The notes beneath the pieces are model-generated. The model saw only the letters and a list, made by a program, of their open reading frames with translations, had not been told where the DNA came from and did not search any database. DNA of 64,000 nt. Origin: Cladosporium halotolerans. Taxonomy: Eukaryota. The translations under genes were made by a program, and so were the position numbers. Positions within the stretch are counted from its first letter, which is position 1. The number at the start of each line of letters is the position of its first letter. Of the stretch, positions 1 to 64,000 are shown one piece after another. The stretch is from contig NW_027191454.1 of NCBI RefSeq assembly GCF_011745625.1, positions 62,001 to 126,000 of the forward strand, read 5' to 3'.

Positions 1-2
1 AA

Positions 3-98
3 GAAAGCCTCAATCGCTGGTTGGGCGCGTTCAAGAGCGTGCTGAGCCGGCGAAGAGCGGCGAGCAAGGATTACGGGACCGTCGCTGGCGCATCATGA
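3..98 (+). CDS. 3' end of a gene truncated by the window edge; probable C-terminal helix of a PH domain
   Basis: Frame 3 reads ESLNRWLGAFKSVLSRRRAASKDYGTVAGAS-stop (TGA 96-98); the E-x-L-x-x-W-L-x-A-F pattern resembles the Trp-containing terminal helix of PH domains; a T-rich 3'UTR-like tract follows. Confidence 0.4.
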   Translation, partial: ESLNRWLGAFKSVLSRRRAASKDYGTVAGAS

Positions 99-223
99 GA
101 CTCTCTTGTTGCGTCTATCTTCTATCTGTCCATATCCCTTTTCTTTTTTGATACCCAGATCAGGCCCATCAGCGGCAGACACCAGATGTATCCTTTCCAC
201 ATAGTTCACCAAATACCATCTTC

Positions 224-3200
224 CTATTTCCTGTGCTGCCTTCCGTACTCAAACAGCACGATCGCAGCGGCGGTCTGCACGTTGAGACTTCTCGTGACGC
301 CGATCTGCGGGATTTCAACCAGCATGTCGCACTCTCCCAGCACGGCAGCCGGCATTCCCAGACTCTCACTGCCCAGCACGAGGATCGTCTTCTCCGGCAA
401 CACCGCGCTCGCCTCGCCGAGCAACAAACTGCGGTCCGTCTGCTCAATACCCACCACGGTCCACCCCTCGCTCTTCTTCAGCGTCATCCAACCCGACATA
501 TCCGGCACCGTCAGCGGCATGATGTCCACATGATTATGCGACGACACGCTGACAGACGTGAAGTCTTTCTCGGCGATAATCCGCGGATCGCGGACGTACA
601 TGGCCTGCGCGCCGAAGATCTCCGACACACGGCTCAGGCCGCCGAGGTTGTAGGGGTTCTCGATCAAAGAGGCCACGAGGAGGAGCTCGTGCTTGCTGGA
701 TTTGGTGGAGGAATCGTCGAGCGAGGTCTTGAGGTAGGCGGTGCCTTTCGTCTGCAGGGCGATGGCTTCGTCTTGGGTCATTTGCTTGGGGCCCAGGAGG
801 GAGGGCTCCGCGGCTGGTTCGGGCTCGGCGCGCGGTGGTTTGGGGATTTCTGGGCCTAGGGGCATGCAGGAGGCGGGCCAGGTGGTGTTGTCCAGTTTGG
901 CGTCGTCGTTGTAGAGGTCTACGAAGGCTTGGCGGGTGGTGTACGGCGGGCGGGTGTAGTCGAGGTCGGTCCAGAGGCCTTCGACCAAGTTGGTCATTGT
1001 GTGGTCCGAGACTGGGTCGATTTTGCCCATGATGCGCTCGGCGGGCGGGTCGCCGAAGCGTGGCAGACTGCGGATGTAGTCGTCTAGCGATACATATGCG
1101 GGATTGTCTACGACTTTGCGCCATCCGTTCGCGCGTGCGTGGTCCATGAGCTGTGGGAAGGCCCATTGAGCCTCGTGCCTGATGACGATCTTGGAGCTCG
1201 AGGACAGGGCGATGAAAGTTGTCGCAAGGCTCTGGGCGAAGTCTTCGGTTCCGCACTCTGCGGTGGCGAGCATTACACCCATCTTCATGAGCGATGCAAT
1301 GAACTTGGGGTTTGATTGGTGATCTTTGGTCCCCAGCATCTCCAGAGTCTTCGAGCGTAGATCCGGATGACAAATCTGAATACGCACAATGGTCCATTCC
1401 ATGAGGTACCTGAATCGTGGTAGTGGTTCGAGGGATAGGATGAACCAGAAATCGTTGATCAATGGGTCAAGCACAGCTCTTTCAGTACTTGCTGCGAGCT
1501 GTTCAAAGCACAGCAGGACTACCTCCAGCTGGAGCGTCGTCTTCCAGGCAGACATCGTGGGTGGTGGGTTCTTCTGTCTCCTCCAGCGTGCAATAATCGT
1601 TTCGAGGAGCGATTGGAGGAGTTCAGGGTGCTGGCTGCCACATCGGCTGATGAGATCCAGATATGCAGCAAAACCATAACCCTCGCCTTTACCAAAGTAC
1701 TTTTCTTTACAGCTCTCACTTGATGTTTGAAGGTAATCTGCAAGCAAAGGAATGGCTGAGTACTCCATGTTGAGATCAATGCTAGGTTCTGGAGGGTTTT
1801 GTGCGAGCCTGAGAAGCGATGCATCCAAGTCCAGAATGGAGGCTGCTCGTGGTGTTGACAGAAGAATCTCGCGAATTTGTCCTAGGAGAGGCGCAAGTAA
1901 GAAGCTCCGCCTCTGAGCCAGATCCAAGAGACGGGGAACTGTAGCGGCAAGGAGGTCGCGAAGTCCAGATTCATTGCCCGCTTCCTCCTCCATCACCGAT
2001 CGCATCACGCATGAGTTGAAGAACACGAGTGGGAGCTTGATGAGCAGCTCCCTGGGATACTCCAGGTATTCCAAATCGGACCAGATGTCTTCAAGCGTAT
2101 TCTGAAGCTCGTCGCTGGGACGAGTTGACTGTGAAGAGAGCTGGCGCAGTGCTTCGTTGCACTTCTTGACAGCCTCGGCGATTTTGATGTCTCTTTGAGA
2201 ATACACCGGGGAGGCAGCTTCGACATTTTGCGTTGTCGAGTGGCTTTGAACGACGAACTCAGCCGCTGACCTGAGGTTTTGCAGGCGAGTTTGACTAGAA
2301 CTTGAAACCCCATCAGTGAGCGTCCTGGATCGGCCGTTGGCCAGTTCGTATATCCTCCAACAGTGGACAATCAGAACCTCCGTTGCAATTTCCGGCAACG
2401 TCCTCAGGCCTGAGATGAAAAGCAGAGTCTCCAGCTGCTCTTTAGACAACGACAAAGTTTCCACAGCCTCAAACGCTTGGCTGATGCCTCGAATGAGGTG
2501 GACCGCAGAATAAGCAAAAATCGTCGCATGTTTGCGCATGAGGTAGGCAAACATCGCATCAAGTAGTTGTGGTCGCAGATCGTCCGATCCACCTTTGATG
2601 ACGTTGCGAATGAATGTAGCAAGTCGGTCTCCGTGGCGGCAAGTTAATGAGTCGCCATAGATTTTGGTCGAAGACACAAAAAGATGACCTTCCATGACCC
2701 AAGGGAGGAACGACTGCGACATGAATTCTGCGAGACCGTCGGTGAAGCGGGAAGAAAAGAGCTCTGAACGCAGGATCCAGTCTCCGATGAACCTTCTGTT
2801 CTGATCCTGGGTCTTCGCATCGAGAGCCGTTCCAAGTAGTGTCCAAAGCCACCTCGATTGGATGACCGAATCTGCGGAGACTAGCAAGTTGAGGTCTCTT
2901 TGGCACTCTACCACAAGATTGGCATAGCGTGCAAGCACGAGTGTCTCAAATACCGTACAATAACGGCCATATTGGTAGCTGACAACGTTCGGAGATGCTT
3001 TATACCCATTAGTTGACTCTTCGAATCAAATGTGTGCGAGTTTCGACGTCAATGCATATAGTCCGAAACGATCGCAGAAAAGATTATGACTTACCGTTAT
3101 TTTTGCCGGCTACCGCACCTAGGTTCCCTTGATCAATCGCAAGGGCAACCGATCGTTTGAGAATATCAAGACACATCTTGCGGCGTTCACCATCTCCATT

Positions 3201-3980
3201 CCGAAGGCCTACGATCAACGGTTGCCAATATGCGTCATCGTTGAGGTCAATCTCTGAAACGTCAAGCTGGTCTGAAACCGCCAGCAAACGCATCCACAAT
3301 GCGTATCCAAGTGTTTGCTGAAGCTTTGAGTCCGACGAATCGATAAGAACGCGAATGGTTTCCCGCACCGTATTTAAATTCTTCTGAGCTGTCGTTGAGG
3401 ATGAGAATAACGAGAATACCAGGTCACGTGCAGCTAGTGCAGTAGCTCGATCGGTGTGATGTAGAAGTCCCAGGGCATTTCTGAACAAAGCCTGTTCGTG
3501 ATCACCGTTTCTCGCTGCAGGCACTACCTGTTTGGCGAACCGCAGCCAATACAGCACAGTACTTTTCGAAGCAGCTTTTGAGTCTTTCGCACCTTCATCG
3601 TCTTCTTGATCATCTTTGTCGACATCCTGGGAACCTGGTTTGATCGTGCTGGAAGACGTCTTGTCCGTGTTACTCAGAACTTCAACCGCAACCGTCACCA
3701 ATCGTTCGGACAACCCAATTGACTGATTGAGGAGCGAAGCGACGCTGTCAGGTGAACCTTGTTCAATCCTCGACACGAGAACGTCAATAAGATCGTTCTC
3801 CAAGGCAGCGTCATCTCTTCCGGCAACTAGTTCGACCGCAACACTAGCTGCAGCCTCGTCAAAGCTCGATCGAAGTTTTGTAGTGAGCTCCCGCGCAATC
3901 ACAACCTGCTGAGCTTCAGGAATGGTCCTTAGCAACACACCAGCAGTTTGTGCTCCCGAGGTCGAAAACTTCTGTGCCAT
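224..3980 (-). CDS. TRM3: tRNA (guanosine-18 2'-O)-methyltransferase, SpoU/TrmH family (Trm3/TARBP1); exons 3980-3095 and 2997-224
   Basis: C-terminal SPOUT motifs ENPYNLGGLSRVSE, LVLGSESLG and EIPQIGVTRSLNVQTAAAI after a long helical N-terminus; intron 2998-3094 (GTAAGT..ACTAAT..AAG) joins the two ORF-track segments in frame. Confidence 0.88.
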
Positions 3981-5471
3981 GATCGAACGGTATAGAGTGA
4001 GGCGGCCAGGTCTGATCACGAGGAATTTAGACCAGTGAGTAAACTTGTGCCTCAACAGACGTCGCCTGTAAGACCCGCGAATTTCCAGAGACCCTCTTTT
4101 TCCTCAATAATGACAGAATGGGATCACCAGAAGGAAGTGAATTCTCGATGCAAGCTTCAACGGGACGGCCCGCAAACGCCTGTCCACCGTACGATATTGT
4201 ATCCTCTATAGTGACCACCGTCATTTGCAAACGCGGAATATCAATCAATCACAGCGATTGAAGAGCGGATCGATATGTTGTGTTCTTGCGAGAACAGAAA
4301 CGCCACATACCCTCCTCACTCCAAGTACAAGCATCCTGGCCATCCTTGACATCGGCTGTTTCCGTCCATGGAGTCTCGTGCAAAGAGACGACAAAGGAAC
4401 ATGGACTCAATCCGCGCACTCACTGTCACAAATGCAAACAGCATCGGAAGCGCGGTTATTAACGCCTGTGTAATCATTCAAGTATCATTCCCTCCCCAAA
4501 TGATGAAGTCCAGCAGACCACTCAGCACTAGCAATATTGTAACTTCTTTATCGCCGGCGCTACGTACCTAGTAGCCTCTCCATCTTAATATCGTCAGGCA
4601 CGAGTCCGAATCGAGACGTGCCCATCAGCTTCGACAGCTTTATCAGAACCACTCATTCTTCCTTCCCAGCCACCCGTTGAGACGTCTCGCGCGCCCTCAC
4701 GAGCGCCACAGTCCCACACATCGTTCCAGGCAGCTCGAGTTTCAGCTTCTGGTACCAGCCAAAAGCTCAACACGTCCAACAGAACAACGCGCAAAGAAGA
4801 ATAACAGCAAACACGCCAAAAAAGAAATCCCAAAATCGACCCACCGACAAAGCCCATCAACCCCTCCAATCACCCCTCCCCTCCAAACCCAACCCCAACC
4901 CCAACGAATCCCCCCAAACCCCTCCCTCTCCACACTAAGCGCAATCCCCCGCTTACCCCTTCGCGCCTTATCGCGCCCTGCCACGCAAACCCCCAAGGTA
5001 AGCGAACAAAACCGACCGGGGGAGGAAGGAGCGCGAAGTCGTGGAACGCGCATGGGGTTGTGGGCGGCTCAGCCGCGTCTCAACCGTTGTTGGGGTCGGG
5101 TCGCAGGTGCTGGCTGGGGTGGGGGGTGGGGGAAATTGGGGATTGGGGATTCATCAGCTGTCGACCAACGCGCTTGATAGAACGGCGTGAGACCTGACGC
5201 TGGCAATGATCCTCGAGCTGCACGCTTCTTCTTCGAATGCCTCGAGTGGATGTTCACGAAAGACATTTGTCATGAGAGAGGGAGATGCCACGACGGTCTG
5301 GAATGATTCAACCCTTTGTCCAATTACGATGGCGCTGATAGCCTGTTTTCTCCTCTTCTTCCGTTCCGCTCCTCGACTACATATGTCCAAGCACGCTTGC
5401 TTTCGGTCGCTTCGCTGAACGACGGTCTCGCTTTCTCTCCTTCTCGGTGAAAGGGAAAGAAAGAAAGAAAG

Positions 5472-5498
5472 AAAAATCAAAATCAAAATCAAAATCAA
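5472..5498. repeat. (AAAATC)n microsatellite in an A-rich low-complexity tract
   Basis: About four tandem AAAATC units preceded by (AAAG)n. Confidence 0.8.
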
Positions 5499-5825
5499 AG
5501 AATCAACAAAAGAAGAACAGCGAAAAACGCTTCCCAGGCTCGCACGCCAGATCATCTCAGAAAAAAACCGCGCTTCGGTCCCAACCAAAAACAACAACAA
5601 GGAGAGGAGTGACGATATGCCAAAGAGCCGACTTCGATCCAGCAACGGCCGCGTGAGGTCCGAAGCGCGGTGAAAAAACCAAGATCGTCGGTTATAAAGG
5701 GAAAGCGCAAGGAGCGGAGTGAGAAACATCGATCGAACAGCACCATTGTCAAAACCCGACAATTCCTCCTCTTCCTCCGCACATCCACAGCACGAACCCT
5801 CCCCGCGAAAGAGAGCCTTCCATTC

Positions 5826-7478
5826 TCAAACCAACGCTCTCGCCCTCACCTCCTCAACATCGTCCGTGCCGCCATACCGCCTCAAATACGACTCGATCGC
5901 GCGCTCGTCCAGCGCCGCCCCAGGCCCACCACCCGGCGTCCCGGGCTCCGAATCCGCTTCGACACCCTTGCCGCCAGCGACGACGGGGTGCCCCATGCGC
6001 AGCATGCGCGCCAGCTGGTCCATGCTGCCCGCGAACCAGCCGGTCTGGGGGTCGAACTGCGGGCTGGGCGGGTGGGCGGGGTCTTTGCCGGGGGCGTCGT
6101 CGGGAGGGTGGCTGCCTGGCTCTGCTTCTTGAGAGTTTGAAGAGGCGAAGCGCGGCACGGAAGCGGACTGCTGCGGGCGGAACTCGTAGCACTCGCTGGC
6201 GTCGGAGGAGTCCGAGGCGACGTCGTTCTCGTCGAAGTTGTAGAAGCTGTTCGCCTCGCCGTCCGAGGCCTCGAAGCCCGAGACGACGAAGTCGTCGACG
6301 ACTTCGTCTTCCTGCAGCGTCAGGTCCTCTTCCTGCGCGGCTTTGTTCGCCAGCCCGCGGGCCAGGTCGCGGTTGAGCTGCTTGAGGGTTTCCTTGATGC
6401 GCAGGCGCGAGCGCGGGTTGATCATCTGCTCGAGCTGCAGTTCGGTCTCGGCGATGGCGCGGATGATGTCTTCGATCATGGCGTCTTGGGCGGAGGGCTC
6501 TGCGGCGGCGGCGGGCTCTTCGGAGGGCGGGGTGACGGGGTCTGTGCAGAGGATGTCGGCGAAGGCGCGCTCGAACTCGCGCACCATGCTGCGGTCGGGG
6601 ATGGCGAAGACGATCTCCTTGATGCCGTCCCAGCGCTCGGCGTTGGGGCGGCGCTGGCGGGGCCCGCCGGCGATGACCTTGCGCCAGATCTTCGCGACCT
6701 CCTTGACGGGGTTGCCGTAGGCGCCGCAGCCCCAGGCGCCGAGGACGATGCGCTCGGCGCCCTTGGACTCGGCGATGCGCAGGACGGCCTTCATCTTGCG
6801 CGTGACGAGGTCGCGGTCGGTGTCGCAGTAGCTGACGCCGCAGGTGCAGGAGGACTCGCGGTCTTCGCTGCGGCCGCGCGAGTCCGGGAAGCGGAACATG
6901 CCGGCGCTGAGCACGTCGACGAAGTAGCGGTCGCGCTTGGCCAGGTCGTTTGCCTCGGGGGTGGAGTCGCGGAAGACGAGGACGTCGGGGGTGTAGACGG
7001 CGCCGACTTCCGGGAGGCGGTAGAACGAGTCCCAGAGGGACGGGTAGAGAGTGGTGCGCGCGCAGAGGAACTCCTCCTGGCTGTTAGCTCCGTCCAGGAA
7101 GCCTCCGCCTGGTCGCAGAGGAGAGGCCATGTTGAGGACGGCGACGTTGGGTCTGCTCTGGGTCTTGGACGTCGGGGCGGTTCGTTTGGCGGCAAACGGA
7201 CGCTCGGAGGCCTTCGCGGCGGCGCCCAGGGTGTCCGTACACTGGACTCTGATTTTGATGTGAGTGCCGAGCGCTGCGGTGGAAAGCTGGCCGAGAGCGG
7301 GCCTGGAAGCAGGAGGGTCGACGAGGAGTTCGGATTTGTGGATGCCGTGGCGTGCTCTGGGGCTGGCGCGCAGCATTTCCGGAATGGCCTTGGTGATGGT
7401 GTCGTTCGCTCTCAGGGCGCGCTCCGCCCGGCGGGTCTGGTTGGGCGGCATGGCCACGGCGGTTTGGTCGAAGCCCAT
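5826..7478 (-). CDS. TIGR02452/DUF2263-family protein (microbial-type PARG-like macrodomain) with an acidic C-terminal tail
   Basis: Motifs VLNMASPLRPGGGFLDGANSQEEFLC and LGAWGCGAYGNP; strong GC3 coding bias; intronless 550-aa ORF. Confidence 0.82.
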   Translation of the reverse strand: MGFDQTAVAMPPNQTRRAERALRANDTITKAIPEMLRASPRARHGIHKSELLVDPPASRPALGQLSTAALGTHIKIRVQCTDTLGAAAKASERPFAAKRTAPTSKTQSRPNVAVLNMASPLRPGGGFLDGANSQEEFLCARTTLYPSLWDSFYRLPEVGAVYTPDVLVFRDSTPEANDLAKRDRYFVDVLSAGMFRFPDSRGRSEDRESSCTCGVSYCDTDRDLVTRKMKAVLRIAESKGAERIVLGAWGCGAYGNPVKEVAKIWRKVIAGGPRQRRPNAERWDGIKEIVFAIPDRSMVREFERAFADILCTDPVTPPSEEPAAAAEPSAQDAMIEDIIRAIAETELQLEQMINPRSRLRIKETLKQLNRDLARGLANKAAQEEDLTLQEDEVVDDFVVSGFEASDGEANSFYNFDENDVASDSSDASECYEFRPQQSASVPRFASSNSQEAEPGSHPPDDAPGKDPAHPPSPQFDPQTGWFAGSMDQLARMLRMGHPVVAGGKGVEADSEPGTPGGGPGAALDERAIESYLRRYGGTDDVEEVRARALV

Positions 7479-7880
7479 GTTCGCAGGGCTGCCGCTGTGG
7501 TTCGGCTTGCGCTGTTGCAGATGCGGGGAAGGCGAGATGTGAAGCGCCAGATGGGGAGTGGGAGATGGAGAATTCGTTGCGAATAATAGTGTAGTTTGGT
7601 CTGGTGATGTTCAAATGTCGTCCTGTGGGATGGACGGGTCCAGAGGGCTGAAACGAGGCGTGGGAGAGTCGCAGCGAGGGTGTCTTGTGCTGCGAGCGGC
7701 CGGGGGTGGTGAAGACGGGGTGAGGTCAGCGGAGCGTTGCGAAGTTCGGGGCAGGCATGTGAAAAGCCGCCTGGAGGTGGAATTGGCCGGGCTTTGTCCG
7801 CGCGGGCGTGTGCTCGTGTAAGATCAAGGCTGATCTCGTGCCCAGCTCGTGCTGAGAAGGCGAGGGCGAGGTAAGGCAGT

Positions 7881-7918
7881 TGCAGGCGCAGGCGCAGGCG
7901 CAGGCGCGGACGCAGGCG
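7881..7918. repeat. (GCAGGC)n hexamer microsatellite
   Basis: gcaggc repeated about six times with one variant unit. Confidence 0.75.
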
Positions 7919-10653
7919 TTGCACAGTAGGCACTGCGTCGTCGACCCACGGCGGTGCGCAAGCGAGCGATCACGGGCGTGGGGGCGTGCGAGGGATGGCA
8001 GGCTGGCGCAGCGGGCGTGTGTCAAGGTGGTGAGACGGGCGTGCGAGGTGAGTAAGTAAGGTAATGGGGTGGGTTGGTGTGTGAGAGAGAGTGTGTGTTG
8101 TGAGTGTGAGTATGTGTCTGGCGGCAGTGGTAGTAGCAATGGCAAGAGGCAGACACGGCCAGGCACGACAGACGGACGGACAGCCAGACAGCCAGACAGA
8201 CAAGAGACAGGCGAGACGGGCCCTCCTGCCTCCCACTCGCGCTGCACATGGGCAGTCCGACGACAGCGAGGCCGGCGCAGAGGGCGCTGGATGGCGTCTT
8301 GCGCTCTCGTTCGCCCAGCACGCGGCCTGAACTCACCGAGCCAACTCCCCACGGCCTGAACTCACAAGCCAACCTGGAACTCACCACCCGCCGCCCGCCC
8401 ACGCTGCCCGCGAACATGTGAAAGTGGCGTGTGCGCGCGCCATGCCGTTCGCGGCCGTAGCCGGTCTCGGTCCGCGCTGGTGACGATTATAGGAACGCGC
8501 CGCCTCGTCTCAGCCCTGCTCCGCCCTCGCTTGGCCTGCTGAGCCTGAGATCCATCCCATCCACGCCCGATGCTTTGCGTGCTGCCCTCCAACACCCAGC
8601 ACACATCCACCATGCGTGTCATTCCCACCAGACAAACTTCCCCTAGCCTTCCAATCCCCCATGGACCACGCTCCGACCGTCTCGCCGCAAGCTTTCGCGT
8701 GCTCGCGGGGTGCAGATCATGGCGCACATAGAGTTTCCGGATGCCGATGGAGATGGCGCACTGCTTCCTGCCTGTAGGTCAGTAGGAGGGTACCTAGTAA
8801 GTTTCAGGCGCTTCGGGAAAAGTATCGGGCCTCCGTCAGCGTCGCTGAAGGAAGGCAAAGGTAACGATCCCGTCATGTGCCCATCTTGCCCGCATGTACC
8901 TCCCGTCCGTACACGCTCCCTTCGCAGAAAATAAATGCCTGCCAATAGCACACCGACCGCGGAGCCTCCCTGTTTCCCAGGCCCTGCGTCGCAATTCCGA
9001 CCACGCGTGTTCGGAGAAAGGCTCTTTGCCAATTTTTTTTGTACCGATTTTCACCTGCCTTATCGCGGCGCAAGCGCGCGATCTTGCGACAGAGCGGATG
9101 GTCACTAGCCGTGTTACGGATTGCTCGACCGGCCAGCCATCGCCAGATCGCCCATCGCGAGAATCGCCCGACGGCGCGAAATATCCGGCGCCCCGCCGCA
9201 GCAGCAGCCTCCATGTGACAAAGCCATGGCATGGGCATGGCATGGCGTGCATTTTCCACCACTCGCGGGTGATTACCTTACCTAGGTTACGTCCTAGATA
9301 ACAATCCAGTAATAAATCACAGCAACCATCATGACCATACATCAAGCCTCCATACAAAATCCTCACAAATACCTAACAGCCATCAAACTCGCCGCAATCG
9401 CCCGTTGCCGGGGAGGGAGCCAGGGAGGGAGCCAGCTCATCAACCCGCAAGCGGCTGGCTGGCTGGCTGGCTGGCATGTCTCTGACGTCGCTCTGTGTCT
9501 CTCTGGCCCTCGCCCGGCCACGCTTCCGGCAAAACCACTCTTGCAAGTCTCACATGCTGAAAAGCTGATCGCGAGATCGCATTGTTCCTTGCCTCTTCGT
9601 GACGCACGCTATGCGTGTATGCACCGGTGCTGTGCTGTGCGGTATCCCGTCCCGGCCGGAACGGCTCTCTTCGGGGCTGCAGCAGCGCAGTGCAACGCAG
9701 CCGGGTGGGTGTTGCGGTGGCTGAAACAGGCGCAACGGTCGGTGCGTGGATCTAGGATTCCTTTCGGGTGCTCTCTGTAACCAACCTTTTTGTGATCGAT
9801 GGTCGTTGAAGGATTGGCGTGGCACTTCACGGCCATGCCCTGTCAGCAAACAAGCAGCCAAGCGCGCTCACACACTACCTTACCAGACGCCGCACGCGCA
9901 GGGCCCTCCTATCCGATGCCTTATCACGTAGATTCAAAGCCGTGCTCTCATTCATCCTTAGCCCGCAGACGCATAACGCCCAGGATGCGCGATTGCCCAA
10001 AGCAGCCAACCCAACCCAACCCAACCCAACCAGTTCACAGGAGCAGTGTCAGTGCCAGCGTAGCGCAGCGCACATATCGTTGCAAGGCAGCCAGTCGGGA
10101 GTCACCTCGTGGCCGTACGTGGCTCAGCCTTGCCGGACGCGGTGTCATCCGGGACAAGCAAACCAACGCTGCGAACGAGAGCGGCCGGCTTGCAGGTCGG
10201 CTTTGCATGAGTTTCCCGAACAAAGGGATTTCGGGGTCGGTACGGTGCGCACGTGTTGGTCCTGGGCCCTGCGGTCAGACGAACTGGCCGAACCGGTCCG
10301 ATGTCGCCAACACATTGGGCAGCGGGTGGATTGATAGTGGAAAAGAAAAGGCAAGTAAGAGGGTGCAAGTGATTGTTGCTTTGTTGGCAAAAGAGTCAGC
10401 GGAACGCAACGAGCGTCCCGCGTCCTCCGATTTCATTTCCATTCGGTTCGTAGGATTCTTGTTCCCAAAGAGCGCACATGTCTGCTGCTATGCTCTGCCT
10501 GTCTGACTATGCTTTGATTACCCGTGATTCCATGATTCCATGTCCCGTCGGCCAATACCAACCCTCCCATTCCTAAGTCCATCATCCCATACCGCATACA
10601 GAATCCATTCATGCCCAAGTCCCCTCCCTGTTCAACGAAACCCAGTCCCAAAC

Positions 10654-13600
10654 TCACCCCTCCCCAAACCCCCCAAACCCCTCCCCACCCATCAACCCCT
10701 CCCACCTCCCCGGCGTCGTGAACGTAGGCAAATCCCCCAAATCCACCCCACCGGGACTCGCTCCACCGCCGACCCAATCGCCCTCGCCGCCGGTAGCCGT
10801 GCTCAGCAACTGCGACAAGTGCCTGGAGAACGGCGAGACCTGCGCGCTGCTGTTGCGGCCCGGGGTGTTGGCGAGGCGCGTGGGCGTCGAGCGCAGGAAG
10901 TAGCGCGCGGAGCCCGGGGACGTGAGGAAGTCGCTGTGCGGCGGGGCGCCGCTGTTGTTGGCGGCGGCGGCGGAGGGGGTGAGGAGCTTGCGCTTGCGGG
11001 AGGCGGGGGTGGGGGTTTTGAGGAGGTGGTCTTGTTGGCGCGAAGCGGTTTTCGGTGGGGTGGTTTTGCGCGGGGTTTTTTTGGTCGGGGTGCGGAAGAG
11101 GGACGTCGGGGAGCCGGCGAAGAGGTGGGCGAGGGGGTCGTCGGCGTCGTCGGAGTCGAAGGGCGGGGGCATGTTTTCTTTGTCGAGGGCGAAGGCTTCG
11201 AAGATGGCGACGTCGTGCTGCCCGGGGGTTGTCGAGGGGGTTTTGGAGAGGGGGTCTTGTTTGTTGTTGTTGTCCGTGGGTGAGTTTGAGTTCCGCGAGG
11301 TTTTGTCGTCGAGGCCTTTGATCTGGCCTTGTTGGCGAGGCGAGGGAAAGAGCATGCGCCTTGTAGGCTTGGGCGTGAGTTCGTCGAGCTCGATTGGGCT
11401 GTCTTGCGAGCCTTGGAATCTGCCAGGGCTGGATTGGATAGCACGCTGGAGCGCGGCGTCGAGTTGAGAAGCGTCCCATTGTGAGTTGCTTTCCGGACGT
11501 TGCTGCGCTTGCATGCTATGCGCACGTGGCCTTCCAGAAAACCCACGCTGTTGCTGATCTGCTCCGACTGTAAATTGGATGGTCCGGTCATCCGCGGTGT
11601 TATCTTCTGGCACGTCTTCCGGCATGATGGCGTCCGTGAAGAACGCTTCAGATTCCGGCTCGACGGAGTCGGTCGCAATCCCAATCTCACCCATCCTGTT
11701 CTTTCTGCTTTTCCTCGGTCCAGACTTCTTGCCCCATCTGTCCTTTGGCCGCATGTTGCGGTTCTTCTTGAACCACAGACCGCACGGGTTGCAAATGTTG
11801 ACTTCCTCAAAACCCGGTCCAGCCGCCTCCTTGGCCGCCTTCTTCATCGACTTCCGAATAATGAACTTCGACACTTCCCCAGCATTATCCCATTCCAGAG
11901 GATCGACTCCAATCGTCTCGCCTTCATCCTCGACAGAGTCCAAAGGTCCAGGCTTTCCCTCCACCACCTTGAAATAAAGCCTGCGCCACGTCGGCGTCTC
12001 GATGGCGCCACAGTGCACGCAGTACTGCGGCATCTCGCCTTTGGCAACAGCATCGTGCATACGCTGTTCGATGAGCTTGCGACGCTGTGCTCCCGAGCCG
12101 GATCGGTTAGGGCCGACGGGTCGGCCTTCAGTATCACTAGGAGCTGGTGATCCAGCCTCGGAGTCTGCATACACGCTGCGAGCGCGTCGAGAGACTTGTC
12201 GCTTCTTCGCTTGGTTTCCTGCACCATCCGACATATCTTCAGGTCGAGCAGCAGGCTTGGTTGGTAGGGCAAGAGAGCCACGTCGCGACTCGGGGGCCAC
12301 AGAGCCAGCCATGGACGGTGGACGCTGTGTCAAGGAAGCCGCCGGCGCCAGGGATGGTGCACGAGAATCAGCGCGACCGCCAAGATTGTCGTTCGCGGCT
12401 GGGTTGGGAGTCATCGACCTGGGCGCTGGACTGTTAGTCCGGGACACTCGCTTGGCGGTGGAACTTCTACACGCGGATCGGAATGTCAGTCGGCATATCC
12501 TGTATCAGACCTCACAAAATCTAGCCAAAGATCCTGGTCAATCTCTTGAGTCAAGTCAACATACCGTTCGCGACCTCTGCCAGGAGGCAAGTTCAGAAGC
12601 ATCTTCTGAGGCAGCTGGTTCATATCCCCCGGCTGCTCCCACTCGAAATTGAGTTCACTAGTAGGAGCATCACTTGGGTAGGGAGCCGGCATCTTAGTCA
12701 CGTCGAGACCCTCACTCTTAATATGGGTCTTGCGAGTCTGTTTTCTCGGCTTGTATTGGCCTGCCATCCTGTAGTCCTCTGCGTCCGGGCTTCGATCTTC
12801 GTTGTCACCGTCAAAGGTGTCCATGAAATTACTGCTGTGGAAATTCCGCTCACTCATGTAGCCACTATCAGCCATGCGGGGCGGTGGGAGCGTCGGCAAC
12901 CCAGGACTACTGGGCGTTGGGTGGTTGACACCAGGGAAGAGTGGCGGCGATGATGGGAATTCCTGAGGCGTTTCTCCTGCACCAACGCTGTTCTCTGGAG
13001 AAACATCTTCCGGGGAGCTTGCGATAGCTTCTGACATCTGGTCGATATCCGACATGAAGTCAGAGCCTGCTGTGGATGCTTGGCGCAACATACTCCTGGA
13101 TGACGGCATGCGCGGGCGCTGATTCCCAGGGAGACCGAGGTGCGGTGTGGGCGTCGGGACGCGAGGAGGAGGCTCCAAGTTGCTTCCGGGCGCAGAAGGG
13201 CGGGTGGGGACAGGGCGGTGCATCTCCATCGACGCAGCAGTCGCGGCGGTGACTCGAAGGTCAGACGACCTGCCACCGAACGAGGACTTGCCGCGCCAGT
13301 CCGTCTGCGTGACCTTCGCACGTTTGCGGGGTTGTCCATCTTCATTGTAGAAACTCTCGACGTGTTGAGTCATGTCCCCAGAGAGTGTTGATGGCTGACG
13401 TTGGTGGGTGTATTCACTTCGCACGCTAGCACGTGATCCGGGGCGCGACTGATCCGCGAAATTCGATGGAGCAGTCGAAAAGCTCTGATGACGCAATTGC
13501 TCGTTAAAGGTGCTGGATTCCGGACCCATCATTGGACTTCCAGCTCGGCTGCCTGGGGCACTGTGAGTGTGGGAGGGAAAAGCGGGGTTGATTACTCCTG

Positions 13601-14342
13601 ACGGGGTCTGAGCCATGCCCACGCCACCCATCCCCTGTTGCCCGCTGCCTTCTCCACCAGCACCAGCTCCCAGTCCGAAGATATCGTCGATGATGGACTG
13701 ATCGTTGTTGCTACCTGGTGTCGACATGTCGAACTGGAAATAGTCATTGCTGGTCTGCTGGCTGTTGCTGGGGTTGAGAGAAGCATTCCATGCGTTCGGG
13801 TCGAAGCCTGCGCTCATAGCGGGACTCTGGCTGCGAAGGCTCTCCATGCTCCTGACATACTCGTTCTGGACCTGTTTGGGAACAGGCACCAGTCTCAGCT
13901 TCACCTCCAGCGTTTCCTTCACACCATTGCTGAACAGAGCCGGCAGGTTTTTGCAAACGCGTCCAGTGATCATGGTCTTGCTCTGGTGTGCCGGCACAAG
14001 CGGAGCGGAAGCGGCGAGGGCAGACGACAACATGCCCTGGCCCACGAGCGGCGTCTCATATTCACTGTAGTCGTAGGCGTAGATGGTGAAGTCTCCCTCG
14101 GCAAGTCTCGAAAGCAGTTCCGGTGAGGCGCCGACGATGGCCTGGATGCACTGCCGCAGCTCGATCACACCGACCTGGGCGTTGTCGTCGATTGCGACAG
14201 CAGGTATTTGTAGTGTCTCCGGGAATCGTGCCAGACAATTTGTTTTGTTCTCGTAGTCGAAAGTGTAGAGCACCTTCACACGCATAGGCCGCGTCGGTAT
14301 GTCGCCAAACGGGCTCCCTTCGTCGGTGGCCGGTGAATCCAT
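10654..14342 (-). CDS. Ams2/Spt21-like GATA zinc-finger transcription factor; exons 14342-12565 and 12466-10654
   Basis: N-terminal RPMRVKVLYTFD...KTNCLARF (Ams2/SPT21 N-terminal domain) and a split GATA finger CVHCGAIETPTWRR...ICNPCGLW; intron 12467-12564 (GTATGT..ACTGAC..TAG) fuses the two ORFs in frame. Confidence 0.85.
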
Positions 14343-14881
14343 GACAGGTTGGATGTCGGTGTAGAGGTCCAAGTGGTAATTCGAAGGGGGGAAGGGTGTT
14401 ATGGGAGCCGCTGCCAAGGCTCAAAGGTGCTGCTCGTGCTACCACATAGTAGTCGAAGAGGTGCGTCGTGATTAGGCGAATGGCGGGCGGCACGCGCTGA
14501 AAGGACGGTGATGAAGCAGCTGCAGTGAGCAAACAAGCAGCTGTTAATGTAAAAGCAAAAAAGTGGTCACGAGGTCGAGTGACAACCCGCGTTCACGTGT
14601 GCAAGAAAGAAATGTCGAAGTGAGTGGGAGATGTTGGACACGGGACGAAGAACGAGGCTGGTCGTAGCGCGTTGCGTTGCTAGATCAGCACTTTGACGCG
14701 GCGAGCGCGTTCAATTCCAAACGTTCCGCCATCGTCATTCGACCGCAGTCCCGAGCCGCCGCTAGCGCGTCTGGCTGCCCGCAAGAACTTCAACCTCACC
14801 CAGGCGCTTGAGCACAGCAGTCAGCACCCAATCAATAATTACCAGCCCGCGCGCCCATCTTGCCACGCGAAACAACTGACA

Positions 14882-15361
14882 ATGTCTTCCAACGATGCAA
14901 AGATTCAGTAAGCGCGATCACATGGTATTCATTGCGCCCGTGTTACATGACTGACCGTTTCACAGGGAGCTTCGCGGCAAGCCTCGCGCTGAGCTCAAGT
15001 ACGTAGTCTCGACTCTCTCACATGACCCCGAACGACCGCTCACATCATCCCTCACTACAGCGAATACGAACTAGATCTCCTCGAAACCCACGAGTTCACC
15101 TCTGGCCCTCTCTCCCTCCTCCAGACCGCCGTGCGCCAGCACGCCCAGGTGCTCATTTCGACCCGCAACAACCGCAAACTACTCGCGCGCGTCAAGGCGT
15201 TCGACCGCCACTGCAACATGGTGCTGGAGAACGTGAAGGAGATGTGGAGCGAGACGCCGAGGAACGCGGATGGCAAGAAAGGCAAGCCCATCAACCGCGA
15301 CCGCTTCATCAGCAAGCTGTTCCTGCGCGGCGACAGCGTGGTGCTGGTTCTGTTGTCGTAG
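14882..15361 (+). CDS. SMD2: Small nuclear ribonucleoprotein Sm D2; exons 14882-14907, 14966-14998, 15061-15361
   Basis: [48 protein letters not shown]...[13 protein letters not shown]; two GT-AG introns give a continuous frame. Confidence 0.95.
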
Positions 15362-15889
15362 GTGGAGATTGCTGGTCATCAGAAAACAGTAGCCAAATCA
15401 GGCAGCAGGTGAAAAGGGAAAGCAAAACCGGGGATGAGCGAACAATGATACCACGCAAGAGCAAATCTTGCAAGCCACGTGGCACAGGTGCGGCACGATG
15501 AATTGCCGAAGGAATCTGGCGTTCAGTGGTGGGAATGGGTATTGGTAATTTGTGCGGCCAGACCACCACACTGATGAACGGGAAAGACCTCGCTGCTGAC
15601 ACATGTCTCCTCAGGCCGTATACTGAGCGCGTTCAAGCGAGGCGTCGGTTGGCCGAGGACCTGCAGAAAAGCAGGCTTACGAAAACTAAATGAAAATGAT
15701 TTGACAGACCAGACATTACTTCAGTCCATTCCACGTGTGATCAAGACTGCTCGATTCTGGCACGTTGCACGTGATGACCAGGTAGGCCGAGAGGAAACGC
15801 GAGGTTTTGGAACGTAAAGATTCTTTGCATTTACATCATTACTGCATCTAATCACACAGGATTCCCAGTCTGGGCTAAGCCGGCTACCA

Positions 15890-17359
15890 TCACTTCTGCG
15901 CAGCATCGAGCAGACCCTGCAAGTTGATCGACTTAGGCCTCTCGATCGGCAGACCCAGCGCGCGATCCCAGACCAGCTGAGCAAGCGGGCCGAGACCTCT
16001 GCTCACACCGAAAGTTGCAGTGTAGTAGAGCGTCTCCTTGAAACCGTAGTGGTGGAACAGTACGCCAGAGCTAGAGTCCACGTTGGGGTAGGGGTTCTTG
16101 GTCTTGCCGTGCTCGGTCAGGACGCCGGGCGCGATCTCGCTGTTCTTCTTGACGAGCTGGAAGACCGGATCGGCGGCGATCTCGGGGCGCGCAGTCGCGA
16201 AGTCCATGAGGGCCTCGAAGCGAGGGTCGGGCTTGCGCAGCACGGCGTGGCCATAGCCGGGGATGACGCGGCCGGATTTGAGCGTCGACCACAGGTAGTC
16301 CTTGACGTCTTGCTCGGAGAATTTGGTGCCGACGTGCTCCTGCATCTGCAGGATCCAGCGGAGCACCTCTTGCGCGGCGAGGCCGTGCAGAGGGCCAGCG
16401 AGACCCTGAAGGCCAGCGGAGTAGGACAGGAAGGGATCGCTGAGGGCAGAGCCGACCAAGTGCGTAGCGTGCGCACTCACGTTGCCGCCCTCGTGGTCGC
16501 CGTGGAGGGCGAGGTAGAGGCGCAGCAGGTCCTGGAAGCCCTCGTTCTCCTTGCCACCCTTGCCGAGCATCGCGGCGAAGTTGTACGACCAGTCCTGGTT
16601 GACGTCGATCTCAGCTGGCAGTGCTCCGCCTCCGCGGTAAGCGTTCTGGTAGATCTTGGCAGCAATGGTGGGGAGCTTTGCGAGAAGGCTCATACAATCG
16701 TCGAAAGTCGGCTCCCAGTAATCGGCCTTGTTCAGTCCCTGCTCGTACTTTTTCGCGAACACCGACTCGTGGTTCAAGGCACTGACTGCGCAAGCGAACT
16801 GTGTCATGGGGTGAAGATCCTTGGGGAAGTTGTCGAGCATCTTCTCAACATAGGCAGGAATCTGGCCCTGCTCTGCCCACTGCTTGCTGAGTGCGCGAAC
16901 TTGGTTGGTGCTGGGGACTTGGCCGGTGAGCAGAAGCCAGAACATAGATTCCGGCAGCATCTCGGTACCAGAAGTGCCCTTGGGGAGCTCCTTCTGGCAG
17001 TCCTTGATTGTGCGGCCGTGGAAGCGGATGCCCTCGTCGGCGTCCAGCACCGAGCCCTCCCAGACCATGGCTTTCAGGCCACGCATGCCTCCGAGGGTGT
17101 TCTCGATCTTAACCTCGCCAATTGATTTGGAGGACTGTGCCTTGACCTTCTTGAGCAGCTCACGCTTCTCCGGAATCACCGACTTGAGGGTCTCCTTGAG
17201 ATCAGGCTCGGCGGTGGCATAGCTGCGAGAGGCATTGAAGATGGGCGTGGCATTGCGGAGCTGCAAGTCTGTTAGTAGAACACTTCGATACCAATCATGA
17301 ATCGCCCTTACCTTGGAAGCTCTCACAGCCCTCGTTGCGGTTCTCGCCGACAGCGACAT
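15890..17359 (-). CDS. mcsA: Mitochondrial 2-methylcitrate synthase (citrate synthase family); intron 17261-17311
   Basis: Citrate-synthase motifs DHEGGNVSAH, GYGHAVLRKPDPR and PNVD; YATAEPDLK and GTEMLPE segments match fungal McsA rather than Cit1; Arg-rich presequence; divergent from methylisocitrate lyase. Confidence 0.85.
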   Translation of the reverse strand: MSLSARTATRAVRASKVRAIHDWYRSVLLTDLQLRNATPIFNASRSYATAEPDLKETLKSVIPEKRELLKKVKAQSSKSIGEVKIENTLGGMRGLKAMVWEGSVLDADEGIRFHGRTIKDCQKELPKGTSGTEMLPESMFWLLLTGQVPSTNQVRALSKQWAEQGQIPAYVEKMLDNFPKDLHPMTQFACAVSALNHESVFAKKYEQGLNKADYWEPTFDDCMSLLAKLPTIAAKIYQNAYRGGGALPAEIDVNQDWSYNFAAMLGKGGKENEGFQDLLRLYLALHGDHEGGNVSAHATHLVGSALSDPFLSYSAGLQGLAGPLHGLAAQEVLRWILQMQEHVGTKFSEQDVKDYLWSTLKSGRVIPGYGHAVLRKPDPRFEALMDFATARPEIAADPVFQLVKKNSEIAPGVLTEHGKTKNPYPNVDSSSGVLFHHYGFKETLYYTATFGVSRGLGPLAQLVWDRALGLPIERPKSINLQGLLDAAQK

Positions 17360-17869
17360 TGTCAAGGCGGTGCTTCTTCGTCTGTAAAGTGTCGATACGG
17401 GAACAAGCAGAGAGACGCGACGAACTTATGAAGTTTCGAGTGGACGAGAAGACACAAGCGGTCAATGGCCGATACGTGGGTCGCTAGGACGTGCAGGGGG
17501 AACAAAAGTTGAGCTCAGCAACTGCTTGTGCATGATTCCGCCCACCCAGGTGGATTGCTTGGACCGAGACATCGATTGCCTCGGTAGCTCCAGAGCTCGG
17601 CTTAGGAATGACGCGGGTGGCCGCTGGAGCTGGAGACAAAAGTTGGGGTTCTCCGCTCTCGCAACGACGGCGACGACGCTTGGACATGCGCGGACATAGA
17701 CGGGTGTGAGCGACCCAGATGCCAGCGCCGAATAAATTATAAGCCTCTTCCCTTAGACCGAACTCACTCATACTCGGCTAGGACGCTGTCAGCATACACA
17801 ATTGTCCGTTGTTGCTGTGGCATGGGAAGGTAACTCGACATACCCACCACAGCCCTTCTTTGCGACACC
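17360..17869. promoter_or_regulatory. Putative bidirectional promoter of the methylcitrate-cycle gene pair
   Basis: 510-bp gap between head-to-head start codons of two genes from one pathway; AT-rich element AATAAATTATAA near 17731-17742. Confidence 0.55.
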
Positions 17870-19713
17870 ATGTTTCGATCCGCCTCACGGGCATTGCGCC
17901 AACAGCGTCGCTCGCTATACAAGCCAAGAGCGATCCAATCCGCGATTCGACCTCTGTCATACGGTGCAGCTCATATGTCGGGCTCCCTCACGCCCGTAGA
18001 ACCGCCTCTCCCGGCTACGCAACCCACCGACTCTTTCCACCTTCTTTCGACCGAAGAGAAAGCCGCTGCAGAAGACGATATTTTCAATGAACAAGTCAAG
18101 CAAGTCAAGGATTGGTGGGCAAGTCCAAGATATGAGGGCATCAAGCGTCCGTACAGCGCGGAGACGGTGGTGAGCAAACGCGGCACACTGCAGCAGGTGT
18201 ACCCCTCCAGCCTGATGGCCAGGAAACTGTTCAATCTGCTTGAGAAAAGGGCGAAGGAAGGAAAGCCCGTACACACAAGTAGGTCTGCGGGTTGGGTACG
18301 AACACGGCACATTTGCTTACATGCTCGATCGCAGTGGGAGCCATTGATCCCGTTCAGATGACCCAACAAGCAGCACACCAAGAAATTCTCTACGTATCTG
18401 GCTGGGCTTGCTCTTCAGTCCTCACTTCGACTAACGAGGTCTCGCCCGACTTTGGAGACTACCCATACAACACTGTGCCGAACCAGGTTCAAAGATTGTT
18501 CAAAGCACAGCAGCTGCACGACAGGCGACACTTTGACCAGAGAAGAGCAATGAGCGCGGACCAAAAGAAGCAGACTCCGTACGTCGACTACTTGCGACCG
18601 ATTGTAGCGGATGGTGATACGGGTCACGGTGGATTGAGCGCCGTGATGAAGCTGGCAAAGCTTTTCGCGGAGAACGGTGCCGCAGGTGTTCATTTCGAAG
18701 ACCAGCTTCACGGTGGTAAGAAGTGCGGCCATTTGGCCGGCAAGGTCCTGGTCCCTGTTGGCGAGCACATCAACCGCCTGAACGCCACGCGCTTCCAGTG
18801 GGATCTTATGGGCTGCGAGAACCTCGTGATTGCCCGCACTGACTCGGAAAGTGGCAAGCTGCTCTCCTCGGCAATTGACGCTCGCGACCACGAGTACATC
18901 CTGGGTATCACAGAAGAAGCGGAGCCGCTTGCAGAGACTCTGCAGACCATGGAAATGCAAGGCGCGTCGGGCGCCGAAGTGGACGCCTTCGAGGCCGAAT
19001 GGGTGAAGAAGCACAAGCTCGTCACCTTCGACGAAGCCGCAGAAGCTCACATCAAGGCCGCCGGCAAGGACGCCGGCGCATACCTCTCCGAAATGCAAAA
19101 GAACCGCAACACCCCCCTCCACCGCCGCCGCAAACTCGCGGCCGAAATCGCCGGCAGCCCCGTCACCTTCAGCTGGGACATCCCGCGGACGCGCGAGGGC
19201 TTCTACCACTACCGCGCGGGCCTGCCGGCCGCGACGAAGCGTGCGATCGAGTTCGCGCCCTTCGCCGACCTGCTCTGGCTCGAGACGGCGGACCCGTCCG
19301 TCAAGAAGGCGGCGGGCTTCGCGGGCGAGATCCGCGCCGCGTGCCCTGGCAAGAAGCTGGTGTACAACCTGTCGCCGTCCTTCAATTGGTCCGGCCACGG
19401 CTTCACGGACACCGACCTGAAGAACTTCATCTGGGACCTGGCGACTCACGGCTTCGTGCTGCAGCTCATCAGCCTGGCGGGCCTGCACAGCACGGCTACT
19501 ATCACCAACGAGCTGGCTAAGGCGTACAAGACTGATGGCATGAAGGCTTACGTTGATCTTGTGCAGAGGAGGGAGAAGGAGCTGGGCTGCGATGTTCTTA
19601 CGCATCAGAAGTGGAGCGGCGCGGGCTACATGGATGGCATCATTGGCGCGATCCAGGCTGGTAGCTCGGGCAGCAAGAGCATGGGAGAGGGCAACACGGA
19701 GGGTAGCTTCTAG
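17870..19713 (+). CDS. mclA: Mitochondrial 2-methylisocitrate lyase (isocitrate lyase family); exons 17870-18278 and 18335-19713
   Basis: [13 protein letters not shown] active-site motif (ICL proper typically has KKCGHM), [17 protein letters not shown]; mitochondrial-type N-terminus; intron removal restores HTMGAIDP. Confidence 0.88.
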
Positions 19714-20019
19714 TGTGACGATAGACATAACATGTAAAATTCGTTGGCAATGATTGCGATGCTCTTTTACAGAAAACCGATCATAATGGCAAAGGAACTG
19801 GGGTTCTGTATTCACAATGGTTCACGCCAGCGATCCAGAGCAGCAAAGCTCAAGGTCGAAAGTTCGCACAACGTGCGATGTTTATATAAAATAAGCGTAT
19901 GAATCGAATGTAAAGTATGCCTCCTTTTGATTGTTCCGCACACCACTGGTCTGATCATCTCGGACCAACAGCCAGCTCAGAACCCACCACGGACTCAACG
20001 CCTCAAACAAAGAACTCGC

Positions 20020-21298
20020 TTAAAGGGTGTTGCCAGCAGTGCCAGGGATGCCAGAGATGTTGCTAGCATCGTCGGCCTCAACAGCGTTCTCGCCGATCTG
20101 GCTGAGAACAGAGCTGTCAGTGCCGTCGAGCTTGCCGGAGCTGGAGAAGGTGTTGCCCTTGCAGGCGCGGCCGAGGGCGGACTGGCAGGCGGAGTCGTCA
20201 GAGGTCGGGGCGTAGAGCGCGGCGGTGTTGTCAGTGACGGGGGTCTTGACGTTCTCGAAGACGGAGCCCTCGATCAGCGCATAGGCGTCCTCGCCCTCGA
20301 AGGCGTGGCCCTCGATGTCGTCCCAGTAGTTGTTGGGCATGTGGACGGTAGCGCCGCCGCCGAGCTTGGGGGAACGGCCGCCTGTGGGGGATATTAGCGT
20401 AATGGGGTGGGATGGGGATTCAGGGTACTGTACCGGTGTGATAGATGTAGTTGTTCTTGAAGGTGATGGTGTCCTTCTCACCAGTGAGGTAGACACCCCA
20501 GTAGTGGTAAGAGTTGCAGTTAGCAGACCAGCTGGTGGTACCGTTGACTGTTGAGTTGTTAGCCAGTGTTATGGCGCTGAGGCGTGAAGATCCATCATAC
20601 CGAAGTGGTTGGAGATGGTCACACCATCGTTTCCGGCGTTGCCAGTAACGATGTGCTGGCGGCCGACGAGAGAAGTCTTGAAATGGTCAGCTTTGCTGCT
20701 CAGGTCTTTAAGGCCGCGGTCTGTATACCGTGACATGGTCAACCCAGACGTTGGAGCTACCATCAAGAGTGATAGCATCACCGCCCCAGACGTACTGGGG
20801 GTTGAGCTCAGAGATGGCAATGTTTTGGATGATGACATTGTCAACGCCGCCAGCGAGGCGGAGACCCTTGCCAAGGAGGACGCCGTTCTGGCCGTCACCG
20901 ATGATGGTCTTGTCACTCTTGACCTGGATCGGGTTCAAGGCGGCCTTGTCATAGTTGACGTCGGCAGAGGGGGCATCGGCCTGGTAGTTGCTGCACCAGT
21001 CGTCCTTGTTGATGGCGATTTGGCAGCCGGAGTCGGTGCCGTAAGGAGCACAGCCAGTCTCAGAGGCAGTGCCCTCGGTCTTCCTGAAGTCGAAGGTCTG
21101 CGACAGGACAACGGTCAAAGGATCGGAAGAAGTCAGGTAGTTCTCGAGCTCCTCGGTTGAGGTCGGCGTCACGGTCTTGCCAGCGGCGCCGCCAGTGGCC
21201 TTGGATCCATAGCCTTCAGGCTTGCCAGAAACGGACTGAGCAGAGACAACTGAGGTGGCGGCGACAAGGGCTGCGCCCAGCGCAGCAATGGAAGGCAT
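20020..21298 (-). CDS. Secreted pectin lyase (polysaccharide lyase family 1); exons 21298-20729, 20676-20601, 20547-20434, 20381-20020
   Basis: Signal peptide MPSIAALGAALVAATSVVSA; motifs NPQYVWGGDAITL, VWVDH, GRQH and GRSPKLGG; three GT-AG introns give an open frame. Confidence 0.9.
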
Positions 21299-22664
21299 TT
21301 TTGGAGATATGAAGAGAGTGAATGAACGAGATGGCTGAAAGAAAGTGAATTGGCTTATTCTGAAAAGATCGCTGACAGCAGGAGCGTCTGCGTTTTGTAC
21401 ATGTTCTCTCGGGGACTCTCGCGTACGCGACGCAGCCCTGTGAAAGAGCTGCGTCGGCACACATAGGGCTCATTTAGGCGGTTCCATGTAACACCATAGG
21501 GTTAGAAACATGCCAGAAGGTTCAGATCCATGCTTAATTGAAAGAAGCGGAGCGCGACGAGGTTGGCGAGTGCCACGGGCCGACGCCGTCAATATGCGGC
21601 TCTTCTTGAAAAACTCCGAAGATCCACGAGGATGAGAGTAGAAGTGCTAACTGCAGAAAGGCTTAAAATCCGATTGCTGGGATATTTGGTGCACCTAGAG
21701 TGGTGAGGATTGCGATCGTCGGTCGGCGAGGGCAAGCTGCAAAGCCATGCTCTTTTTTGCCGTTCGCCGAGCGGGCTTCAGTCCACTTGCGGTTTGCTGT
21801 GTCCGACTCAGCTGTTTCAGAATGCCGCTATAGTCGCAGATTGAACATTGTCGTATAACCAGACCCTCCAGACTAGGGCAACGGATGTCGTCGGAGCGAA
21901 CTCAGCTTGGTGGTCTCGACAAACGTCCCGACTCAGCTCTCCGGTCGTCTCTCAAACTCGGCGGAAACAACGGCACAAAGGAGCATCGCGCGGCGTCTTC
22001 ATGTTCAAGAGTCAGACAAATCAAACGCTTCCCGCCAGCCCTCATTCAGGGATATCCAAGGTTCATTGTCAAGCACATGGCGGAGCACATGGCGGAGTCA
22101 TGTACTATCTGTGAGGCTAAGCATAAAAGCTTGACCACGGCGCGGAGCCTTTTGGGCGGGATTGATTAAGCTTGACTCTGTTAGCCGCAGACACACACGC
22201 GTAGCATGGGATTGTACAGTAGTGTCACAGCGAGGTTCAGGGTGCGAGTCAATTGTGCTGTGCCTTGTGCTCTGGAAGCAGATGAAGGCGGATCTCCGAC
22301 CGTCTTTCGGGGGATCACGCGAGTAATGCAACATCGTAGTCACGTGTTAATACCCAGTCGCAACAAGATCTCATGTTTGTATTTCCACACGCAAGTGCAA
22401 GTGCTGGTGCAAAGCTCGCGGTGAGCGGCTTTGATAACACAAATGGCACGCGTCGACTTCATCGAAGGTCTTGTGACAGCCTTACGCATCTGTGCCTCGG
22501 TCGAGTGAGGTCCGTATCGCGCCTTTTGTCCTCAATCGAATTTGAATCGGACAACTTCACACCGAGTCTGATCGAGCCAACCTCGATTGCCATTCGTGGG
22601 AACTCGGGGATCTTCATATGGTGTCTAGGAACGCTGAGAGATCCCCGACCCCCAAGACTTCACG

Positions 22665-23002
22665 TCAATCACCGGTGCGGGGCATGCAATGATGAGCCTC
22701 AGCTCCTCAATTCTGAACCCGAGGTATCGGAGTTGACGTTTTGCAATATTTTGAGACCCCATCGCCAATTCATTATCTGGCACTTGCAGACTCGATATGG
22801 ACACTAGCCATAATAGCTCTCACTGACTGATCTCAGCCAATCAAGAACAAGCCACACTCACATGGTTGGCTCCCGTTCTCAAAATCATGCATGCCCCCAC
22901 ATATTCCGCCAGCCTGTCCAAGTTTCCGTGTTCATAAAAAAGTCCTGATCTACAATTTCAACTAGCGCAGCTCCAAGACTTTGTTCAATCGCCGGTGCGG
23001 GG
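22665..23002. promoter_or_regulatory. Duplicated 18-bp element TCAATCRCCGGTGCGGGG (22665-22682 and 22985-23002) containing a CreA-type SYGGRG box
   Basis: 17/18 identical direct repeat upstream of the beta-glucuronidase ATG; GCGGGG fits the CreA/Mig1 consensus. Confidence 0.55.
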
Positions 23003-23125
23003 ACAACAGATCTCAGTCGCCGACGATGTATATTGTGTTGTGCCATATATAGACGAAAGACCTATGGCCGGGATGAGCAATGGCTTGATAGTCTAAATGA
23101 TATTAAAACCTCCTCTCCATTCATC

Positions 23126-25027
23126 ATGAAGTTCCAAGCAGCTATATCGCTCCTGTCATTGATTGCTCCCTCGCTTGGTGATCAGACGAACAACTCACAC
23201 CCCCTTGATGGATCTCATCGGGACAATCGATCGTTGATCAATCTCAAGCCACAACGCACTTCGACCCGCGAACTAGTTAGCCTCGATGGCTTGTGGAACT
23301 TTGCGCTGGCTCCTGACGGCAACAACACATCGACATGGACAGATCCATTGCCAAAAGGTCTCGAATGCCCCGTTCCTGCTTCCTACAACGATATCTTCGT
23401 AGATCGCAAGATTCACGACCACGTAGGCTGGGTCCTTTACCAGAGAGATGTTATTGTTCCCAAAGGCTGGTCTCAAGAGAGATATCTGGTTCGAGCCGAA
23501 GCCGCCACGCATAAAGGTCGAATCTACGTGAACGATCGCCTACTCGTTGAACATGTAGGCGGTTACACGCCTTTCGAAGCCGACATAACCGACCTCGTCA
23601 AGGCTGGGGAGAAGTTTCGTTTGACCATCGCCGTGGACAACGAGCTCACCTTCCAGACGATTCCTCCCGGCCAAATTACAGTAGGGGAAGCCACTGGCAA
23701 GAAGACGCAAACGTACTTTCACGACTTCTATAACTATGCCGGTCTTGCTCGTTCTGTCTGGCTGTACTCGGTACCTCGCCAGCACATTCAGGACGTTACC
23801 ATCGTGACGGATGTTCAGAACACGGCCGGTCTCATCAACTACGATGTGAAGGTGTCTAACAACACCACTGGCGAAATCAGTATTTCTGTGGTTGATGAAG
23901 ACGGCACCATCGTCGCGAATGCGACCGGGGCCCAAGGCACCGTCTCCATCGACTCGGTGAACCTGTGGCAGCCAGGAGCTGCCTATCTATATCAATTCGA
24001 GGTCAGCATAGTGGAGTCTGGCGAGACCCTAGACACCTACAGCATCGCCACGGGCGTTCGCACCGTCGAGATCAGAGGGACGCAATTTCTCATCAACGGA
24101 AACCCCTTCTACTTCACGGGTTTCGGCGCGCACGAGGATACGACTGTGCGAGGCAAAGGGCACGATCAAGCCTACATGGTGCACGACTTCCAACTCCGTC
24201 AATGGATGGGCGCGAACTCGTTCCGCACATCTCACTACCCGTACGCCGAAGAAGTCATGGACTTCGCCGACCGAAACGGCATCGTTGTCATCGACGAGAC
24301 AGCAGCCGTCGGTCTGAACATTGGCTTGACGAGCGGGACAGTCGGCGAAGCGCCTTCGACTTTCAGCCCGGAGAGGATCAACAACGAAACGCGAGAGGTC
24401 CACGCGCAAGCCATCCGCGAGCTGGTCCACCGCGACAAGAACCATGCCAGCGTTGTCTTCTGGTCGATCGCCAACGAGCCGGCTTCAAACGAGGAAGGCT
24501 CCCGTGAGTACTTCGAGCCGCTCGCCAAGTTGACCCGGGAACTCGACCCCAGCCGACCCGTTGCGTTTGTGAACGTCGGCGCGGCGGATTACGAGAAAGA
24601 CCTGATCTCCGACCTCTTCGATATCACCTGCATCAACCGCTACTTCGGCTGGTACTCGCAGACCGGCGATCTCGAGGAAGCAGAAGCAGCTCTCGAAGCA
24701 GAATTGCAGGGCTGGGAGCAGAAGTTCAACCGGCCGATTATCATGACCGAGTACGGTGCAGACACCGTCGCAGGCCTGCACTCGGTCTTCGGCCTGCCGT
24801 GGAGTGAGGAGTTCCAGGTGGATATGCTCGACATGTATCATCGGGTCTTCGATCGCACACCGGCGATGGCGGGCGAGCATGTCTGGAACTTCGCTGATTT
24901 CCAGACCAGCGTGGGAGTTCGTCGGGTGGACGGCAACAAGAAGGGTGTCTTCACGAGGGACCGCAAGCCGAAGGCAGCGGCGCACAGCTTGCGGAAGAGG
25001 TGGACGGAGATGGGTGCGAGCAAGTGA
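23126..25027 (+). CDS. uidA: Secreted beta-glucuronidase, GH2 (UidA/GUS-like)
   Basis: FRTSHYPY, acid/base WSIANEP, nucleophile MTEYG, glucuronidase-specific WNFADF and GNKKG motifs; signal peptide MKFQAAISLLSLIAPSLG; intronless. Confidence 0.92.
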   Translation: MKFQAAISLLSLIAPSLGDQTNNSHPLDGSHRDNRSLINLKPQRTSTRELVSLDGLWNFALAPDGNNTSTWTDPLPKGLECPVPASYNDIFVDRKIHDHVGWVLYQRDVIVPKGWSQERYLVRAEAATHKGRIYVNDRLLVEHVGGYTPFEADITDLVKAGEKFRLTIAVDNELTFQTIPPGQITVGEATGKKTQTYFHDFYNYAGLARSVWLYSVPRQHIQDVTIVTDVQNTAGLINYDVKVSNNTTGEISISVVDEDGTIVANATGAQGTVSIDSVNLWQPGAAYLYQFEVSIVESGETLDTYSIATGVRTVEIRGTQFLINGNPFYFTGFGAHEDTTVRGKGHDQAYMVHDFQLRQWMGANSFRTSHYPYAEEVMDFADRNGIVVIDETAAVGLNIGLTSGTVGEAPSTFSPERINNETREVHAQAIRELVHRDKNHASVVFWSIANEPASNEEGSREYFEPLAKLTRELDPSRPVAFVNVGAADYEKDLISDLFDITCINRYFGWYSQTGDLEEAEAALEAELQGWEQKFNRPIIMTEYGADTVAGLHSVFGLPWSEEFQVDMLDMYHRVFDRTPAMAGEHVWNFADFQTSVGVRRVDGNKKGVFTRDRKPKAAAHSLRKRWTEMGASK

Positions 25028-25422
25028 GTCCGTACGTAAGAGCATGTGACGTGCGCTGGCGGCTGGGCTGTGTAGTAAATCAAATGCTGAACGGCACGCG
25101 GCACGACGAAAGCAATGCGCCTCCAACCCACAACTCCTCAGTGACATGAGAAGATTTCTAATGTGGATGCGTCTGATATTTCGCATTAGCAGTATATCGT
25201 CCTCTCAGAAAGCATACTGACCGCTTCATTTCCTTGGCCCAATTGGAATCAGGATGTGTCAGCAGTCGGTGTCTGCAAGATTACATGCAATTTTTTGAGG
25301 TCAACAGAGGTTTCTCTCGCGTGACAGCATGGGTCTGAGCTTGTTTGAAAAAATGGAACAGCGATGTACAACATCTATGGAAAAGAAATCAACCCCGTAA
25401 TATCCCTCCTCCTACAAATACT

Positions 25423-28134
<2,712 letters not shown>

Positions 28135-29190
28135 CTATACCCATGCGGCAGCCTTCTTGTACGAGTCTGTCTTCTCCTCCAGAGCTTTCCAGTGCGGTTC
28201 CCCGATTGTGACTGTTATACAGAGATCTCGTTCCACAAAGCCGAGTAGGTAAAGCCGACTTCGCTGTGCCAAGTCCCTCAGTCAGGCGAGGTGAAAATTA
28301 TCAGATCGGCGGTATCGATAAGCCGCTAGGTGAGAGCTTCCGCTCTCTTTGGTTGACGGCGATGTTATCTGCCTGTCCTTACGTTTTGTCTACACGAATC
28401 AGAACTTCTCAAGGCAATCCTACAAACACATGAAGCCCTGCTGCGGTGGAGGTGAACTCTTTAAGGCTCTGCATCGTATATGCATGTCGATGTTCTGCTT
28501 CCCTACAAGTCCTTGCTGTCGTTGCTGCTGACAGGGTTGCCCTGTTTTTCATGCGAGATGAAGGCACGTCGAGCAGGGGACCATCGAGACCCGCCAGGAA
28601 TTTGAGTGTCTCCAAGCATATCTTTGTTAATGTCGTACTCGTTAGTCCAAATGCTCTGTGACTGTTCGACCGGGTCTTGTCATGGCCTTTGCTCATCAGC
28701 CGACGATCTTTGCGCCGCATCTGATAGTCACAAAGATAAACACCTTGTCGTGCAATGAACATCTGGAGACCATCGTAAGATTTACGGTATATATGGTGTA
28801 CTCGGTTCTCGCGATCAACCGACGTAGAGAGTAAATATTCTTACCATGTGTCGAGCAGTAGTCTGCACGTTTTGGGGGCTTGATGGATTGTTCTCAGCCG
28901 ATCAGCTCCATCACGATAGGAAGAAAAAGCCCAGTAGACCACATACATCGTTCTATAGCAGAAGCTCTAACCCCTCAATTTTTCTTACTTCCCAAATACA
29001 GATGGGACTGTTTGATAGTTGCTTGAAGCAAAATTACTGGAGAGCATGGCGTTGTTTGTATCACAGAAAGCAATTGATCACTACCCCAACCCTAACCCTA
29101 CAACTCCACGAACTACCTCGGCTTAGCGTCATGAGACCGGGTCCACTCGAGCATTCAGAATGCTGAACCCTCCATCAACATGGCAACACG

Positions 29191-30339
29191 ATGGCGGCAC
29201 TTTCGCCGGCGTCTAAGGTAAGTGTATAATCTCGAACCGATACTGAAAATTTGTCACATCGGACTGACAAAACTACAGCGCGCGTTAACAAACCTCCGCG
29301 CTTTCGCGCCACCGCCTACGAACTACTTCAAATGCCCACTCAAGCGGCGCGCGGCGGTGCTCATATTGCTGTTCGCGGATCGTGGAGGGGATCTGAGAGT
29401 TGTTCTTACGATTCGAAGTGCAGGACTGAAGAATTGTGTGTTTTCTCCTCGCTTGAAACCACGACCCTACAACATGAGCTCTAACACGGTCGATCAGATG
29501 CTGGTCAAGCAGCCCTGCCAGGTGGCAAAGCAGATACACTGCAAGAATCACCATGGCAGACTGCACGGCGAGAGGCGTTTGAAGAAATCGGCCTCCCTCT
29601 CACTGAAGATAAACTCCCGCCTGGCTACACGGTGGAGCACCTGGCCGAGCTACCTACCAATCTAGCCATGACTGAGCTAGGCGTCCGGCCCTGCGTAGCC
29701 TACCTAAAAGCACCCCTACCATCAGCCCGCAACCCCAATCCGGACGCCGCACGCGATCTGCTCCCAAAGCTGGACGCGAAGGAAGTCGCGGCCGTCTTCA
29801 CAGCGCCCTTCCACAACTTCCTTCGCGAGAAGGACGAGGACCCCGCGCAGCGCGAGGTCGAGGGCGAGTGGTACAAGGGATCGTGGCACAGCTGGCACGA
29901 GAGCGCGTGGCGGATGCACAATTTCAGCGTGCCGGTGACCTCCTCGACGTCCTTCCTCGCGAAGCGCCCGGATTCGTACACGGATCCGCGGCCGAGCAGC
30001 GCGAATCCCGCGAGCACTGCGCAGTCGGGCGCGAGCAAGAAGCCCGCGCCGACGAAGAAGTCGGGCATGCAGCCGCCGCTGCCTCGCTCGTTCTACCGCG
30101 TGTCGGGGGATGCTCTGGCGCAGCCTAGATACAGGGTATTTGGCATGACGGCGCGGATTCTCGTGGATGCGGCGAGAGTCGCGTACGGGGAGGAGCCGGA
30201 GTTCGAGCACAATAGTCACTTCGGGGACGAAGAGATGATCGAGCGATTGATCAAGATCGGGCGGCTGAGCGAGGAGAAGAAGGAAGGCGAGATCCTGACT
30301 AGGGAAGTCATCAAGCAGGCAAAGGACGCCCGGATGTAA
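29191..30339 (+). CDS. Nudix hydrolase, peroxisomal CoA diphosphatase (Pcd1/NUDT7-like); exons 29191-29217, 29279-29435, 29498-30339
   Basis: RRAAVLILLF, LTIRS..L..YAGQAALPGG followed by the Nudix box (TARREAFEEIG), VFGMTARIL; C-terminal ARM resembles a PTS1. Confidence 0.85.
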
Positions 30340-31753
30340 TTGGGTGGTCGGCCGCGGCGTGACGACGCTGATGCTCTTTGGCCGAGAGTTGGATCTTCAT
30401 GTGGCCAGTTCGTAGAGCATGGCATCACTGCCGACCCAGGCGTGGTGGAACACAGTATTCAATCCAAGCAGCCCAGTAATACTCACCTTGCACGCCCTTT
30501 GCAACCAGCCATCTTTTTTGCGCAGACAATGGGAACCTAACCGCGTACCAAAGTTCGAAGCACAACATAATATAAGTAGACGCGGTACACAGTTAATTGT
30601 GCAACGAGCAGCCCCCTCTGTGCGCGCGCGTTGCACCGTCGATCGCCGTGGTGGTGCACAGAGCTCCCAAGCCACGCTTGCACAACTCTACGCGCGTGTG
30701 AAGACAGGGGTGCAGGGTTTGGTGTGTGAAGCTGCTCGCAGTTGTGTCAGACAGAGCGTTGTCGAGGTGACATTGTTCCAGACCGTGACGTGTGGCAGGG
30801 CAGAGTTTGCGTGTGCCCGGCCTTGAAAGGGCAGAAAAATCGTAGGCGTGAGGTTATCTTTCATTCAGGGCCATGGCGACAAATGACAGCAACAGTACTA
30901 AAGTGTTTTTGTGAGGTTGGTCTAGTGAAGACCGTGTGCGCCCCTGGGCATACCCCTGTCGTGTACATGCAGAGGTCAATATTAGGTCCACCTTTGCCTA
31001 CCGTGGCCTCCCGATTGAAGTGTTTGCAAAGACCTCTTGCACCGATAGAGAGAGCGCTGTCAGCTGTAATCTTCCAGCAGACCTGCCATCATCAGCTGCT
31101 CCATCGTGCTCGCCAGCAGCATCATTCGCATCGGCACCCGGCTGCGAGGGCGTTCGCGTAGAGATTGGGCGAGCCCAACGGTCGGTGGTCCGCGCACGCG
31201 AGCGAGCGTGCTGATTGGCCTCTAGCCAGGCCTCATTTAAGATTGCCTCACACGGACGCCCGGGTGCCTGGGGCTCTCCTCGACGACGGCATTCCTCCTC
31301 ACCACGCAGCAACCGGCGCCCGTCGTCGACACTGAGCGAAGGCATCGCGGCAGCACAGCGAGCCACGCGCGCGCGACACTCCATCAACACACCCATCTCA
31401 CTCCAGTCACTCTTTTGTACTGTCTGACGTCGACCGGCTGGCGCCACCGACCGCATCACAACAGCGGGCCTTACCGATTCGGACCTTCCCAGCACCTCCA
31501 CGACGAATCGAGACCTCCGCCTGCTGCGTCAAACCGATTCCGGCTCCGACCACGCGAAACATCACGAATACTCTTCTGTCTCTGCTGGCACCCCGCGACC
31601 AGTGACTGGCGACACACCTTCGGCATCCTTCCCTTCATTCCTTCGCGCCACATCATTCACGCCATATGTTCTCCCCCGACCATTAGGACCTCTAGGACCA
31701 TTAATACTCACCACTCTGGGAACACGAACCGCGCGATACAGCTGTCGCATGCA

Positions 31754-34700
31754 ATGCGCAGCATACTCTCTCAGCTCATAGCCCTCGGGCCTGAGCTGGC
31801 AGCCTTTATCTTCACATCACAAGTGCTGCTTGCAAACCCTGCGGGCGCATTACCTTACACCACCGCTCCTTCACCCAACCTCGACCTTTCACAACTCGGG
31901 CGTGTCGCATTGGCCGGCGACTACGACAGTATATCAATATACGAATATGTAGGCCAGAGCGAGAACACACACAAGTCCAATGGCAGTCAAGGACTGCTGA
32001 CGCAATATCCCAATGGCGCGTTTCAAACACTGGACATGACCGACGCGTACATCCAAACAATGTGCCCTTTCATGCAGGATGGAAAGATGCAGGGAATTGT
32101 AGTTGGCGGCAACTTCACAAGTTTGGGAGGTGTGCAAGCGTCAGGGATTGCGTTGTGGAACCCGGATACACAGGAAGTGACAGCCTTGCCCGGGCTCAAT
32201 GGGCAAGTCAAAGCACTCTACTGCGACGACGAAGCTGGGACCGTGTATGTAGGAGGATCTTTCATGGGTAGCAATTCGACTAATGCTTTGGCCTGGAAAA
32301 CCGGATGGACGGACTTGGCTTTTGAAGGATTTAACGGACCTGTATCCTCCATCACCAAGAACTCAGCCGGAGCCATTGTGTTTGGTGGCTCTTTTAGCGG
32401 TCTTGGTAACGCCACGTCCCCGAATGAGCCCGACGTCCAAGTCATCAACCTCTCTTCTGGGGAAATTACTGGAGAAGGCACGACCGACAGGGATGGCTTC
32501 AACGACCCAACGAACATTGTCTGTGGTTCCGGATCTCAAGACGGCAGTGGCAACGCATGGCTTCTCAGGGACGGCATTCCCGGTTTCTGGCAAGGCAACT
32601 ATGGCTTCGGCTTCAACCCGACTAAACTTGTCTTGTACAACACCGAGGAAGAGGGCCGTGGTACCAAGACATTTTACTTTGAGAACATGAACAGCGGCGG
32701 CATTCTCGAGATGCAATACTACGATGCCGATGGCAACAACCAGTCATGCTCTTCCCACTGCCCCCTTGCACACAACGCCACTGGCCAGGACTTTCACTTC
32801 GAGCCGCCTGTCGGTATGGATTCTTTCCGGATAAGGATCGTGGATTGGTACGGCAGCGGTGGTGGCCTAGCTGGCATTGAGTTGTACCAAGACCAGATCT
32901 TCTCATTTGCCATCAACGACTTCAACGAGCCCCGTTGCAGCGGCGTTGAGCAGGTGTCTAGCTCCTCCGTCAGCCCCAACGACGGCACGTGGGACAGAAT
33001 GGAGAAGGGCTCCCAGAGCAGCTCTGACTACCTCAGCGCCTTCCTTCTCAACCCTTCTCAGCTTGGCGAGGAGACTTCTGTTACCTTTACCCCTAATCTT
33101 CGCCAGTCTGGCAACTACTCTGTTACAGTGTACACTCCTGGCTGCTTGCAAGATGGCTCTTGCCCGACCCGCGGCCAAGTCAACCTAACCGGCTCAATGA
33201 CATCCGGGGATGCGCCTGTCAGCACAACTTTCTTCCAGACCAACAACTACGACAAATTCGATCAGATCTATTACGGATACATTGACGCTGACGTCGAGAA
33301 TTTCCGGCCTTCGGTCACTCTTTCTCCAGTCGCAAACCAGTCAACACCTCTTACTGTTGTGGCCCAACGAGTCCGCTTCGAGCTCATCAACTCTACCAGC
33401 GGCCTGAACGGTCTTTTCGAATTTGATCCTAGCCAAACGGAGGTCAGCACTGATTTCACAAAATCTCCGATCAACGCTGCTGGCAAGGAGCTTCAAGGCC
33501 ATGCGCTCGTGCACGCTGTCGCTGCGGTTGATGACGACTTGATTGTGGCTGGAAACTTCACTGGCAGTGGCATTTCGAACGTCATGAGGGTCGGCGAGAA
33601 TGCGACCGCGCTTCCTGACGGTGGCTTGAACGCGGAAGTCCAATGCATGTTCCAGAACGGGTCTATTCTGTACATGGGTGGCAACTTCAGCAACACCGAG
33701 CGTGAGACTGTCGAGGGCCTGAACAGCATTGCCGTCTTCGATGCCTCTGAGGACACTTGGGCTGCCCTTGGCGCTGGTGTCAACGGCCCTGTCTCCAACA
33801 TTGTCCCCATCGCTCTGAACGTCACCAGTGATGTCAACGAGACTTGCCTTGCCGTGACTGGCGCCTTCCACTCTGTCAATGCCTTTGGCGACAACGAGAG
33901 CTTTGAGACCGCGGGCTTCGCTGTTTGGGTCGTAAGCCGTGGCAACTGGCTGAACAACATCCCTGACGCAGCTATTACCGTCGAGGGCATGCTGGCCTCG
34001 CACACGTACGTTGATGGCTTTGGTCCTCTCTATGGTGGCTCTCTCATGGCCCAAAGGCCCGGTCTCAGCGGCGCCTGCGAACTTGAGGGATCAGGTCAGC
34101 CGTCATTGCAGAGCATGGGTATTCAGATCCAGCCCTCTTCGTCTTCGTCATCGGAGATGCAGAAAAGGGCGCTCGATACCTCTAGCGGCTCCAACGCTAC
34201 TGGCGTCTATGGTGGTCTTTTCTACGGCGATAACGGTCTGAACATTACTATACTCGGCGGAAGTTTCTCTGCAGAGGCTTCGAACGGATCGACTGTTGAG
34301 AACTTGATCTTCGTCAACAACACTGAGGACGAACAGACGGTCACTGGCCTCGGTGGGCTGGACTCGAGCTCGATCTTCGTCGCTATGGATACGATCGACA
34401 CACTCCTGTTCGCGGGTGGTGCTGTCACTGGATCTAGGGACGACGCCGAGGTGAACGGTTTGGTTGTGGTCGATCTGACTACTGGCGACTTTGCCCCGAA
34501 TCAGCCGCCCGCGCTCGGAGGTGAGACTGTGGTCGTCAATGCCGTTGCCACTCAACCTGAGTCGTCCATCGTCTTTGTTGGCGGAGACTTTGAGAGGGCC
34601 GGTGCTCTTACCTGTCGGACCATGTGCTACTACGACACCGAAGCTCGTCAATGGAACTCACCTGGTCCTGGCCTTGACGGCACCATCAGTACGATGACTT

Positions 34701-35443
34701 GGATTTCCAACAATGACCTCATCATTGCTGGAAACCTCACTGTCGGAGGAAACACCACAACCATTGCCACCTACAATGCCAAGGAGGAATCATTCGAAAC
34801 CTTCGAAGGAGCGTCTGCTCTTCCAGGACCGGTCATGGCTCTTGGCGCTGCAGACAACTCCTACAACACCTGGTGGGCTGCCGGTAGGAACCCTGAGGAC
34901 GGCACCGGCTTTCTCTCCAAATATGAAGATGGCAGCTGGACCGCCGTTCCCGACCTCGGCGAAGGTACCTCGATTCGTGCCCTGCAAGTGCTTTCCGTGA
35001 CAGACAACCACGACGGTACCGACCTGATGCCCAACGACCAAGTACTCATGCTGAGCGGCAACATCAACACCGCCTCTGCAGGCAACGCCAGCGTCGCACT
35101 CTTCAACGGCACAACCATCGTTCCCTTCGTCCTCGCCACCAAAGCCGACGGCTCCCCCGGCACCATGGCGCAAATGTTCGTCTCGAACCCCCAGAATCTC
35201 CTGCACGGCAACACAGGCAAGCATCTCGCGCTCGGCCTCGTCGTCTTGATCGGACTCGCCATCGCGCTCGCCCTCATCTTCATTCTCGTCGTCGTCGGCA
35301 TCCTGCTCGAGCGTTACAGACGCAAGCGCGAGGGATACGTGCCGATGGTCCGTGACCGCGGCGCCGGCAACCTCAGCCGCATCCCTCCCAGCGAGCTGCT
35401 TGGAGGCCTCGAGGAGAAGAAGGGCTCCCCGCCGCGCCTGTAA
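31754..35443 (+). CDS. RAX2: Polarity/bud-site-selection type I membrane glycoprotein Rax2
   Basis: Signal peptide, LDLSQLGRVALAGDYDSIS, repeated VGGNFT/GGSF beta-propeller-like motifs, VYTPGC..DGSC..RG, single C-terminal TM helix followed by RYRRKREGY. Confidence 0.88.
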   Translation: MRSILSQLIALGPELAAFIFTSQVLLANPAGALPYTTAPSPNLDLSQLGRVALAGDYDSISIYEYVGQSENTHKSNGSQGLLTQYPNGAFQTLDMTDAYIQTMCPFMQDGKMQGIVVGGNFTSLGGVQASGIALWNPDTQEVTALPGLNGQVKALYCDDEAGTVYVGGSFMGSNSTNALAWKTGWTDLAFEGFNGPVSSITKNSAGAIVFGGSFSGLGNATSPNEPDVQVINLSSGEITGEGTTDRDGFNDPTNIVCGSGSQDGSGNAWLLRDGIPGFWQGNYGFGFNPTKLVLYNTEEEGRGTKTFYFENMNSGGILEMQYYDADGNNQSCSSHCPLAHNATGQDFHFEPPVGMDSFRIRIVDWYGSGGGLAGIELYQDQIFSFAINDFNEPRCSGVEQVSSSSVSPNDGTWDRMEKGSQSSSDYLSAFLLNPSQLGEETSVTFTPNLRQSGNYSVTVYTPGCLQDGSCPTRGQVNLTGSMTSGDAPVSTTFFQTNNYDKFDQIYYGYIDADVENFRPSVTLSPVANQSTPLTVVAQRVRFELINSTSGLNGLFEFDPSQTEVSTDFTKSPINAAGKELQGHALVHAVAAVDDDLIVAGNFTGSGISNVMRVGENATALPDGGLNAEVQCMFQNGSILYMGGNFSNTERETVEGLNSIAVFDASEDTWAALGAGVNGPVSNIVPIALNVTSDVNETCLAVTGAFHSVNAFGDNESFETAGFAVWVVSRGNWLNNIPDAAITVEGMLASHTYVDGFGPLYGGSLMAQRPGLSGACELEGSGQPSLQSMGIQIQPSSSSSSEMQKRALDTSSGSNATGVYGGLFYGDNGLNITILGGSFSAEASNGSTVENLIFVNNTEDEQTVTGLGGLDSSSIFVAMDTIDTLLFAGGAVTGSRDDAEVNGLVVVDLTTGDFAPNQPPALGGETVVVNAVATQPESSIVFVGGDFERAGALTCRTMCYYDTEARQWNSPGPGLDGTISTMTWISNNDLIIAGNLTVGGNTTTIATYNAKEESFETFEGASALPGPVMALGAADNSYNTWWAAGRNPEDGTGFLSKYEDGSWTAVPDLGEGTSIRALQVLSVTDNHDGTDLMPNDQVLMLSGNINTASAGNASVALFNGTTIVPFVLATKADGSPGTMAQMFVSNPQNLLHGNTGKHLALGLVVLIGLAIALALIFILVVVGILLERYRRKREGYVPMVRDRGAGNLSRIPPSELLGGLEEKKGSPPRL

Positions 35444-37247
35444 GCGTTGGGGGAAAGATGACGTTTCTTTGCTCGCCTCAATACCCCAGCCTCCGTTCGC
35501 ATTAACGCCGCCTTTACGACTACGACGACACAACTTGTGTATTTTTTCCTTTGCCCTTTGCTCCGGAAGTGGCTCTCACCCGCGGGCCCTTCCGCGCTGC
35601 CTTGTCACAATTTGTTGATATTTACCTTGCTACTTTTGCCGCTTGTTTCTCTCCTTTTTGTCAAAACCACACACACGTGGCAACAAGCCACCCCTTTTCC
35701 TTTTACCGTTTTGCAAATACCTGGGCTTGCTCTTCTTTTCTGTTTGGCGAGGCGTTCCCGGCGCGTCTATTATTAGATCCCGAAAGTTCTCGTTCTCGCG
35801 GAGCCACGGCTCTCGCCTTGCCCTTTTTTTGCTTTCTGCTTTCTCTTTTCGGTTCGTCGACGTTGCGCTGCGGTAAGCCGCGAGCGCTTTTATTGGAAGA
35901 AGGAAGGAGGAAGAGATCGCTTTTGATGGTGAAGGGAGGAATTTGGGGGGACATAGAGCTGACTGAGACCTCTCTCAACACGGCCTTGTCTGGCTTTCTC
36001 TTTTTCCTGTTAGTTTCGTGTGGCTTGGGAGCTCTTGGCTCAGATGGAGATGGAGAGAGAGGGTGATGGAAAATAATGTATGAATTTGTTCGATACTACT
36101 CTTGTTTCCCTTTGTGTCTATGAGCTTTGGAAGTACCTTGTCTTCTATTTCGTGATGTGGGGTTCCATTCTTTCTCAGCGTGAGCTCCCCCCAAGCCATT
36201 TCCCCATGCCATTTGCAGCAGGCGTAAATGAGTTACCTCAGTAATCGATTTAGTACGGCATTAAGCGGCCCAAAGGACTCGATGGGTGATCGCCGTAGCC
36301 ATATTGGCTATCAAAGCCCTCCGGTGAGTCCTAGTCACTAATGCCTTCTGAGGCCCCGGAGGTCGATTGGTGATCATTATGGTTAACAGCGTCACCACTA
36401 CCGTACTCGCGTGCGATCTCATCTAATATAGTTGACTCGTGGCAATCTGCGAGGCTTCGGGTGCATCCGAGACACAACGGAGACACGGGAAGTGTATAAT
36501 TAACAACTCCCAACGTCAAACTCGCCTCTATCCGATCTCCATCTATCACGACCTGCCGTTGCGCGATCTCCACGTCTGCATTTGATTGCACGGTAATGCT
36601 TGTGATGACAAGCAAGTGAACGTTGTTGCGTTGTGCAGCTCAAGTCGTGGTCACAAGACGAGTGCCGCGGTCACACGTCTCGACGCGACGACGACTGAAG
36701 CCACGAGCATCTCTGCCACGCGTATGAATTGCATTTGACACTTGCATGCCGCAGACGCGGCTTGTCGTCAAGGCATCAGCAGCATGGTAGAGTCCGGGGT
36801 ATCTCGTTGTTCGGTGTGACGGATTGCTTAGGTGATGGGCTAACGGCTTCACAACGTTCATCGTTCATCAGCACTGATCAGTGAAGGAAGTGGCTTTGAA
36901 GCTGCCGTCCGAACGCCGCGACGACCTTCATGAAGAATCGAAACAGATTATTTGAACGATGAATGCAACTTGAGTCTAGGAACCTCCGATTCAAGGCAAT
37001 ACTGCTGGTAGGTGAGATCCTACGATCCTGAAATGCTTGTAAATTGACCGTTTCTGTTTCTGGCATGTCTCACAATCCGAGTCACTCAATCTACCGTCGC
37101 CTCTACCACAACACCCAGGTCCAAACATGCAAGACACAAACAGTCAGTAAAAGTACGGCGACTCCCTCCGCGAAATGAAGCTGCCTCCACTCTTCGCACC
37201 AACTCTTGCACGGACACGGCACGCACTTCGGTCACATTCTCTCCTCC

Positions 37248-38580
37248 ATGGCTTTCGACAAACCAGACACCAGTCCTGAGGGACACTCTGCCACTCGTTT
37301 CAAGTCGCCATCGCTGCCTCCAGTCGCTACCGCTCCCTTTCCCACCCGCCAATTCACTCCTTCGAAACTCCGAGAGTCAGACAGCTCCATGACCGTCGTC
37401 AACGGCAGACAGAGCAGTGTGTCCCCGCCTTTGGTCGATAGGCCGGAGGATCAGAGAATCAGAGACTCGCCTGTATCGCCCAGGTCAAGGTCTCCAGCTA
37501 CGCCTCCTCTCCCTCCAGTGCCCGGCAGCCCCATGAGCATGAAGCCCCTGCCTTCCAACCCGCCCCACGCCACCGAAGCCTCGGTTCCCTCAAAGAACCC
37601 CGAGAGATATGCCTCGGGTCGCATGTCAAACATGACCTTCCGCACCAATGATCGGGGAATGCCCAGCGACAAGCGTCGTTCCAACGCCACCCGCCGTGCA
37701 GAGTCTAGAGCTCCCAGCTACACTTCCACAACCATCACGCCAGGCCGACAACGCGGTCCGTTCGACAGGATATCCACGGAGCCCAACTTTGCCCAAAGAG
37801 TTTTCGACGCAGGAAAGCACGATCTGCTCTACGAAGTTGATGAAAGCACACGCTGGCCGTGGAACTTTGAAGATGTCAAGCACGGCGTGCTCGACCTCAC
37901 GACTCTCATGCGTATGCAGCAGCACGTGCTGCAGCAGAAGCTCGTGGCTCAGGTCAACGCACTTGGGCAAAAGGGAGCGTGGATGGAAATTGGTGTTGGC
38001 GAGACAATGAAGGAATACTGTAAGCGCATCTGTCCCTACTTGCCACTCTTGAGATCCTTCGACTAACATTCCACCCAAAGGCCAAATAACCCGAGACATG
38101 GACTACATCAACTCGACAGCTCCCGCTCGCGGCACATCATCAACAACCAACCCCTTCTTGATCTCCACAACTGACGTCCTGGAAGCCCAACTCCTCGAGG
38201 AAGGCGGCCTCATCGCCCGCCGTACCCCCAACAGCACAAACCCCTCCTCGCCGATAGAGGAGGAGCCCGAGAAGGCCAAAGACGCCCTGCTTCTGGCCCG
38301 CCTGCCCTACGCACCAGTGACGACGGCTCCATGGCGCCGCCACCTGCGCCGCTGGCTTTCGGTCGTTTCCGCAGCCATCGCGCTCCTTCTGCCGTTCCTG
38401 GTCATGATGCTCGTTCCGACTTTCGTCAGCCGCATGGTGACGACGAGTGTCATGATCGCGGTGTTTGCTCTCGCTGCTGCTGCCAGCGAGATCGATACAA
38501 AGCGAGCCGTGGCGTACGTCCTGGTGTACTCTGGTGCGCTGGTAGTGTTTGGAGGCTTAGTGCCGCCATATTGGAGTTGA
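37248..38580 (+). CDS. Hypothetical membrane protein, DUF6594-like C-terminus; exons 37248-38019 and 38081-38580
   Basis: Ser/Pro-rich N-terminus and three hydrophobic C-terminal helices ending YSGALVVFGG; intron GTAAGC..ACTAAC..AAG restores the frame (EYCQITRDMDY). Confidence 0.65.
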
Positions 38581-39008
38581 TGACGACTAATAATTTTCAT
38601 GGACGCCTTTGGGCGCCATCGACATTTTTCTCTCTCGTAATACCCTTTTCGCAAACCGGTTTTCTTGGTTCTTTTTATTTTCTTCTGGAAAGGGACTATG
38701 CACGGGCTCACGACGACGAGTGATGGATTCCCGCATCGGCCTTCACTAGACTTCACTTGGACTTCACTCCATCGATTTTCCTTTTGTCACATTGTTTCGG
38801 GTCAAGAGCATCGGCGTCGGACGGGTTTGTTTTCGCCACACGCGCAAGCGCTACGAAACACACGGCGATCACAGCAAAGGACGCATCACACTGCATCTCT
38901 TTCATCTTTGGAATCCCTCTTCCCTTTATCTTCTACACTACTTCATACAAGAAGAACCTCAATGTCTAGTAACTAGTATTATTCTCCGAACGAGACAAAG
39001 TTCGCAAC

Positions 39009-41977
39009 TCAAGCAACGTTCCCAAAAGCCCTCTTCTTCCTCCCCTTACTCACGTCCTCCTCTTCCAGCGCCGCGTCGTCGACGTACTCGCTCTTCTCGT
39101 TCTCCCTCGCCTCAACACCCATAATGCCCAGACCAGCCAGGTTGAAACCGAGCACCTTTCTCTGCTCCGCTTGCCACTCTTCGTACGCCTCCAGAATCTC
39201 CGCGAGCGGTTGCCGCAGGGCGCCGGACGAGACGACTTGATGCATGTGTGCCTGCAGCAGGAAGTACGTCACGCGCCACGCCAGCTCGGGGTGTAAGCGG
39301 CGGCGGAAGAAAAGCGCAAGGAAAGTGAAAAGATCAGGGAGGATTGAGAAAGGCAGCACAAGCAGAGCATCGTTCAGCGCCGGCGCGGGAATGCGCTGCA
39401 GCGTCTTAAGCAGGTGCTGCTCGGCGGAGATGTTGCCGAGGGCGAGGAAGACCGGGTTGCGCTGCGGCACGGCCATGTTCGGATTGCGGGCCTTGTCGCG
39501 CTCGTAGGCGAGCATGAGCTCGTGGTCCTCGGTGCAGACCTCGAGGGCCTCCATCAGTTTCTCGCCATGCGTAAGCGTGGCGATGGTCTGCTTGGAGGCG
39601 GCGGCGACCTCGGCGTCCTGGTCCTCGTCGTCGCGGGCGTCGCGGTCGAGGTTCTGCGCGAGGGTTGCTTCATGCATTTCCTCGAGCTCGCGCTCGCGCT
39701 CTTCCTCGAGGAAGATGAGGTCGTCGCCGACGTCGTGCACGCGGATGGACTTGTCGTGCGAGGCGGTGATGACGGTCTCGCCTGTGCGGGACAGGGTCAT
39801 GGCCCAGATTTCTCCGTGATGGCCGTCGAATTTCTGGATTTGCTCGAATTTGTCGCCGTCCCATGATTTGAGCACGCCGTCTTTCGATGCTGAGAAGAGG
39901 GTGTGCTTCTCTTCTTGCTCAACGGGGTGTGGGATGAAGGCGACCTGCATGACACTGTCCTGGTGGGCGAAGAATGCTTTGTGGCAATCACCGAAGTCCA
40001 GACCCCAGATGCGCACGTTCTTGTCTGCACTACATGTGGCGATGAGTTTACTGTCGGCAGATATCGAGATGTTCAAGACTGGGAGCTTGTGACCGTAAAG
40101 TGTGAGGAAGAGTTTGAGGGAGTCGTTGAAGTAGACCTTGACAGTGTTGTCAAGGGTACTGAGAGCGATCAATTTGCCGTCTGGTGAGAAGCAAAGCGAC
40201 AGGACGTCGTCTGACACCTTGAGCTCTCTTGTCTGGTTGAGCTTCAGACGTGATGTCGTCCTGCGCGTTCCGGGGATGTTCTCCTCAACGACATCAAAGC
40301 GCCAAAACTTCGCACTCTTGTCGGCGCTTCCTGTTACAACACTGCGACCGTCGGGGTTAACAGCGAGGGTCCAAATTGCACCATCGTGTGCTTTGATCGT
40401 CTCAATGATGGTGCTGGTGCTGATGTCGTAAAGCTCCAGTTCACCGGTCTTGGTTCCAACTAGTACAATACGGTCACCAGGGAGGAAAGCAGAGCAAAGT
40501 GCTTGACCGCACTCTAGCGTCCGTAGGCATGTTTGTGTCTTGAGGTTCCAAACCTTGAGCTGACCACTGGAGGCGGAGGCCAACATGCGGTCGTCTGATG
40601 AAAGGGAGAGTGTTCGAATGTCTGTCCTGTGACCTGGAAGCTCCACGGCCAATGAACGGTTGTACTCCGGAGCTTCTCGTCCAGAAGCCAGCTTTTGATG
40701 TGATGCCACTGTGTAAAGCTCCAGCTGGTTGTTTGTTGTCGCAGTAAGTAATTGCAGGTTCTTGTTGGAGCGGGTTCCGGCTGTCGACCAGTCCACTGAG
40801 CGGACCTTGCCGGTAGTGCGAACAATCACGTAGGAGACAAACACGTCACCCACTTCAGGAGTGCCGACAGCATCCTCAGCCTCCGGTGCGAGTGTCTCAC
40901 CGTTCGCAGCGGCCTTCTCCCTTCGTCTCCTCTTCTTGCGCTGCATGTGTCTGTGTACCTCCTCCCCGGATCGAATGCGCCAAAGCTCTACCGCCTTCTC
41001 CGATCCGTGCACTGCGATGTAGTCTTGCCTAGGGTGGAAAGTGATTCCAGTAGTGCGATCTTTACCCTGCCTGTGCAAGATACCCTGGCTCTTGAGGATG
41101 TCCTGCTTCTTGCTCTGAGCAGCAATACTCGATCCGAATTCTGCCAATCCAGCCAGATCCAGACTCCAGACCTTCAGCTCGCCGTCGTTGCCCGCAGTGA
41201 TGCAGCCATCGCCGTCCGGGTTCATGCCGAGAGCCCAGCACTCTCCGTTTGTCTGTGCAACGTGTGTCTCAATGCAGTGTGGGCTCTGCAGATCCCAAAG
41301 CTTGACCAGAGCATCCTTGGAGGTGGAAAGCAGGTACTTTTCCTCGAACTCTTCGCTGTCGTTTGCGCCGAGATCCACGGCCTCGTCCGTGTGCGGGCTC
41401 TGCGGGCGAGATACGGGCGTGCGTACGAATGCAAGTCCGGTGATTTGGTCCTTGTGTCCACGAAGTCTGTACTCGGCCGCTTCGGACAGCAAGTTCCAGA
41501 TAATGATGTCCGTGTCCTTTGAGCCACTAGCCAACCGAGCTCCCTCGCGATCGAACTGCAAGTGCACAACTGCCGAGCGGTGCCCGTTAAAGCTGACCAC
41601 AATCTGTCCCGACAGAGCATCCCAGATCCTGATCGCACCGTCTGCGTGGCCAACAGCCAGAAGATCGGGCTGAACGGCGCATTGCGAGATGCATGTGACA
41701 GCGCTGCGGTTGTCCTTGTCGTTCCACCTCGACAGCTGCTCGCCCTTTTTGATATCCCAGCAGATCACATCCTCATTTGCGCCTACATAGGCCTTGCCTG
41801 CGCCAGTCGAGCGCGCGCTGGCAGTTTTCGAGGTAGACTCTGGAGTCCAGACGCAATTCGATGTCGCCGTGCAGACCGTGCCGAAGCTGACGGTCGGCTC
41901 GTACTTTCTGATAGGAGTATTAGTGAGAGACCGAAGAGATCAAGGAGCGTGCCGACAAACCTGTAAGAGCGCACCAT
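39009..41977 (-). CDS. UTP12: U3 snoRNA-associated WD40 protein Utp12/Dip2; exons 41977-41961 and 41907-39009
   Basis: MVRSYRKYE start, multiple WD40 repeats (GHRSAV, LASGSKDTDIIIW, LYGHKLPVL, KNVRIWGLDFGDCHK) and a Utp12-type C-terminal domain. Confidence 0.93.
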
Positions 41978-42292
41978 GGTCGGTCGCAAAAGGCTGTGCC
42001 GAGAGCAAGCTTGTCGGGCAGTCGGCCTTCGACATTTCTTTTGCAGCGCAGGCTTGCGAAACGGCTAGCGCGAACGCTACCCCGCAGCTGGCCCGCGCCG
42101 GCCGCAGAGCCGCACGGCGTGGTGGGCGTCCCACTTGCTTGGGCTGAGCTCGGCGACTGCGTAATGAGCACATGCAGCCGGCATTGAGCAGACGAGCGGT
42201 GCAGCACACGTGAGACGACACCAGTGACACCGCACACCACCGCAACTCACCACCAGCCATATTAGCGGCCTGCTGCCGCCTTCTTCGCCATC

Positions 42293-43387
42293 ATGTTGCT
42301 CCTCGATTACCAGAACGTTCTCATTGAGTCCCTCCTCAAGGACCGCTTTGCGCCAGAGTAGGCCTCCAAAAATCGCCAGGCAGCTTCCTGTATACCGGCT
42401 GACCAAATCTCCCTCTCAGAGCCACCCCTACTGCCATTGACCAGATCGTCTCTGACTTCGACAACGTCACCTTCCACATCAGCACCCCCGAGTCAAAGAC
42501 ACGCATCCTCATCTCTACCAGCATAAAATGCTACCGCGAGCTCGTGCAGTACGGCGCCGAAGACGTCCTGCAGCGCGAGTATGGCCCCTATATCGTCGCA
42601 CCCGAGCAGGGCTATGACTTCAGCGTGCAGGTTGATCTGGAGAACCTGCCGGAGAGCCAGGAAGAGAAGGACGAGCTGGTGCGGAAGATCAGCTTGCTCA
42701 AGCGCAACGCCATGGCAGCGCCCTTCGAGCAGGCCTTCGACGAGTACGCCGCGCTGCACGAGGAGGCGAGCAAGTACACCTCGGAGTCGGCGCCACAGGG
42801 TGTGCGCGAGGGCGGCGGCGTGCGCGCCATCCACTACCGCGACGAGGAAGCCATCTACATCAAGGCCTCGCACGACCGCGTGACCGTCATCTTCAGCACG
42901 GTCTTCCGCGAGGAAACGGACCGCGTGTACGGCAAGGTGTTTCTGCAGGAGTTCGTCGACGCCCGGCGGAGAGCGATCCAGAACGCCCCGCAGGTGCTCT
43001 TCCGCCACGACCCGCCGCTCGAGCTCGAGGGTCAGCCCAACCTGAAGGCCGGCAAAGGCGACGTCGGATACATCACCTTCGGTATGTCTCCTTCAGGGCT
43101 CTGAATCCCACCCATCTCATGAAACCCTCGCTAACACCTCCCCTCTCCCAGTGCTCTTCCCCCGCCACCTGACCCCGGCGCGCCGCGAGGAAGTCATCTC
43201 GCACATCCAGACCTTCCGCGACTACTTCCACTACCACATCAAAGCCAGCAAAGCCTACATCCACAGCCGCATGCGCCGACGCACCGCCGACTTCCTGCAG
43301 GTGCTGCGCCGCGCGCGGCCCGAGGCCGAGGAGGGCACCAAGGAGAGGAAGACGGCGAGCGGCAGGACGTTCAAGGTCGGTGGTTAG
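42293..43387 (+). CDS. ARC35: Arp2/3 complex 34-kDa subunit (ARPC2/Arc35); exons 42293-42357, 42420-43081, 43152-43387
   Basis: MLLLDYQN start, [60 protein letters not shown]. Confidence 0.95.
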
Positions 43388-43709
43388 AGAGAAGGCAACC
43401 AAGTTATTCTGTCATCAGCAAAGCATTCAGGGAGATGGCGAGCCCAAAGGTCTTGCATGAGAAAATCTAGATAGCGAGGAATGAAAACGAGTCAAACGAC
43501 CACCACTTATCTGGGAATCTGTGGCCTGTCAACTGATAGGTTCTCCACCGGACAGTCACCTTTAGTATGCCTAGGAGGGATGGTATTACGGTGATATATT
43601 AAGAATACTGGAAATGGCTACTATCATCGGCGAGCCTCGGGTCGCTACTGGCCTTCGCCGCCGTCATGGATAAAGCCGCTCCGGAGACCCGCAATATCAA
43701 GATTAGAAG

Positions 43710-44291
43710 ATGGATGACGACGATAATAGACTCCTCCCTTTAATCAAGGCTCTAATCGGGATTCCCGGCCCGGCATCATTCTCAAAGAGGGTCGCCGCCC
43801 TCGTACGTCGCCTCACTGAGAACAGATTCGCCATAGGGCAAGAGGACTAGGATGCCATACACAGCCGCAAGTGCATCCAGCCAGACTACCAGGACGAGCT
43901 CTGGTTGTTTCCGTCTCTGACGTTCGAGCTCAGCCCGGGCTGCGACTACTTCCCACAAGCATACGTTTTCACCCTCCTCGCGAGGGTCGATCCTCCTCAC
44001 CTCCCAAACTACGAGCTGCGCTTCCTGACAATAATCTACCCACCCGCTCTGGAGCTGAAACTCGATACTTACGATTAATGCCGACAGTCTAACGCCGAGG
44101 ACTGGTCAAAGGCAGACGTTGTTAACGACATCAACATGATCCACGGTAACCGGGCGATTCCCTACGAGGATTTCACCTCACGCGCGAAGAAGCTCTACAC
44201 GAGCAGGAACCTTCGCGCATTCGAAAGTTTGTAGACTTTGGAAGACTATGACGCGTTCAGATACGGTCAAAACATGAGGCTCTCCGCGTAA
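43710..44291 (+). pseudogene. Degenerate ORF of unknown family (193 codons) with three in-frame stops; RIP-like decay
   Basis: ATG 43710 opens a coding-like frame (MDDDDNRLLPLIKALIG...WLFPSLTFELSPGCDYFPQAY...) broken only by TAG 43848, TAA 44076 and TAG 44232, each one transition away from CAG/TGG/CAA. Confidence 0.55.
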
Positions 44292-44952
44292 AAAATCGGT
44301 TTTGATCGTCTAGAAGATAAGGGAGCACGTCAGAAGGCTTTTTTTCCTCGGAGATCAGCCGTACCCAACGATGATCAATGGTGCTGGCTGAAGTGGCCCA
44401 GCTGTGATAGACGCTCTCGTCTAAGGGTAGGGCGGTAGGCTCCTCCTGGGCTGCTGTGAACTGTAAACTGGGGGTGGTAAGGTTACGAGCCATGGTGACC
44501 CAGCGACCTCTGAGAGCGCCAAGGCCGCATGGGAGCATGTCGACTGAGGCTGCGGTTAGGTCGAGCTGGCGGCCCTCCGGGGCTTCAGACCTGTATTCCA
44601 AAGGAATAAGGTCGGCATAGGCCTGGCGGCCCTGTTGCACCGCGGCGTTGTTGTTCCCAAATCTTATAGGAGATGGTAGCACTTCAAGCTCGATTTGAAT
44701 CACGGAGAGGCTCGCAGCTTCCCCTCGTGCCTGGCTCTCTCTGTGGCGAACATCACATCCCCGAATCCTATAGGAGATGGTAGCACTTCAAAATCGAACT
44801 AGATTACGGAGAGGCGGTCGCGGCGTTGTTGTTGTCGCACTTTAGATATAGGGTTTGGAAGACTACGACGCGTCCTAGTATACGTTAGGCTCTCCGGATA
44901 AAAATTTGGGGTTGATAGTCTATGACAGAAGGTAGTACGTCCAAAGTCATTT
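44237..44952. repeat. Nested degenerate direct repeats: about 105-bp copies at 44237-44345 and 44854-44952; about 52-bp copies at 44660-44711 and 44764-44815
   Basis: Shared TTTGGAAGACTAYGACGCGT...AGGCTCTCCG..TAAAAA..TTGAT.GTCTA and AATCYTATAGGAGATGGTAGCACTTCAA...ACGGAGAGGC blocks. Confidence 0.8.
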
Positions 44953-45068
44953 TGTCGGGGGGATAGGGATATTCAGAGAAACACAGAAACGTTGTAATGC
45001 ACTATAGAAGAACTAGAAAATCATAGCATGGTCGTGAAGACACTTGCTTCACCTCGAACAAGAGCCGC

Positions 45069-48000
45069 TTACAAAGGCTTGCCGCCAATGAAGTCACTCC
45101 ACCTCCTGACCTCGTTGGGGATGCCGTCAGGCTTAGGCAGCTTCTCGCTCATACACTGAGCGGAGAGGACGGCAGTCTTGGGCTCCATGAAGAGCGGCAC
45201 ACCGAAGTCGACGGCGTTGCGGCGCATAACGTAGTCCTCGTCGACCATGCTGCTGGCGCGACGCTTGGCCAGGTTGAAAGCGCCACGGATGTCGTACTTC
45301 TCGAAGACCTCACGCAGGGCGCGCTTGTCCTGCTTGGGGAACTCGATGACCTCGACGTTGACGGAGCTGTCCTTGCTGGACTGCTCGAGGTGCTCCTTGA
45401 TCTCGCTGTTGGCGGCGTAGAGCTTGTAGCCGAGAGGGTTCAGGTAGTCGACAATCTTGGCAAGGTCGCCAGTAGCGGTGTCACCGCCGAAGAGAAGACC
45501 CTCACCAGGCTGGGGAAGACGGAAGTTCATGGTGCTCTGCATGCCAGCCCAGTAGGCCTCGACGAGGTCCTTGCCGAAGCAAGCCATTTCACCGGTAGAA
45601 GACATCTCGACACCGAGGTAGGGGTCGGCACCAGCGAGACGAGTCCAGGCGAACTGAGGGACCTTGACGGCGAGATAGTCACGGTCGACCTTCATCAGGT
45701 CAACCGGCTCAGGGACGTTGGTATCGGTGATGGCGCGGGTTGCGACGTCGATGAAGTTGGTGCCCAGAACCTTGGAGGAGAAGGGGAAAGAGCGAGAAGC
45801 ACGGAGGTTGCATTCGATGACCTTGAGAAGGCTCTCACCGCCCTCAGGGTTGTCGGCGTTGATGATCTGCATGTTGAAGGGACCGGTGATGTTCCAGGCC
45901 TTAGCGACCTTCTCAGCAATCTCCTTGACACGGTTGACGGTAGCGGCGGGCAGGTTGGCGGGCGGCAGCACAAGGGAGGCATCGCCGGAGTGAACACCAG
46001 CGTTCTCAATGTGCTCACTGACGGCGTGGACAAGCAGCTTGCCGTGAGAAGCAACAGCGTCAACGTCGATTTCACGAGCACCCTCAATGTATTGAGTGAT
46101 AACCACAGGGTGGTCAGGCGAGACGTTGGAGGCGGCCAAAAGCTTGTCCTTGAGCTCCGCCTCAGACCAGATAACGGTCATGGCGGCACCGGACAGGACA
46201 TAGGACGGGCGAACAAGGACGGGGTAGCCAACGCTCTCAGCAAACTTCTTAGCATCCTCGTAAGAAGTAAGCTCCTTCCAGGCGGGCTGGTCAACACCGA
46301 TAGAGTCCAGAATCGAAGAGAACTTGTGCCTGTCCTCAGCCTTGTCGATATCTTGAGGGTCAGTACCGAGAACCTTCGCCTTGCCAGTCTCCTGGAGCTT
46401 AAGAGCGATGTTCTGAGGCAGCTGGCCGCCGACAGAAACGACAACACCAGAGCTGGTCTCCAGCTCGTAGATGTCCATGACACGCTCGTAGCTGAGCTCT
46501 TCGAAGTAGAGGCGATCAGGGAAGTCATGGTCAGTTGAGGTGGTCTCTGGGTTGTAGCTAATTTGGCTGTTAGCATGGTTCTGGATGTATAGAGGTGGTA
46601 GAAATGGATGAGGTGCGAAAGGGGGGTTCTCGGCGGGCCGGGGGCGGTTTCTGAGCTCAAAGCCGACGATACCGCCACAAAACGCGATTTTTTCGAGCGG
46701 GATTGACCAGCCACAAGGGCAGGACATCTCACTGACCGATCGACGTGTTCTGTGACGGGTACCGAAGGTATGAGCTCAGGAAGCGAGAGCCTTCAGACTT
46801 CCCAGCGGCGGCGCGGCGTCGTCTCAGTGACGCACATGCACGCAATCGAACGACGACCGATGGCAGCACGTCCAATTGCAGCACTATATGTGTAAAGAGA
46901 TCAATAATCGCGCGCAGACATCGCAGTGGCCGAAAGGTGGTCTCTCGAACGCATGCCGCTGGTAGTACGTCTGGCTCGGGCATAACGTGGGTGAAGTCTG
47001 AGCCGGGCTGCGCCGAAGAATCCCCGTGCGCAGAACACACGCATTCGCGCGGCTGCTGATGGTAGGACGTCGAGATGCAAAACAACAGAAATAGACTTAC
47101 TTCTGTAATGGATTATTAGCAGATGTTCAAATGAAGATGCAAAAAAGTGAGCGACGGAAGAACTTACAATGACAACGGTCTTCTTGCCAAGCTCCTTCAA
47201 GCTGAGCGTAGCGTTGACAGCGCACCAATCGAACTCGACAGAAGAGCCAATGCGGTAGACACCAGATCCAAGAACGATGATACCGTGATCGTTGAACTCA
47301 ATATCGTGGCTGGAAGCGTTATAGGTCGTGTACAGGTAGTTGGTGTCGGCGGGGAACTCGGCGGCGAGGGTGTCGATCTTCTTGACCCAAGGGCGGATGC
47401 CAAAGTTCTTGCGGCGGGCGCGGACCTCATCTTCGGTGCTGTTGACGGCGTTGGCGATCTGCCTGTCGGAGAAACCGAGCTTCTTGGACTTGAGCATGAG
47501 CTCCTTCTTGACGCCGTAGAGCGAGCCGATGTTCTGGAGTTCGTGGGTGCAGTCGACGATGTTTTGGATCTTGTAGAGGAACCACTTGTCGATCTTGCTC
47601 AAGTCGTGGACCTTGTCGACGGAGTAACCTTCGTGAAGCATGGCCTGGCCAACAGCGAGCCAGCGGCGGTCGGTGGGGTTCCTGAGCACGTCGTCGATGT
47701 CGTCAAAGTGGTCTCCCTGGAGACCGGCGAACTTGGGGTCAACCATGCGAATAGCCTTCTGGAAAGATTCCTCGAAAGTACGACCGATAGCCATAACCTC
47801 ACCGATGGACTTCATAGCGGAACCGATGTGGCGGTCAACGTTCTGGAACTTGCTCAGATCCCAACGCGGCATCTTGGTGACGATGTAATCAAGAGAGGGT
47901 TCGAAGTTGGCGGTAGTCGTGCGGGTGACAGCGTTGGGAAGCTCAGGAAGAGTGTGTCCCAGACCGATCTTTGCAGCGGTATAAGCCAGAGGGTAGCCGG

Positions 48001-49183
48001 TAGCCTTGGAAGCGAGAGCGGAAGAACGAGAGAGACGAGCGTTGACCTCAATGACACGGTAGTCAAGACCATCCGGAGCCAGAGCGTATTGAACGTTGCA
48101 TTCTCCGACAACACCAAGGTGACGAATAATCTTGATAGCGGCAGTCCGGAGCATGTGGTATTCCTCATCGCTGAAGGTCTGAGAAGGCGAAACGACGATA
48201 CTGTCACCAGTGTGAACGCCGAGAGGGTCGAAGTTTTCCATGTTGCAGACAGTGATACAGTTATCAGCGGCGTCGCGGACGACCTCATATTCGGCCTCCT
48301 TCCAGCCCTTGAGAGACTTTTCGACGAGAATTTGCGGGGACAGGGTCAGAGAACGGGCAGACAGGTTGCGAAGCTCCTCGGGGTTCTCAGCAAAACCACT
48401 GCCGAGACCACCGAGAGCGTAAGCAGCGCGGACGATAATCGGGTAACCAACGGAGTCGGCGGCGGCGAGCGCCTCGTCGACTGTGTTGACAGCGATACTC
48501 TCGGCGATCGGAATGTCGATCTCCTTCAGAGCCTGGGCGAACAAGTCACGGTCCTCACTGACCTCGAGAGTCCTGATGCTCGTACCAAGAACCTTGACGC
48601 CGTAGCGATCGAAGATGCCCATCTTGTTCATTTGCACACCCAAGTTGAGGGCAGTCTGGCCACCGAAGGAGAGGAAAATGCCATCGGGGCGCTCCTTCTC
48701 GATCACGTAGGTGACGTATTCGGGGGTGACAGGGAGGTAGTAGACTTCGTCGGCGAGAACGTGTGCGGTTTGAATGGTTGCGATGTTGGGGTTGATGAGG
48801 ACAGACTTGACGCCGGCCTCCTTGAGGGCCTTCAGCGCCTGGGAGCCGGAGTAATCGAACTCGCCGGCCTGTCCAATAGAGAGACCACCAGAGCCAATGA
48901 CGAGGACCTTCTTGACATCAACGAGGTCCTGCGCACCAGAAATGGCACCACTCTCGAGGTATGCTTTCGCATTGGGAGCGGTCTCTGTCTGGCTGGCGCA
49001 GCTCCTGGCCGACCTGGTAAAGGCCCTAATGTTCTTGGGAGCAGCCTTGACCTGCTTCTGCTGCTTAACGCATCGTGGGGCCTGAGAGACGAAGGTACGG
49101 CGGGCAATGCGAGGAGCAGCTTGGCGGGCTTGGTGGAACAACTCCTGCTGCAGCTGGCGAACCAGCTTGCCGCTAAGAGCCAT
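45069..49183 (-). CDS. CPA2: Arginine-specific carbamoyl-phosphate synthetase large subunit (CPA2/arg-3), mitochondrial; exons 49183-47168, 47102-47101 (2-nt micro-exon), 46557-45069; 1168 aa
   Basis: [87 protein letters not shown]; mitochondrial presequence; no GATase/ATCase domains, so not Ura2; the micro-exon restores KTVVINYNPET. Confidence 0.95.
46558..47100 (-). other. Unusually long (543 nt) structured spliceosomal intron in CPA2 with four GAYGTNCTRCC repeats
   Basis: GTAAGT donor at 47100, GCTAAC branch site and TAG acceptor at 46558; long complementary segments and four motif copies (see findings). Confidence 0.85.
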
Positions 49184-49235
49184 GGTTGTTTGTGTTTTTC
49201 AGGTAATTCGGGTGGGTGCAGCGGCAGTGGTCTAG

Positions 49236-49392
49236 TTAATTGACCTGGGCCTTCCACAGGTGGTCGGAGATGTAGTCTACACGCGCATCGAATTAGCCAA
49301 TGCGCCGGCAGCGGGACGAAAGCTCCTGGACCGACCTCGGGAGCGAGCTAGAGCATACCTTGAGAAGTGGTTTTGGTGGGCGCAAAAGTCAT
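49236..49392 (-). CDS. uORF encoding an arginine attenuator peptide (AAP), 24 aa MTFAPTKTTSQDYISDHLWKAQVN; exons 49392-49359 and 49276-49236
   Basis: Removing an 82-nt intron (49277-49358; GTATGC..GCTAAT..TAG) yields the core TSQDYISDHLWKA, matching N. crassa TSQDYLSDHLWRA and yeast TCQDYISDHIWK, with D12 and W19 in register; stop lies 52 nt before the CPA2 ATG. Confidence 0.93.
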
Positions 49393-51145
49393 GAAGCCCA
49401 ATGGGTGCCCTGTCGAGGCCAGTACTGCCGGTATGTGGTGACAAGGTGCAGGACAATGGGTGAGGTGGGTGACTGGTACAAATGCAAAAATCCGAGCGAG
49501 CTATGCGCGGGCCCGAGCGCTCACACCGCCGGCGCTAGCCCATACCGTGCAGCAGGAGTCAGAGCTCCTCCGCCCTCGCCGCCCTCGCGCGCTCTTATCA
49601 GTACCGAGAAAACGCCATTATCGTGCGCCGCGCGCCGTTCAGTATGACTGTGGTTTTCTTTTCCGTCTGCCGCACGCTGCTCCCAGCGTCGCGGGCCTCG
49701 CGGCCCTGATGTCTTAGTTGCAGATCGCTACAAACTCATGGGGGCCCATTGGGGTTCTCTCCGGTACCGGCGCCAGTCCTTTTACGTCTGGTATTGTTGC
49801 AACTGTCTTTCCATCACCTGCTATGATTACACATTCAGAAGACGAGCGCCCGCCAATGGTTGTAACTTCACTTTGAAGGTAGTCATCAAGACCGTGAAGA
49901 TATCTCTTCTTCACTTGACGGCAATCTGCGCCTGAGACGCATGCCACTCGTCGGTGTGTGAAGCGCACGCTGAGGCAGTAGTGTGCAGGAGGCTTCCTAT
50001 CATGTGTGCTTGTGCAGGGTATTGAAGCCCTGTAGCTAAGTAGAGCAGGCTTGATGCCATTGTCGGCACCCGAGGGTCTTCCCTTGAAGCTTCACATTTT
50101 CATACTTTGATGGACGGACAGCAGATTGTCCAAGGGCCACCTCTCGCTGATGCAGGCACCCCTAGTGTCATTGAGGGAAAGACCTCGCGTCATTAAATAA
50201 TAAAGTAACATCCGCCTTCTCAGACGATCCGTGCCGACGCAAGGACTTCTATGATAAGCAGCGGGCGGATTATAGTGATGCATCTTCAAGGACGGTTGGT
50301 ACCTCCCTCGCCGGATCAACGGCGGGGAGGCCAGAATACAGTTGAAGATGTTGAGGTGAGATGATGATGAGACGAAAGAATGTCTCAGGAAGTACTCAGT
50401 CTGCGTATAGAGTCTGCGAATTATTTCACATGTCATGGAGCCATGGTGTTGTATCATGTGTATCGCCGCGCAGTTCTGTTCATAAGGTACCTCCTCACAA
50501 GCGAAAGGGTTGGACCCTAAGGCCAATCCAAGGTGAGGTGCGAATCCTGACGCGCCAAGTCTGCTGTTACGCAAGCTCGAGGCCAGCATGCGATTTGGTT
50601 GTTTATATTCGCTTGTGCAGAACGCGATCATGTCTGCCGAAGAGTAGATGTTCATGAAACTCGCGCGATAGTAATAGCGTTCAAGACGTCTGAGTAAGAA
50701 TACAATTGTAACAAAAACCTCCCGCAATCGTAAACCGTACAGCAATCACGACCTGAGCCAGCCCTGCGCTGAATGAGGGCCGGCGGTAGCTGCAGGGGTC
50801 TCCAGTCTACCGCACCGCACCGTCTCCTGGAGCCATCTTCGCCTCGTACACCTTGCACTTTCACGAACCCAGCAGCAACCCTATCCGCATACCGCGCCCG
50901 CCCGATTAGATGCATCTACGGTAGCCGGTGGCCATCTCCAATTGGGACCCAACAACGTCGCTCCTTTAGCGGTGCAGCCACCGCCCACACCAACGCCGTT
51001 CCTCCAACGCAAGCCAAACCTCGCGCTACCACCGGACCCTCCGCGACACTCCAAGACTGTACAACACACGCAATAGCTGAGCGCTACCCCATTTAATAGG
51101 CGGCCTGGCCGCTGGACACGATACACGGAGCGCAACGCCGCAACC

Positions 51146-52792
51146 ATGGATTACCTCCGAAAACGCATGCCCTCTGCGGAGAACATGCCCACCTTGAAAA
51201 GCCTCCAATACGCCAATCTCAAGGACGCCTCGGAAAAGCTGTCGCCGCGGTTAGGTTTCTTCCGAAGAAGAGTGAGAATACGAGGAAACAGCAAGATCAG
51301 TGTACCCTTGTACCTCGTCCTACTTTTTCCGACCTTGGTCGTCATCCTGATTCTGGTGCTTTTTGTGCGCCATCCGGACAGCCCTGCGGCCCGCTTGATT
51401 CCCAGCGGCGCGCCGCCCAGTATCCGCAAGATTAGCGAGAAGCACGATAAGGTGTTTGTCAGTGGCTGTTTGGAGCCTCAGAGGGAAGCGGAGCACCCCA
51501 GAGAGAATGGCGTATTCGTGGTGCTGGCGAGGAATAAGGAGTTGCCTGGTGTGCTTGACAGTCTGAAGAGTGTCGAACGTCACTTCAACCGGTGGTTCCA
51601 CTACCCTTATGTCTTCCTTAACAATGAGGAATTCAACAGCACTTTCAAAGAGACGGTCATGAACTACACTTCTTCTACTGTCGAGTTTGGCAAGATCGCG
51701 CCGGAACACTGGGGCTTCCCCGACTGGACCGATGCACGAGTCGCTAAAGAGGGCATCGCCAAACAGGGCGACCAGGCGATCATGTACGGTGGCATGGAAT
51801 CCTACCACCACATGTGCCGCTTCTACTCTGGCTTCTTTTACAAGCACGAGCTGCTCCAGAAGTACGACTGGTACTGGCGTGTGGAGCCCGACATCAAGTA
51901 CTTCTGCGACATCACCTACGACCCCTTCGTGCACATGGCCCGCAACAACAAGACCTACGGTTTCACTATCGCGGTCAAGGAGCTGAAGGAAACCGTCCCC
52001 AATATCTTCCGCTACGCATCCGCGTACAAGCGCGTGAACAACCTCACGTCCCAGGGCCTGTGGGAGATGTTCGTGGAGCCCAAGCCTGAGGACGAGAACA
52101 AGCCGGAAGATCTTCCCAAGGGCGACCCAAAATACGACAACGAGAAGCCTCTGCCCGAAGACATTCTCCGCACTGAGCCCGGCTCCGGCACCCTGCCGGA
52201 GATCGACCCAGAAGCCATGGAAGGCGAGAAGTACAACATGTGCCATTTCTGGAGTAACTTCGAGATCGCGCGCCTGGATTTCTTCCGCAGCAAAAAGTAC
52301 GAAGACTTCTTCAACATGATGGACCGCAGCGGTGGCTTCTGGATGGAAAGAGTGAGTCGGATTCCATGAAGAGCACATGAATTAGAAGTATCATGCTAAC
52401 ATCTACAAAAGTGGGGCGACGCACCCATCCACTCCCTCGCGGCCGGCGCCCTCCTCGCGCCCCACGACATCCACTACTTCCGCGACTTCGGCTACCGCCA
52501 CACCACCATCCAGCACTGCCCCGCCAACGCGCCCGCGCGCCAGCTCCCCCGCCAACCCTACCTCGGCACCGACTTCGAGCAAAAGGTCGCGTCCGTGGAC
52601 AAGGAGTTCTCGCAAAAGCTCGAAGAAGACGACGACTACTGGGCGAAGTGGGACACGGAGAAGGAGAACGGCGTCGGCTGCCGCTGCCGCTGCGACACGG
52701 ACATCGTGGACGTCGAGGGCAAGGAGGGCAGCTGCATCCCGGAGTGGGTGGACATCGCGGGCGGGTACGTGACGCCCGAGGGCCCGAGCTAG
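51146..52792 (+). CDS. GT15 alpha-1,2-mannosyltransferase (Kre2/Ktr family, Ktr5/7-like); exons 51146-52351 and 52412-52792
   Basis: Type II TM anchor; VLARNKEL, SYHHMCRFYSGFF, YWRVEP, YNMCHFWSNFEI and ER|WGDAPIHSL. Confidence 0.92.
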
Positions 52793-53633
52793 GTTCCCAC
52801 TGGCTGCCTTGTGCTTGGATGCGATTCGCCGGCGGGTTGAGGAAAGCGTTGTTGGTTGGGGGCACGGGGGATCGTATCGGACTCGAAGATATGGTCGAAT
52901 GGAAAGAAACGGACTGGCACCCTTTTTGGAGCGGGCTGGGGAGTCATCTACTCTAGTAATGCTAGGCGCTTTTTGTGGAAATACATGTTTCTTCTGCTTT
53001 GCTCGAAGGACGTTGTCGTCACCGTGCGTTGAATGACCAAATACCTACCTTCGGTTATTGTGAAGCTGGGAGCGATCTATTGACTAGTTCAGACAAGCTC
53101 ACCTTTCATCAGTCTTGGATCATACCCTTGAAAACATTGCAACGCGCGACGTCTCGGGACAGAGTGAGCGCGTCTGATACGATTATATATTCGGACCAGA
53201 AAGCAGCGGAAGAGGTAACGAACCACTAGCACTTTATTTAAAACAGTAACGTTAGATACTCAACTCTTAGGCCTTGAAGAAGTATCTGCCGGAGGTTTTG
53301 CAGTCGCCGCATTTCTGGCGCACAAGAAAAAGCAAAGGTATTGATCACCCTCTGAAATAGACGCCGCAAACACCTGCGCTCCGTTCCTTCCGAAATGGGC
53401 ACCCTTTCTCCGAAAATTCAAAAGCATCCGTTGTCTTCAATCGACATGATGGTATGCAAAATCAGTTACGTGCCTTGCCGCTTTCGCGTTCGCTGAGAAA
53501 CTGGCAGCCATTGAGCCATAGTTCAGCCTCCAAGCCGTTGAGACTGGGCGAAGTAAAGCTAGGGGCAAACGCAATGACAATAAGCGCAGACACCACGAAT
53601 AAGGTGATTGGCCGCTTACATGAGGCCGACGCT

Positions 53634-54561
53634 CTACGAGATGGCGCTCATGTCGACACGGCTGGAAGTGAAATCCCAGAGCATCTTGATCAATGGGTCG
53701 GGCAGAGTGTAAAGGTCCACGTGAAACTCGCCGTCTGTAGGGAAAATGTCAGTCAGAGTTACGCGTCTTTCGCCAGACCATCAGATGAGGGCAAACTCAC
53801 TGTCGACGTCATTCTTAGTGTACGTCTCGTCGCTCTTGTTGTCGTGAACCATCTGCACAACCTGCAGGAGATCCTCCTCGCCGAGCTGCGGCAGCGCCTC
53901 GGCCAGCTTCTCCATATCCACATTGCGGTTTGCACTCTTGCGCACCTTCTTCTCCTTCGCCTGACCGGCAGCCGGAGTGCTAGCGACGCCGTTGGACTTG
54001 GCCTCGTCGCCAACGCTGCCGCTCTCTCTCAGCGCATCGAGCAGCGGGCCCTTGGGATTCCTGAATGTGACATTGTGCGTGCTCTCATAGCGCTCTTGCT
54101 GGAAGTTGAGGTCGTGGGCGAGGACCTGGTCGCCGGACTTGGGTGCGCCGACGGGCGTGAGGGAGATTTGCATGTCGAACTCGCCCCATCCCTTCTCGTT
54201 AATGGTGAAAGGCGGGCGGCGGAAGGTCTGGCGCATGCGCTTGGGACCGAAGGAGTCGTGGAGGATGTAGGTGGCTTTCTCGAAACAGTTCGCGGGCAGC
54301 TCCTCGCCTTCGGGGCTGAGCAGGAAGATGCTAATGTTCCAGCCGCGCAGAGGGAAGCCGCCATTCTCTTCGTTTGCTTCCTCGCTGTATGCCTTGTTAG
54401 CGGTGCGAGGCTGTGAATGGGCGCGATTGGGACGTACATGACGCGCTGCTCTGTGATGAGCTTGACGGTTCTCTTGACCTGTGTCTGTTTGTTAGCAGCT
54501 GTCCCTGCTATGTCGCACGTATTGGTATGGTAATGCAAGCACTAGCACGTACGTCAGGCAT
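53634..54561 (-). CDS. TAF14: YEATS + ET domain transcription factor Taf14; exons 54561-54553, 54478-54438, 54384-53801, 53734-53634
   Basis: MPDVKRTVKLITEQ, GFPLRGW, YILHDSF, EKGWGEFDM (YEATS); VDMEKLAE..L.EEDLLQVVQMVHDNK and GEFHVDLYTLPD (ET). Confidence 0.92.
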
Positions 54562-55577
54562 GGTGGTTGGAGGACGCGCCGACTATGGCGCGGCGCAAAC
54601 GGTTGTCTGAAGTAAAGCAACGGCGGGTATGCTAATTGAGGCAGTCGATATAGTCGCGCAGATGTGGCGCGTCGAGTAATGAACAGTTTTGGCAAGGATG
54701 CAGAGTGATGCGGTGGCTGAAGTTCTCGCGCGCGTGAAGCCCGCCGTGGAAGTGGAAGTGGAAGTGAGCTTTGTCGCGCGTGTGGGGTTGTCGCGGCTTG
54801 CTGGCTGCAGGACGGCCATGGTGAAGTAGGGACAATAAAAAGATGCACTAGAAGCAAGATACAGGACCAATGTTTGACTGTGCCTCGGATGAAGAATGAC
54901 TAGCTTCTCTGATTTCTCCCATTTTGTCAAGAAAGATCGTTTATAGAGAATTATCTAGCTTATTGTCGTCGACTTTAGGTGACAGCAAGATCTTCAGTCA
55001 TATTCAACAGTGGCAGAACGGTATGCATGGCACTGTCACATGTGCACACCAAGAGATGGTCTTGCTAACAGTAACGTGCCTCTCTATGTTCAGTGAGTGA
55101 CGACTGGCGACTGTATGAAAATGGCTGTTCGTATCTATCCCACGTTTCTAAGTGAACTGACTTCACTCGCATAATGTAAAGTTCATTTTGCATACGTAGC
55201 TCCGGAGACTCGACTTCATTTCGTAAAGTCGAATAACAGGAGAAGTGGTCGTGAAGTTGAAAACAGCTTTCGTTCCTACATAATATATTTCACGCCGTGC
55301 CATGCATTCATCCGCGAGCGTCCCGTGGAACGCCAGGCGTGCAATGCTGATCATTGCGGCGTATGTGATGGTGTGACTTTAGGGGTATGTTGTGATGCAG
55401 TGCGGAACGCCCAAATTTGCTGTCAGGGGTGTTTTGTGTAGGGAAGCAACACTGGCGGTGAGGAGTTTCCCATCCTCTCATGTTGTATGGAGTTGAGCCA
55501 TGAAGTAGCGTGTCTCGTTAAACATCATGGTACCCCAGCCGAGTGTCGGAACGTCATCAAGGTAGATCGGTGCTCGC

Positions 55578-56331
55578 TTAAGACTCCTTGGCGAAGAGGG
55601 CCTCGTTCTCCTGCTGGGCCTTGATGAAGGCCTCCTTGAAGAGGTTGGCGTTCTCGGAGTTGCCGAAACGGATGGCAAGAGTGGCGGCCTCGGGCTCGCC
55701 CTCAGAGACATCGGCGGCGGCGTTCCAGACCCAGCTGCGGTCGCTGCCAACATTGGGAGAGAGCTTCATGTCGGGAACGACTGCAAAAACGTTAGCACGA
55801 CTGCAACCTACTAGACTCAAACGACCCAAACTTACTGTAGTGGTTGGCGCAGACCTTGAGGGTCTGGTCTCTCCTCATGACCAGACGAGTCTTGCCATTC
55901 TCCTTGTGCTTCAGAAGTCTGACGTCGCCAGTGCCCCTCTCCTTCCACTCCCTGCTCTCACGGTCGAACTTAAAAAGCTTGGCCCTCATCTTGAAGGTCT
56001 GCTCCTCGGCCTCCTCGTTGGTCTTGGTCTCGACCTTCTCGGTAAGGCGAATGACAGGCTCGAAGTGAACATCAGCCTCCTCCTCATCGGCCTTGTCATC
56101 GTCGTTCTCGGCGGCCTTCTCCTTCTGCGCCTTCGCGGAGCCAGAGCGGTCATTCTCCTCATCATCGTCCTCCTTCTTAGCCTCCTTCTTAGCACCGCCG
56201 CCGAACATGGAGAAGACGTTCTCCTTAGCAGCAGTGGCGGTCTCGGCAGCGGCCTCGGTGACGGTCTTCTTCTCCTCAGCCGGGGTGGCCTCAACGGCGG
56301 GGTTCTCGGTGTTCTTGACTTCCTCAGCCAT
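55578..56331 (-). CDS. YRB1: Ran-binding protein 1 (RanBP1/Yrb1); exons 56331-55836 and 55780-55578
   Basis: [53 protein letters not shown]. Confidence 0.95.
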
Positions 56332-56730
56332 TTTGAAAAGAGTCTCGAAGATGCGATTTGTTGGTGGTAGGATAGGTTGTAGAAGCTGGTGGTAGCCTTG
56401 GTAAGGTTTGCAGTTATCTCTCGTGGAGGGGTAGTCAGAGTCCTGCAGAAAGATGTGACGGTCGAAAACAAACGGGCAAGGTTTAGGCGGGGCCAGCCAA
56501 AGGGGTTCGCGCATGGACCCCCAATTCTGTGCGTCACGCCAAAATTCGCCGCCCAACTGAAGCTGGAGCTTTCTCTCACCCACATTCACTGCTGTATGGC
56601 AGTGAGACGGCCGTGACCCTGTTCACTTATTCGTTTCACCTTAGATGCATCCCCGCAGCTGAGTTGTTCTATGCGGGTTGTGCTTGACGAGCGTGCGTGA
56701 ACACCGCACCGAGGTGCAAACTCGAGCAGC

Positions 56731-57258
56731 ATGTCCGGCAAGATCAAGTCAAAGGACCTGCAGTATGACTCCACTCTACCACCTTTCTTGCAGCGTATGC
56801 GAGCGCAGAACTCGGGCTACGGAGACGACAGAGATCCGGACCGTCATGAACGACCGCTGGCTCGGCCAAAGAAAGCTAAGAATCCAGATGATGACGACGG
56901 GCCTACCGTGGTAGATGAATCCGGCGAAACGATTTCCAAAGATGAGTACGAGAAACAACTAAAAGGCAAAGAGGAAGGTGAGGAAGATGGCGGAAACGTC
57001 ACGGGAGAGCTGAAAGGGGACGGCAAACCCGAGGCCTCTGGGGCTTTGCCTCCCGATGGCGGACCGCGGGTCGAGCAAAAAGTCACTGATGGCGCTGCAA
57101 CAAAGAAGAGGAAGGTTGGCAAGGTCGTTGGCGACGATGCTGAAGAAGAGAGCAAAGGCGATGCCGTTGGAAAGAGCGCTGTCGAGAAGGCATCGAAAAA
57201 GGCAAAGAAGAAGGCTAAGCCCATCAAGCTCGCATTTGAAGACGACGAGGGCACTTGA
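56731..57258 (+). CDS. Small charged protein, DUF4604-like
   Basis: LQYDSTLPPFLQRMR, DDGPTVVD, Lys-rich tail ending IKLAFEDDE; divergent from YRB1. Confidence 0.65.
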   Translation: MSGKIKSKDLQYDSTLPPFLQRMRAQNSGYGDDRDPDRHERPLARPKKAKNPDDDDGPTVVDESGETISKDEYEKQLKGKEEGEEDGGNVTGELKGDGKPEASGALPPDGGPRVEQKVTDGAATKKRKVGKVVGDDAEEESKGDAVGKSAVEKASKKAKKKAKPIKLAFEDDEGT

Positions 57259-58412
57259 TGTGACCATTTAGCTTCTTGCTTTTCCGTTTTGGAGACTGGC
57301 ACTGCCTCTGCCAGCAAAAGAACGGTTGGCGGACATACAACCGGCCCATCGTTAGCGGCGGACAAGCACTCGAGAACTTACACCAAAGGTACGTCTGATT
57401 TGATTTGATTCGATTTCTTTCCCTTATGTGATGATTCTCAAAATATTGGAGCTGTCCTATCTCCCATTGTGGATTGAGGAAGAACCTATTATACGCAAAA
57501 CATCTGAAAAACCCTCAAGAACAATGCATGATCTAGTTCAAACGATCAATTTTGTCCAGTCACTAACTTTGTGACAGCTTTTCGACACAAGTCGTCCGCC
57601 TCGATCGTTTAATCAGCACGTCGAGACTGCTGAAGCCATCTCTACTCCACTCGGCATGTTGAAATGGCCAGCTGCAATTATCAGGACCTCGAATAGAGTT
57701 CCAGTGGTACTGCGTCAATGTTGCAATGTCTGTCGAGTATAAGAGCATGCGGCAGAGCAGTGCGTCTGCAAGTTGCTCCAGGCATTTCCCATGCAATTAT
57801 AGATCCGAGACCCGGATCAGATATCCACATTCTAGGATACAAGTATTTCACGCATCTGTCGGTCTAGAATGCTCCGTCTTTTATCTAGTCTGTACGTGCT
57901 CACACTTTGAAGACTGAGGCTTTCTGATTACAGTGCTTCACTTGCGGTATCTGCATTCGGTGAAATTCCGCTGAAGGATACAGATGAAGTACATATGAGC
58001 TTTGTAATGACTACCTTCTGTACCATAGAGATGATTGGTAATCGTGTCAACGCACTAGGAGTTATGGCATGAATCGCTACAACCACCTGAATGATTTCCA
58101 AGACCCCGCGTGATGATGTCTGGACTCCGAGCGACGTCATGCTTAGGCCGTCGGGCAGACACCGCATGCTGTATCCGGATGGTTGCATAAAATCACTTGG
58201 CCGGCGATGAGCCGTACTCGCTTAACCCCGATAGATTGTCCAGTGCTTTTGTAGATTGAGCCGGATTCAGAGTGCACGAGGTGGAGGTGGGGCCACTCTA
58301 GTTCAGCTTCTATATATTACACCTCAATCATCTCTTCCAAACAACATCATCAGCACTTCACATCACTGTGGGATTCAATACCAATTTACCATTGATCGAA
58401 AACATTGCAACC

Positions 58413-59940
58413 ATGGCGGAGTATTCCACTATACCTGCTGGCGCTACGCTCAACCCCAAGCCGTACAAGGCCCATGTTGCGGACGAGAGGCTCCAACTTC
58501 TGAAGGACCTCGTCAAGATCTCACCCATCGCAGCTCCTACATTTGAGAACACCAGCACTGGCCGTCATTTTGGCATGGAGCGTGAATGGCTGGCCAATGC
58601 TAAGCACGAATGGTCTACTACCTTTGACTGGCGCAAGCAGGAGGACCGTATCAACGCCGTCCCAAATTTCATAGTCCCGATCAAAGACGACCAGGGTGTC
58701 GAAATCGACATCCATTTCCTTGCTCTGTTCTCCAAGAAAAAGGACGCCGTCCCCATTGCATTCTACCACGGCTGGCCAGGCAGCATCCTGGAGTTCCTCG
58801 GCGTGCTCGACTTGCTCAAGAAGAAATACCCATCTGCCGAAGATCTGCCCTACCATGTCATTGTGCCCTCCCTTCCCGGCTACGCATTCTCCTCCGGACC
58901 ACCGCTCGATCGTGACTACACCATGGATCAAGCTGCGACCTGTCTCGACAAGCTCATGCGCGGCCTAGGCTTCAACAAGTACCTTGCGCAAGGCGGTGAC
59001 CTTGGCTCCTTCATCAGCAGACTCCAGGCCGCGATGTCCGACGCGTGCGTTGGCATGCACCTCAACATGGTCGCCATGGGTCCGCCGGACAACAAAGATG
59101 AGCTGCCGATGGATGAGCTCGAGATGAAGTCTCTGGCTCGCGGTGGGGAGTTCGTGAGCCATGGAGCTGCATATGCCCTTGAGCATGGCACGAGGACGGC
59201 TACGATTGGATTGGCTCTTGCTTCCAGCCCCATTGCTATGCTGAGCTGGTCAGTTCACAGTCGAAATACACTAGAAGAGCTCGTATGTCTGACCAGTACA
59301 CAGGATCGGCGAGAAGTTTCTCGAATGGACTGATGAGGATCCCCCTCTGGAAGTATGCCTCGATCCGACCACGTGCATCCGGATGATTAGTCGCTGACAG
59401 CGCAAAGGAAATTCTCGCAAGCGTATCGCTGTACTACTTGACGGACACCTTCCCTCGCTGCATCTACCCGTACAGGGGTGTAAGTCTACATTGGCATAAT
59501 CGATGTTCCTCCTTGCGCAATGCACTGACGCCCACAGCAGCAAGGCAGCAGCAAAGAGTCGCCTCGCCGTTGCGACATCAAGCTTGTAAGTTGCGATCCT
59601 GAATTTCTAATAGTACTTGCGCTCGCTCACTATTACCAGTTCGCGAGCGAAAGGCCTCCTCCACCGTATATCGACAAGCCTCTTGGCTACTCGTTCTTCC
59701 CGAAAGAGCTGTTCCCGGTCCCTGGCAGCTGGGCTGGATGTTTGGCCAACTTGGTTCACTACAAGCGCCACGATGGAGGCGGTCACTTTGCCGTAAGTGT
59801 GAAAGGAACTGGGGTTGGCAATGTAGTAGAGGCATAACTAACAGAGCTTGCAGGCCATGGAGAAGCCGAAAGAGCTGCTCAAGGACGTGGAGGCTTGGAT
59901 CCCGAAGGCATGGGCTGTCGGCGGCGGAGCCAAGCTCTGA
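58413..59940 (+). CDS. Epoxide hydrolase (microsomal/EHN-type alpha/beta hydrolase) with PTS1; exons 58413-59248, 59304-59352, 59408-59479, 59538-59585, 59640-59792, 59854-59940
   Basis: FDWRKQEDRIN, HGWPGS, PSLPGY, QGGDLGS, WIGEKF, GYSFFPKE and GGHFAAME; C-terminal AKL-stop. Confidence 0.9.
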
Positions 59941-60073
59941 TTTTACGACAATGTGGTGCGTCAGGCTCCAATGTCCTAGGAACGGGTTGAGGGAGAAAAG
60001 TACGAATAACGGCCGAAGTAGAAAGCAATCAAATACACAGATTGTGCTCGAGACATTTGGCTCGGAAGCCCAC

Positions 60074-61241
60074 TCACCATTCGATCGTCTCGGGATCGAT
60101 GTACCTCCCGTCGCCGAATATCGGCGGACCGCTCCAATCGTCCCTACCATCCATCCACTGATCCGACGATTCTGATCCCGCTTGCATTTCGCCCTCATTC
60201 CCGTTCCGCAAATCAAACACATGCATGTTGTTGAGTCCTTGCCCGCGCCTTTCCGACATAAAATCTCCCGGTTCCCGCCCTGCCACCGAACCTCTCCGGA
60301 CAACTTTCCCCACGAACACCTGAGCCATGACTCGTCTCGGCTCAAGACGCCATTCCCTCTTGACAGATCCACTGTTGGCATTGACCGGGACCTTCACCTC
60401 GATGACGACGTTTCTACACGTGCGCTTGGCAAAAGGACGGTAGTGATTCTTGATCAATTTGCGTGCATCACGACCGGTGCCGAAGAACAGTAGACCGGTG
60501 ACCGTGCTTGGCACCGACATAGGCAGTAGACAAGCGACGTGCGGCGGGTCTGCGGGAGTAACAATGGTGAAAGAAGGCAGCCGGGCGGGCGTGAGACGAT
60601 CGAGGATGTCGAGGGGAGAGTCCTATGGTACGTTAGTCCATGTCATCCAATCATAAATTAAGATATTGAGGGAGCTAGACCTTTCCCAGAAGACTGGCCA
60701 GCGAGCCAGGTAGCATTAGTGTATCGTGGAGGAAAACGGGCGTGTAAATGGCTGGGTCCAGACCTCCTCCTGGTAGTAGTCTGTCGTGGGGGATTCGGTT
60801 CGCCATTGCTCGTTGGTGAGAATGGGTGACGTATCCTATCGAAGAAGTGGGAAGGGGGAGCAGACCGTCAGGGCTACGAACGCTGGGAGGGCGATCGACT
60901 CTGCTGCTGCTGCTGCTGTCGGATAAATCGCTGTTAGTGCTGCTGTTGCTAATGATTGAGCCGGAGGTGTCGAGAGAGTCTGAAAGGCATGCAGTCGGTG
61001 ACTGAGATTCCTGATTGTGGATCTGGGCGTCGCCTTCGTGTTCGTGCTGGATAGACTCTGCTGCGACTGCGACCGCTAGAGGGCTCGTACAAATATTGCA
61101 CTCAGGAATGCTTGTTGGCGTGTATTCAGCTGCTCCTCGGGAGTGCTCCGTTTCGTGACAAGGTCTAGGAATGACTTCCCAGCTGGGTGGTTTAGCTTCA
61201 ATGGCAGGTCGTGACCTGCCAATGAGGAGTGAGTTCGTCAT
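60074..61241 (-). CDS. Hypothetical protein with a gamma-glutamylcyclotransferase/AIG2-like domain; exons 61241-60681 and 60622-60074
   Basis: VFLHDTLMLP (cf. FxYGTLM), LTPARL and VTGLLFFG; intron with weak GTCTAG donor, ACTAAC branch site and TAG acceptor joins the two ORFs in frame. Confidence 0.5.
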
Positions 61242-62622
61242 GGGAGACTCTCCGGTAATTAAGTGATGCTACTTGGTGGCGGTAGTGACAGGGGGGGAGG
61301 AACGGCGGTAGGCGGTGAAATACATACTCCCAAACACCAGCCAACGCACAGGCGCACGAGATCAGTGACCTCGCTTTTATAAAGGCTCATAAACCATGTG
61401 CAAGACGGTACCCGACACGTCAGTGGTCATTTTGATTGTTCTCAATGGTCGACGTGCTGAAGATCAGGGCAGAGCGTCGGGTGTAGTAGCACACTAATAT
61501 CTTATCAGGCGAGATTCTGAACGCGCCATGCTCTACGGGCTTGGACTAGATTTAAAGATGAGGAACATGAGGATCCGGAGATACTGTAACATGAAGGCAA
61601 AGGCTAACACACTGTTGGAATCGCGCTGCTCTACAAGCGACGCGTTCTCGCCGGTAGCACAGTATACTGTGGCTTGACGGTATATGGAAGCAGCGTTTCG
61701 TCCAGAAGGGAATGCGATTAGAGTCATCGTCAACCAGCGGTTGCAACATCGGGTCGTCATGTCTGCAACGCTTATCTTCAAACCTTCGACGCAATCTCTG
61801 TGAGACATCCGCAGAGATTCTGATACCCGATCACGCAATTTCGAGACATCCTGTGCATCTAGGCCATCTGCTGCACCATGAACGTGAAGTCGTTGCCCAG
61901 CCTGGTGCCACGTTCCGAATAGGTGACAAGACATGTGCACCTCCGATCGAGGTGCATAGGGCTATGCAGGGGCGTTCAAATCCAGAACATCTGCAGTAAA
62001 CCAGCCTGAGCAAGGCATATATTCCAAGTCCCGGGAGATGCCTACGTCGTGCTACCGAAGGAGGTGATAGAAGTGGCGGTGAAGCAATAGGCACATCACC
62101 CAACTCCACGCCTTTCGCCCTGGCGCATGGTGGCGTTTCACTCAGGTACAGTCAGGTTGCCACTGGAATCGGCGGCGGACCAAAGCCGACGCGGCGACAC
62201 GTGAGAGCGCGAGCAGCAGTGAAGTGAAGGCCAGGCAGCCGTCAGACGCGCGCTCTCGCCAGACGTGGCTTATTGATTAGATATTGATTAAGCTTCCCGG
62301 ACCTTCCACCGCTTTCCACTCGACTGTGCCCGTCACTCTTGTCGCGAGATAGCAGCGAGTGAGCGTCGGCGCCTCAGGCCGACGTGGCCCAAGCACGGAT
62401 GCAGTGACGCCAACCGACCTCCAAAGCTGTTCATCACCACTTGCGTTCGCTGCACGTAGCTTCACCATCCACAACCACCACACTACTCCTCCCCACAACA
62501 CTTTCCTTCCCCATCAACATCAAGGTCGCCCACCTGCACCTTGATCCACCACTCACTCGCCGGCAAACTCTACCGCCGCGCACCTTCCGCCCGTAGTCAC
62601 GGCAAACAAGCATACATCGTAA

Positions 62623-64000
<1,378 letters not shown>

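Follow-up and report, generated by a model that had tools for sequence, protein, structure and literature searches.

A very probable two-nucleotide exon between two abutting introns in a CPA2-like gene of Cladosporium halotolerans

Tiny exons are rare and are already known as a class. In the CYP621A P450 genes of Fusarium, a single-nucleotide exon has been described in about 20 orthologues (PMC12940212), and a single-nucleotide exon is also present in Arabidopsis APC11 (PMC4674806). Exons of 2–5 bp from Arabidopsis, Drosophila and human are cited in the Fusarium report (PMC12940212). Other systems involve two splicing reactions at adjoining sites. In the stwintrons of the Pezizomycotina, an external intron has one of its splice signals split by an internal intron, and nothing is left between them (PMC5587772). 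The zero-nucleotide recursive splice sites of Drosophila, or ratchet points, occur in very long introns and likewise leave no nucleotide behind (bioRxiv 10.1101/006163). Finally, introner-like elements are longer than regular introns and have a stable predicted fold (PMC3609843). These descriptions follow the accessible parts of the publications cited.

Here we analysed a window of 64,000 nucleotides from Cladosporium halotolerans. An earlier note on this DNA had proposed an obligatory AA micro-exon between two introns of a CPA2 gene, and on inspection of the minus strand every element that it named was found in place (Table 1). Judged by its sequence, the gene is indeed the large subunit of an arginine-specific carbamoyl-phosphate synthase (CPS) of the CPA2 / arg-3 type. 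Exon 1 and exon 3 match positions 4–594 and 596–1051 of the CPSase large-subunit model TIGR01369, together a full-length match, and exon 1 alone scores 791 bits against NF003671 (cut-off 599). In protein searches, the nearest relatives bearing names were called 'arginine-specific large chain'; the arginine specificity of the enzyme is taken from these names. Exon 1 encodes the N-terminal extension, the first ATP-grasp half, the oligomerisation domain and the start of the second half, and exon 3 encodes the second ATP-grasp half and the allosteric/MGS-like domain. Their translations are identical to residues 1–672 and to the final 495 residues, respectively, of the public C. halotolerans protein P0138.

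Table 1. Coordinates of the features of the CPA2-like gene in the window. Coding positions are numbered from the EFDW anchor.
Feature	Position	Strand	Description
Exon 1, coding part	47168..49183	-	ATG at 49183 to ATT at 47168, ending GTC ATT; 672 codons; open frame
Intron 1	47103..47167	-	65 nt, GT-AG, phase 0, between Ile and Asn; coding position 69
Intron 1 signals	donor gtaagt 47167-47162; branch motif gctaat 47120-47115; acceptor acag 47106-47103	-	
Micro-exon AA	47101..47102	-	bases 1 and 2 of the Asn codon AAC; third base C at 46557
Intron 2	46558..47100	-	543 nt, GT-AG, phase 2; coding position 71
Intron 2 signals	donor gtaagt 47100-47095; branch motif gctaac 46574-46569; acceptor tag 46560-46558	-	
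13-nt stretch in intron 2, exon of the public model	46737..46749	-	AACACGTCGATCG; flanked by cacag upstream and gtcagt downstream
Exon 3, coding part	45069..46557	-	C of the Asn codon, 495 codons and stop; starts C TAC AAC CCA GAG; open frame

The coding sequence very probably comprises three exons of 2016, 2 and 1489 nt. Both introns have their own consensus donor, branch site and acceptor of the U2 type (GTAAGT, CTAAY and YAG), with 13 nt from the branch A to the acceptor in intron 1 and 12 nt in intron 2. At 65 nt, intron 1 is a short intron typical of fungi. The AA dinucleotide is directly flanked by a canonical acceptor upstream and a canonical donor downstream (acag/AA/gtaagt). In every respect tested, the feature is an ultra-short internal micro-exon (1–3 nt) between two U2-type introns. 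Intron 2 also contains a decoy AG at 46568-46567, only 2–3 nt past its branch A.

We compared this layout with RNA evidence in the form of assembled contigs, not raw reads, from four runs (X1, X5, X6 and X8). Only X8, a metatranscriptome, is recorded as RNA; that X1 and X6 are RNA too is a guess. In three of the four runs (X1, X6 and X8), contigs join 47168 to the exon 3 side at 46559, leaving out 608 of the 610 nt between the two large exons. The joining contigs are a 62-nt record with a depth of 228 in X1, a 3134-nt record in X6, whose coordinates are continuous across the joint (1579 to 1580), and a 689-nt record in X8. Since 608 of 610 bases are skipped, two letters stay in the mRNA. As deduced from the contig matches, without the letters being read directly, the first of them fits A and the second is not G. 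The piece on the exon 3 side has one mismatch in each of these three runs. In X1 the mismatch must sit at 46558/46559, because the X1 exon contig matches 46528-46557, and it is not a strain SNP, because the unspliced contig of the same run has the genomic letter there.

The X1 exon contigs end exactly at 46557 and 47168, and the depths of the spliced (228) and unspliced (63) forms add up to that of the exons (288). The unspliced form, about 22% of the depth (63/288), could represent DNA, pre-mRNA or true retention. Within the introns its contig differs by 11 substitutions and one 3-nt insertion, all of which leave AA and the splice signals untouched. The pieces from X5 were all unspliced (46380-46629 and 46675-47003) and included no joint. 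None of the four runs yielded a partly spliced contig, although contigs drop rare forms and cannot show absence.

The protein encoded by exon 1, AA and exon 3 has 1168 residues and a single terminal stop, and it aligns with its counterpart from Cladosporium fusiforme (P0121) at 95.4% identity with 0 gap columns. Between the translations of the two large exons, the profile matches leave a gap of exactly one position (594/596 in TIGR01369 and 591/593 in NF003671). With ATT-AA-C joined, the I-N-x-N-P-E-T strand at the start of the second ATP-grasp half regains its invariant Asn. Among 120 listed homologues, the pattern [IV]N.NPET.STD is uninterrupted in 91 and intact as far as NPET in 3 more, and a further 15 show the Asn and then read into an intron. 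The motif was intact, with Asn, at 48 of 80 loci, and human CPS1 aligns here as vvvNcnpet. Protein searches did not return any protein or cDNA record of the same species that has Asn at the junction: a 201-aa junction query had its best match at 94% identity and matched no fragment from the species itself, and the only 100% protein match was the unspliced read-through ORF.

Translation reproduced all of the partial outcomes listed in the earlier note. Removal of intron 1 alone gives VVIK and a stop, removal of intron 2 alone gives a frameshift and then a stop, and use of the AACAG acceptor gives VVIPN and a stop. With skipping of AA included, all four incomplete outcomes lead to premature stops, while removal of both introns keeps the frame open to the normal stop. 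The note had also held that, of the junctions it had tested, only inclusion of AA works, which goes too far. With the frame as the sole criterion, 67 single GT..AG introns of at least 40 nt, among 38 donors and 33 acceptors, also join the exons without a stop and in the correct downstream frame. None of the 67 restores the conserved one-residue distance; they are ruled out by this spacing in the profile and by the 608-nt skip in the contigs. The AA micro-exon is confirmed by the sequence and by the contigs, and its obligatory character is supported by the skip, the one missing position of TIGR01369 and the gapless alignment of the 1168-aa product to the congener.

The contigs constrain the two retained letters, and we infer that the pair is AA, not another combination of A and a second base. 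The 610 nt contain six AG/NN/GY sites, and those starting with A are AA, AC and AT only. Among these, AA alone has a GTAAGT donor and yields Asn. The best two-intron solution of a splice-junction solver also uses AA, with 41 of 45 matches. The motif AGNNGTAAGT occurs a single time in the window with both strands counted, at the AA site, with an expectation of 1.01 per 128 kb, or about 0.005 per 610-nt interval. The full module GTAAGT-N30-60-CTAAY-N6-20-AG-NN-GTRAGT was found once in the window and 0 times in 100 shuffles. A chance origin of the module is unlikely. We therefore hold with high confidence that AA is an obligatory 2-nt exon and that the coding sequence is exon 1, AA and exon 3. 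Inclusion of the micro-exon is probably constitutive.

Three other readings of the junction were weighed against this one. The micro-exon might be real and lie elsewhere, the retained pair being AC at 46970-46969 (Thr) or AT at 46727-46726 (Ile). Both sites satisfy the contig constraint (first letter A, second not G) as well as AA does, and they are rejected because of splice-site quality and Asn conservation only: their donors are gtacta and gtcctg, compared with gtaagt at AA, no CTRAY branch motif was seen in the 10–12 bases before either acceptor or on reading the sequence, and AGNNGTAAGT is absent from both. Either pair would also displace the Asn found in all 91 + 3 + 15 informative homologues of the 120 listed and in human CPS1, and we regard this placement as very unlikely. 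A single 587-nt intron from 47167 to 46581, with the acceptor ..atccag before AAC at 46580, would dispense with a micro-exon altogether; it is in frame, free of stops and bordered by GT-AG. However, the contigs leave out 608 nt, not 587, the sole CTAAC branch motif lies downstream of the 46580 acceptor, and the resulting 7-aa insertion disrupts the conserved spacing. Its probability is close to nil.

The public annotation offers the remaining reading, in which exon 1 extends to 47101 and is followed by a 13-nt exon, giving a protein of 1194 aa in which 27 residues take the place of the Asn. P0138 is reproduced exactly from the window in this way, with intron 1 retained, and all borders are GT-AG; intron 1 is by chance open in frame. 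As the main form, though, the public model is contradicted by the contigs of three studies, which run from 47168 to the exon 3 side. Because they join these directly, the 13-nt stretch (46749-46737) is judged to lie outside the main mRNA. The insertion also splits the invariant INxNPET motif where the family profile permits exactly one residue, and congener proteins have 1168–1169 aa without it. We consider the public model highly improbable. A misread junction had been foreseen in the earlier note, which called the site a likely trap for gene predictors: P0138 misreads it, and 8 of the 120 listed homologues have aberrant junctions there. The public enzyme model is off by 26 residues within an invariant motif, and the annotation of several Dothideomycete orthologues is likewise corrupted at the micro-exon site, which matters for annotation pipelines and for users of the sequences.

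How could an exon of two nucleotides, AA, be spliced in? Fungal introns are recognised across the intron. With a full set of signals, each of the two introns would be defined independently of the other, so that the exon in between would need no minimum length. Removal of both would then yield ATT-AA-C and restore the invariant Asn. It is plausible, on steric grounds, that two spliceosomes act sequentially on introns 1 and 2, since a distance of about 16 nt separates the intron 1 branch site from the intron 2 donor. The earlier note went further and saw in the abutting introns a natural splicing on/off switch. Under this proposal, arginine supply or stress would alter the efficiency with which one of the two introns is removed, leading to premature stops and decay. 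The four incomplete outcomes, all ending in premature stops, and the unspliced share of X1 are in keeping with it. Premature stops on retention, however, are expected of almost any coding-region intron, so these outcomes are not special. The unspliced fraction of X1 may be DNA, and the four runs contain no partly spliced contig, weak evidence given that contigs lose rare forms. Moreover, in close relatives the gene for the same enzyme has either a single intron at the site or no intron there, so the two-intron arrangement is not needed for the function of the gene. We find the switch unsupported and think it unlikely.

The relatives also bear on the origin of the arrangement. The intron at position 69 was found at 0 of 77 anchored metagenome loci and seen only in ORFs of the window type and in P0142; it is confined to one small Cladosporium clade. 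An intron at position 71, the same as that of intron 2, is present at five loci (L002, L046, L054, L066 and L067). Read-through ORFs from other contigs (P0001, P0141, P0143 and P0147) retain ..YR-SK.., the translation of acag AA gtaag, and the two-intron architecture is therefore conserved across strains. The closest relative, P0142, appears to have the position 69 intron only, and other relatives (P0003 / P0144 / P0132 type) probably have the position 71 intron only. Altogether, introns of relatives fall at positions 60, 69, 71, 72, 81, 82, 87, 93 and 97 in this 30-nt stretch of CPA2. For four loci (L003, L016, L022 and L023), no GT/GC-AG solution reached a score of 40 in the solver.

Because introns at positions 71/72 are widespread, the downstream intron is probably the older one, and the 65-nt intron would have been gained 2 nt upstream of it in a recent Cladosporium lineage. 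It is possible, and we suggest it tentatively, that the 2-nt exon represents, in a living lineage, the intermediate stage of an intron shift by two nucleotides, from 71 only through 69 and 71 to 69 only, with the mRNA unchanged throughout. If so, the 30-nt stretch would form a natural series for intron gain and loss, and the sister lineages with the upstream, the downstream or no intron would provide a testable case of intron movement under an unchanged message. As for the source of the new intron, we do not claim that intron 1 is a duplicate of the beginning of intron 2. The two share TTTTGCATCT at similar offsets, and their similarity score was reached by 12 of 1000 shuffles when intron 2 was limited to its first 90 nt and by 29 of 500 when it was taken whole, which is suggestive at most. 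Intron 2 itself has a predicted RNA fold of -197 kcal/mol (z = -4.3 against 100 shuffles). In its length and its stable predicted fold it is like introner-like elements. Such elements are expected to recur within a genome as many near-identical copies; no second copy of intron 2 was found in the 64-kb window or at 80 related loci.

Our literature search, which covered sources outside subscription journals, brought up neither a fungal 2-nt exon nor a micro-exon in this gene. Very few exons below 3 nt are on record, and the locus contributes one of 2 nt that is supported by RNA and lies in a fungal housekeeping gene. Like the exon of APC11 and the 2–5 bp exons, which in the accessible accounts are constitutive, far under the size thought necessary for exon recognition and located in plant and animal genes, it belongs to a class that is small but established. 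With ratchet points, as far as their description in the accessible part of bioRxiv 10.1101/006163 goes, it shares an acceptor directly followed by a GTAAGT donor and a second splicing step at the same spot. Unlike ratchet points, it retains two coding nucleotides, and its upstream intron is just 65 nt long, so it is not a zero-nucleotide site.

The resemblance to stwintrons (PMC5587772, accessible part) lies in two adjoining U2 introns, two splicing reactions and a tie to position shifts with the mRNA unchanged. Unlike in a stwintron, both Cladosporium introns are complete before splicing and 2 nt remain between them, so the pair is not a stwintron. According to the same source, a 2-nt shift of the kind implied here is outside the reach of the stwintron mechanism; if it took place, introns could slide in this way over distances that the stwintron model is explicitly unable to explain.

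Our search yielded only one other fungal case, the 1-nt exon that was published in 2026 for Fusarium CYP621A. In both, by the accessible part of PMC12940212, an ultra-short exon lies between GT-AG introns within a conserved motif, reconciles the intron phases, is missed by pipelines and is backed by public RNA data. The Fusarium exon is a single nucleotide (AG/G/GT), whereas that of Cladosporium has two (AG/AA/GT) and belongs to a core enzyme of the arginine pathway. And unlike CYP621A, the Cladosporium state is limited to one small clade, with sister lineages that carry one of the two introns.

Read on the minus strand, the CPA2-type gene (arginine-specific carbamoyl-phosphate synthase large subunit) contains two introns that abut on the dinucleotide AA. 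The coordinates, lengths and motifs that the earlier note had assigned to these elements were all right.

Features around the AA exon, in window positions
Feature	Position	Strand	Description	Basis
Exon 1 open frame	49183-47168	minus	ATG at 49183 to ...AAG ACC GTT GTC ATT	sequence
Intron 1	47167-47103	minus	65 nt; gtaagt donor, cattacag 3' end	sequence
Intron 1 branch motif	47120-47115	minus	gctaat	sequence
Micro-exon	47102-47101	minus	AA	sequence
Intron 2 donor	47100-47095	minus	second gtaagt, immediately after AA	sequence
Intron 2	47100-46558	minus	543 nt; 3' end ...catgctaacagccaaattag (46558)	sequence
Exon 3	46557-45069	minus	begins C TAC AAC CCA GAG; 495-codon frame, stop at 45069	sequence

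RNA evidence came from contigs of four sequencing runs from four studies (X1, X5, X6 and X8) over 46300-47500, assembled contigs in which retained letters, rare isoforms and splicing order are not themselves readable. In three of the four runs, contigs carry a joint from 47168 to 46559 with 608 nt skipped: a 62-nt record of depth 228 in X1, a 3134-nt record in X6, and a 689-nt record in X8, a metatranscriptome and the sole run recorded as RNA. X5 gave unspliced pieces only and no joint. Because 610 nt lie between the exons and 608 are skipped, two letters stay. The aligner assigned both to 46559-46558, where the genome has a and g, and every piece then carries a single mismatch. In X1 this mismatch must fall at 46558/46559, as the run's own exon contig does not deviate anywhere in 46528-46557; it is not a strain polymorphism, for the unspliced X1 contig agrees with the window at these positions. 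As ATT matches both sides (both = 3), the first retained letter is A. The second is therefore A, C or T. X1 exon contigs end exactly at 46557 and 47168, and the spliced (228) and unspliced (63) depths together match the exon depth (288). Within the two introns, the X1 strain differs from the window (46528-47197) at 11 positions and has 3 nt, AGA, inserted behind 46777; its exons diverge by 1-2 differences per ~300 nt, and there are no changes in AA or the splice signals.

The protein family bears on the second letter. The exon translations match positions 4-594 and 596-1051 of the CPSase large-subunit model TIGR01369, and positions 6-591 and 593-1048 of NF003671, with exactly one profile position absent between them. 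Joined through AA, exons 1 and 3 make 3507 nt and a product of 1168 aa with a single terminal stop, 95.4% identical to the Cladosporium fusiforme protein P0121 (1168 aa) with 0 gap columns. The residue restored is the Asn of I-N-x-N-P-E-T. Among the best 120 homologues, [IV]N.NPET.STD is uninterrupted in 91 and intact as far as NPET in 3 more; 15 have the Asn and then read into an intron, one enters the intron after AA (P0003) and one after Ile (P0001, window type), 8 are aberrant at the junction, and one lacks the anchor. The motif is intact with Asn in 48 of 80 related metagenome loci, and human CPS1 aligns at the same place as vvvNcnpetvstd. Just six AG-NN-GY sites occur in the 610 nt (AA, CA, CC, AC, CG and AT), and the retained letters could instead be those of the AC or AT site. 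These would, however, use the donors gtacta and gtcctg and replace the conserved Asn by Thr or Ile; we therefore take AA as the exon. The 2-nt exon is real and well supported, and the reading as a whole, AA as a 2-nt exon of a CPA2-type gene, is highly probable.

In-silico splicing reproduced all of the partial outcomes described in the earlier note: removing intron 1 alone gives VVIK-stop, removing intron 2 alone shifts the frame, using the AACAG acceptor gives VVIPN-stop, and all incomplete products, including that of AA skipping, are non-productive. The AG of the AACAG acceptor lies 2-3 nt past the branch adenosine, which is too near for use. The note had also presented AA as the sole working junction among those tested, and on frame alone this does not hold: in a scan of the region for single introns with a length of 40 nt or more (38 GT donors, 33 AG acceptors), 67 give a stop-free join in the correct downstream frame, one attractive case being 47167 to 46580. 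Intron 1 is open in frame by chance, and one in-frame alternative reads through it. What stands is that AA is the best two-intron solution, scoring highest at 41/45 against the peptide of a relative. The window contains AGNNGTAAGT a single time (1.01 expected per 128 kb), and 0 of 100 shuffles produced the full module, in which a donor and a branch site precede acceptor-NN-donor.

The public C. halotolerans model is wrong. This 1194-aa protein (P0138, 'hypothetical protein WHR41_01016 [Cladosporium halotolerans]'), which clusters at 90% with the read-through ORF of the window, is identical to the window exons in residues 1-672 and in the last 495, and has 27 residues where Asn belongs. Extending exon 1 to 47101 and adding a 13-nt exon at 46749-46737 reproduces it exactly; as the main form it is contradicted by the RNA contigs. 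Other annotated Dothideomycetes among the 120 are garbled at the same spot: P0006 has LTPPM inserted, P0011 reads MINYSTD, P0012, P0013, P0023 and P0028 read MINTYSTD, and the models of P0039, P0056 and P0092 run on into the intron, leaving them cut short or garbled. The predicted trap for gene predictors is thus borne out by P0138 and these orthologues, and the AA exon yields a correction of the public model.

We surveyed intron positions, in coding nt from the EFDW anchor, in 77 anchored loci: 48 have no intron, 21 have one at position 72 (after the Asn codon), 5 at 71 (AA/gt; L002, L046, L054, L066, L067), 2 further downstream at 82 and 93, and 1 at 60, while none of the 77 has one at 69. 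Position 69 is confined to window-type ORFs (P0001, P0141, P0143, P0147) and P0142. The read-through tail of P0142 (VMI-VSFITG...SLR-ITTPRL...) is that expected from a ~71-nt intron after Ile, then AAT TAC AAC CC., and this protein evidence suggests that P0142 has the position-69 intron only. Only position 71 is occupied in L002, whose DNA reads ATT AAGTAAGT, and, judging from the protein ends, in P0144 (VSIK-stop), P0132 (VMIK-stop) and P0003 (VVIKLV...). In L001 and L003 the intron is at position 72, and in the P0125 group at 81; P0002, L004 and P0123, an ORF of 1169 aa from a 116-kb contig, have none.

More broadly, the 45 codons after the anchor (window 47236-46500 region) form an intron-turnover hot spot in Dothideomycetes as well as other fungi (L001-L080, P0001-P0147), with positions 60 (L051), 69, 71, 72, 81 (P0125 type), 82 (L013), 87 (P0007, P0009, P0043), 93 (L032) and 97 (L001), often unlike even between proteins >96% identical. 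L001:2956-3210 has a 25-nt exon (TACAAC...CCACCG) between introns at 72 and 97, the read-through of P0035 suggests a 15-nt exon coding YNPET between two introns, and no solution with GT/GC-AG borders was found for the second intron of L003. Three loci (L016:2884-3310, L022:825-1330, L023:2884-3390) have a position-72 intron with normal GTAAGT and GCTAAC branch motif and no AG before the TAC of YNPET (...TTATGG/TAC, ...TTCACG/TAC, ...CCCACG/TAC); the first AG past the branch site would remove YNPE, exactly as in the MINTYSTD proteins, and this intron has either a non-canonical acceptor or something more complex. The old intron of Cladosporium-like relatives is at 72 (ATTAAC/GTGAGT...GTAG/TAC) in some, e.g. 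L001/L003, and at 71 (ATTAA/GTAAGT...TAG/C or AG/T) in L002 and the window, a 1-nt discordance of the kind for which the stwintron model was proposed.

In the 600 residues that lead up to the junction, P0142 shares 99.5% identity with the window, and no other sequence exceeds 97.2%. In a maximum-likelihood tree of 18 rows (L002 and L004, with <600 residues, left out), the window type and P0142 form a clade (support 80/86) nested in a larger one of 15 rows, which has support 100/100 and otherwise unresolved branching. The simplest reading, tentative because it draws on one gene, one intron state deduced from protein and a tree of weak resolution, is that the micro-exon may be the intermediate of a 2-nt intron shift: the ancestor of this clade would have gained the new 65-nt intron 2 nt upstream of an old intron at 71/72, and the P0142 lineage would later have lost the old one. 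The stwintron mechanism for intron shift concerns neighbouring positions only, as its authors put it in the cited text (PMC5587772). The AA exon and its relatives offer a natural series of intron states for the study of intron shift.

Intron 2 is unusually long for a fungus and G+C-rich in its middle, with a predicted fold of -197 kcal/mol (z = -4.3 vs shuffles). Such length and stable predicted fold are traits reported for introner-like elements; no second copy was found in the 64-kb window or the 80 related loci. Both introns share TTTTGCATCT (47141-47132 and 47082-47073, minus strand) at a similar distance from each GTAAGT donor, and 12 of 1000 shuffles reached the similarity score of intron 1 to the first 90 nt of intron 2, which hints weakly at a possible origin of intron 1 from the 5' part of intron 2.

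Intron definition is the prevailing mode for short fungal introns. Both introns have complete, strong signals of their own and under intron definition would each be recognisable independently, so that a 2-nt exon would require no exon-definition contacts. A distance of 16 nt separates the intron 1 branch adenosine (47116) from the start of the intron 2 donor; given this spacing and the known U2 and U1 particle footprints, full simultaneous assembly on both introns would be impossible, and the two are likely removed consecutively. Either order would give the same product, and the predicted fold of intron 2 may draw its ends together. The earlier note saw a splicing on/off switch in this arrangement, an idea that the uniformly non-productive intermediates favour, but the same is true of nearly any coding intron, close relatives do with one intron or none here, and the fully unspliced form, ~22% of X1 depth, may be DNA. 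We consider such a switch very unlikely.

Ultra-short exons are already known, and the AA exon adds another case. A 1-nt exon is described in Arabidopsis APC11 (PMC4674806) and another in Fusarium CYP621A, in a paper that names itself the first fungal case and refers to exons of 2-5 bp in Arabidopsis, Drosophila and human (PMC12940212). Neither a 2-nt exon in a fungus nor any report on this gene turned up in our literature searches (two-nucleotide exons; microexons in fungi, Cladosporium, Dothideomycetes and carbamoyl-phosphate synthase). The AA site differs from a stwintron in that no splice signal is interrupted, and from a zero-nt recursive site in that two bases are retained; with either it shares the convergence of two splicing reactions on a single spot.

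Follow-up and report, generated by a model that had tools for sequence, protein, structure and literature searches.

An intron of CPA2 in Cladosporium halotolerans contains four spaced copies of the motif GAYGTNCTRCC, all of which would read Asp-Val-Leu-Pro (DVLP). The question raised by this locus is what such a codon-like pattern means inside an intron. A preliminary description had offered two answers, a cryptic peptide read upon intron retention or alternative splicing, and an RNA motif such as a branch-site decoy or a protein-binding site. We analyzed the 64,000-nt stretch around the gene (the window, to which all coordinates refer). The four reported sites were found on the minus strand at 47071-47061, 46971-46961, 46872-46862 and 46728-46718, and their spacings of 100, 99 and 144 nt were correct. 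A fifth match, beyond those listed before, lies at 44941-44931 on the minus strand. The expected number was 0.58, and none of 100 dinucleotide shuffles reached five, which is a lenient test for a pattern set post hoc.

The core of the motif, GAnGTnCTnCCnT, has 13 nt with sharp limits. Both strands of the window were scanned with a consensus built from copies 1-3, allowing at most two mismatches and leaving position 6 free. On the minus strand between 44200 and 47200 this gave 8 sites, and the remainder of the window, both strands included, gave 11. With the three defining copies set aside, the density on the minus strand of 44200-47200 was 1.67/kb versus 0.088/kb elsewhere in the window. In all, nine motif copies are present in 2.75 kb, five of them 130-740 nt behind the CPA2 stop, on the same strand and within units homologous to those of the intron. 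For the peptide pattern [DE][VM]LP, 3.56 occurrences were expected in the whole window, and the shuffle maximum was 7 (n=100). The information content beyond motif positions 1-13 was about zero, and the similarity of the flanks at peptide level, which had also been claimed, was not borne out.

The structure of CPA2 determines whether the motifs reach the mRNA. The upstream coding exon (47168..49183, minus strand; ATG at 49183-49181, 3' end ...GTC ATT) lies within the open frame 46901..49198, and its N-terminus agrees with P0002, from a close relative, and with other CPA2 proteins. Its end was set by the spliced reading ...KKTVVINYNPET together with the RNA joint. The "long CPA2 intron" described before is not a single intron. 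It consists of a 65-nt intron 1 (47103..47167; GTAAGT ... CTAAT ... CAG; absent from the RNA contigs), a 2-nt exon AA (47101..47102) which forms positions 1 and 2 of the Asn codon AAC, and a 543-nt intron 2 (46558..47100; GTAAGT ... CTAAC ... TTAG), all on the minus strand; the motifs do lie inside the 543-nt intron, which contains the repeat array. Only the arrangement with the 2-nt exon restores ...VVI-N-YNPET. The last coding exon follows (45069..46557, minus strand; stop codon at 45071-45069) and holds no motif copy.

RNA contigs from three studies (X15, X16 and X5) showed the joint 46559>47168 with both introns removed, and therefore the DVLP motifs are not in the mRNA. Of the 610 bases, 608 are missing from these contigs, which have a single mismatch at the junction, as expected if AA is retained. 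One RNA data set also contained an unspliced contig across both introns (word depth 62.8 versus 227.7 for the spliced form); apart from the spliced joint, only this fully unspliced form was seen. A transcript-supported 2-nt exon between introns is an extreme of what the spliceosome can do, and most gene callers would miss it. We also considered intron 1 as a duplicate of the ends of intron 2, and this was rejected, since the two share TTTTGCATCT only (5' end reached by 7/500 shuffles, 3' end by 153/500). Between the window and X3/X5, the 610 nt differ by 11 substitutions and one 3-nt insertion; none falls within the four intron 12-mers, where about one was expected by chance, hence this comparison is uninformative.

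Within intron 2, copies 1-3 are the in-register cores of a decayed triplication of about 100 nt, and only these three are positional homologues. They lie at 47071-47060 in unit u1 (47001..47100), at 46971-46960 in u2 (46902..47000) and at 46872-46861 in u3 (46803..46901), all on the minus strand. At offsets of 100 and 99, 34 of 100 ungapped columns were invariant among u1-u3, and pairwise z values were 4.7-6.1 (0/300 shuffles). A degenerate unit u4 follows (46700..46802, minus strand), in which the in-register motif at 46777-46766 has decayed to GAGCTCATACCT; copy 4 (46728-46717) is out of register, about 49 nt further on. Unit u4 resembles u2 alone (z 3.9, 0/300 shuffles). The intron array is thus a series of head-to-tail homologous units, as in a tandem repeat of the minisatellite kind. 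In u1-u3, 10 of 12 motif bases are kept, while the rest of the units has about 30% pairwise identity, and the clustering of conservation in the core is modest (635/20000 column permutations).

A second array lies on the same strand in the 3' flank of CPA2. It comprises the motif copy GACGTACTACCT (44930..44941), unit Z (44813..44925), whose in-register motif has decayed, unit A (44707..44812) and unit B (44600..44706); A and B carry the motif GAAGTGCTACCA at 44789-44778 and 44685-44674, respectively. The consensus scan added GACATGCTCCCA (44530..44541) and GACGTGCTCCCT (44320..44331). Units A and B are clearly related (z 13.3). The best non-self profile matches in the window cluster in this flank, where u3 aligned with A (score 44 versus 24.3 ± 4.3, 0/300 shuffles), and a collinear alignment of u2-u3-u4 with Z-A-B scored 65 versus 46.0 ± 7.4 (0/300 shuffles). 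No CPA2-like remnant lies downstream, which led us to reject a tandem segmental duplication that took in the last exon. RNA depth over the flank was zero at 44887-44973 in three runs, and a low-depth contig of X5 enters the flank at 44834; contig cover of this kind is uninformative on transcript ends or absence.

The variation among copies follows codon positions, and this replicates on the five copies which the preliminary description had not used. These copies were found without a peptide filter, and six of their seven mismatches fall on position 3, 9 or 12 (p ~0.002, binomial). The mismatches of the 11 chance matches elsewhere in the window split 4/11/7 by codon position. Inside the motif, the information content by codon position was 1.63/1.76/0.43 bits, and the changes off third positions were conservative (D/E, V/M). 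The second base of the codon preceding the motif was T in six of the nine copies, and in the codon before that it was A in six of nine. Over 60 compared positions, units A and B have 12 differences, distributed 6/0/6 over the codon positions. Three of the changes are synonymous, F/I, F/L, D/E and D/N are seen as replacements, and a stop in A is Gln in B; at 7 non-synonymous to 3 synonymous, the A/B changes are near the neutral ratio. Frames are also shared. Three flank copies (44685, 44541 and 44331) are in the frame of a 176-codon open frame (44257..44787, minus strand), which is an orphan and no conserved gene. As stated before, copy 1 shares the frame of the upstream CPA2 exon, and copies 2-4 have one common frame, that of a 127-codon open frame (47112-46732) which holds copies 2-3, with a stop directly ahead of copy 4. 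Variation is concentrated at synonymous positions, as in coding sequence. Because the third-position mismatches replicate and none of the 12 A/B differences is at a second position, a reading frame probably shaped these repeats.

Signs of present coding were not found at the same loci. The motif copies are spread over three or more frames and separated by stops, and those at 46728 and 44789 each have a stop immediately ahead of them. The GC content at codon positions 1/2/3 of the two open frames was.60/.51/.59 and.61/.49/.57 versus about.60/.40/.72 in genes, and their codon log-odds were -0.65 and -0.18, where clear genes had +0.04 to +0.88. Intron units outside the motif had 18/14/17 variable columns by codon position, which is no periodicity. 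BLASTP between the two open frames gave E 0.06, and Pfam returned nothing above threshold. A word search and an exhaustive phmmer search of 1.84 billion proteins retrieved a near-identical ORF alone (P0001), whose frame departs after ...WATSA. Read-through from the upstream exon includes copy 1 as its sole motif before it stops after 88 codons, and in P0002 a 1-nt indel just ahead of copy 1 shifts the frame. With the introns skipped, the frames broken, no codon signature and no homologues other than P0001, the peptide hypothesis, and with it present-day coding of the DVLP arrays, is not supported.

Cross-lineage conservation of the motif was considered and rejected. The motif was exact in 0 of 39 orthologous introns, gapped matching gave 1/23 at p<=0.05 (Fisher p 0.15), and motif discovery (OOPS) on 24 introns yielded a weak CTGGA-like motif only. 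Across 80 related loci no conservation of the motif was found, and in 357 kb of related loci it matched 28 + 28 times, or 0.079/kb per strand, which is background. Candidates picked by eye (GTCCTACC in L008 at the same offset of 32, and sites in L022, L025, L053 and L062) tested negative; the L008 local alignments were reached by 68/500, 169/500 and 213/500 shuffles. An apparent excess at +15..60 with at most three mismatches (14/24 versus 8.46) was pyrimidine-rich and gone at two or fewer (1 versus 1.34). Near the 3' end of intron 2, the string AGAACCATG followed by CTAAC is shared with same-site introns: it is identical in L010 and L076, and 4/21 same-site introns match at least 8 of 12 bases ahead of the branch site versus 2.0% of 978 control sites. 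Judged by these alignments, the 3' end of intron 2 is orthologous to an old intron at the same CPA2 site, although the intron position AA|C is one base before the common AAC|TAC. A short read-through in P0005 was tried as an array-free ancestral intron, and its score of 31, reached by 47/300 shuffles, is suggestive only.

The reading that we favor, with a probability of roughly one in three, is that the DVLP 12-mers descend from a repeat ORF specific to this lineage, now a relic, part of which was copied into the old CPA2 intron. The repeat family, likewise lineage-specific, would have units of about 100 nt (possibly about 50 nt at first) with GAnGTnCTnCCnT as their best-kept core, and it is present twice in the same orientation, in the 543-nt intron 2 and 130-740 nt behind the CPA2 stop. 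The repeats would have diverged while translated in the motif frame, as a [polar]-[hydrophobic]-[D/E]-[V/M]-L-P-[S/A/C] segment of an orphan ORF. This ancestral frame would since have been broken by stops and 1-2-nt indels, and the codon-like pattern would be an inherited imprint with no present function. A piece of several units may have been copied from the 3' flank into the old intron, or from there into the flank. Filler DNA in double-strand-break repair is a possible route, which is plausible because the same site carries introns encoding GIY-YIG nucleases in other fungi. The relic reading is weakened by the open frames without gene-like composition, the unconserved flanking residues, and P0001 as the only relative. 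A core that is kept in u1-u3 amid decayed units also fits ongoing constraint better than an old imprint, although its clustering is modest.

Such constraint is what the main rival proposes, and we consider it a possible reading. Here, the 13-mer would be a candidate site for a triplet-reading DNA-binding protein, for example an array of about four C2H2 fingers reading the plus strand as nGG nAG nAC nTC. The two arrays would be a selected platform on both sides of the last CPA2 exon, acting on regulation, chromatin or recombination. The sharp limits of 13 nt, with about 1.7 bits at two of three bases, about 0.4 at the third and about zero in the flanks, agree with this, as does a 3-bp periodic degeneracy over about 12 bp. 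In the relevant part of PMC3218859, the 3-bp periodicity of a 12-13-mer is read as a zinc-finger signature, and the human CCNCCNTNNCCNC motif is cited there. The copies are also either intact or wholly decayed (u4 and Z), and a site in non-coding DNA needs no common frame. However, beyond the 3 kb that hold the arrays the motif density does not rise above background, either elsewhere in the window or in the 357 kb of related loci; the single orientation of all copies is explained by descent through duplication; it is left unexplained why A and B, beyond the motif, are depleted of second-position differences and why the changes are class-conservative; and the cognate protein is putative only.

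It is rather doubtful that the repeat is a neutral, decaying one of the minisatellite type, whose core and periodicity come from chance plus the reader's selection of the case. The case was indeed picked out of a very large scan. TRF did not detect the intron array, whose units are too diverged, single pairwise unit matches (21/30) reach no more than the shuffle maximum, and core clustering is modest. Conservation does not extend beyond close strains, and in other fungi (L025) unrelated tandem repeats occupy the same intron. Against chance, the periodicity replicates in five non-defining copies and in the A/B comparison, and nine copies in 2.75 kb stand against the 3.56 expected for [DE][VM]LP in the entire window.

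An RNA cis-element in the pre-mRNA appears improbable, whether as the site of a splicing or retention factor or as a branch-like U2 decoy modulating removal of the long intron. Every copy is on the transcribed strand, CTRCC is like the branch consensus, TACTAC occurs in copies 2 and 5, and unspliced RNA exists in one data set. The whole of intron 2 also folds better than its shuffles (MFE -197.1 versus -170.0 ± 6.3, z -4.32, 0/100). In contrast, single units were not unusually stable (z -0.87 to +0.89), RNAalifold predicted 0 pairs for six copies, and Rfam gave no match at the motifs; its two matches elsewhere (E 4 and 6) are at chance level. The branch adenosine is replaced by C in all nine copies, two of which read CTCCC, five copies lie outside any intron, and orthologous introns lack the motif. 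The 3-nt periodicity is not explained by such an element either. The structured and the branch-type forms of the RNA hypothesis are not supported. A plain protein-binding site is possible, with DNA a likelier target than RNA.

A bolder form of the zinc-finger proposal, which we regard as very unlikely, makes the arrays platforms for a protein acting in trans, in its boldest form the GIY-YIG plus C2H2 protein of ORF-bearing spliceosomal introns in this genome. If this were true, the CPA2 intron would belong, as a non-autonomous element, to a family of mobile spliceosomal introns, with the 3'-flank array as an off-target scar and the triplet periodicity as a selected finger-reading signature. 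Present-day translation of the copies into a DVLP peptide repeat under selection, through intron retention or a small flank transcript, is hardly credible, since the synonymous-type variation, the in-frame position of copy 1 and the unspliced contig are outweighed by the stop after 88 codons, the frameshift in P0002, the stops before the 46728 and 44789 copies, the lack of codon bias, the changed frame in P0001 and the lack of homologues.

The result mostly deflates the earlier claim: instead of a hidden CPA2 peptide or a structured RNA, the locus holds a decayed lineage-specific repeat whose core has marks of a reading frame. It also calls for caution, as synonymous-looking variation in short repeats can persist in non-coding DNA without present translation. 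The CENP-B box is a parallel for a satellite with a conserved protein-binding core. Minisatellites and satellites of this kind, with the human CCNCCNTNNCCNC core and PRDM9, are treated in the relevant part of PMC3218859; like there, a 12-13-mer core with 3-bp periodicity outlasts its unit here. Unlike those minisatellites, the present family is local, with two arrays at one gene, it shows no enrichment in the wider window or related loci, its binding protein is putative, and its pattern may equally be the imprint of a former frame.

Other known systems resemble parts of this locus. As far as described in the relevant parts of PMC3609843 and PMC4457414, introner-like elements of Dothideomycetes share an unusually long fungal intron, a stable predicted fold and a Dothideomycete-like genome, and intron 2, at 543 nt versus 65 nt for its neighbor, is likewise long and stably folded. 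Unlike introner-like elements, it has no second copy in the 64-kb window or the 80 related loci and, by its 3' end, appears old and orthologous rather than a recent insertion. Exitrons and functional intron retention share the position of copy 1 in the exon frame and the existence of unspliced RNA; unlike in exitrons, the frame read on retention stops after 88 codons, is unconserved in a close relative and has no coding signature. Stwintrons and micro-exons, within what the pertinent sections of PMC8469720, PMC11121469 and PMC8831610 set out, share two successive splicing events at nearly one place, but the CPA2 introns leave each other's splice signals uninterrupted, with a 2-nt exon between them.

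More important than the motif are this 2-nt exon and the site at which it lies. In L022, L027, L042 and L059, the same CPA2 site holds GT...AG introns that encode an I-TevI-like GIY-YIG domain and two C2H2 fingers. These are like the spliceosomal homing introns ("shintrons") of mirusviruses presented in the relevant part of PMC12768974. Spliceosomal introns with a GIY-YIG nuclease and zinc fingers are not known to have been described outside mirusviruses. Unlike shintrons, the intron in the window has no ORF or detectable relic and is one base off the common position, and homing itself is putative throughout. We considered DVLP as a relic of such an ORF, as suggested by ...L[LF][DEN]VL[QN][SA]...P.IRFF in L027 versus LEVLPSPIRFG in the window. 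This was rejected. The best tblastn match with the four intron ORFs had E 0.23 and lay elsewhere, none of the best 25 of 2016 pieces ranked by a 4-sequence N-terminal profile came from the intron or flank, and intron and flank pieces had E > 100 with a family profile of 50 sequences, whose best match (E 2.9) lay elsewhere in the window. By tblastn and the two profile searches, no intron-borne endonuclease ORF was found in intron 2 or the flank. A fold of the intron ORF from four sequences was too poor for use (pLDDT 50.6), and Foldseek gave no match at E<=0.001. In CPA2, a conserved housekeeping gene, this site is a turnover hotspot for introns: eight or more intron positions lie within about 30 nt, and several fungal lineages have GIY-YIG plus zinc-finger introns there. 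The tandem repeat in the same intron of L025 has 28-nt units in 3.2 copies, and other lineages likewise carry unrelated repeats there.

CPA2 is encoded on the minus strand (ATG at 49183, stop at 45071-45069). The preliminary description placed the motif copies inside one long CPA2 intron. The copies do sit in an intron, but the interruption is not a single intron: it consists of a 65-nt intron 1 (47167-47103), a 2-nt exon AA (47102-47101) and a 543-nt intron 2 (47100-46558), both introns being canonical and the second holding the motif array. This arrangement was adopted because no other one restores the CPA2 protein reading across the site, and a relative's ORF call (P0002) has the same intron 1. 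A 2-nt exon between two introns is likely overlooked by most gene callers.

Sequencing runs were compared with the window (two RNA, one DNA and one guessed to be RNA); the RNA evidence consists of assembled contigs, not raw reads. The joint from 46559 to 47168 was found in contigs of X15, X16 and X5, runs from three studies. In these contigs 608/610 bases are skipped; the flanking piece has a single mismatch, and three letters are ambiguous. A one-mismatch junction of a 608-base skip is the pattern expected when AA is retained. The contigs skip both introns, and the motif copies are therefore absent from the mature CPA2 message. An unspliced form also exists: one X5 contig runs across both introns (46528-47197) at a word depth of 62.8, versus 227.7 at the spliced junction and 288-391 in the exons. 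Such contig depths are rough and support no more than existence, and they may reflect sizeable intron retention or abundant pre-mRNA.

GAYGTNCTRCC was found on the minus strand at 47071, 46971, 46872 and 46728 (starts, transcript sense), where the four copies had been claimed. Their spacings of 100, 99 and 144 nt were correct, and so were the frames, copy 1 being in frame with CPA2 in unspliced RNA and copies 2-4 sharing another frame. With a fifth minus-strand match starting at 44941, there are 5 matches against 0.58 expected (0/100 shuffles reach 5). The original observation is upheld, subject to four corrections.

Copies 1-3 are the cores of three units of ~100 nt (u1-u3), in which 34/100 columns are invariant in the ungapped register. 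Their pairwise local alignments gave z 4.7-6.1, reached by 0/300 shuffles. TRF reported no tandem repeat at the intron array because the units are too diverged, and a repeat search of the intron returned a 27-nt repeat (three copies, 74% identity) and a 42-nt repeat (two copies, 71%). A fourth unit, u4, is recognisable against u2 alone (z 3.9), and its in-register motif has decayed to GAGCTCATACCT. Copy 4 lies ~49 nt beyond this decayed motif, at the place where u2 has GATGTCTGCGCG, an offset that suggests an older ~50-nt period in the sequence.

The family is not confined to the intron. The best non-self matches to a profile built from those units lie directly behind CPA2, on the same strand. 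Scanning the DNA with the consensus of copies 1-3 (≤2 mismatches, position 6 free) gave 8 minus-strand sites in 44200-47200 (47071, 46971, 46872, 44941, 44789, 44685, 44541 and 44331) and 11 sites elsewhere, in ~125 kb counting both strands. Unit u3 aligned to flank unit A with a score of 44 versus 24.3 ± 4.3 for shuffles (0/300), and the collinear series of u2-u3-u4 with flank units Z-A-B scored 65 versus 46.0 ± 7.4 (0/300). Units A and B arose by recent duplication (z 13.3). No further repeat unit was found in the window or in 80 related loci, and no decayed copy of the CPA2 last exon was found downstream. The next recognisable gene downstream, ARPC2 (p34-Arc, E 6e-74; 42403-43104, plus strand), is convergent with CPA2, and the ~1.6 kb between them contains the flank array and an orphan 176-codon frame.

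The peptide pattern [DE][VM]LP has 13 matches against 3.56 expected, 9 of them at this locus. Periodicity was measured on the copies from the DNA scan, because peptide-selected copies would make the argument circular. Among the five copies outside the consensus definition, 6/7 mismatches fall at positions 3, 9 or 12, third codon positions in the motif frame (binomial p ~0.002), whereas the mismatches of chance matches elsewhere are distributed 4/11/7 by codon position. Within the motif, the three codon positions carry 1.63, 1.76 and 0.43 bits of information; to either side the content is about zero, the exception being position 13 (T). The element is thus a sharp 13-mer, GAnGTnCTnCCnT. Outside the 12-mer, u1-u3 show no codon periodicity (variable columns 18/24, 14/23 and 17/24 by position). 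Units A and B differ at 12/60 aligned positions, 6/0/6 by codon position in the motif frame; three changes are synonymous, the replacements are mostly conservative, and A has a stop where B has Gln. The periodicity of the motif is real, and the data demand a process that reads triplets, for which there are two candidates, a former reading frame and a zinc-finger-type site.

The former reading frame is ranked first, tentatively, at a probability of about 0.35. The repeats would once have been read in the motif frame, which would no longer be coding. This reading accounts for the periodicity and the conservative non-third changes, for the scarcity of second-position differences between A and B beyond the motif, and for the motif frame being open over 127 codons in the intron and 176 in the flank. 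Against it stand the absence of codon bias and of homologues, and the unequal decay of core and flanks. In composition, the intron and flank frames differ from real genes (codon log-odds -0.65 and -0.18, versus +0.04 to +0.88 for clear genes). A Pfam search of the open frames returned nothing, and apart from the motif the two frames have nothing in common (BLASTP E 0.06). The one relative of the flank frame is the near-identical P0001, whose own frame parts from it after ...WATSA, and an exhaustive phmmer search of 1.84 billion representatives added no other. P0002 (97% identical) reads through intron 1 like the window and then follows another frame of intron 2, so that an indel of 1 nt must lie immediately ahead of copy 1. 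To the extent that its frame reveals, the DNA of copies 1 and 2 is preserved.

A putative recognition site of zinc-finger type comes second and is possible, if doubtful. It accounts for the abrupt edges of the 13-nt element and the all-or-none condition of its copies, and PMC3218859 offers a precedent. It leaves the A/B pattern unaccounted for, however, and the motif is at background everywhere else examined, in the rest of the window and in the related loci (28 + 28 matches, one figure per strand, over 356.7 kb).

In the introns, X3 and X5 are separated from the window by 11 substitutions and a single 3-nt insertion; 0 of these lie in the four 12-mers, but chance would put only ~1 there. Among the 80 metagenome loci that contain CPA2, 76 were scorable: 37 have no intron at the site and 39 have intervening sequence (13 of ≤100 nt, 13 of 101-300 and 13 of >300). 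The pattern occurs in 0/39 of the latter, and when 23 same-site introns were matched with gaps, 1 reached p≤0.05 (Fisher p 0.15). The closest relatives (85-91% DNA identity) have no intron (L001), an intron 9 nt downstream (L002) or a 195-nt intron at AAC|TAC (L008), and none of the three has a motif copy. This absence indicates that the array is lineage-specific, among relatives that diverge by up to about 2% or from about 10%. Introner-like elements are defined by genome-wide copy number, whereas the window and 80 loci were examined here.

Chance in a neutral repeat, ranked third, is unlikely. Preservation of the 12-mer exceeds that of the remaining unit by a modest margin (635/20000 column permutations equal or beat it).

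An RNA element, the second proposal of the preliminary description, is improbable, at least as a structured one. Rfam gave two chance-level matches only, both elsewhere, and RNAalifold predicted 0 pairs for six copies with 30-nt flanks. The stability of the single units is ordinary (z -0.87 to +0.89). Intron 2 as a whole has a predicted fold of -197.1 versus -170.0 ± 6.3 kcal/mol for shuffles (z -4.32, 0/100). The branch-adenosine position is C in every copy, and two copies read CTCCC. In the predicted fold, the outermost helices pair the 5' end of intron 2 with the region before the branch site. Least probable is present-day translation, the peptide proposed to be read upon intron retention or alternative splicing: the intron copies are spliced out, the copies are spread over at least three frames, stops directly precede those at 46728 and 44789, and codon bias is absent.

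Intron 2 itself appears old from sequence comparison. L010 and L076 have exactly the same 9-mer ahead of the branch site, and ≥8/12 bases there are matched in 4/21 same-site introns versus 2.0% of 978 control sites, which were not matched for branch-site context. The site is a hotspot of intron turnover: at least eight positions were found within ~30 nt around the codons ...I-N-Y-N-P-E-T (76 loci), and in 27/76 loci the intron begins immediately behind the Asn codon. A tiny exon between two introns recurs in two further cases, L034/L040 and L016, where a short intron is followed by 3 nt of exon (TAC or TAT) and then by a long intron. The window's AA|C position is shared by an intron of L073, which also agrees with it in the first 12 bases. 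Repeat expansion seems common here; L025:2186-2274, in the 5' part of the same-site intron, is an unrelated tandem repeat (28 nt x 3.2, 98% matches), and short repeats were seen by eye in L022, L056 and L059.

Long GT...AG introns at AAC|TAC (L022:785-2500, L027:93-1483, L042:273-2500 and L059:662-2500; 1.4-2.2 kb) share a single protein family, encoded on the gene strand. The frame is intact in L042 (458 codons) and broken by stop or frame changes in the others. The proteins carry two C2H2 fingers (zf-C2H2_jaz, E 6e-8 to 1e-10). The N-terminal domain model (50 homologues; pLDDT 94, pTM 0.87) matched the I-TevI catalytic domain with Z 9.6 and rmsd 2.3 Å over 91/94 residues, followed by T4 EndoII (Z 6.2) and UvrC-N (Z 6.0), with unrelated rows at ≤2.5; Foldseek alone gave no significant match for this domain (E 0.069). 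The model thus points to an I-TevI-like GIY-YIG domain. At E≤1e-5 the family comprises 116 database clusters, and several of its NCBI records (368-399 aa) are named after CPA2. These four introns are candidate homing-type spliceosomal introns in fungi; in the literature searched, spliceosomal homing introns were found for mirusviruses only (PMC12768974). No relic of the GIY-YIG/zinc-finger ORF was detectable in the window's intron.

The array may have come to lie in both intron and 3' flank as templated filler during break repair, a route that is plausible because the site is targeted by nuclease-bearing introns in other lineages.

In L020, L025 (with its near-duplicate L027), L050, L055 and L059, the reading frame requires intron ends CG, GG or TG, not AG. 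In all five of them the start of a branch-like CTAAC lies exactly 15 nt upstream of the inferred end, and the 3' splice site may be chosen by distance.

What the first reader, a model, noticed from the sequence alone, without database searches (positions are those of the whole stretch)
45069..49392. CPA2 locus as a possible multi-layer arginine-responsive post-transcriptional system
One transcript combines a spliced AAP uORF, a frame-critical 2-nt exon and a structured repeat-bearing intron about five times longer than any other intron I called here (others are about 47-110 nt). The fully unspliced RNA also stays open through intron 1 into an Arg-rich tail (760-aa ORF ending at 46901). Inference: translational stalling and regulated unproductive splicing/NMD may jointly set CPS-A large-subunit levels. 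The components are visible; the coupling is hypothetical.
Basis: inference. Interest (0 to 1): 0.82.

Follow-up and report, generated by a model that had tools for sequence, protein, structure and literature searches.

The report
Arginine-sensing uORF before CPS large subunit
A Cladosporium-like fungus carries the arginine-sensing leader peptide, so far described only for the small subunit of arginine-specific carbamoyl-phosphate synthetase, in front of the large-subunit gene, which also holds an RNA-confirmed two-nucleotide exon that looks like a by-product of intron turnover and not part of the regulation.

Summary
On the minus strand lies the arginine-specific carbamoyl-phosphate synthetase large subunit (CPA2/arg-3 type, 1168 aa). 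It has a 24-codon AAP-like uORF split by an 82-nt intron, a 65-nt intron, a 2-nt exon (AA) and a 543-nt intron.

RNA-derived contigs from three studies show the 82-nt uORF splice and a 608-nt skip (65 + 543, two bases kept). One contig has only the 65-nt intron removed.

The proposed coupling of stalling with regulated splicing is not supported, because the parts do not co-occur. Two relatives (L001 Cladosporium-like, L003 Aureobasidium-like) keep the same spliced uORF but lack the micro-exon and the long intron. A third relative (L002) has a 1.7-kb intron at the site but no uORF.

The junction is an intron-turnover hotspot, and the 760-aa read-through ORF is not frame-conserved between strains.

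The more interesting point is that an AAP-type uORF, under peptide-level constraint, sits before the large subunit. My literature searches found it described only for the small subunit.

A public model of what is probably the same gene carries 26 spurious residues at the micro-exon.

Arginine-dependent stalling is inferred by homology, not shown.

The parts
49359..49392 (-). uORF exon 1: ATG plus 10 codons plus the first base of codon 12 (Asp)
   Evidence: It lies inside RNA contigs X1 rec 5, X2 rec 18 and X14 rec 11. The ATG has T at -3, a weak context.
49277..49358 (-). uORF intron, 82 nt, GT..AG, phase 1 inside codon 12
   Evidence: A joint 49276/49359 skipping 82 nt appears in 3 of 3 RNA-type runs. 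L001 (95 nt) and L003 (98 nt) have an intron at the same position.
49236..49276 (-). uORF exon 2: AAP core (DYISDHLWKA...) plus the TAA stop
   Evidence: This is the only match to the AAP-like motif in six frames of the window.
49184..49235 (-). 52-nt spacer between the uORF stop and the main ATG
   Evidence: The spacer is 54 nt in L001 and 55 nt in L003.
47168..49183 (-). CDS exon 1 (672 aa): presequence-like N-terminus, first pre-ATP-grasp and ATP-grasp domains, oligomerisation domain, start of the second half
   Evidence: Pfam CPSase_L_D1, D2 and D3. Homologs are named arginine-specific large chain / cpa2. The main ATG has A at -3 and G at +4.
47103..47167 (-). Intron 1, 65 nt, phase 0 after Ile; GTAAGT, CTAAT branch site, CAG
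   Evidence: X2 record 16 skips exactly 65 nt at 47102/47168.
47101..47102 (-). 2-nt exon AA: the first two bases of the Asn codon in the conserved INYNPET motif
   Evidence: The frame requires it. The 608-nt skip equals 65 + 543 in 3 runs, and there is a partly spliced intermediate. Asn follows the Ile/Val at this place in 118 of 120 listed homologs, and the motif is intact in 99 of them.
46558..47100 (-). Intron 2, 543 nt, phase 2; GTAAGT, TGCTAAC, TAG; predicted to be unusually structured
   Evidence: z -4.3. No Rfam match. No other copy in the window or in the 80 loci.
45069..46557 (-). Last CDS exon (third base of the Asn codon plus 495 codons plus stop): second ATP-grasp half and C-terminal domain
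   Evidence: Contiguous in RNA contigs X1 rec 1 and X2 rec 13.

Best explanation
This is the arginine-specific carbamoyl-phosphate synthetase large-subunit gene (CPA2/arg-3 type) of a Cladosporium-like Dothideomycete. Its model matches the C. halotolerans protein XP_069233189.1 at 1167 of 1168 residues.

The mRNA leader carries a true arginine attenuator peptide (AAP) type uORF.

Most likely mechanism, inferred by homology. Scanning ribosomes often pass the weak uORF start and translate the enzyme. When arginine is high, ribosomes that did translate the 24-codon peptide stall at its stop codon. That blocks scanning to the main ATG 52 nt downstream and probably exposes the mRNA to nonsense-mediated decay. 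In this lineage the large subunit would therefore be arginine-attenuated at translation, as is known for the small subunit elsewhere.

The 2-nt exon and the 543-nt intron are constitutively spliced. They come from lineage-specific intron gain and loss at a hotspot in the INYNPET motif and are not regulatory parts.

Shown here: the anatomy, the splicing, the conservation of the uORF and the non-conservation of the introns.

Inferred: arginine-dependent stalling and NMD.
For: Gene identity. Pfam CPSase_L_D1/D2/D3 are found in both halves. 120 of 120 listed homologs are CPS large chains, and many are named arginine-specific or cpa2.

uORF.
- It has 24 codons with Asp at position 12. Asp-12 is the residue whose D12N change abolishes the arginine response in the N. 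crassa AAP (PMC7038982, passages read).
- I translated by eye the N. crassa AAP encoded by primers AAPf/AAPr in that paper's supplement. 13 of 24 positions are identical, and 11 of 13 in positions 9-21.
- The motif occurs once in the window's six frames. It occurs in 2 of 80 fetched loci, each time just upstream of the CPA2 start.
- Peptide-level constraint: window against L001 shows 2 codon differences, both synonymous. Window against L003 in codons 11-21 shows 2 differences, both synonymous, one of them a TCC/AGC serine switch. The N-terminal codons 2-10 vary.
- All three uORFs have 24 codons, an intron in the same phase in codon 12, and a 52-55-nt spacer.
- The uORF and the main ORF lie on one RNA contig (X2 rec 18).
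- The uORF ATG has a weak context and the main ATG a strong one.

Introns are not part of the system. Searches show different arrangements in every relative examined.
Against: - No arginine-response data of any kind. Stalling is inferred from sequence likeness only.
- The defining context of known AAPs, the small-subunit gene, is not met.
- I could not examine this organism's small-subunit gene, because no genome is held. Whether the element was copied or moved is therefore open.
- Only two relatives with the uORF were found. Five other fungal-like CPA2 loci lack it (L002, L004, L005, L006, L009). L004 has only about 160 nt upstream of its ATG.
- The long intron's predicted structure (z -4.3) is unexplained by a plain 'junk intron' reading.
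Confidence: 0.7

Rival explanations
1. AAP stalling and regulated unproductive splicing (retention of the long intron, then a premature stop and NMD) act together to set large-subunit levels in response to arginine.
For: An intron-2-retaining, intron-1-spliced RNA exists (X2 rec 16). It would stop one codon after the junction (AAG TAA). The intron is predicted to be structured.
Against: The parts do not co-occur. L001 and L003 have the uORF without the micro-exon or the long intron. L002 has a long intron without the uORF. P0142, 99% identical, reads as lacking intron 2. The retained form was assembled in 1 of 3 RNA-type runs, at about 4% of the spliced contig's depth, which fits ordinary splicing intermediates. 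No condition-dependent data exist.
Confidence: 0.07
2. Intron 2 is a recently inserted introner-like or other mobile-element-derived intron. It landed two bases downstream of an existing intron and so created the 2-nt exon. This adds to the best explanation and does not exclude it.
For: - The intron is long (543 nt against 65 and 82 nt in the same gene) and predicted to be stable (z -4.3). Both traits are described for introner-like elements of Dothideomycetes (PMC3609843, abstract and passages).
- It cannot be aligned to the introns of L001 or L002.
- P0142 reads as a near-identical relative with intron 1 only.
- L002 shows that a mobile-looking insert with an ORF can sit in an intron at this site.
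Against: - The defining trait, many near-identical copies in the genome, could not be tested. There are 0 other copies in the 64-kb window and in the 80 loci.
- P0132 and P0144 ('IK' then stop) suggest that an older phase-2 intron at the same place exists in 96% relatives, so intron 2 may be the older of the two.
- Introner-like elements are reported as about twice the normal intron length, not eight times.
Confidence: 0.25
3. The uORF is a decaying or generic uORF with no arginine-specific function. Its likeness to the AAP is a relic.
For: No functional data. It is absent upstream of CPA2 in 5 of 7 fungal-like relatives.
Against: The core is kept with only synonymous changes across two orders of Dothideomycetidae, while the flanking leader and the uORF N-terminus diverge. 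Length, intron phase and spacer are also kept.
Confidence: 0.1
4. There is no 2-nt exon. One 608-nt intron is removed at non-canonical sites (GT..TT), giving Ser instead of Asn.
For: The aligner placed the joint at 46559/47168, with 3 letters that fit either side. I did not see the letter at 46558 directly.
Against: - X2 rec 16 shows intron 1 removed on its own, exactly at CAG|AA.
- Record 17 has one mismatch confined to 46558-46559, whereas a direct join would give none.
- Both introns have full canonical donor, branch and acceptor sites.
- Asn follows the Ile/Val at this place in 118 of 120 listed homologs.
Confidence: 0.03

Closest known systems
Arginine attenuator peptide (AAP) uORF of N. 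crassa arg-2 / S. cerevisiae CPA1 (small subunit of Arg-specific CPS)
   Same: It has 24 codons, Asp-12 and the conserved core. 11 of 13 residues at positions 9-21 are identical to the N. crassa peptide encoded by the primers in the supplement of PMC7038982. It sits in the leader of a gene of the same enzyme, has a weak start context and lies a short distance from the main ATG.
   Different: It precedes the large subunit, not the small one. All passages I read describe the AAP for the small-subunit gene (PMC11550727, PMC7049704, PMC12230235, PMC7038982). It is split by an intron inside the Asp-12 codon. Whether small-subunit AAPs share that intron I could not check, because Hood et al. 2007 is not held. 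The arginine response is untested.
Ultra-short micro-exons: 1-nt exon of Arabidopsis APC11 (PMC4674806, search listing only) and of Fusarium CYP621A (PMC12940212, abstract and passages read)
   Same: It is a frame-critical exon of one or two bases inside a highly conserved motif, flanked by canonical AG and GT. Gene predictors miss it, and transcript data confirm it.
   Different: It is two bases long, sits in a primary-metabolism gene, and is lineage-specific. Close relatives place one or two introns at neighbouring positions instead.
Introner-like elements of Dothideomycetes (PMC3609843)
   Same: Intron 2 is longer than normal introns, has stable predicted structure and canonical splice signals, and occurs in the same fungal class.
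   Different: Multi-copy status is unknown. Its length far exceeds the reported 'about twice as long'.
Stwintrons (spliceosomal twin introns; PMC9024468, search listing only)
   Same: Two introns in direct contact must be removed in consecutive reactions.
   Different: They are not nested. Neither intron interrupts a splice signal of the other, and each has its own donor, branch site and acceptor.

Membership tests
AAP-type regulatory uORF | uORF in the 5' leader of the mRNA for the SMALL subunit of Arg-specific CPS | tested here: not met
   The downstream ORF is the large subunit (Pfam; homolog names). No GATase or small-chain domain was found in the 78 window ORFs scanned.
AAP-type regulatory uORF | Short peptide of about 24 residues with Asp-12 and the conserved core | tested here: met
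   24 codons with Asp at position 12. 13 of 24 positions are identical to the N. crassa AAP, and 11 of 13 at positions 9-21; I read that peptide from primers AAPf/AAPr. The importance of Asp-12 comes from PMC7038982.
AAP-type regulatory uORF | Conservation at the peptide level, not only the nucleotide level | tested here: met
   Core codons 11-21, window against L003: 2 differences, both synonymous. Window against L001: 2 differences, both synonymous.
AAP-type regulatory uORF | uORF present on the same mRNA as the main ORF, with leaky-scanning start context | tested here: met
   X2 rec 18 spans the uORF and exon 1. T at -3 for the uORF ATG, against A at -3 and G at +4 for the main ATG. That this context is weak is general knowledge of initiation, not tested here.
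AAP-type regulatory uORF | [quoted passage not shown] | not testable with these tools
   Needs toeprinting, cell-free translation or ribosome profiling.
Arg-specific CPS large subunit (CPA2 / arg-3) | Duplicated pre-ATP-grasp and ATP-grasp halves with an oligomerisation domain, free-standing (no fused ATCase, DHOase or GATase) | tested here: met
   The model has 1168 aa. It matches P0138 at 1167 of 1168 residues and P0121 at 1114 of 1168.
Ultra-short micro-exon | Canonical acceptor upstream and donor downstream, inclusion needed for the frame, and transcript evidence | tested here: met
   The identity of the two retained letters is inferred from mismatch counts, not read directly.
Introner-like element | Many near-identical copies in one genome | not testable with these tools
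   No genome is held. There are 0 further copies in the window and in the 80 loci, which is a very weak test.
Introner-like element | Longer than regular introns, with stable predicted secondary structure | tested here: met
   543 nt against 65 and 82 nt; z -4.3.
Stwintron | An internal intron interrupts a splice signal of an external intron | tested here: not met
   The two introns are adjacent and each is complete. Intron 1 is removed on its own in X2 rec 16.

The most novel reading that the evidence does not exclude
An ancestor of the Dothideomycetidae (the subclass holding Cladosporiales and Dothideales) copied the arginine-sensing AAP leader, intron included, onto the large-subunit gene of CPS-A. 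In these fungi the large subunit, and perhaps both subunits, would then be throttled by the same nascent-peptide arginine sensor. This would be a natural case of a ribosome-arrest sensor spreading to a second gene of its pathway. My searches found no description of it.
Probability: 0.45. Interest if true: 0.65.

Novelty: new variant of a known kind. Interest (0 to 1): 0.55.

Why it matters
(1) The AAP is a textbook nascent-peptide sensor, and every passage I read ties it to the small-subunit gene. Finding it conserved in front of the partner subunit in two fungal orders gives an independent natural replicate of the element. That could help define which residues and spacings matter. It also raises a testable question about how subunit stoichiometry is controlled.

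(2) The 2-nt exon is among the shortest spliceosomal exons with transcript support. It shows splicing of two introns separated by two bases, with an observed intermediate in which the upstream intron has already gone.

(3) It has a practical cost. The public model of what is probably the same gene (P0138) has 26 spurious residues in a conserved motif. In addition, 11 of the 120 listed homolog models are disturbed at this motif: residues dropped, extra residues inserted, or different residues in its place. Ten further entries are unspliced or cut-off ORFs that run into an intron or end there.

Tried and rejected
- Whole-genome route. No genome is held for this window. The small-subunit gene and the copy number of intron 2 could therefore not be examined.
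- Rfam found no match at E <= 1 in 44400-49800, so there is no known snoRNA or other family in the long intron.
- Tandem duplication as the origin of intron 1 plus AA. A global alignment of the two 67-nt segments scored 1.5 against 1.37 +/- 3.3 in 500 shuffles, and 246 shuffles did as well. Rejected.
- The 10-nt repeat shared by the two intron starts (D9) is best read as chance.
- Homology of intron 2 with the introns of L001 and L002: only 9-20-nt matches at E >= 1.6, and tblastx E >= 0.28.
- A 32-nt, 81% match of intron 1 at window 14536-14565 (E 0.009) lies in T-rich sequence with no intron signals. Treated as chance.
- 'Repeat-bearing intron': not found.
- Papers wanted but not held: Hood et al. 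2007, PMC7686025, PMC3003393, PMC3434499 and PMC3568992. What they say about intron positions in small-subunit AAP uORFs, or about large-subunit genes, I could not see.
- One search (AAP plus Dothideomycete names) was too loose to count as a test.
- Cover of the leader by RNA contigs stops at 49428-49445 in three runs. This is only a weak hint of the 5' end.
Full report
WHAT IS THERE

The finding's coordinates (45069-49392) span exactly one minus-strand gene, from the uORF start to the stop codon.

- The two large ORFs carry the duplicated pre-ATP-grasp/ATP-grasp architecture and the oligomerisation domain of the carbamoyl-phosphate synthetase large chain (Pfam).
- All 120 best database relatives are fungal CPS large chains, and many are named arginine-specific or cpa2.
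- My spliced model has 1168 residues.
- 1167 of those residues match P0138, an NCBI protein of Cladosporium halotolerans. 1114 match a C. fusiforme protein.
- The window therefore comes from that species or a very close relative (Dothideomycetes, Cladosporiales).
- No small-subunit gene lies in the window: 78 ORFs were scanned. No whole genome is held.

THE UORF

- A 24-codon uORF starts at 49392. An 82-nt GT..AG intron interrupts it after the first base of codon 12. It ends with TAA at 49238-49236, 52 nt before the main ATG.
- It holds the motif DYISDHLW. That motif class occurs only once in the six frames of the 64-kb window.
- I read the N. crassa AAP from the two primers listed in the supplement of PMC7038982 and translated them by eye. 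13 of 24 positions are identical, and 11 of 13 in positions 9-21.
- Position 12 is Asp, the residue whose D12N change abolishes the arginine response (PMC7038982, passages).
- The uORF ATG has T at -3. The main ATG has A at -3 and G at +4.

RNA EVIDENCE

I laid four coded runs: X15, a DNA-type run identical to the window and possibly its source, and three RNA-type runs from three studies (X1, X2, X14). Only X14 is RNA by its record. X1 and X2 are guessed to be RNA, but their contigs carry spliced joints.

- All three RNA-type runs show a joint that skips the 82-nt uORF intron.
- All three show a joint between 46559 and 47168 that skips 608 nt. That is 65 + 543, so two bases are kept.
- X15 shows no joint.
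- X2 also gave a 606-nt contig (record 16, depth 11.8 against 286.7 for the spliced junction contig). In it exactly 65 nt (47103-47167) are removed and intron 2 is retained. Intron 1 is therefore a separate intron that can be removed first.
- The two retained letters are best read as AA. Record 14 (46521-46557) has no mismatch. Record 17 (46528-46559) has one, as expected if TT on the plus strand is laid on the genomic CT. I did not see that letter directly, because the mismatch table was truncated.
- The uORF and exon 1 lie on one contig (X2 record 18).

THE PROTEIN AT THE JUNCTION

The micro-exon supplies the first two bases of the Asn codon in the motif I-N-Y-N-P-E-T. In 99 of 120 listed homologs this motif is intact. 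The other 21 are unspliced or cut-off ORFs or disturbed models.

The NCBI model P0138 has 26 extra residues here. It reads intron 1 as coding and, by my reconstruction from the window sequence, uses an invented 13-nt exon inside intron 2. The RNA joints contradict that model.

DO THE PARTS BELONG TOGETHER?

I fetched DNA around relatives from metagenome contigs. 80 loci came back, of which 7 are fungal-like at 74-96% identity. The rest are at about 55-62%.

The AAP motif is found in 2 of the 80 loci, both directly upstream of the CPA2 start.

- L001 is the window's own clade, at 96%.
- L003 has an Aureobasidium protein as its nearest named protein, at 90%. Aureobasidium belongs to Dothideales, in the same subclass Dothideomycetidae.
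- Both uORFs have 24 codons, an intron in the same phase in codon 12, and a 54-55-nt spacer.
- Window against L001: 2 codon differences, both synonymous.
- Window against L003: codons 11-21 differ twice, both synonymously, including TCC against AGC for serine. Six codons outside that core (codons 2-10 and 22) changed the residue.
- That is the signature of selection on the core peptide.

The motif is absent from five other fungal-like loci:

- L002, whose nearest named protein is from Rhizodiscina, subclass Pleosporomycetidae;
- L004 and L009, which are Leotiomycete-like;
- L005 and L006.

L004 offers only about 160 nt upstream of its ATG.

The introns behave differently.

- L001 has a 194-nt phase-0 intron after the Asn codon and a second intron 25 nt further on. 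It has no 2-nt exon.
- L003 has one intron of about 57 nt inside the Glu codon of the motif.
- L002 has a 1716-nt intron after Asn, with an embedded ORF.
- L004, L005 and L006 have none.

Unspliced ORFs from near relatives in the protein collection point to more states. These are inferred from read-through translations only.

- P0142 (664 of 670 aligned positions identical) reads as intron 1 only.
- P0132 and P0144 ('IK' then stop) read as a phase-2 intron only.
- P0125, P0126, P0129 and P0130 read as an intron after N-Y-N-P.
- P0071 reads as two introns flanking a Y-N-P-E-T micro-exon.

The site is therefore an intron-turnover hotspot. The window's 2-nt exon arises because two of the possible intron positions are occupied at once. 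The uORF, the micro-exon and the long intron do not co-occur, which argues against a coupled system.

THE LONG INTRON

- It has no Rfam match and no tandem repeat.
- Only weak short repeats were found in it.
- It has no similarity to the introns of L001 or L002, and no second copy in the window or in the loci.
- It is predicted to fold much better than shuffles (z -4.3). Together with its length and the fungal class, that recalls introner-like elements (PMC3609843). Their defining multi-copy state could not be tested.
- In the strain behind X2 the intron is present with 8 substitutions and a 3-nt insertion.

THE 760-AA READ-THROUGH ORF

- It exists, and its 88-residue tail has 13 Arg.
- Near-identical strains read a different frame after the first 29 or so tail residues (P0002, P0141 and P0147 against P0143). 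The tail is therefore not conserved as coding sequence.
- With intron 1 removed and intron 2 retained, the frame stops after one codon (AAG TAA).

MECHANISM

The best-supported reading is an AAP-type attenuator acting on the large subunit.

- Leaky scanning past a weak uORF start lets ribosomes reach the main ATG.
- In high arginine, ribosomes that translated the peptide stall at the uORF stop.
- Scanning is then blocked, and the mRNA probably undergoes NMD. These steps are described for CPA1 and arg-2 in PMC11550727 and PMC7049704 (passages).

All of this is inferred by homology. No arginine-response data exist here.

NOVELTY

Literature searches found no paper in the held library that links the AAP, or any uORF, to CPA2, arg-3 or the large subunit. 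The key comparative paper (Hood et al. 2007) and the main AAP reviews are not held, so prior description cannot be excluded.

One-nucleotide exons are in print for Arabidopsis (PMC4674806, search listing) and Fusarium (PMC12940212, abstract and passages). The Fusarium paper also cites 2-5-bp exons in plants, flies and humans. One search found no fungal 2-nt exon.

VERDICT

The coupled-system interpretation is not supported. What remains of interest is an AAP-type uORF conserved before the large subunit in two Dothideomycete orders, and a transcript-supported 2-nt exon that public annotation gets wrong.

Noticed in passing
L002:5624-7336: The intron at the same CPA2 site in a Rhizodiscina/Coniosporium-like relative is 1716 nt long. 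On the gene's strand it holds two ORFs in one frame (263 and 201 aa, stop to stop), separated by a single TGA. The second has two C2H2 zinc fingers (Pfam E 1e-10); the first has no Pfam match. Short direct repeats lie near both intron ends. It looks like a mobile or captured gene inside a spliceosomal intron.
   Followed up: partly
P0138 (NCBI XP_069233189.1), corresponding to window 46558-47167: The public protein model of what is probably this same gene is 1194 aa. It has 26 extra residues inside the conserved INYNPET motif, because the 2-nt exon was not modelled.
   Followed up: yes
P0005, P0006, P0008, P0009, P0035, P0069, P0110; also P0004, P0026, P0040, P0059: Annotated CPA2 models of several Dothideomycetes and one Leotiomycete lack 2-5 residues of Y-N-P-E-T, or insert, replace or drop residues there. 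P0071's unspliced reading shows two introns flanking a micro-exon of about 15 nt. Skipped micro-exons at this motif seem to be a widespread annotation error.
   Followed up: partly
window 25426-28134 (-): A second arginine-pathway gene lies about 17 kb from CPA2. It is an ARG5,6-type fusion (acetylglutamate kinase, NAT domain, N-acetyl-gamma-glutamyl-phosphate reductase). No AAP-like motif lies near it; the window has only one such motif.
   Followed up: partly
window 44641-44833: Just beyond the CPA2 3' end lies a 56-nt direct repeat (84% identical, 44656-44711 and 44760-44815). It is bracketed by an exact 15-nt repeat (44641-44655 and 44819-44833). Its meaning is unknown.
   Followed up: no
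L009:1590-1690: In a Leotiomycete-like relative the frame of the CPA2 start codon reads D-S-S-D-V-L-W-S-T directly before the Met. This is a faint echo of the AAP core, or chance.
   Followed up: no
window 15893-19710: A citrate-synthase-family gene (-) and an isocitrate-lyase-family gene (+) lie head to head. This pairing is typical of methylcitrate-cycle genes; that reading is recalled and not tested.
   Followed up: no

What the first reader, a model, noticed from the sequence alone, without database searches (positions are those of the whole stretch)
49236..49392. Arginine attenuator peptide uORF in front of the LARGE carbamoyl-phosphate synthetase subunit
Seen in sequence: on the minus strand, ATG 49392 plus 33 further nt, an 82-nt canonical intron splitting codon 12 (G|AC) and 41 nt ending at TAA 49236 encode MTFAPTKTTSQDYISDHLWKAQVN, stopping 52 nt before the CPA2 ATG. 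The ORF track misses it because it is short and spliced. Established: the 24-25 aa AAP stalls ribosomes in high arginine, needs Asp12 (Asp13 in yeast) and Trp19, and is described for the small glutaminase subunit (N. crassa arg-2, S. cerevisiae CPA1). Both key residues and the length are intact here, yet the downstream gene is clearly the large synthetase subunit. Inference: the AAP module was copied or moved to CPA2 in this lineage, giving arginine-dependent translational (and possibly NMD) control of the large subunit. I am not aware of this arrangement being described but cannot check the literature.
Basis: partly seen in the sequence, partly recalled or inferred. Interest (0 to 1): 0.92.

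Follow-up and report, generated by a model that had tools for sequence, protein, structure and literature searches.

The report
Arginine-sensing uORF before CPS large subunit
A tiny spliced upstream reading frame that encodes the fungal arginine attenuator peptide, so far described only for the small subunit of arginine-specific carbamoyl-phosphate synthetase, also sits in front of the large-subunit gene in Cladosporium-like and Friedmanniomyces-like fungi, so both subunits are probably shut down together when arginine is plentiful.

Summary
On the minus strand, ATG 49392 plus 33 nt, an 82-nt GT..CTAAT..AG intron in phase 1 of the Asp codon, and 41 nt ending at TAA 49236 give a 24-codon arginine attenuator peptide (AAP). 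It ends 52 nt before the ATG of a carbamoyl-phosphate synthetase large-subunit gene (CPA2/arg-3 type).

It is neither chance nor a one-off. An AAP-motif scan of metagenome contigs gave 78 loci: 45 lie before the small subunit and 16 before the large subunit. All 16 have the same two-exon uORF. In the window's clade the peptide is identical in 9 of 9 leaders and every exon change is synonymous. Exons are 97-99% identical; the intron, spacer and upstream DNA are 73-79% identical.

By protein identity the carriers are Cladosporium (the window is 1167/1168 identical to a C. halotolerans protein) and Friedmanniomyces endolithicus, in two different orders. Both lineages also keep an AAP on the small-subunit gene, so the module was copied, not moved.

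No transcript, splicing or arginine-response data could be obtained. Ten searches of the open library found no description, but the key 2007 survey was not readable. This scan had noted only the canonical yeast CPA1 uORF before. Verdict: a new variant of a known kind.

The parts
49393..49419 (-). Leader block directly 5' of the uORF AUG, nearly invariant in the 9 leaders of the window's clade. It includes the weak start context GGCTTC-ATG-A, with T at -3.
   Evidence: Alignment; start contexts.
49359..49392 (-). uORF exon 1: ATG plus 33 nt, encoding MTFAPTKTTSQ and the first base (G) of the Asp-12 codon.
   Evidence: The same 34-nt exon is present in 17 of 17 large-subunit-linked leaders.
49277..49358 (-). 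82-nt spliceosomal intron inside the uORF, phase 1 in the Asp codon: GTATGC donor, CTAAT at 49296-49292, TAG acceptor.
   Evidence: Intron length in relatives is 82-130 nt, and intron sequence is only about 75% identical within the clade while the exons are 97-99% identical.
49236..49276 (-). uORF exon 2: AC + YISDHLWKAQVN + TAA stop (49238-49236).
   Evidence: motif match at 49252-49277.
49184..49235 (-). 52-nt spacer between the uORF stop and the main AUG. The main AUG context ACAACC-ATG-G is strong.
   Evidence: The spacer is 50-58 nt in the window's clade and L016, and 101-102 nt in L048, L055 and L077.
47168..49183 (-). CPA2 (arginine-specific CPS large subunit) coding exon 1, residues 1-672.
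   Evidence: Pfam; tblastn; 669/669 identical to the Cladosporium halotolerans protein P0273 over this part.
47103..47167 (-). CPA2 intron A, 65 nt: GTAAGT..CTAAT..ACAG.
47101..47102 (-). Inferred 2-nt micro-exon AA, needed to restore the conserved Asn codon and the reading frame.
   Evidence: With it the coding sequence is 3507 nt and 1168 aa, 1121/1168 identical to P0001.
46558..47100 (-). CPA2 intron B, 543 nt: GTAAGT..GCTAAC..TTAG. No other copy in the window or the loci.
45069..46557 (-). CPA2 last coding exon, including the stop codon.

Best explanation
The element is a functional arginine attenuator peptide (AAP) uORF in the 5' leader of the mRNA for the large subunit of arginine-specific carbamoyl-phosphate synthetase. 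After the 82-nt intron is removed, scanning ribosomes meet a 24-codon uORF whose AUG is in a weak context, so some translate it and others scan past to the strong main AUG 52 nt beyond the uORF stop. When arginine is high, the nascent AAP (core TSQDYISDHLWKA, with Asp-12) arrests its own ribosome at the uORF stop codon. The stalled ribosome blocks scanning ribosomes, lowers synthesis of the 1168-aa subunit and possibly exposes the mRNA to NMD. The cassette is an old DNA-level duplicate, intron included, of the AAP leader of the small-subunit gene, which keeps its own copy. So in Cladosporium- and Friedmanniomyces-type fungi both subunits are repressed together by arginine. Shown here: the anatomy, family membership of the peptide, linkage to the large subunit, conservation and purifying selection, and presence on both genes in two orders. 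Inferred: transcription through the uORF, splicing, translation, arginine-dependent stalling and NMD.
For: Anatomy and gene identity.

Peptide family: a self-built profile of 25 distinct small-subunit-linked AAPs gives 58.6 bits for the window peptide against 3.4 bits for the best of 272 decoys. Pfam PF08252 (Leader_CPA1) scores 45.7 bits (cut-off 18.5) on the unspliced contig L059, whose peptide is identical to the large-subunit-linked peptide of L055 and L077.

Conserved linkage: the motif scan gave 78 metagenome loci. Of these, 14 have the window's CPA2 directly downstream by tblastn, and 2 more (L005, L023) run into the CPA2 start codon. All 17 leaders, window included, have a 34-nt exon 1, a phase-1 GT..AG intron of 82-130 nt and a 41-nt exon 2.

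Selection: in the window's clade the peptide is identical in 9 of 9 leaders. Mean pairwise identity is 0.993 for exon 1 and 0.972 for exon 2, against 0.749 for the intron, 0.785 for the spacer and 0.725 for the 150 nt upstream. Across 8 distinct uORF sequences, 8 of the 13 core codons (9-21) vary and none changes the residue.

Paralogue comparison: in Friedmanniomyces the small-subunit (L012) and large-subunit (L055) uORFs encode the same peptide with 12 nucleotide differences in 75 nt, including a TCG/AGC serine switch. Their introns and flanks show no clear similarity.

Start contexts: the uAUG has T at -3, while the main AUG has A at -3 and G at +4. Conserved promoter-like blocks lie upstream of the uORF.

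[quoted passage not shown] D12N abolishes the response (PMC7038982, passages). CPA1 and arg-2 mRNAs are NMD substrates (PMC7049704, passages).
Against: There is no direct evidence that the uORF lies in the CPA2 transcript, that the intron is spliced, or that the peptide is made. None of the 16 large-subunit-linked loci is a spliced cDNA-like contig, whereas 18 of the 38 small-subunit-linked loci with a full peptide carry the uORF without an intron; several of these sit on long genomic contigs, so an unbroken uORF does not by itself show a spliced transcript.

The scan pattern itself fixes codons 12-20, so conservation of those codons among the hits is partly by construction. Only exon 1, codons 9-11 and 21-24, the intron phase and the linkage are independent observations.

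Residues 7-8 (KT) and 22 (Q) of the window peptide differ from the usual small-subunit type (xF and S/N).

In yeast and Neurospora, arginine-specific control of the large subunit is not known (my recollection; the papers were not held).
Confidence: 0.78

Rival explanations
1. The uORF is a conserved, translated uORF that damps CPA2 translation constitutively, or responds to a signal other than arginine. The AAP-like sequence would then be kept for another reason.
For: No arginine response was tested. The N-terminal and C-terminal residues differ from the small-subunit type.
Against: The invariant core is exactly the AAP core kept in all 25 distinct small-subunit-linked peptides. In Friedmanniomyces the two paralogous peptides are identical despite 12 synonymous differences. 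That is hard to explain unless both are held to the same arginine-sensing function. The gene controlled is the partner subunit of the classical target.
Confidence: 0.09
2. The uORF is not part of the CPA2 mRNA because the transcription start lies downstream, and it is a decaying relic of a duplicated small-subunit leader.
For: No transcript data. No spliced cDNA-type contig was found for the large-subunit type.
Against: A relic would not keep an intact ATG, reading frame, splice sites and stop codon in 17 of 17 leaders from two orders, with only synonymous change, while the intron and flanks drift. The 27 nt just 5' of the uAUG are nearly invariant, and conserved promoter-like blocks lie further upstream.
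Confidence: 0.05
3. The peptide is the product of an independent micro-gene that merely neighbours CPA2, or the arrangement is an assembly artefact.
For: None beyond the lack of expression data.
Against: The same head-to-tail arrangement, with a 50-102 nt spacer, occurs on 16 separately assembled contigs from several samples and assemblies. The peptide family is known only as a cis-acting nascent peptide (PMC7969011, passages).
Confidence: 0.02

Closest known systems
Arginine attenuator peptide uORF of Neurospora crassa arg-2 and Saccharomyces cerevisiae CPA1 (Pfam PF08252, Leader_CPA1)
   Same: A 24-codon uORF with the same invariant core (TSQ-D-Y-I/L-S-D-H-L/I-W-K/R) including Asp-12, a weak uAUG context, a short distance to the main AUG, and the same pathway enzyme. 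The yeast-type peptide itself was recovered in loci L034 and L066.
   Different: The regulated gene is the large synthetase subunit (CPA2/arg-3 type), not the glutamine amidotransferase small subunit. Papers I could read name only the small subunit as the target (PMC7969011; PMC7049704).
Small-subunit-linked AAP uORFs of the same fungi: Cladosporium-type loci L013/L017, L022, L039, L056, L057, L070 and Friedmanniomyces-type loci L012, L068
   Same: The same two-exon structure, with a phase-1 intron in the Asp codon. The peptide is identical in Friedmanniomyces (MTFAPTTFTSQDYISDHLWKASVN) and very similar in Cladosporium (MSAPTTFTSQDYISDHLWKASVN against the window peptide).
   Different: Different downstream gene. 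Introns and flanks show no clear similarity, and the codons differ at 12 synonymous positions, so this is an old paralogue and not a recent copy.
Other eukaryotic uORF-encoded arrest peptides, such as hCMV gp48 uORF2 and the Arabidopsis CGS1 nascent peptide
   Same: Nascent-peptide-mediated ribosome stalling that controls a downstream or own ORF (PMC7038982, passages).
   Different: Unrelated sequences and effectors. No membership is claimed.

Membership tests
Arginine attenuator peptide (AAP; Pfam PF08252, Leader_CPA1) | The peptide matches the family profile. | tested here: met
   A profile built here from 25 distinct small-subunit-linked AAPs scores the window's spliced peptide at 58.6 bits (E 4e-18); the best of 272 decoys scores 3.4 bits. 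Pfam PF08252 itself was run only on unspliced contigs: L059 scores 45.7 bits against a cut-off of 18.5, and its peptide is identical to the large-subunit-linked peptide of L055/L077. The window's own spliced peptide was not submitted to Pfam.
Arginine attenuator peptide (AAP; Pfam PF08252, Leader_CPA1) | A uORF of 24-25 codons lying shortly upstream of the main ORF on the same strand. | tested here: met
   24 codons and a 52-nt spacer. That it lies within the mRNA leader is inferred, not shown.
Arginine attenuator peptide (AAP; Pfam PF08252, Leader_CPA1) | The invariant Asp (Asp-12 in N. crassa) and the conserved core are present. | tested here: met
   Asp-12 is encoded across the splice junction (G|AC). 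The core TSQDYISDHLWKA is invariant in 8 of 8 distinct large-subunit-linked uORF sequences. D12N abolishes the arginine response in the N. crassa AAP (PMC7038982, passages).
Arginine attenuator peptide (AAP; Pfam PF08252, Leader_CPA1) | The uORF precedes the small (glutamine amidotransferase) subunit gene of arginine-specific CPS, the context that gives the family its name. | tested here: not met
   The downstream gene carries CPSase_L_D1/D2/D3 and is 1167/1168 identical to a C. halotolerans 'arginine-specific large chain' cluster member. This is a difference in context, not in the peptide.
Arginine attenuator peptide (AAP; Pfam PF08252, Leader_CPA1) | Arginine-dependent ribosome stalling at the uORF stop codon. 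| not testable with these tools
   This needs toeprinting, reporter assays or ribosome profiling.
Arginine-specific carbamoyl-phosphate synthetase large subunit (CPA2 / arg-3 type) | Two CPSase L-chain ATP-grasp halves plus the oligomerisation domain, as a stand-alone protein of about 1170 aa without the ATCase/DHOase parts of CAD. | tested here: met
   Pfam. The gene model gives 1168 aa. The best named homologues are 'arginine-specific large chain, mitochondrial' proteins.

The most novel reading that the evidence does not exclude
The AAP leader is a portable regulatory cassette that was duplicated as genomic DNA, intron included, onto the large-subunit gene in a common ancestor of Cladosporiales and Mycosphaerellales. 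If so, dual arginine-sensing control of both CPS-A subunits would be the rule across this large group, which includes Zymoseptoria, Cercospora, Fulvia and Hortaea. It would be the first natural case of an arrest-peptide sensor recruited to a second gene, and a ready-made system for asking why most fungi regulate only the small subunit.
Probability: 0.4. Interest if true: 0.72.

Novelty: new variant of a known kind. Interest (0 to 1): 0.62.

Why it matters
The AAP is the textbook eukaryotic example of a nascent peptide that senses a metabolite inside the ribosome. Every description I could read ties it to one gene, the small CPS-A subunit. A second, independently maintained target shows that the sensor can be transplanted in nature. 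The paralogous pair has identical peptides, diverged codons and unrelated introns, which gives a clean natural test of which residues are constrained. It also changes the regulatory logic of the pathway: both subunits are titrated, not only the limiting one. The carriers include Cladosporium, one of the commonest moulds, so the prediction can be tested with existing strains, RNA-seq and the established cell-free stalling assay.

Tried and rejected
No whole genome is held for the window, so this genome's own small-subunit gene could not be inspected. I used named-protein identity and metagenome contigs instead.

No RNA evidence was obtained and read laying was not used.

Looking for gene models that fuse the AAP to CPA2 found nothing: 0 of the 120 best CPA2 homologues carry the motif or PF08252.

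Notes of this scan held nothing for this genome and only an unrelated relative stretch.

Papers not held: Hood et al. 2007, PMC7686025, PMC3434499, PMC109333, PMC3003393, PMC4574236 and PMC555268.

The first motif pattern had too few fixed bases. Fixing the second serine as TCN means AAPs that use AGY at that serine were missed.

The careful tree search did not finish, so quick trees with SH-aLRT support were used. The backbone is unresolved, so single and multiple origins cannot be told apart.

The upstream neighbour of the window (mannosyltransferase, 51077-52369) is not within 4 kb upstream in the relatives' loci, so synteny beyond about 450 nt upstream is not shown.

Gcn4/CPC1-like TGACTC cores occur upstream in 9 of the 13 leaders examined, but at varying positions, so I make no claim about them.

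Fourteen of the 78 motif hits have no CPS gene nearby and were set aside as chance or unresolved. Three AAP-like hits (L038, L051, L062) have too little downstream DNA to classify.

Full report
OBSERVATION

Reading the minus strand confirms every coordinate of the finding.
- ATG at 49392 opens a 34-nt exon. One search translates it as MTFAPTKTTSQ, followed by a lone G.
- An 82-nt intron follows (49358-49277). It has donor G|GTATGC, a branch-like CTAAT at 49296-49292 and acceptor TAG.
- A 41-nt exon follows (49276-49236). It supplies AC to complete the Asp codon, then YISDHLWKAQVN and TAA.
- Spliced, this is a 24-codon frame. Unspliced, the frame stops after 14 codons (read).
- The stop lies 52 nt before ATG 49183.

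The ORFs after that ATG carry CPSase_L_D1, CPSase_L_D2 and CPSase_L_D3. [quoted passage not shown] No small-subunit gene was seen among the 29 long ORFs of the window that were scanned.

The AAP core motif occurs once in the window, even with two mismatches allowed, and in none of 100 shuffles.

IS THE PEPTIDE AN AAP?

I did not submit the spliced peptide to outside tools. Inside a script I built a profile from 25 distinct AAPs (from 38 loci) that precede small-subunit genes. The window's spliced peptide scored 58.6 bits (E 4e-18). The best of 272 short ORFs of the window scored 3.4 bits.

Pfam PF08252 (Leader_CPA1) was run on three contigs where the uORF is unspliced. They scored 45.7 to 58.5 bits against a cut-off of 18.5. 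One of them, L059, encodes exactly the peptide found in front of the large subunit in L055 and L077.

IS THE LINKAGE TO THE LARGE SUBUNIT REAL AND CONSERVED?

No genome is held for the window, so I scanned the metagenome contigs for a degenerate AAP core. The first try was rejected for too few fixed bases. The corrected pattern, with the second serine fixed as TCN, gave 78 loci. All 78 were read out.

| Class | Loci | Basis |
|---|---|---|
| Before the large subunit | 16 | 14 have the window's CPA2 directly downstream by tblastn, N-terminal identity 69-96%. L005 and L023 have the identical uORF and run into the CPA2 start before the contig ends. |
| Before the small subunit | 45 | 41 have a downstream ORF with CPSase_sm_chain, most also with GATase. 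This came from a Pfam scan of the largest downstream ORF of 56 loci; 2 of those ORFs hit other families and 13 hit none. Four more (L045, L058, L068, L071) match small-subunit N-termini. |
| AAP-like, unclassified | 3 | L038, L051 and L062 have too little downstream DNA. |
| No CPS gene nearby | 14 | Mostly matches inside long ORFs. |

As a control, the same pattern occurs only 8 times in the prokaryote genome collection. None of those 8 ends within the 13-14 residues from the Asp that the AAPs found here show.

ANATOMY AND SELECTION IN THE LARGE-SUBUNIT-LINKED SET

All 17 leaders (the window plus 16 loci) share one structure:
- a 34-nt exon 1 encoding M-T-[F/S]-A-P-[T/S]-x-x-T-S-Q plus G;
- a GT..AG intron of 82-130 nt in phase 1 of the Asp codon;
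- a 41-nt exon 2.

They collapse to 8 distinct uORF nucleotide sequences and 4 peptides.

In the window's clade there are 9 different leaders (36 pairs). The peptide is identical in all 9. Mean pairwise identity by segment:

| Segment | Mean identity |
|---|---|
| Exon 1 | 0.993 |
| Exon 2 | 0.972 |
| Intron | 0.749 |
| Spacer | 0.785 |
| 150 nt upstream | 0.725 |

Across all 8 sequences, 8 of the 13 core codons (9-21) vary and none changes the amino acid.

One caveat applies. The scan pattern fixes codons 12-20, so their conservation among the hits is partly built in. Independent of the pattern are exon 1, codons 9-11 and 21-24, the intron phase, the splice sites, the stop and the linkage.

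The uAUG context is weak in the window's clade (GGCTTC-ATG-A) and the main AUG context is strong (ACAACC-ATG-G). The spacer is 50-58 nt in the window's clade and L016, and 101-102 nt in L048, L055 and L077.

The 27 nt just upstream of the uAUG are almost invariant. Further conserved blocks lie 70 to 380 nt upstream. This fits a promoter upstream of the uORF but does not prove it.

WHO CARRIES IT, AND DOES THE SMALL SUBUNIT KEEP ITS OWN AAP?

The window's organism:
- The best named CPA2 homologues are Dothideomycetes.
- A cluster look-up found a Cladosporium halotolerans protein (P0273). It is 1167/1168 identical to my model of the window's protein outside one intron region.
- P0001, the protein nearest the window in the tree, shares its cluster with a C. 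fusiforme protein.
- The large-subunit-linked loci L004, L035, L041, L067 and L078 are 94-97% identical to these two Cladosporium proteins.
- In a quick tree they form a starred clade with the window, next to Cryoendolithus antarcticus.

Friedmanniomyces:
- L055 is 664/667 identical and L077 is 311/316 identical to the Friedmanniomyces endolithicus CPA2.
- L048 is their starred sister.
- L016 is too short to place.

Cladosporium belongs to Cladosporiales and Friedmanniomyces to Mycosphaerellales.

The small subunit in the same lineages:
- L012 is 100% identical to the F. endolithicus small chain. Its AAP is the same peptide as that of L055/L077.
- L068, from the same assembly series as L055 and L077, is 98% identical to L012 at the N-terminus.
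- A tight clade of small-subunit-linked loci (L013/L017, L022, L039, L056, L057, L070) is 94-99% identical to the small chains of Cladosporium sp. NU13 and C. inversicolor. It carries the AAP MSAPTTFTSQDYISDHLWKASVN with the same phase-1 intron.

So in both genera each subunit gene has its own AAP uORF. The cassette was copied, not moved.

The copy is old. In Friedmanniomyces the two uORFs differ at 12 of 75 nucleotides. All 12 differences are synonymous, and one is a TCG/AGC serine switch. The introns and flanks show no clear similarity.

Outside these lineages, the scan found genomic small-subunit-linked AAPs of Aureobasidium-like, lichen-fungus-like and Saccharomyces-like origin but no large-subunit-linked ones. 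This hints at a restricted distribution. The numbers are small, and the tree backbone is unresolved.

HOW IT MOST LIKELY WORKS

Papers I could read give the known mechanism:
- The AAP stalls ribosomes at the stop codon of its uORF when arginine is in surplus. This reduces synthesis of the glutamine amidotransferase subunit (PMC7969011, passages).
- Replacing Asp-12 by Asn abolishes the response (PMC7038982, passages).
- CPA1 and arg-2 mRNAs are NMD substrates (PMC7049704, passages).

The window's element has every sequence feature of that device, placed in front of the partner subunit. The most likely function is therefore arginine-dependent translational repression of the large subunit, possibly with mRNA decay, which co-regulates the two subunits. 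That leaky scanning past a weak uAUG feeds the main ORF is my recollection of the Neurospora work, not something I could read here.

Not shown: transcription start, splicing, translation, stalling.

NOVELTY

Ten full-text searches found no paper that places an AAP, or any arginine-sensing uORF, before CPA2, arg-3 or the large subunit. The hits were read as listings. Passages of PMC2373899 and PMC4717488 mention CPA2 only as an enzyme.

The library lacks most subscription papers. The main comparative study of fungal AAPs (Hood et al. 2007) and six other papers were not held. Prior description therefore cannot be excluded; I put it at about one in four.

Earlier notes of this scan cover only the canonical yeast CPA1 uORF.

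I rate this a new variant of a known kind. The device is known and the target gene is new. The arrangement is conserved in two fungal orders that include very common moulds.

SIDE OBSERVATION ON THE GENE MODEL

The CPA2 coding sequence stays in frame only if a 2-nt micro-exon (AA, 47102-47101) is spliced between a 65-nt and a 543-nt canonical intron. That model gives 1168 residues, 1121 of them identical to P0001. Relatives have one phase-0 intron after the same Asn codon. The public C. halotolerans model instead reads through the first intron and carries a 26-residue insertion there.

Noticed in passing
window 46558-47167 (minus strand): The CPA2 coding sequence needs a 2-nt micro-exon (AA, 47102-47101) between two canonical introns of 65 and 543 nt to keep the conserved Asn and the frame. 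Relatives L004 and L035 have a single phase-0 intron after AAC. The 543-nt intron has no other copy in the window or the loci.
   Followed up: partly
protein P0273 (Cladosporium halotolerans, 1194 aa) against window 47103-47167: The public gene model is 1167/1168 identical to the window's protein but reads through intron A and carries a 26-residue insertion where all homologues have one Asn. This is probably a mis-modelled intron.
   Followed up: partly
window 49393-49770 (minus strand): Blocks upstream of the uORF are conserved in the 9 leaders of the window's clade: the 27 nt before the uAUG, CAGTCA (49475-49470), TGATAAGA (GATA-like, 49600-49593), CAGTCATA (49650-49643), GATCTGCAACTAAG (49726-49713) and CCGGTACCGG (49770-49761). 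A TGACTC core lies at 49561-49556, but its position is not conserved.
   Followed up: partly
window 25423-28134 (minus strand): A second arginine-pathway gene of ARG5,6 / arg-6 type (AA_kinase, NAT, semialdehyde dehydrogenase domains) lies about 17 kb from CPA2. No AAP motif lies near it.
   Followed up: no
L012 against L055, uORF exon 1: The paralogous AAPs of Friedmanniomyces encode Ser-10 with TCG on the small-subunit gene and AGC on the large-subunit gene. This is a serine codon-family switch with the peptide unchanged.
   Followed up: no
L055 and L077: Two large-subunit-linked leaders from the same assembly series differ at a few positions and both match F. endolithicus CPA2. They may be two alleles or two duplicated genome copies.
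   Followed up: no
L020, L052, L063: Short frames contain the AAP core and stop 9-13 residues after the Asp, but no CPS gene is detectable nearby. They are either chance matches or AAP-like uORFs of intron-rich or distant eukaryotes.
   Followed up: partly
window 49400-51077 against loci L035, L041 and others: The window's upstream neighbour (glycolipid mannosyltransferase, 51077-52369, plus strand) is not found within 4 kb upstream of the uORF in the related contigs, so the region beyond the promoter is rearranged among relatives.
   Followed up: no
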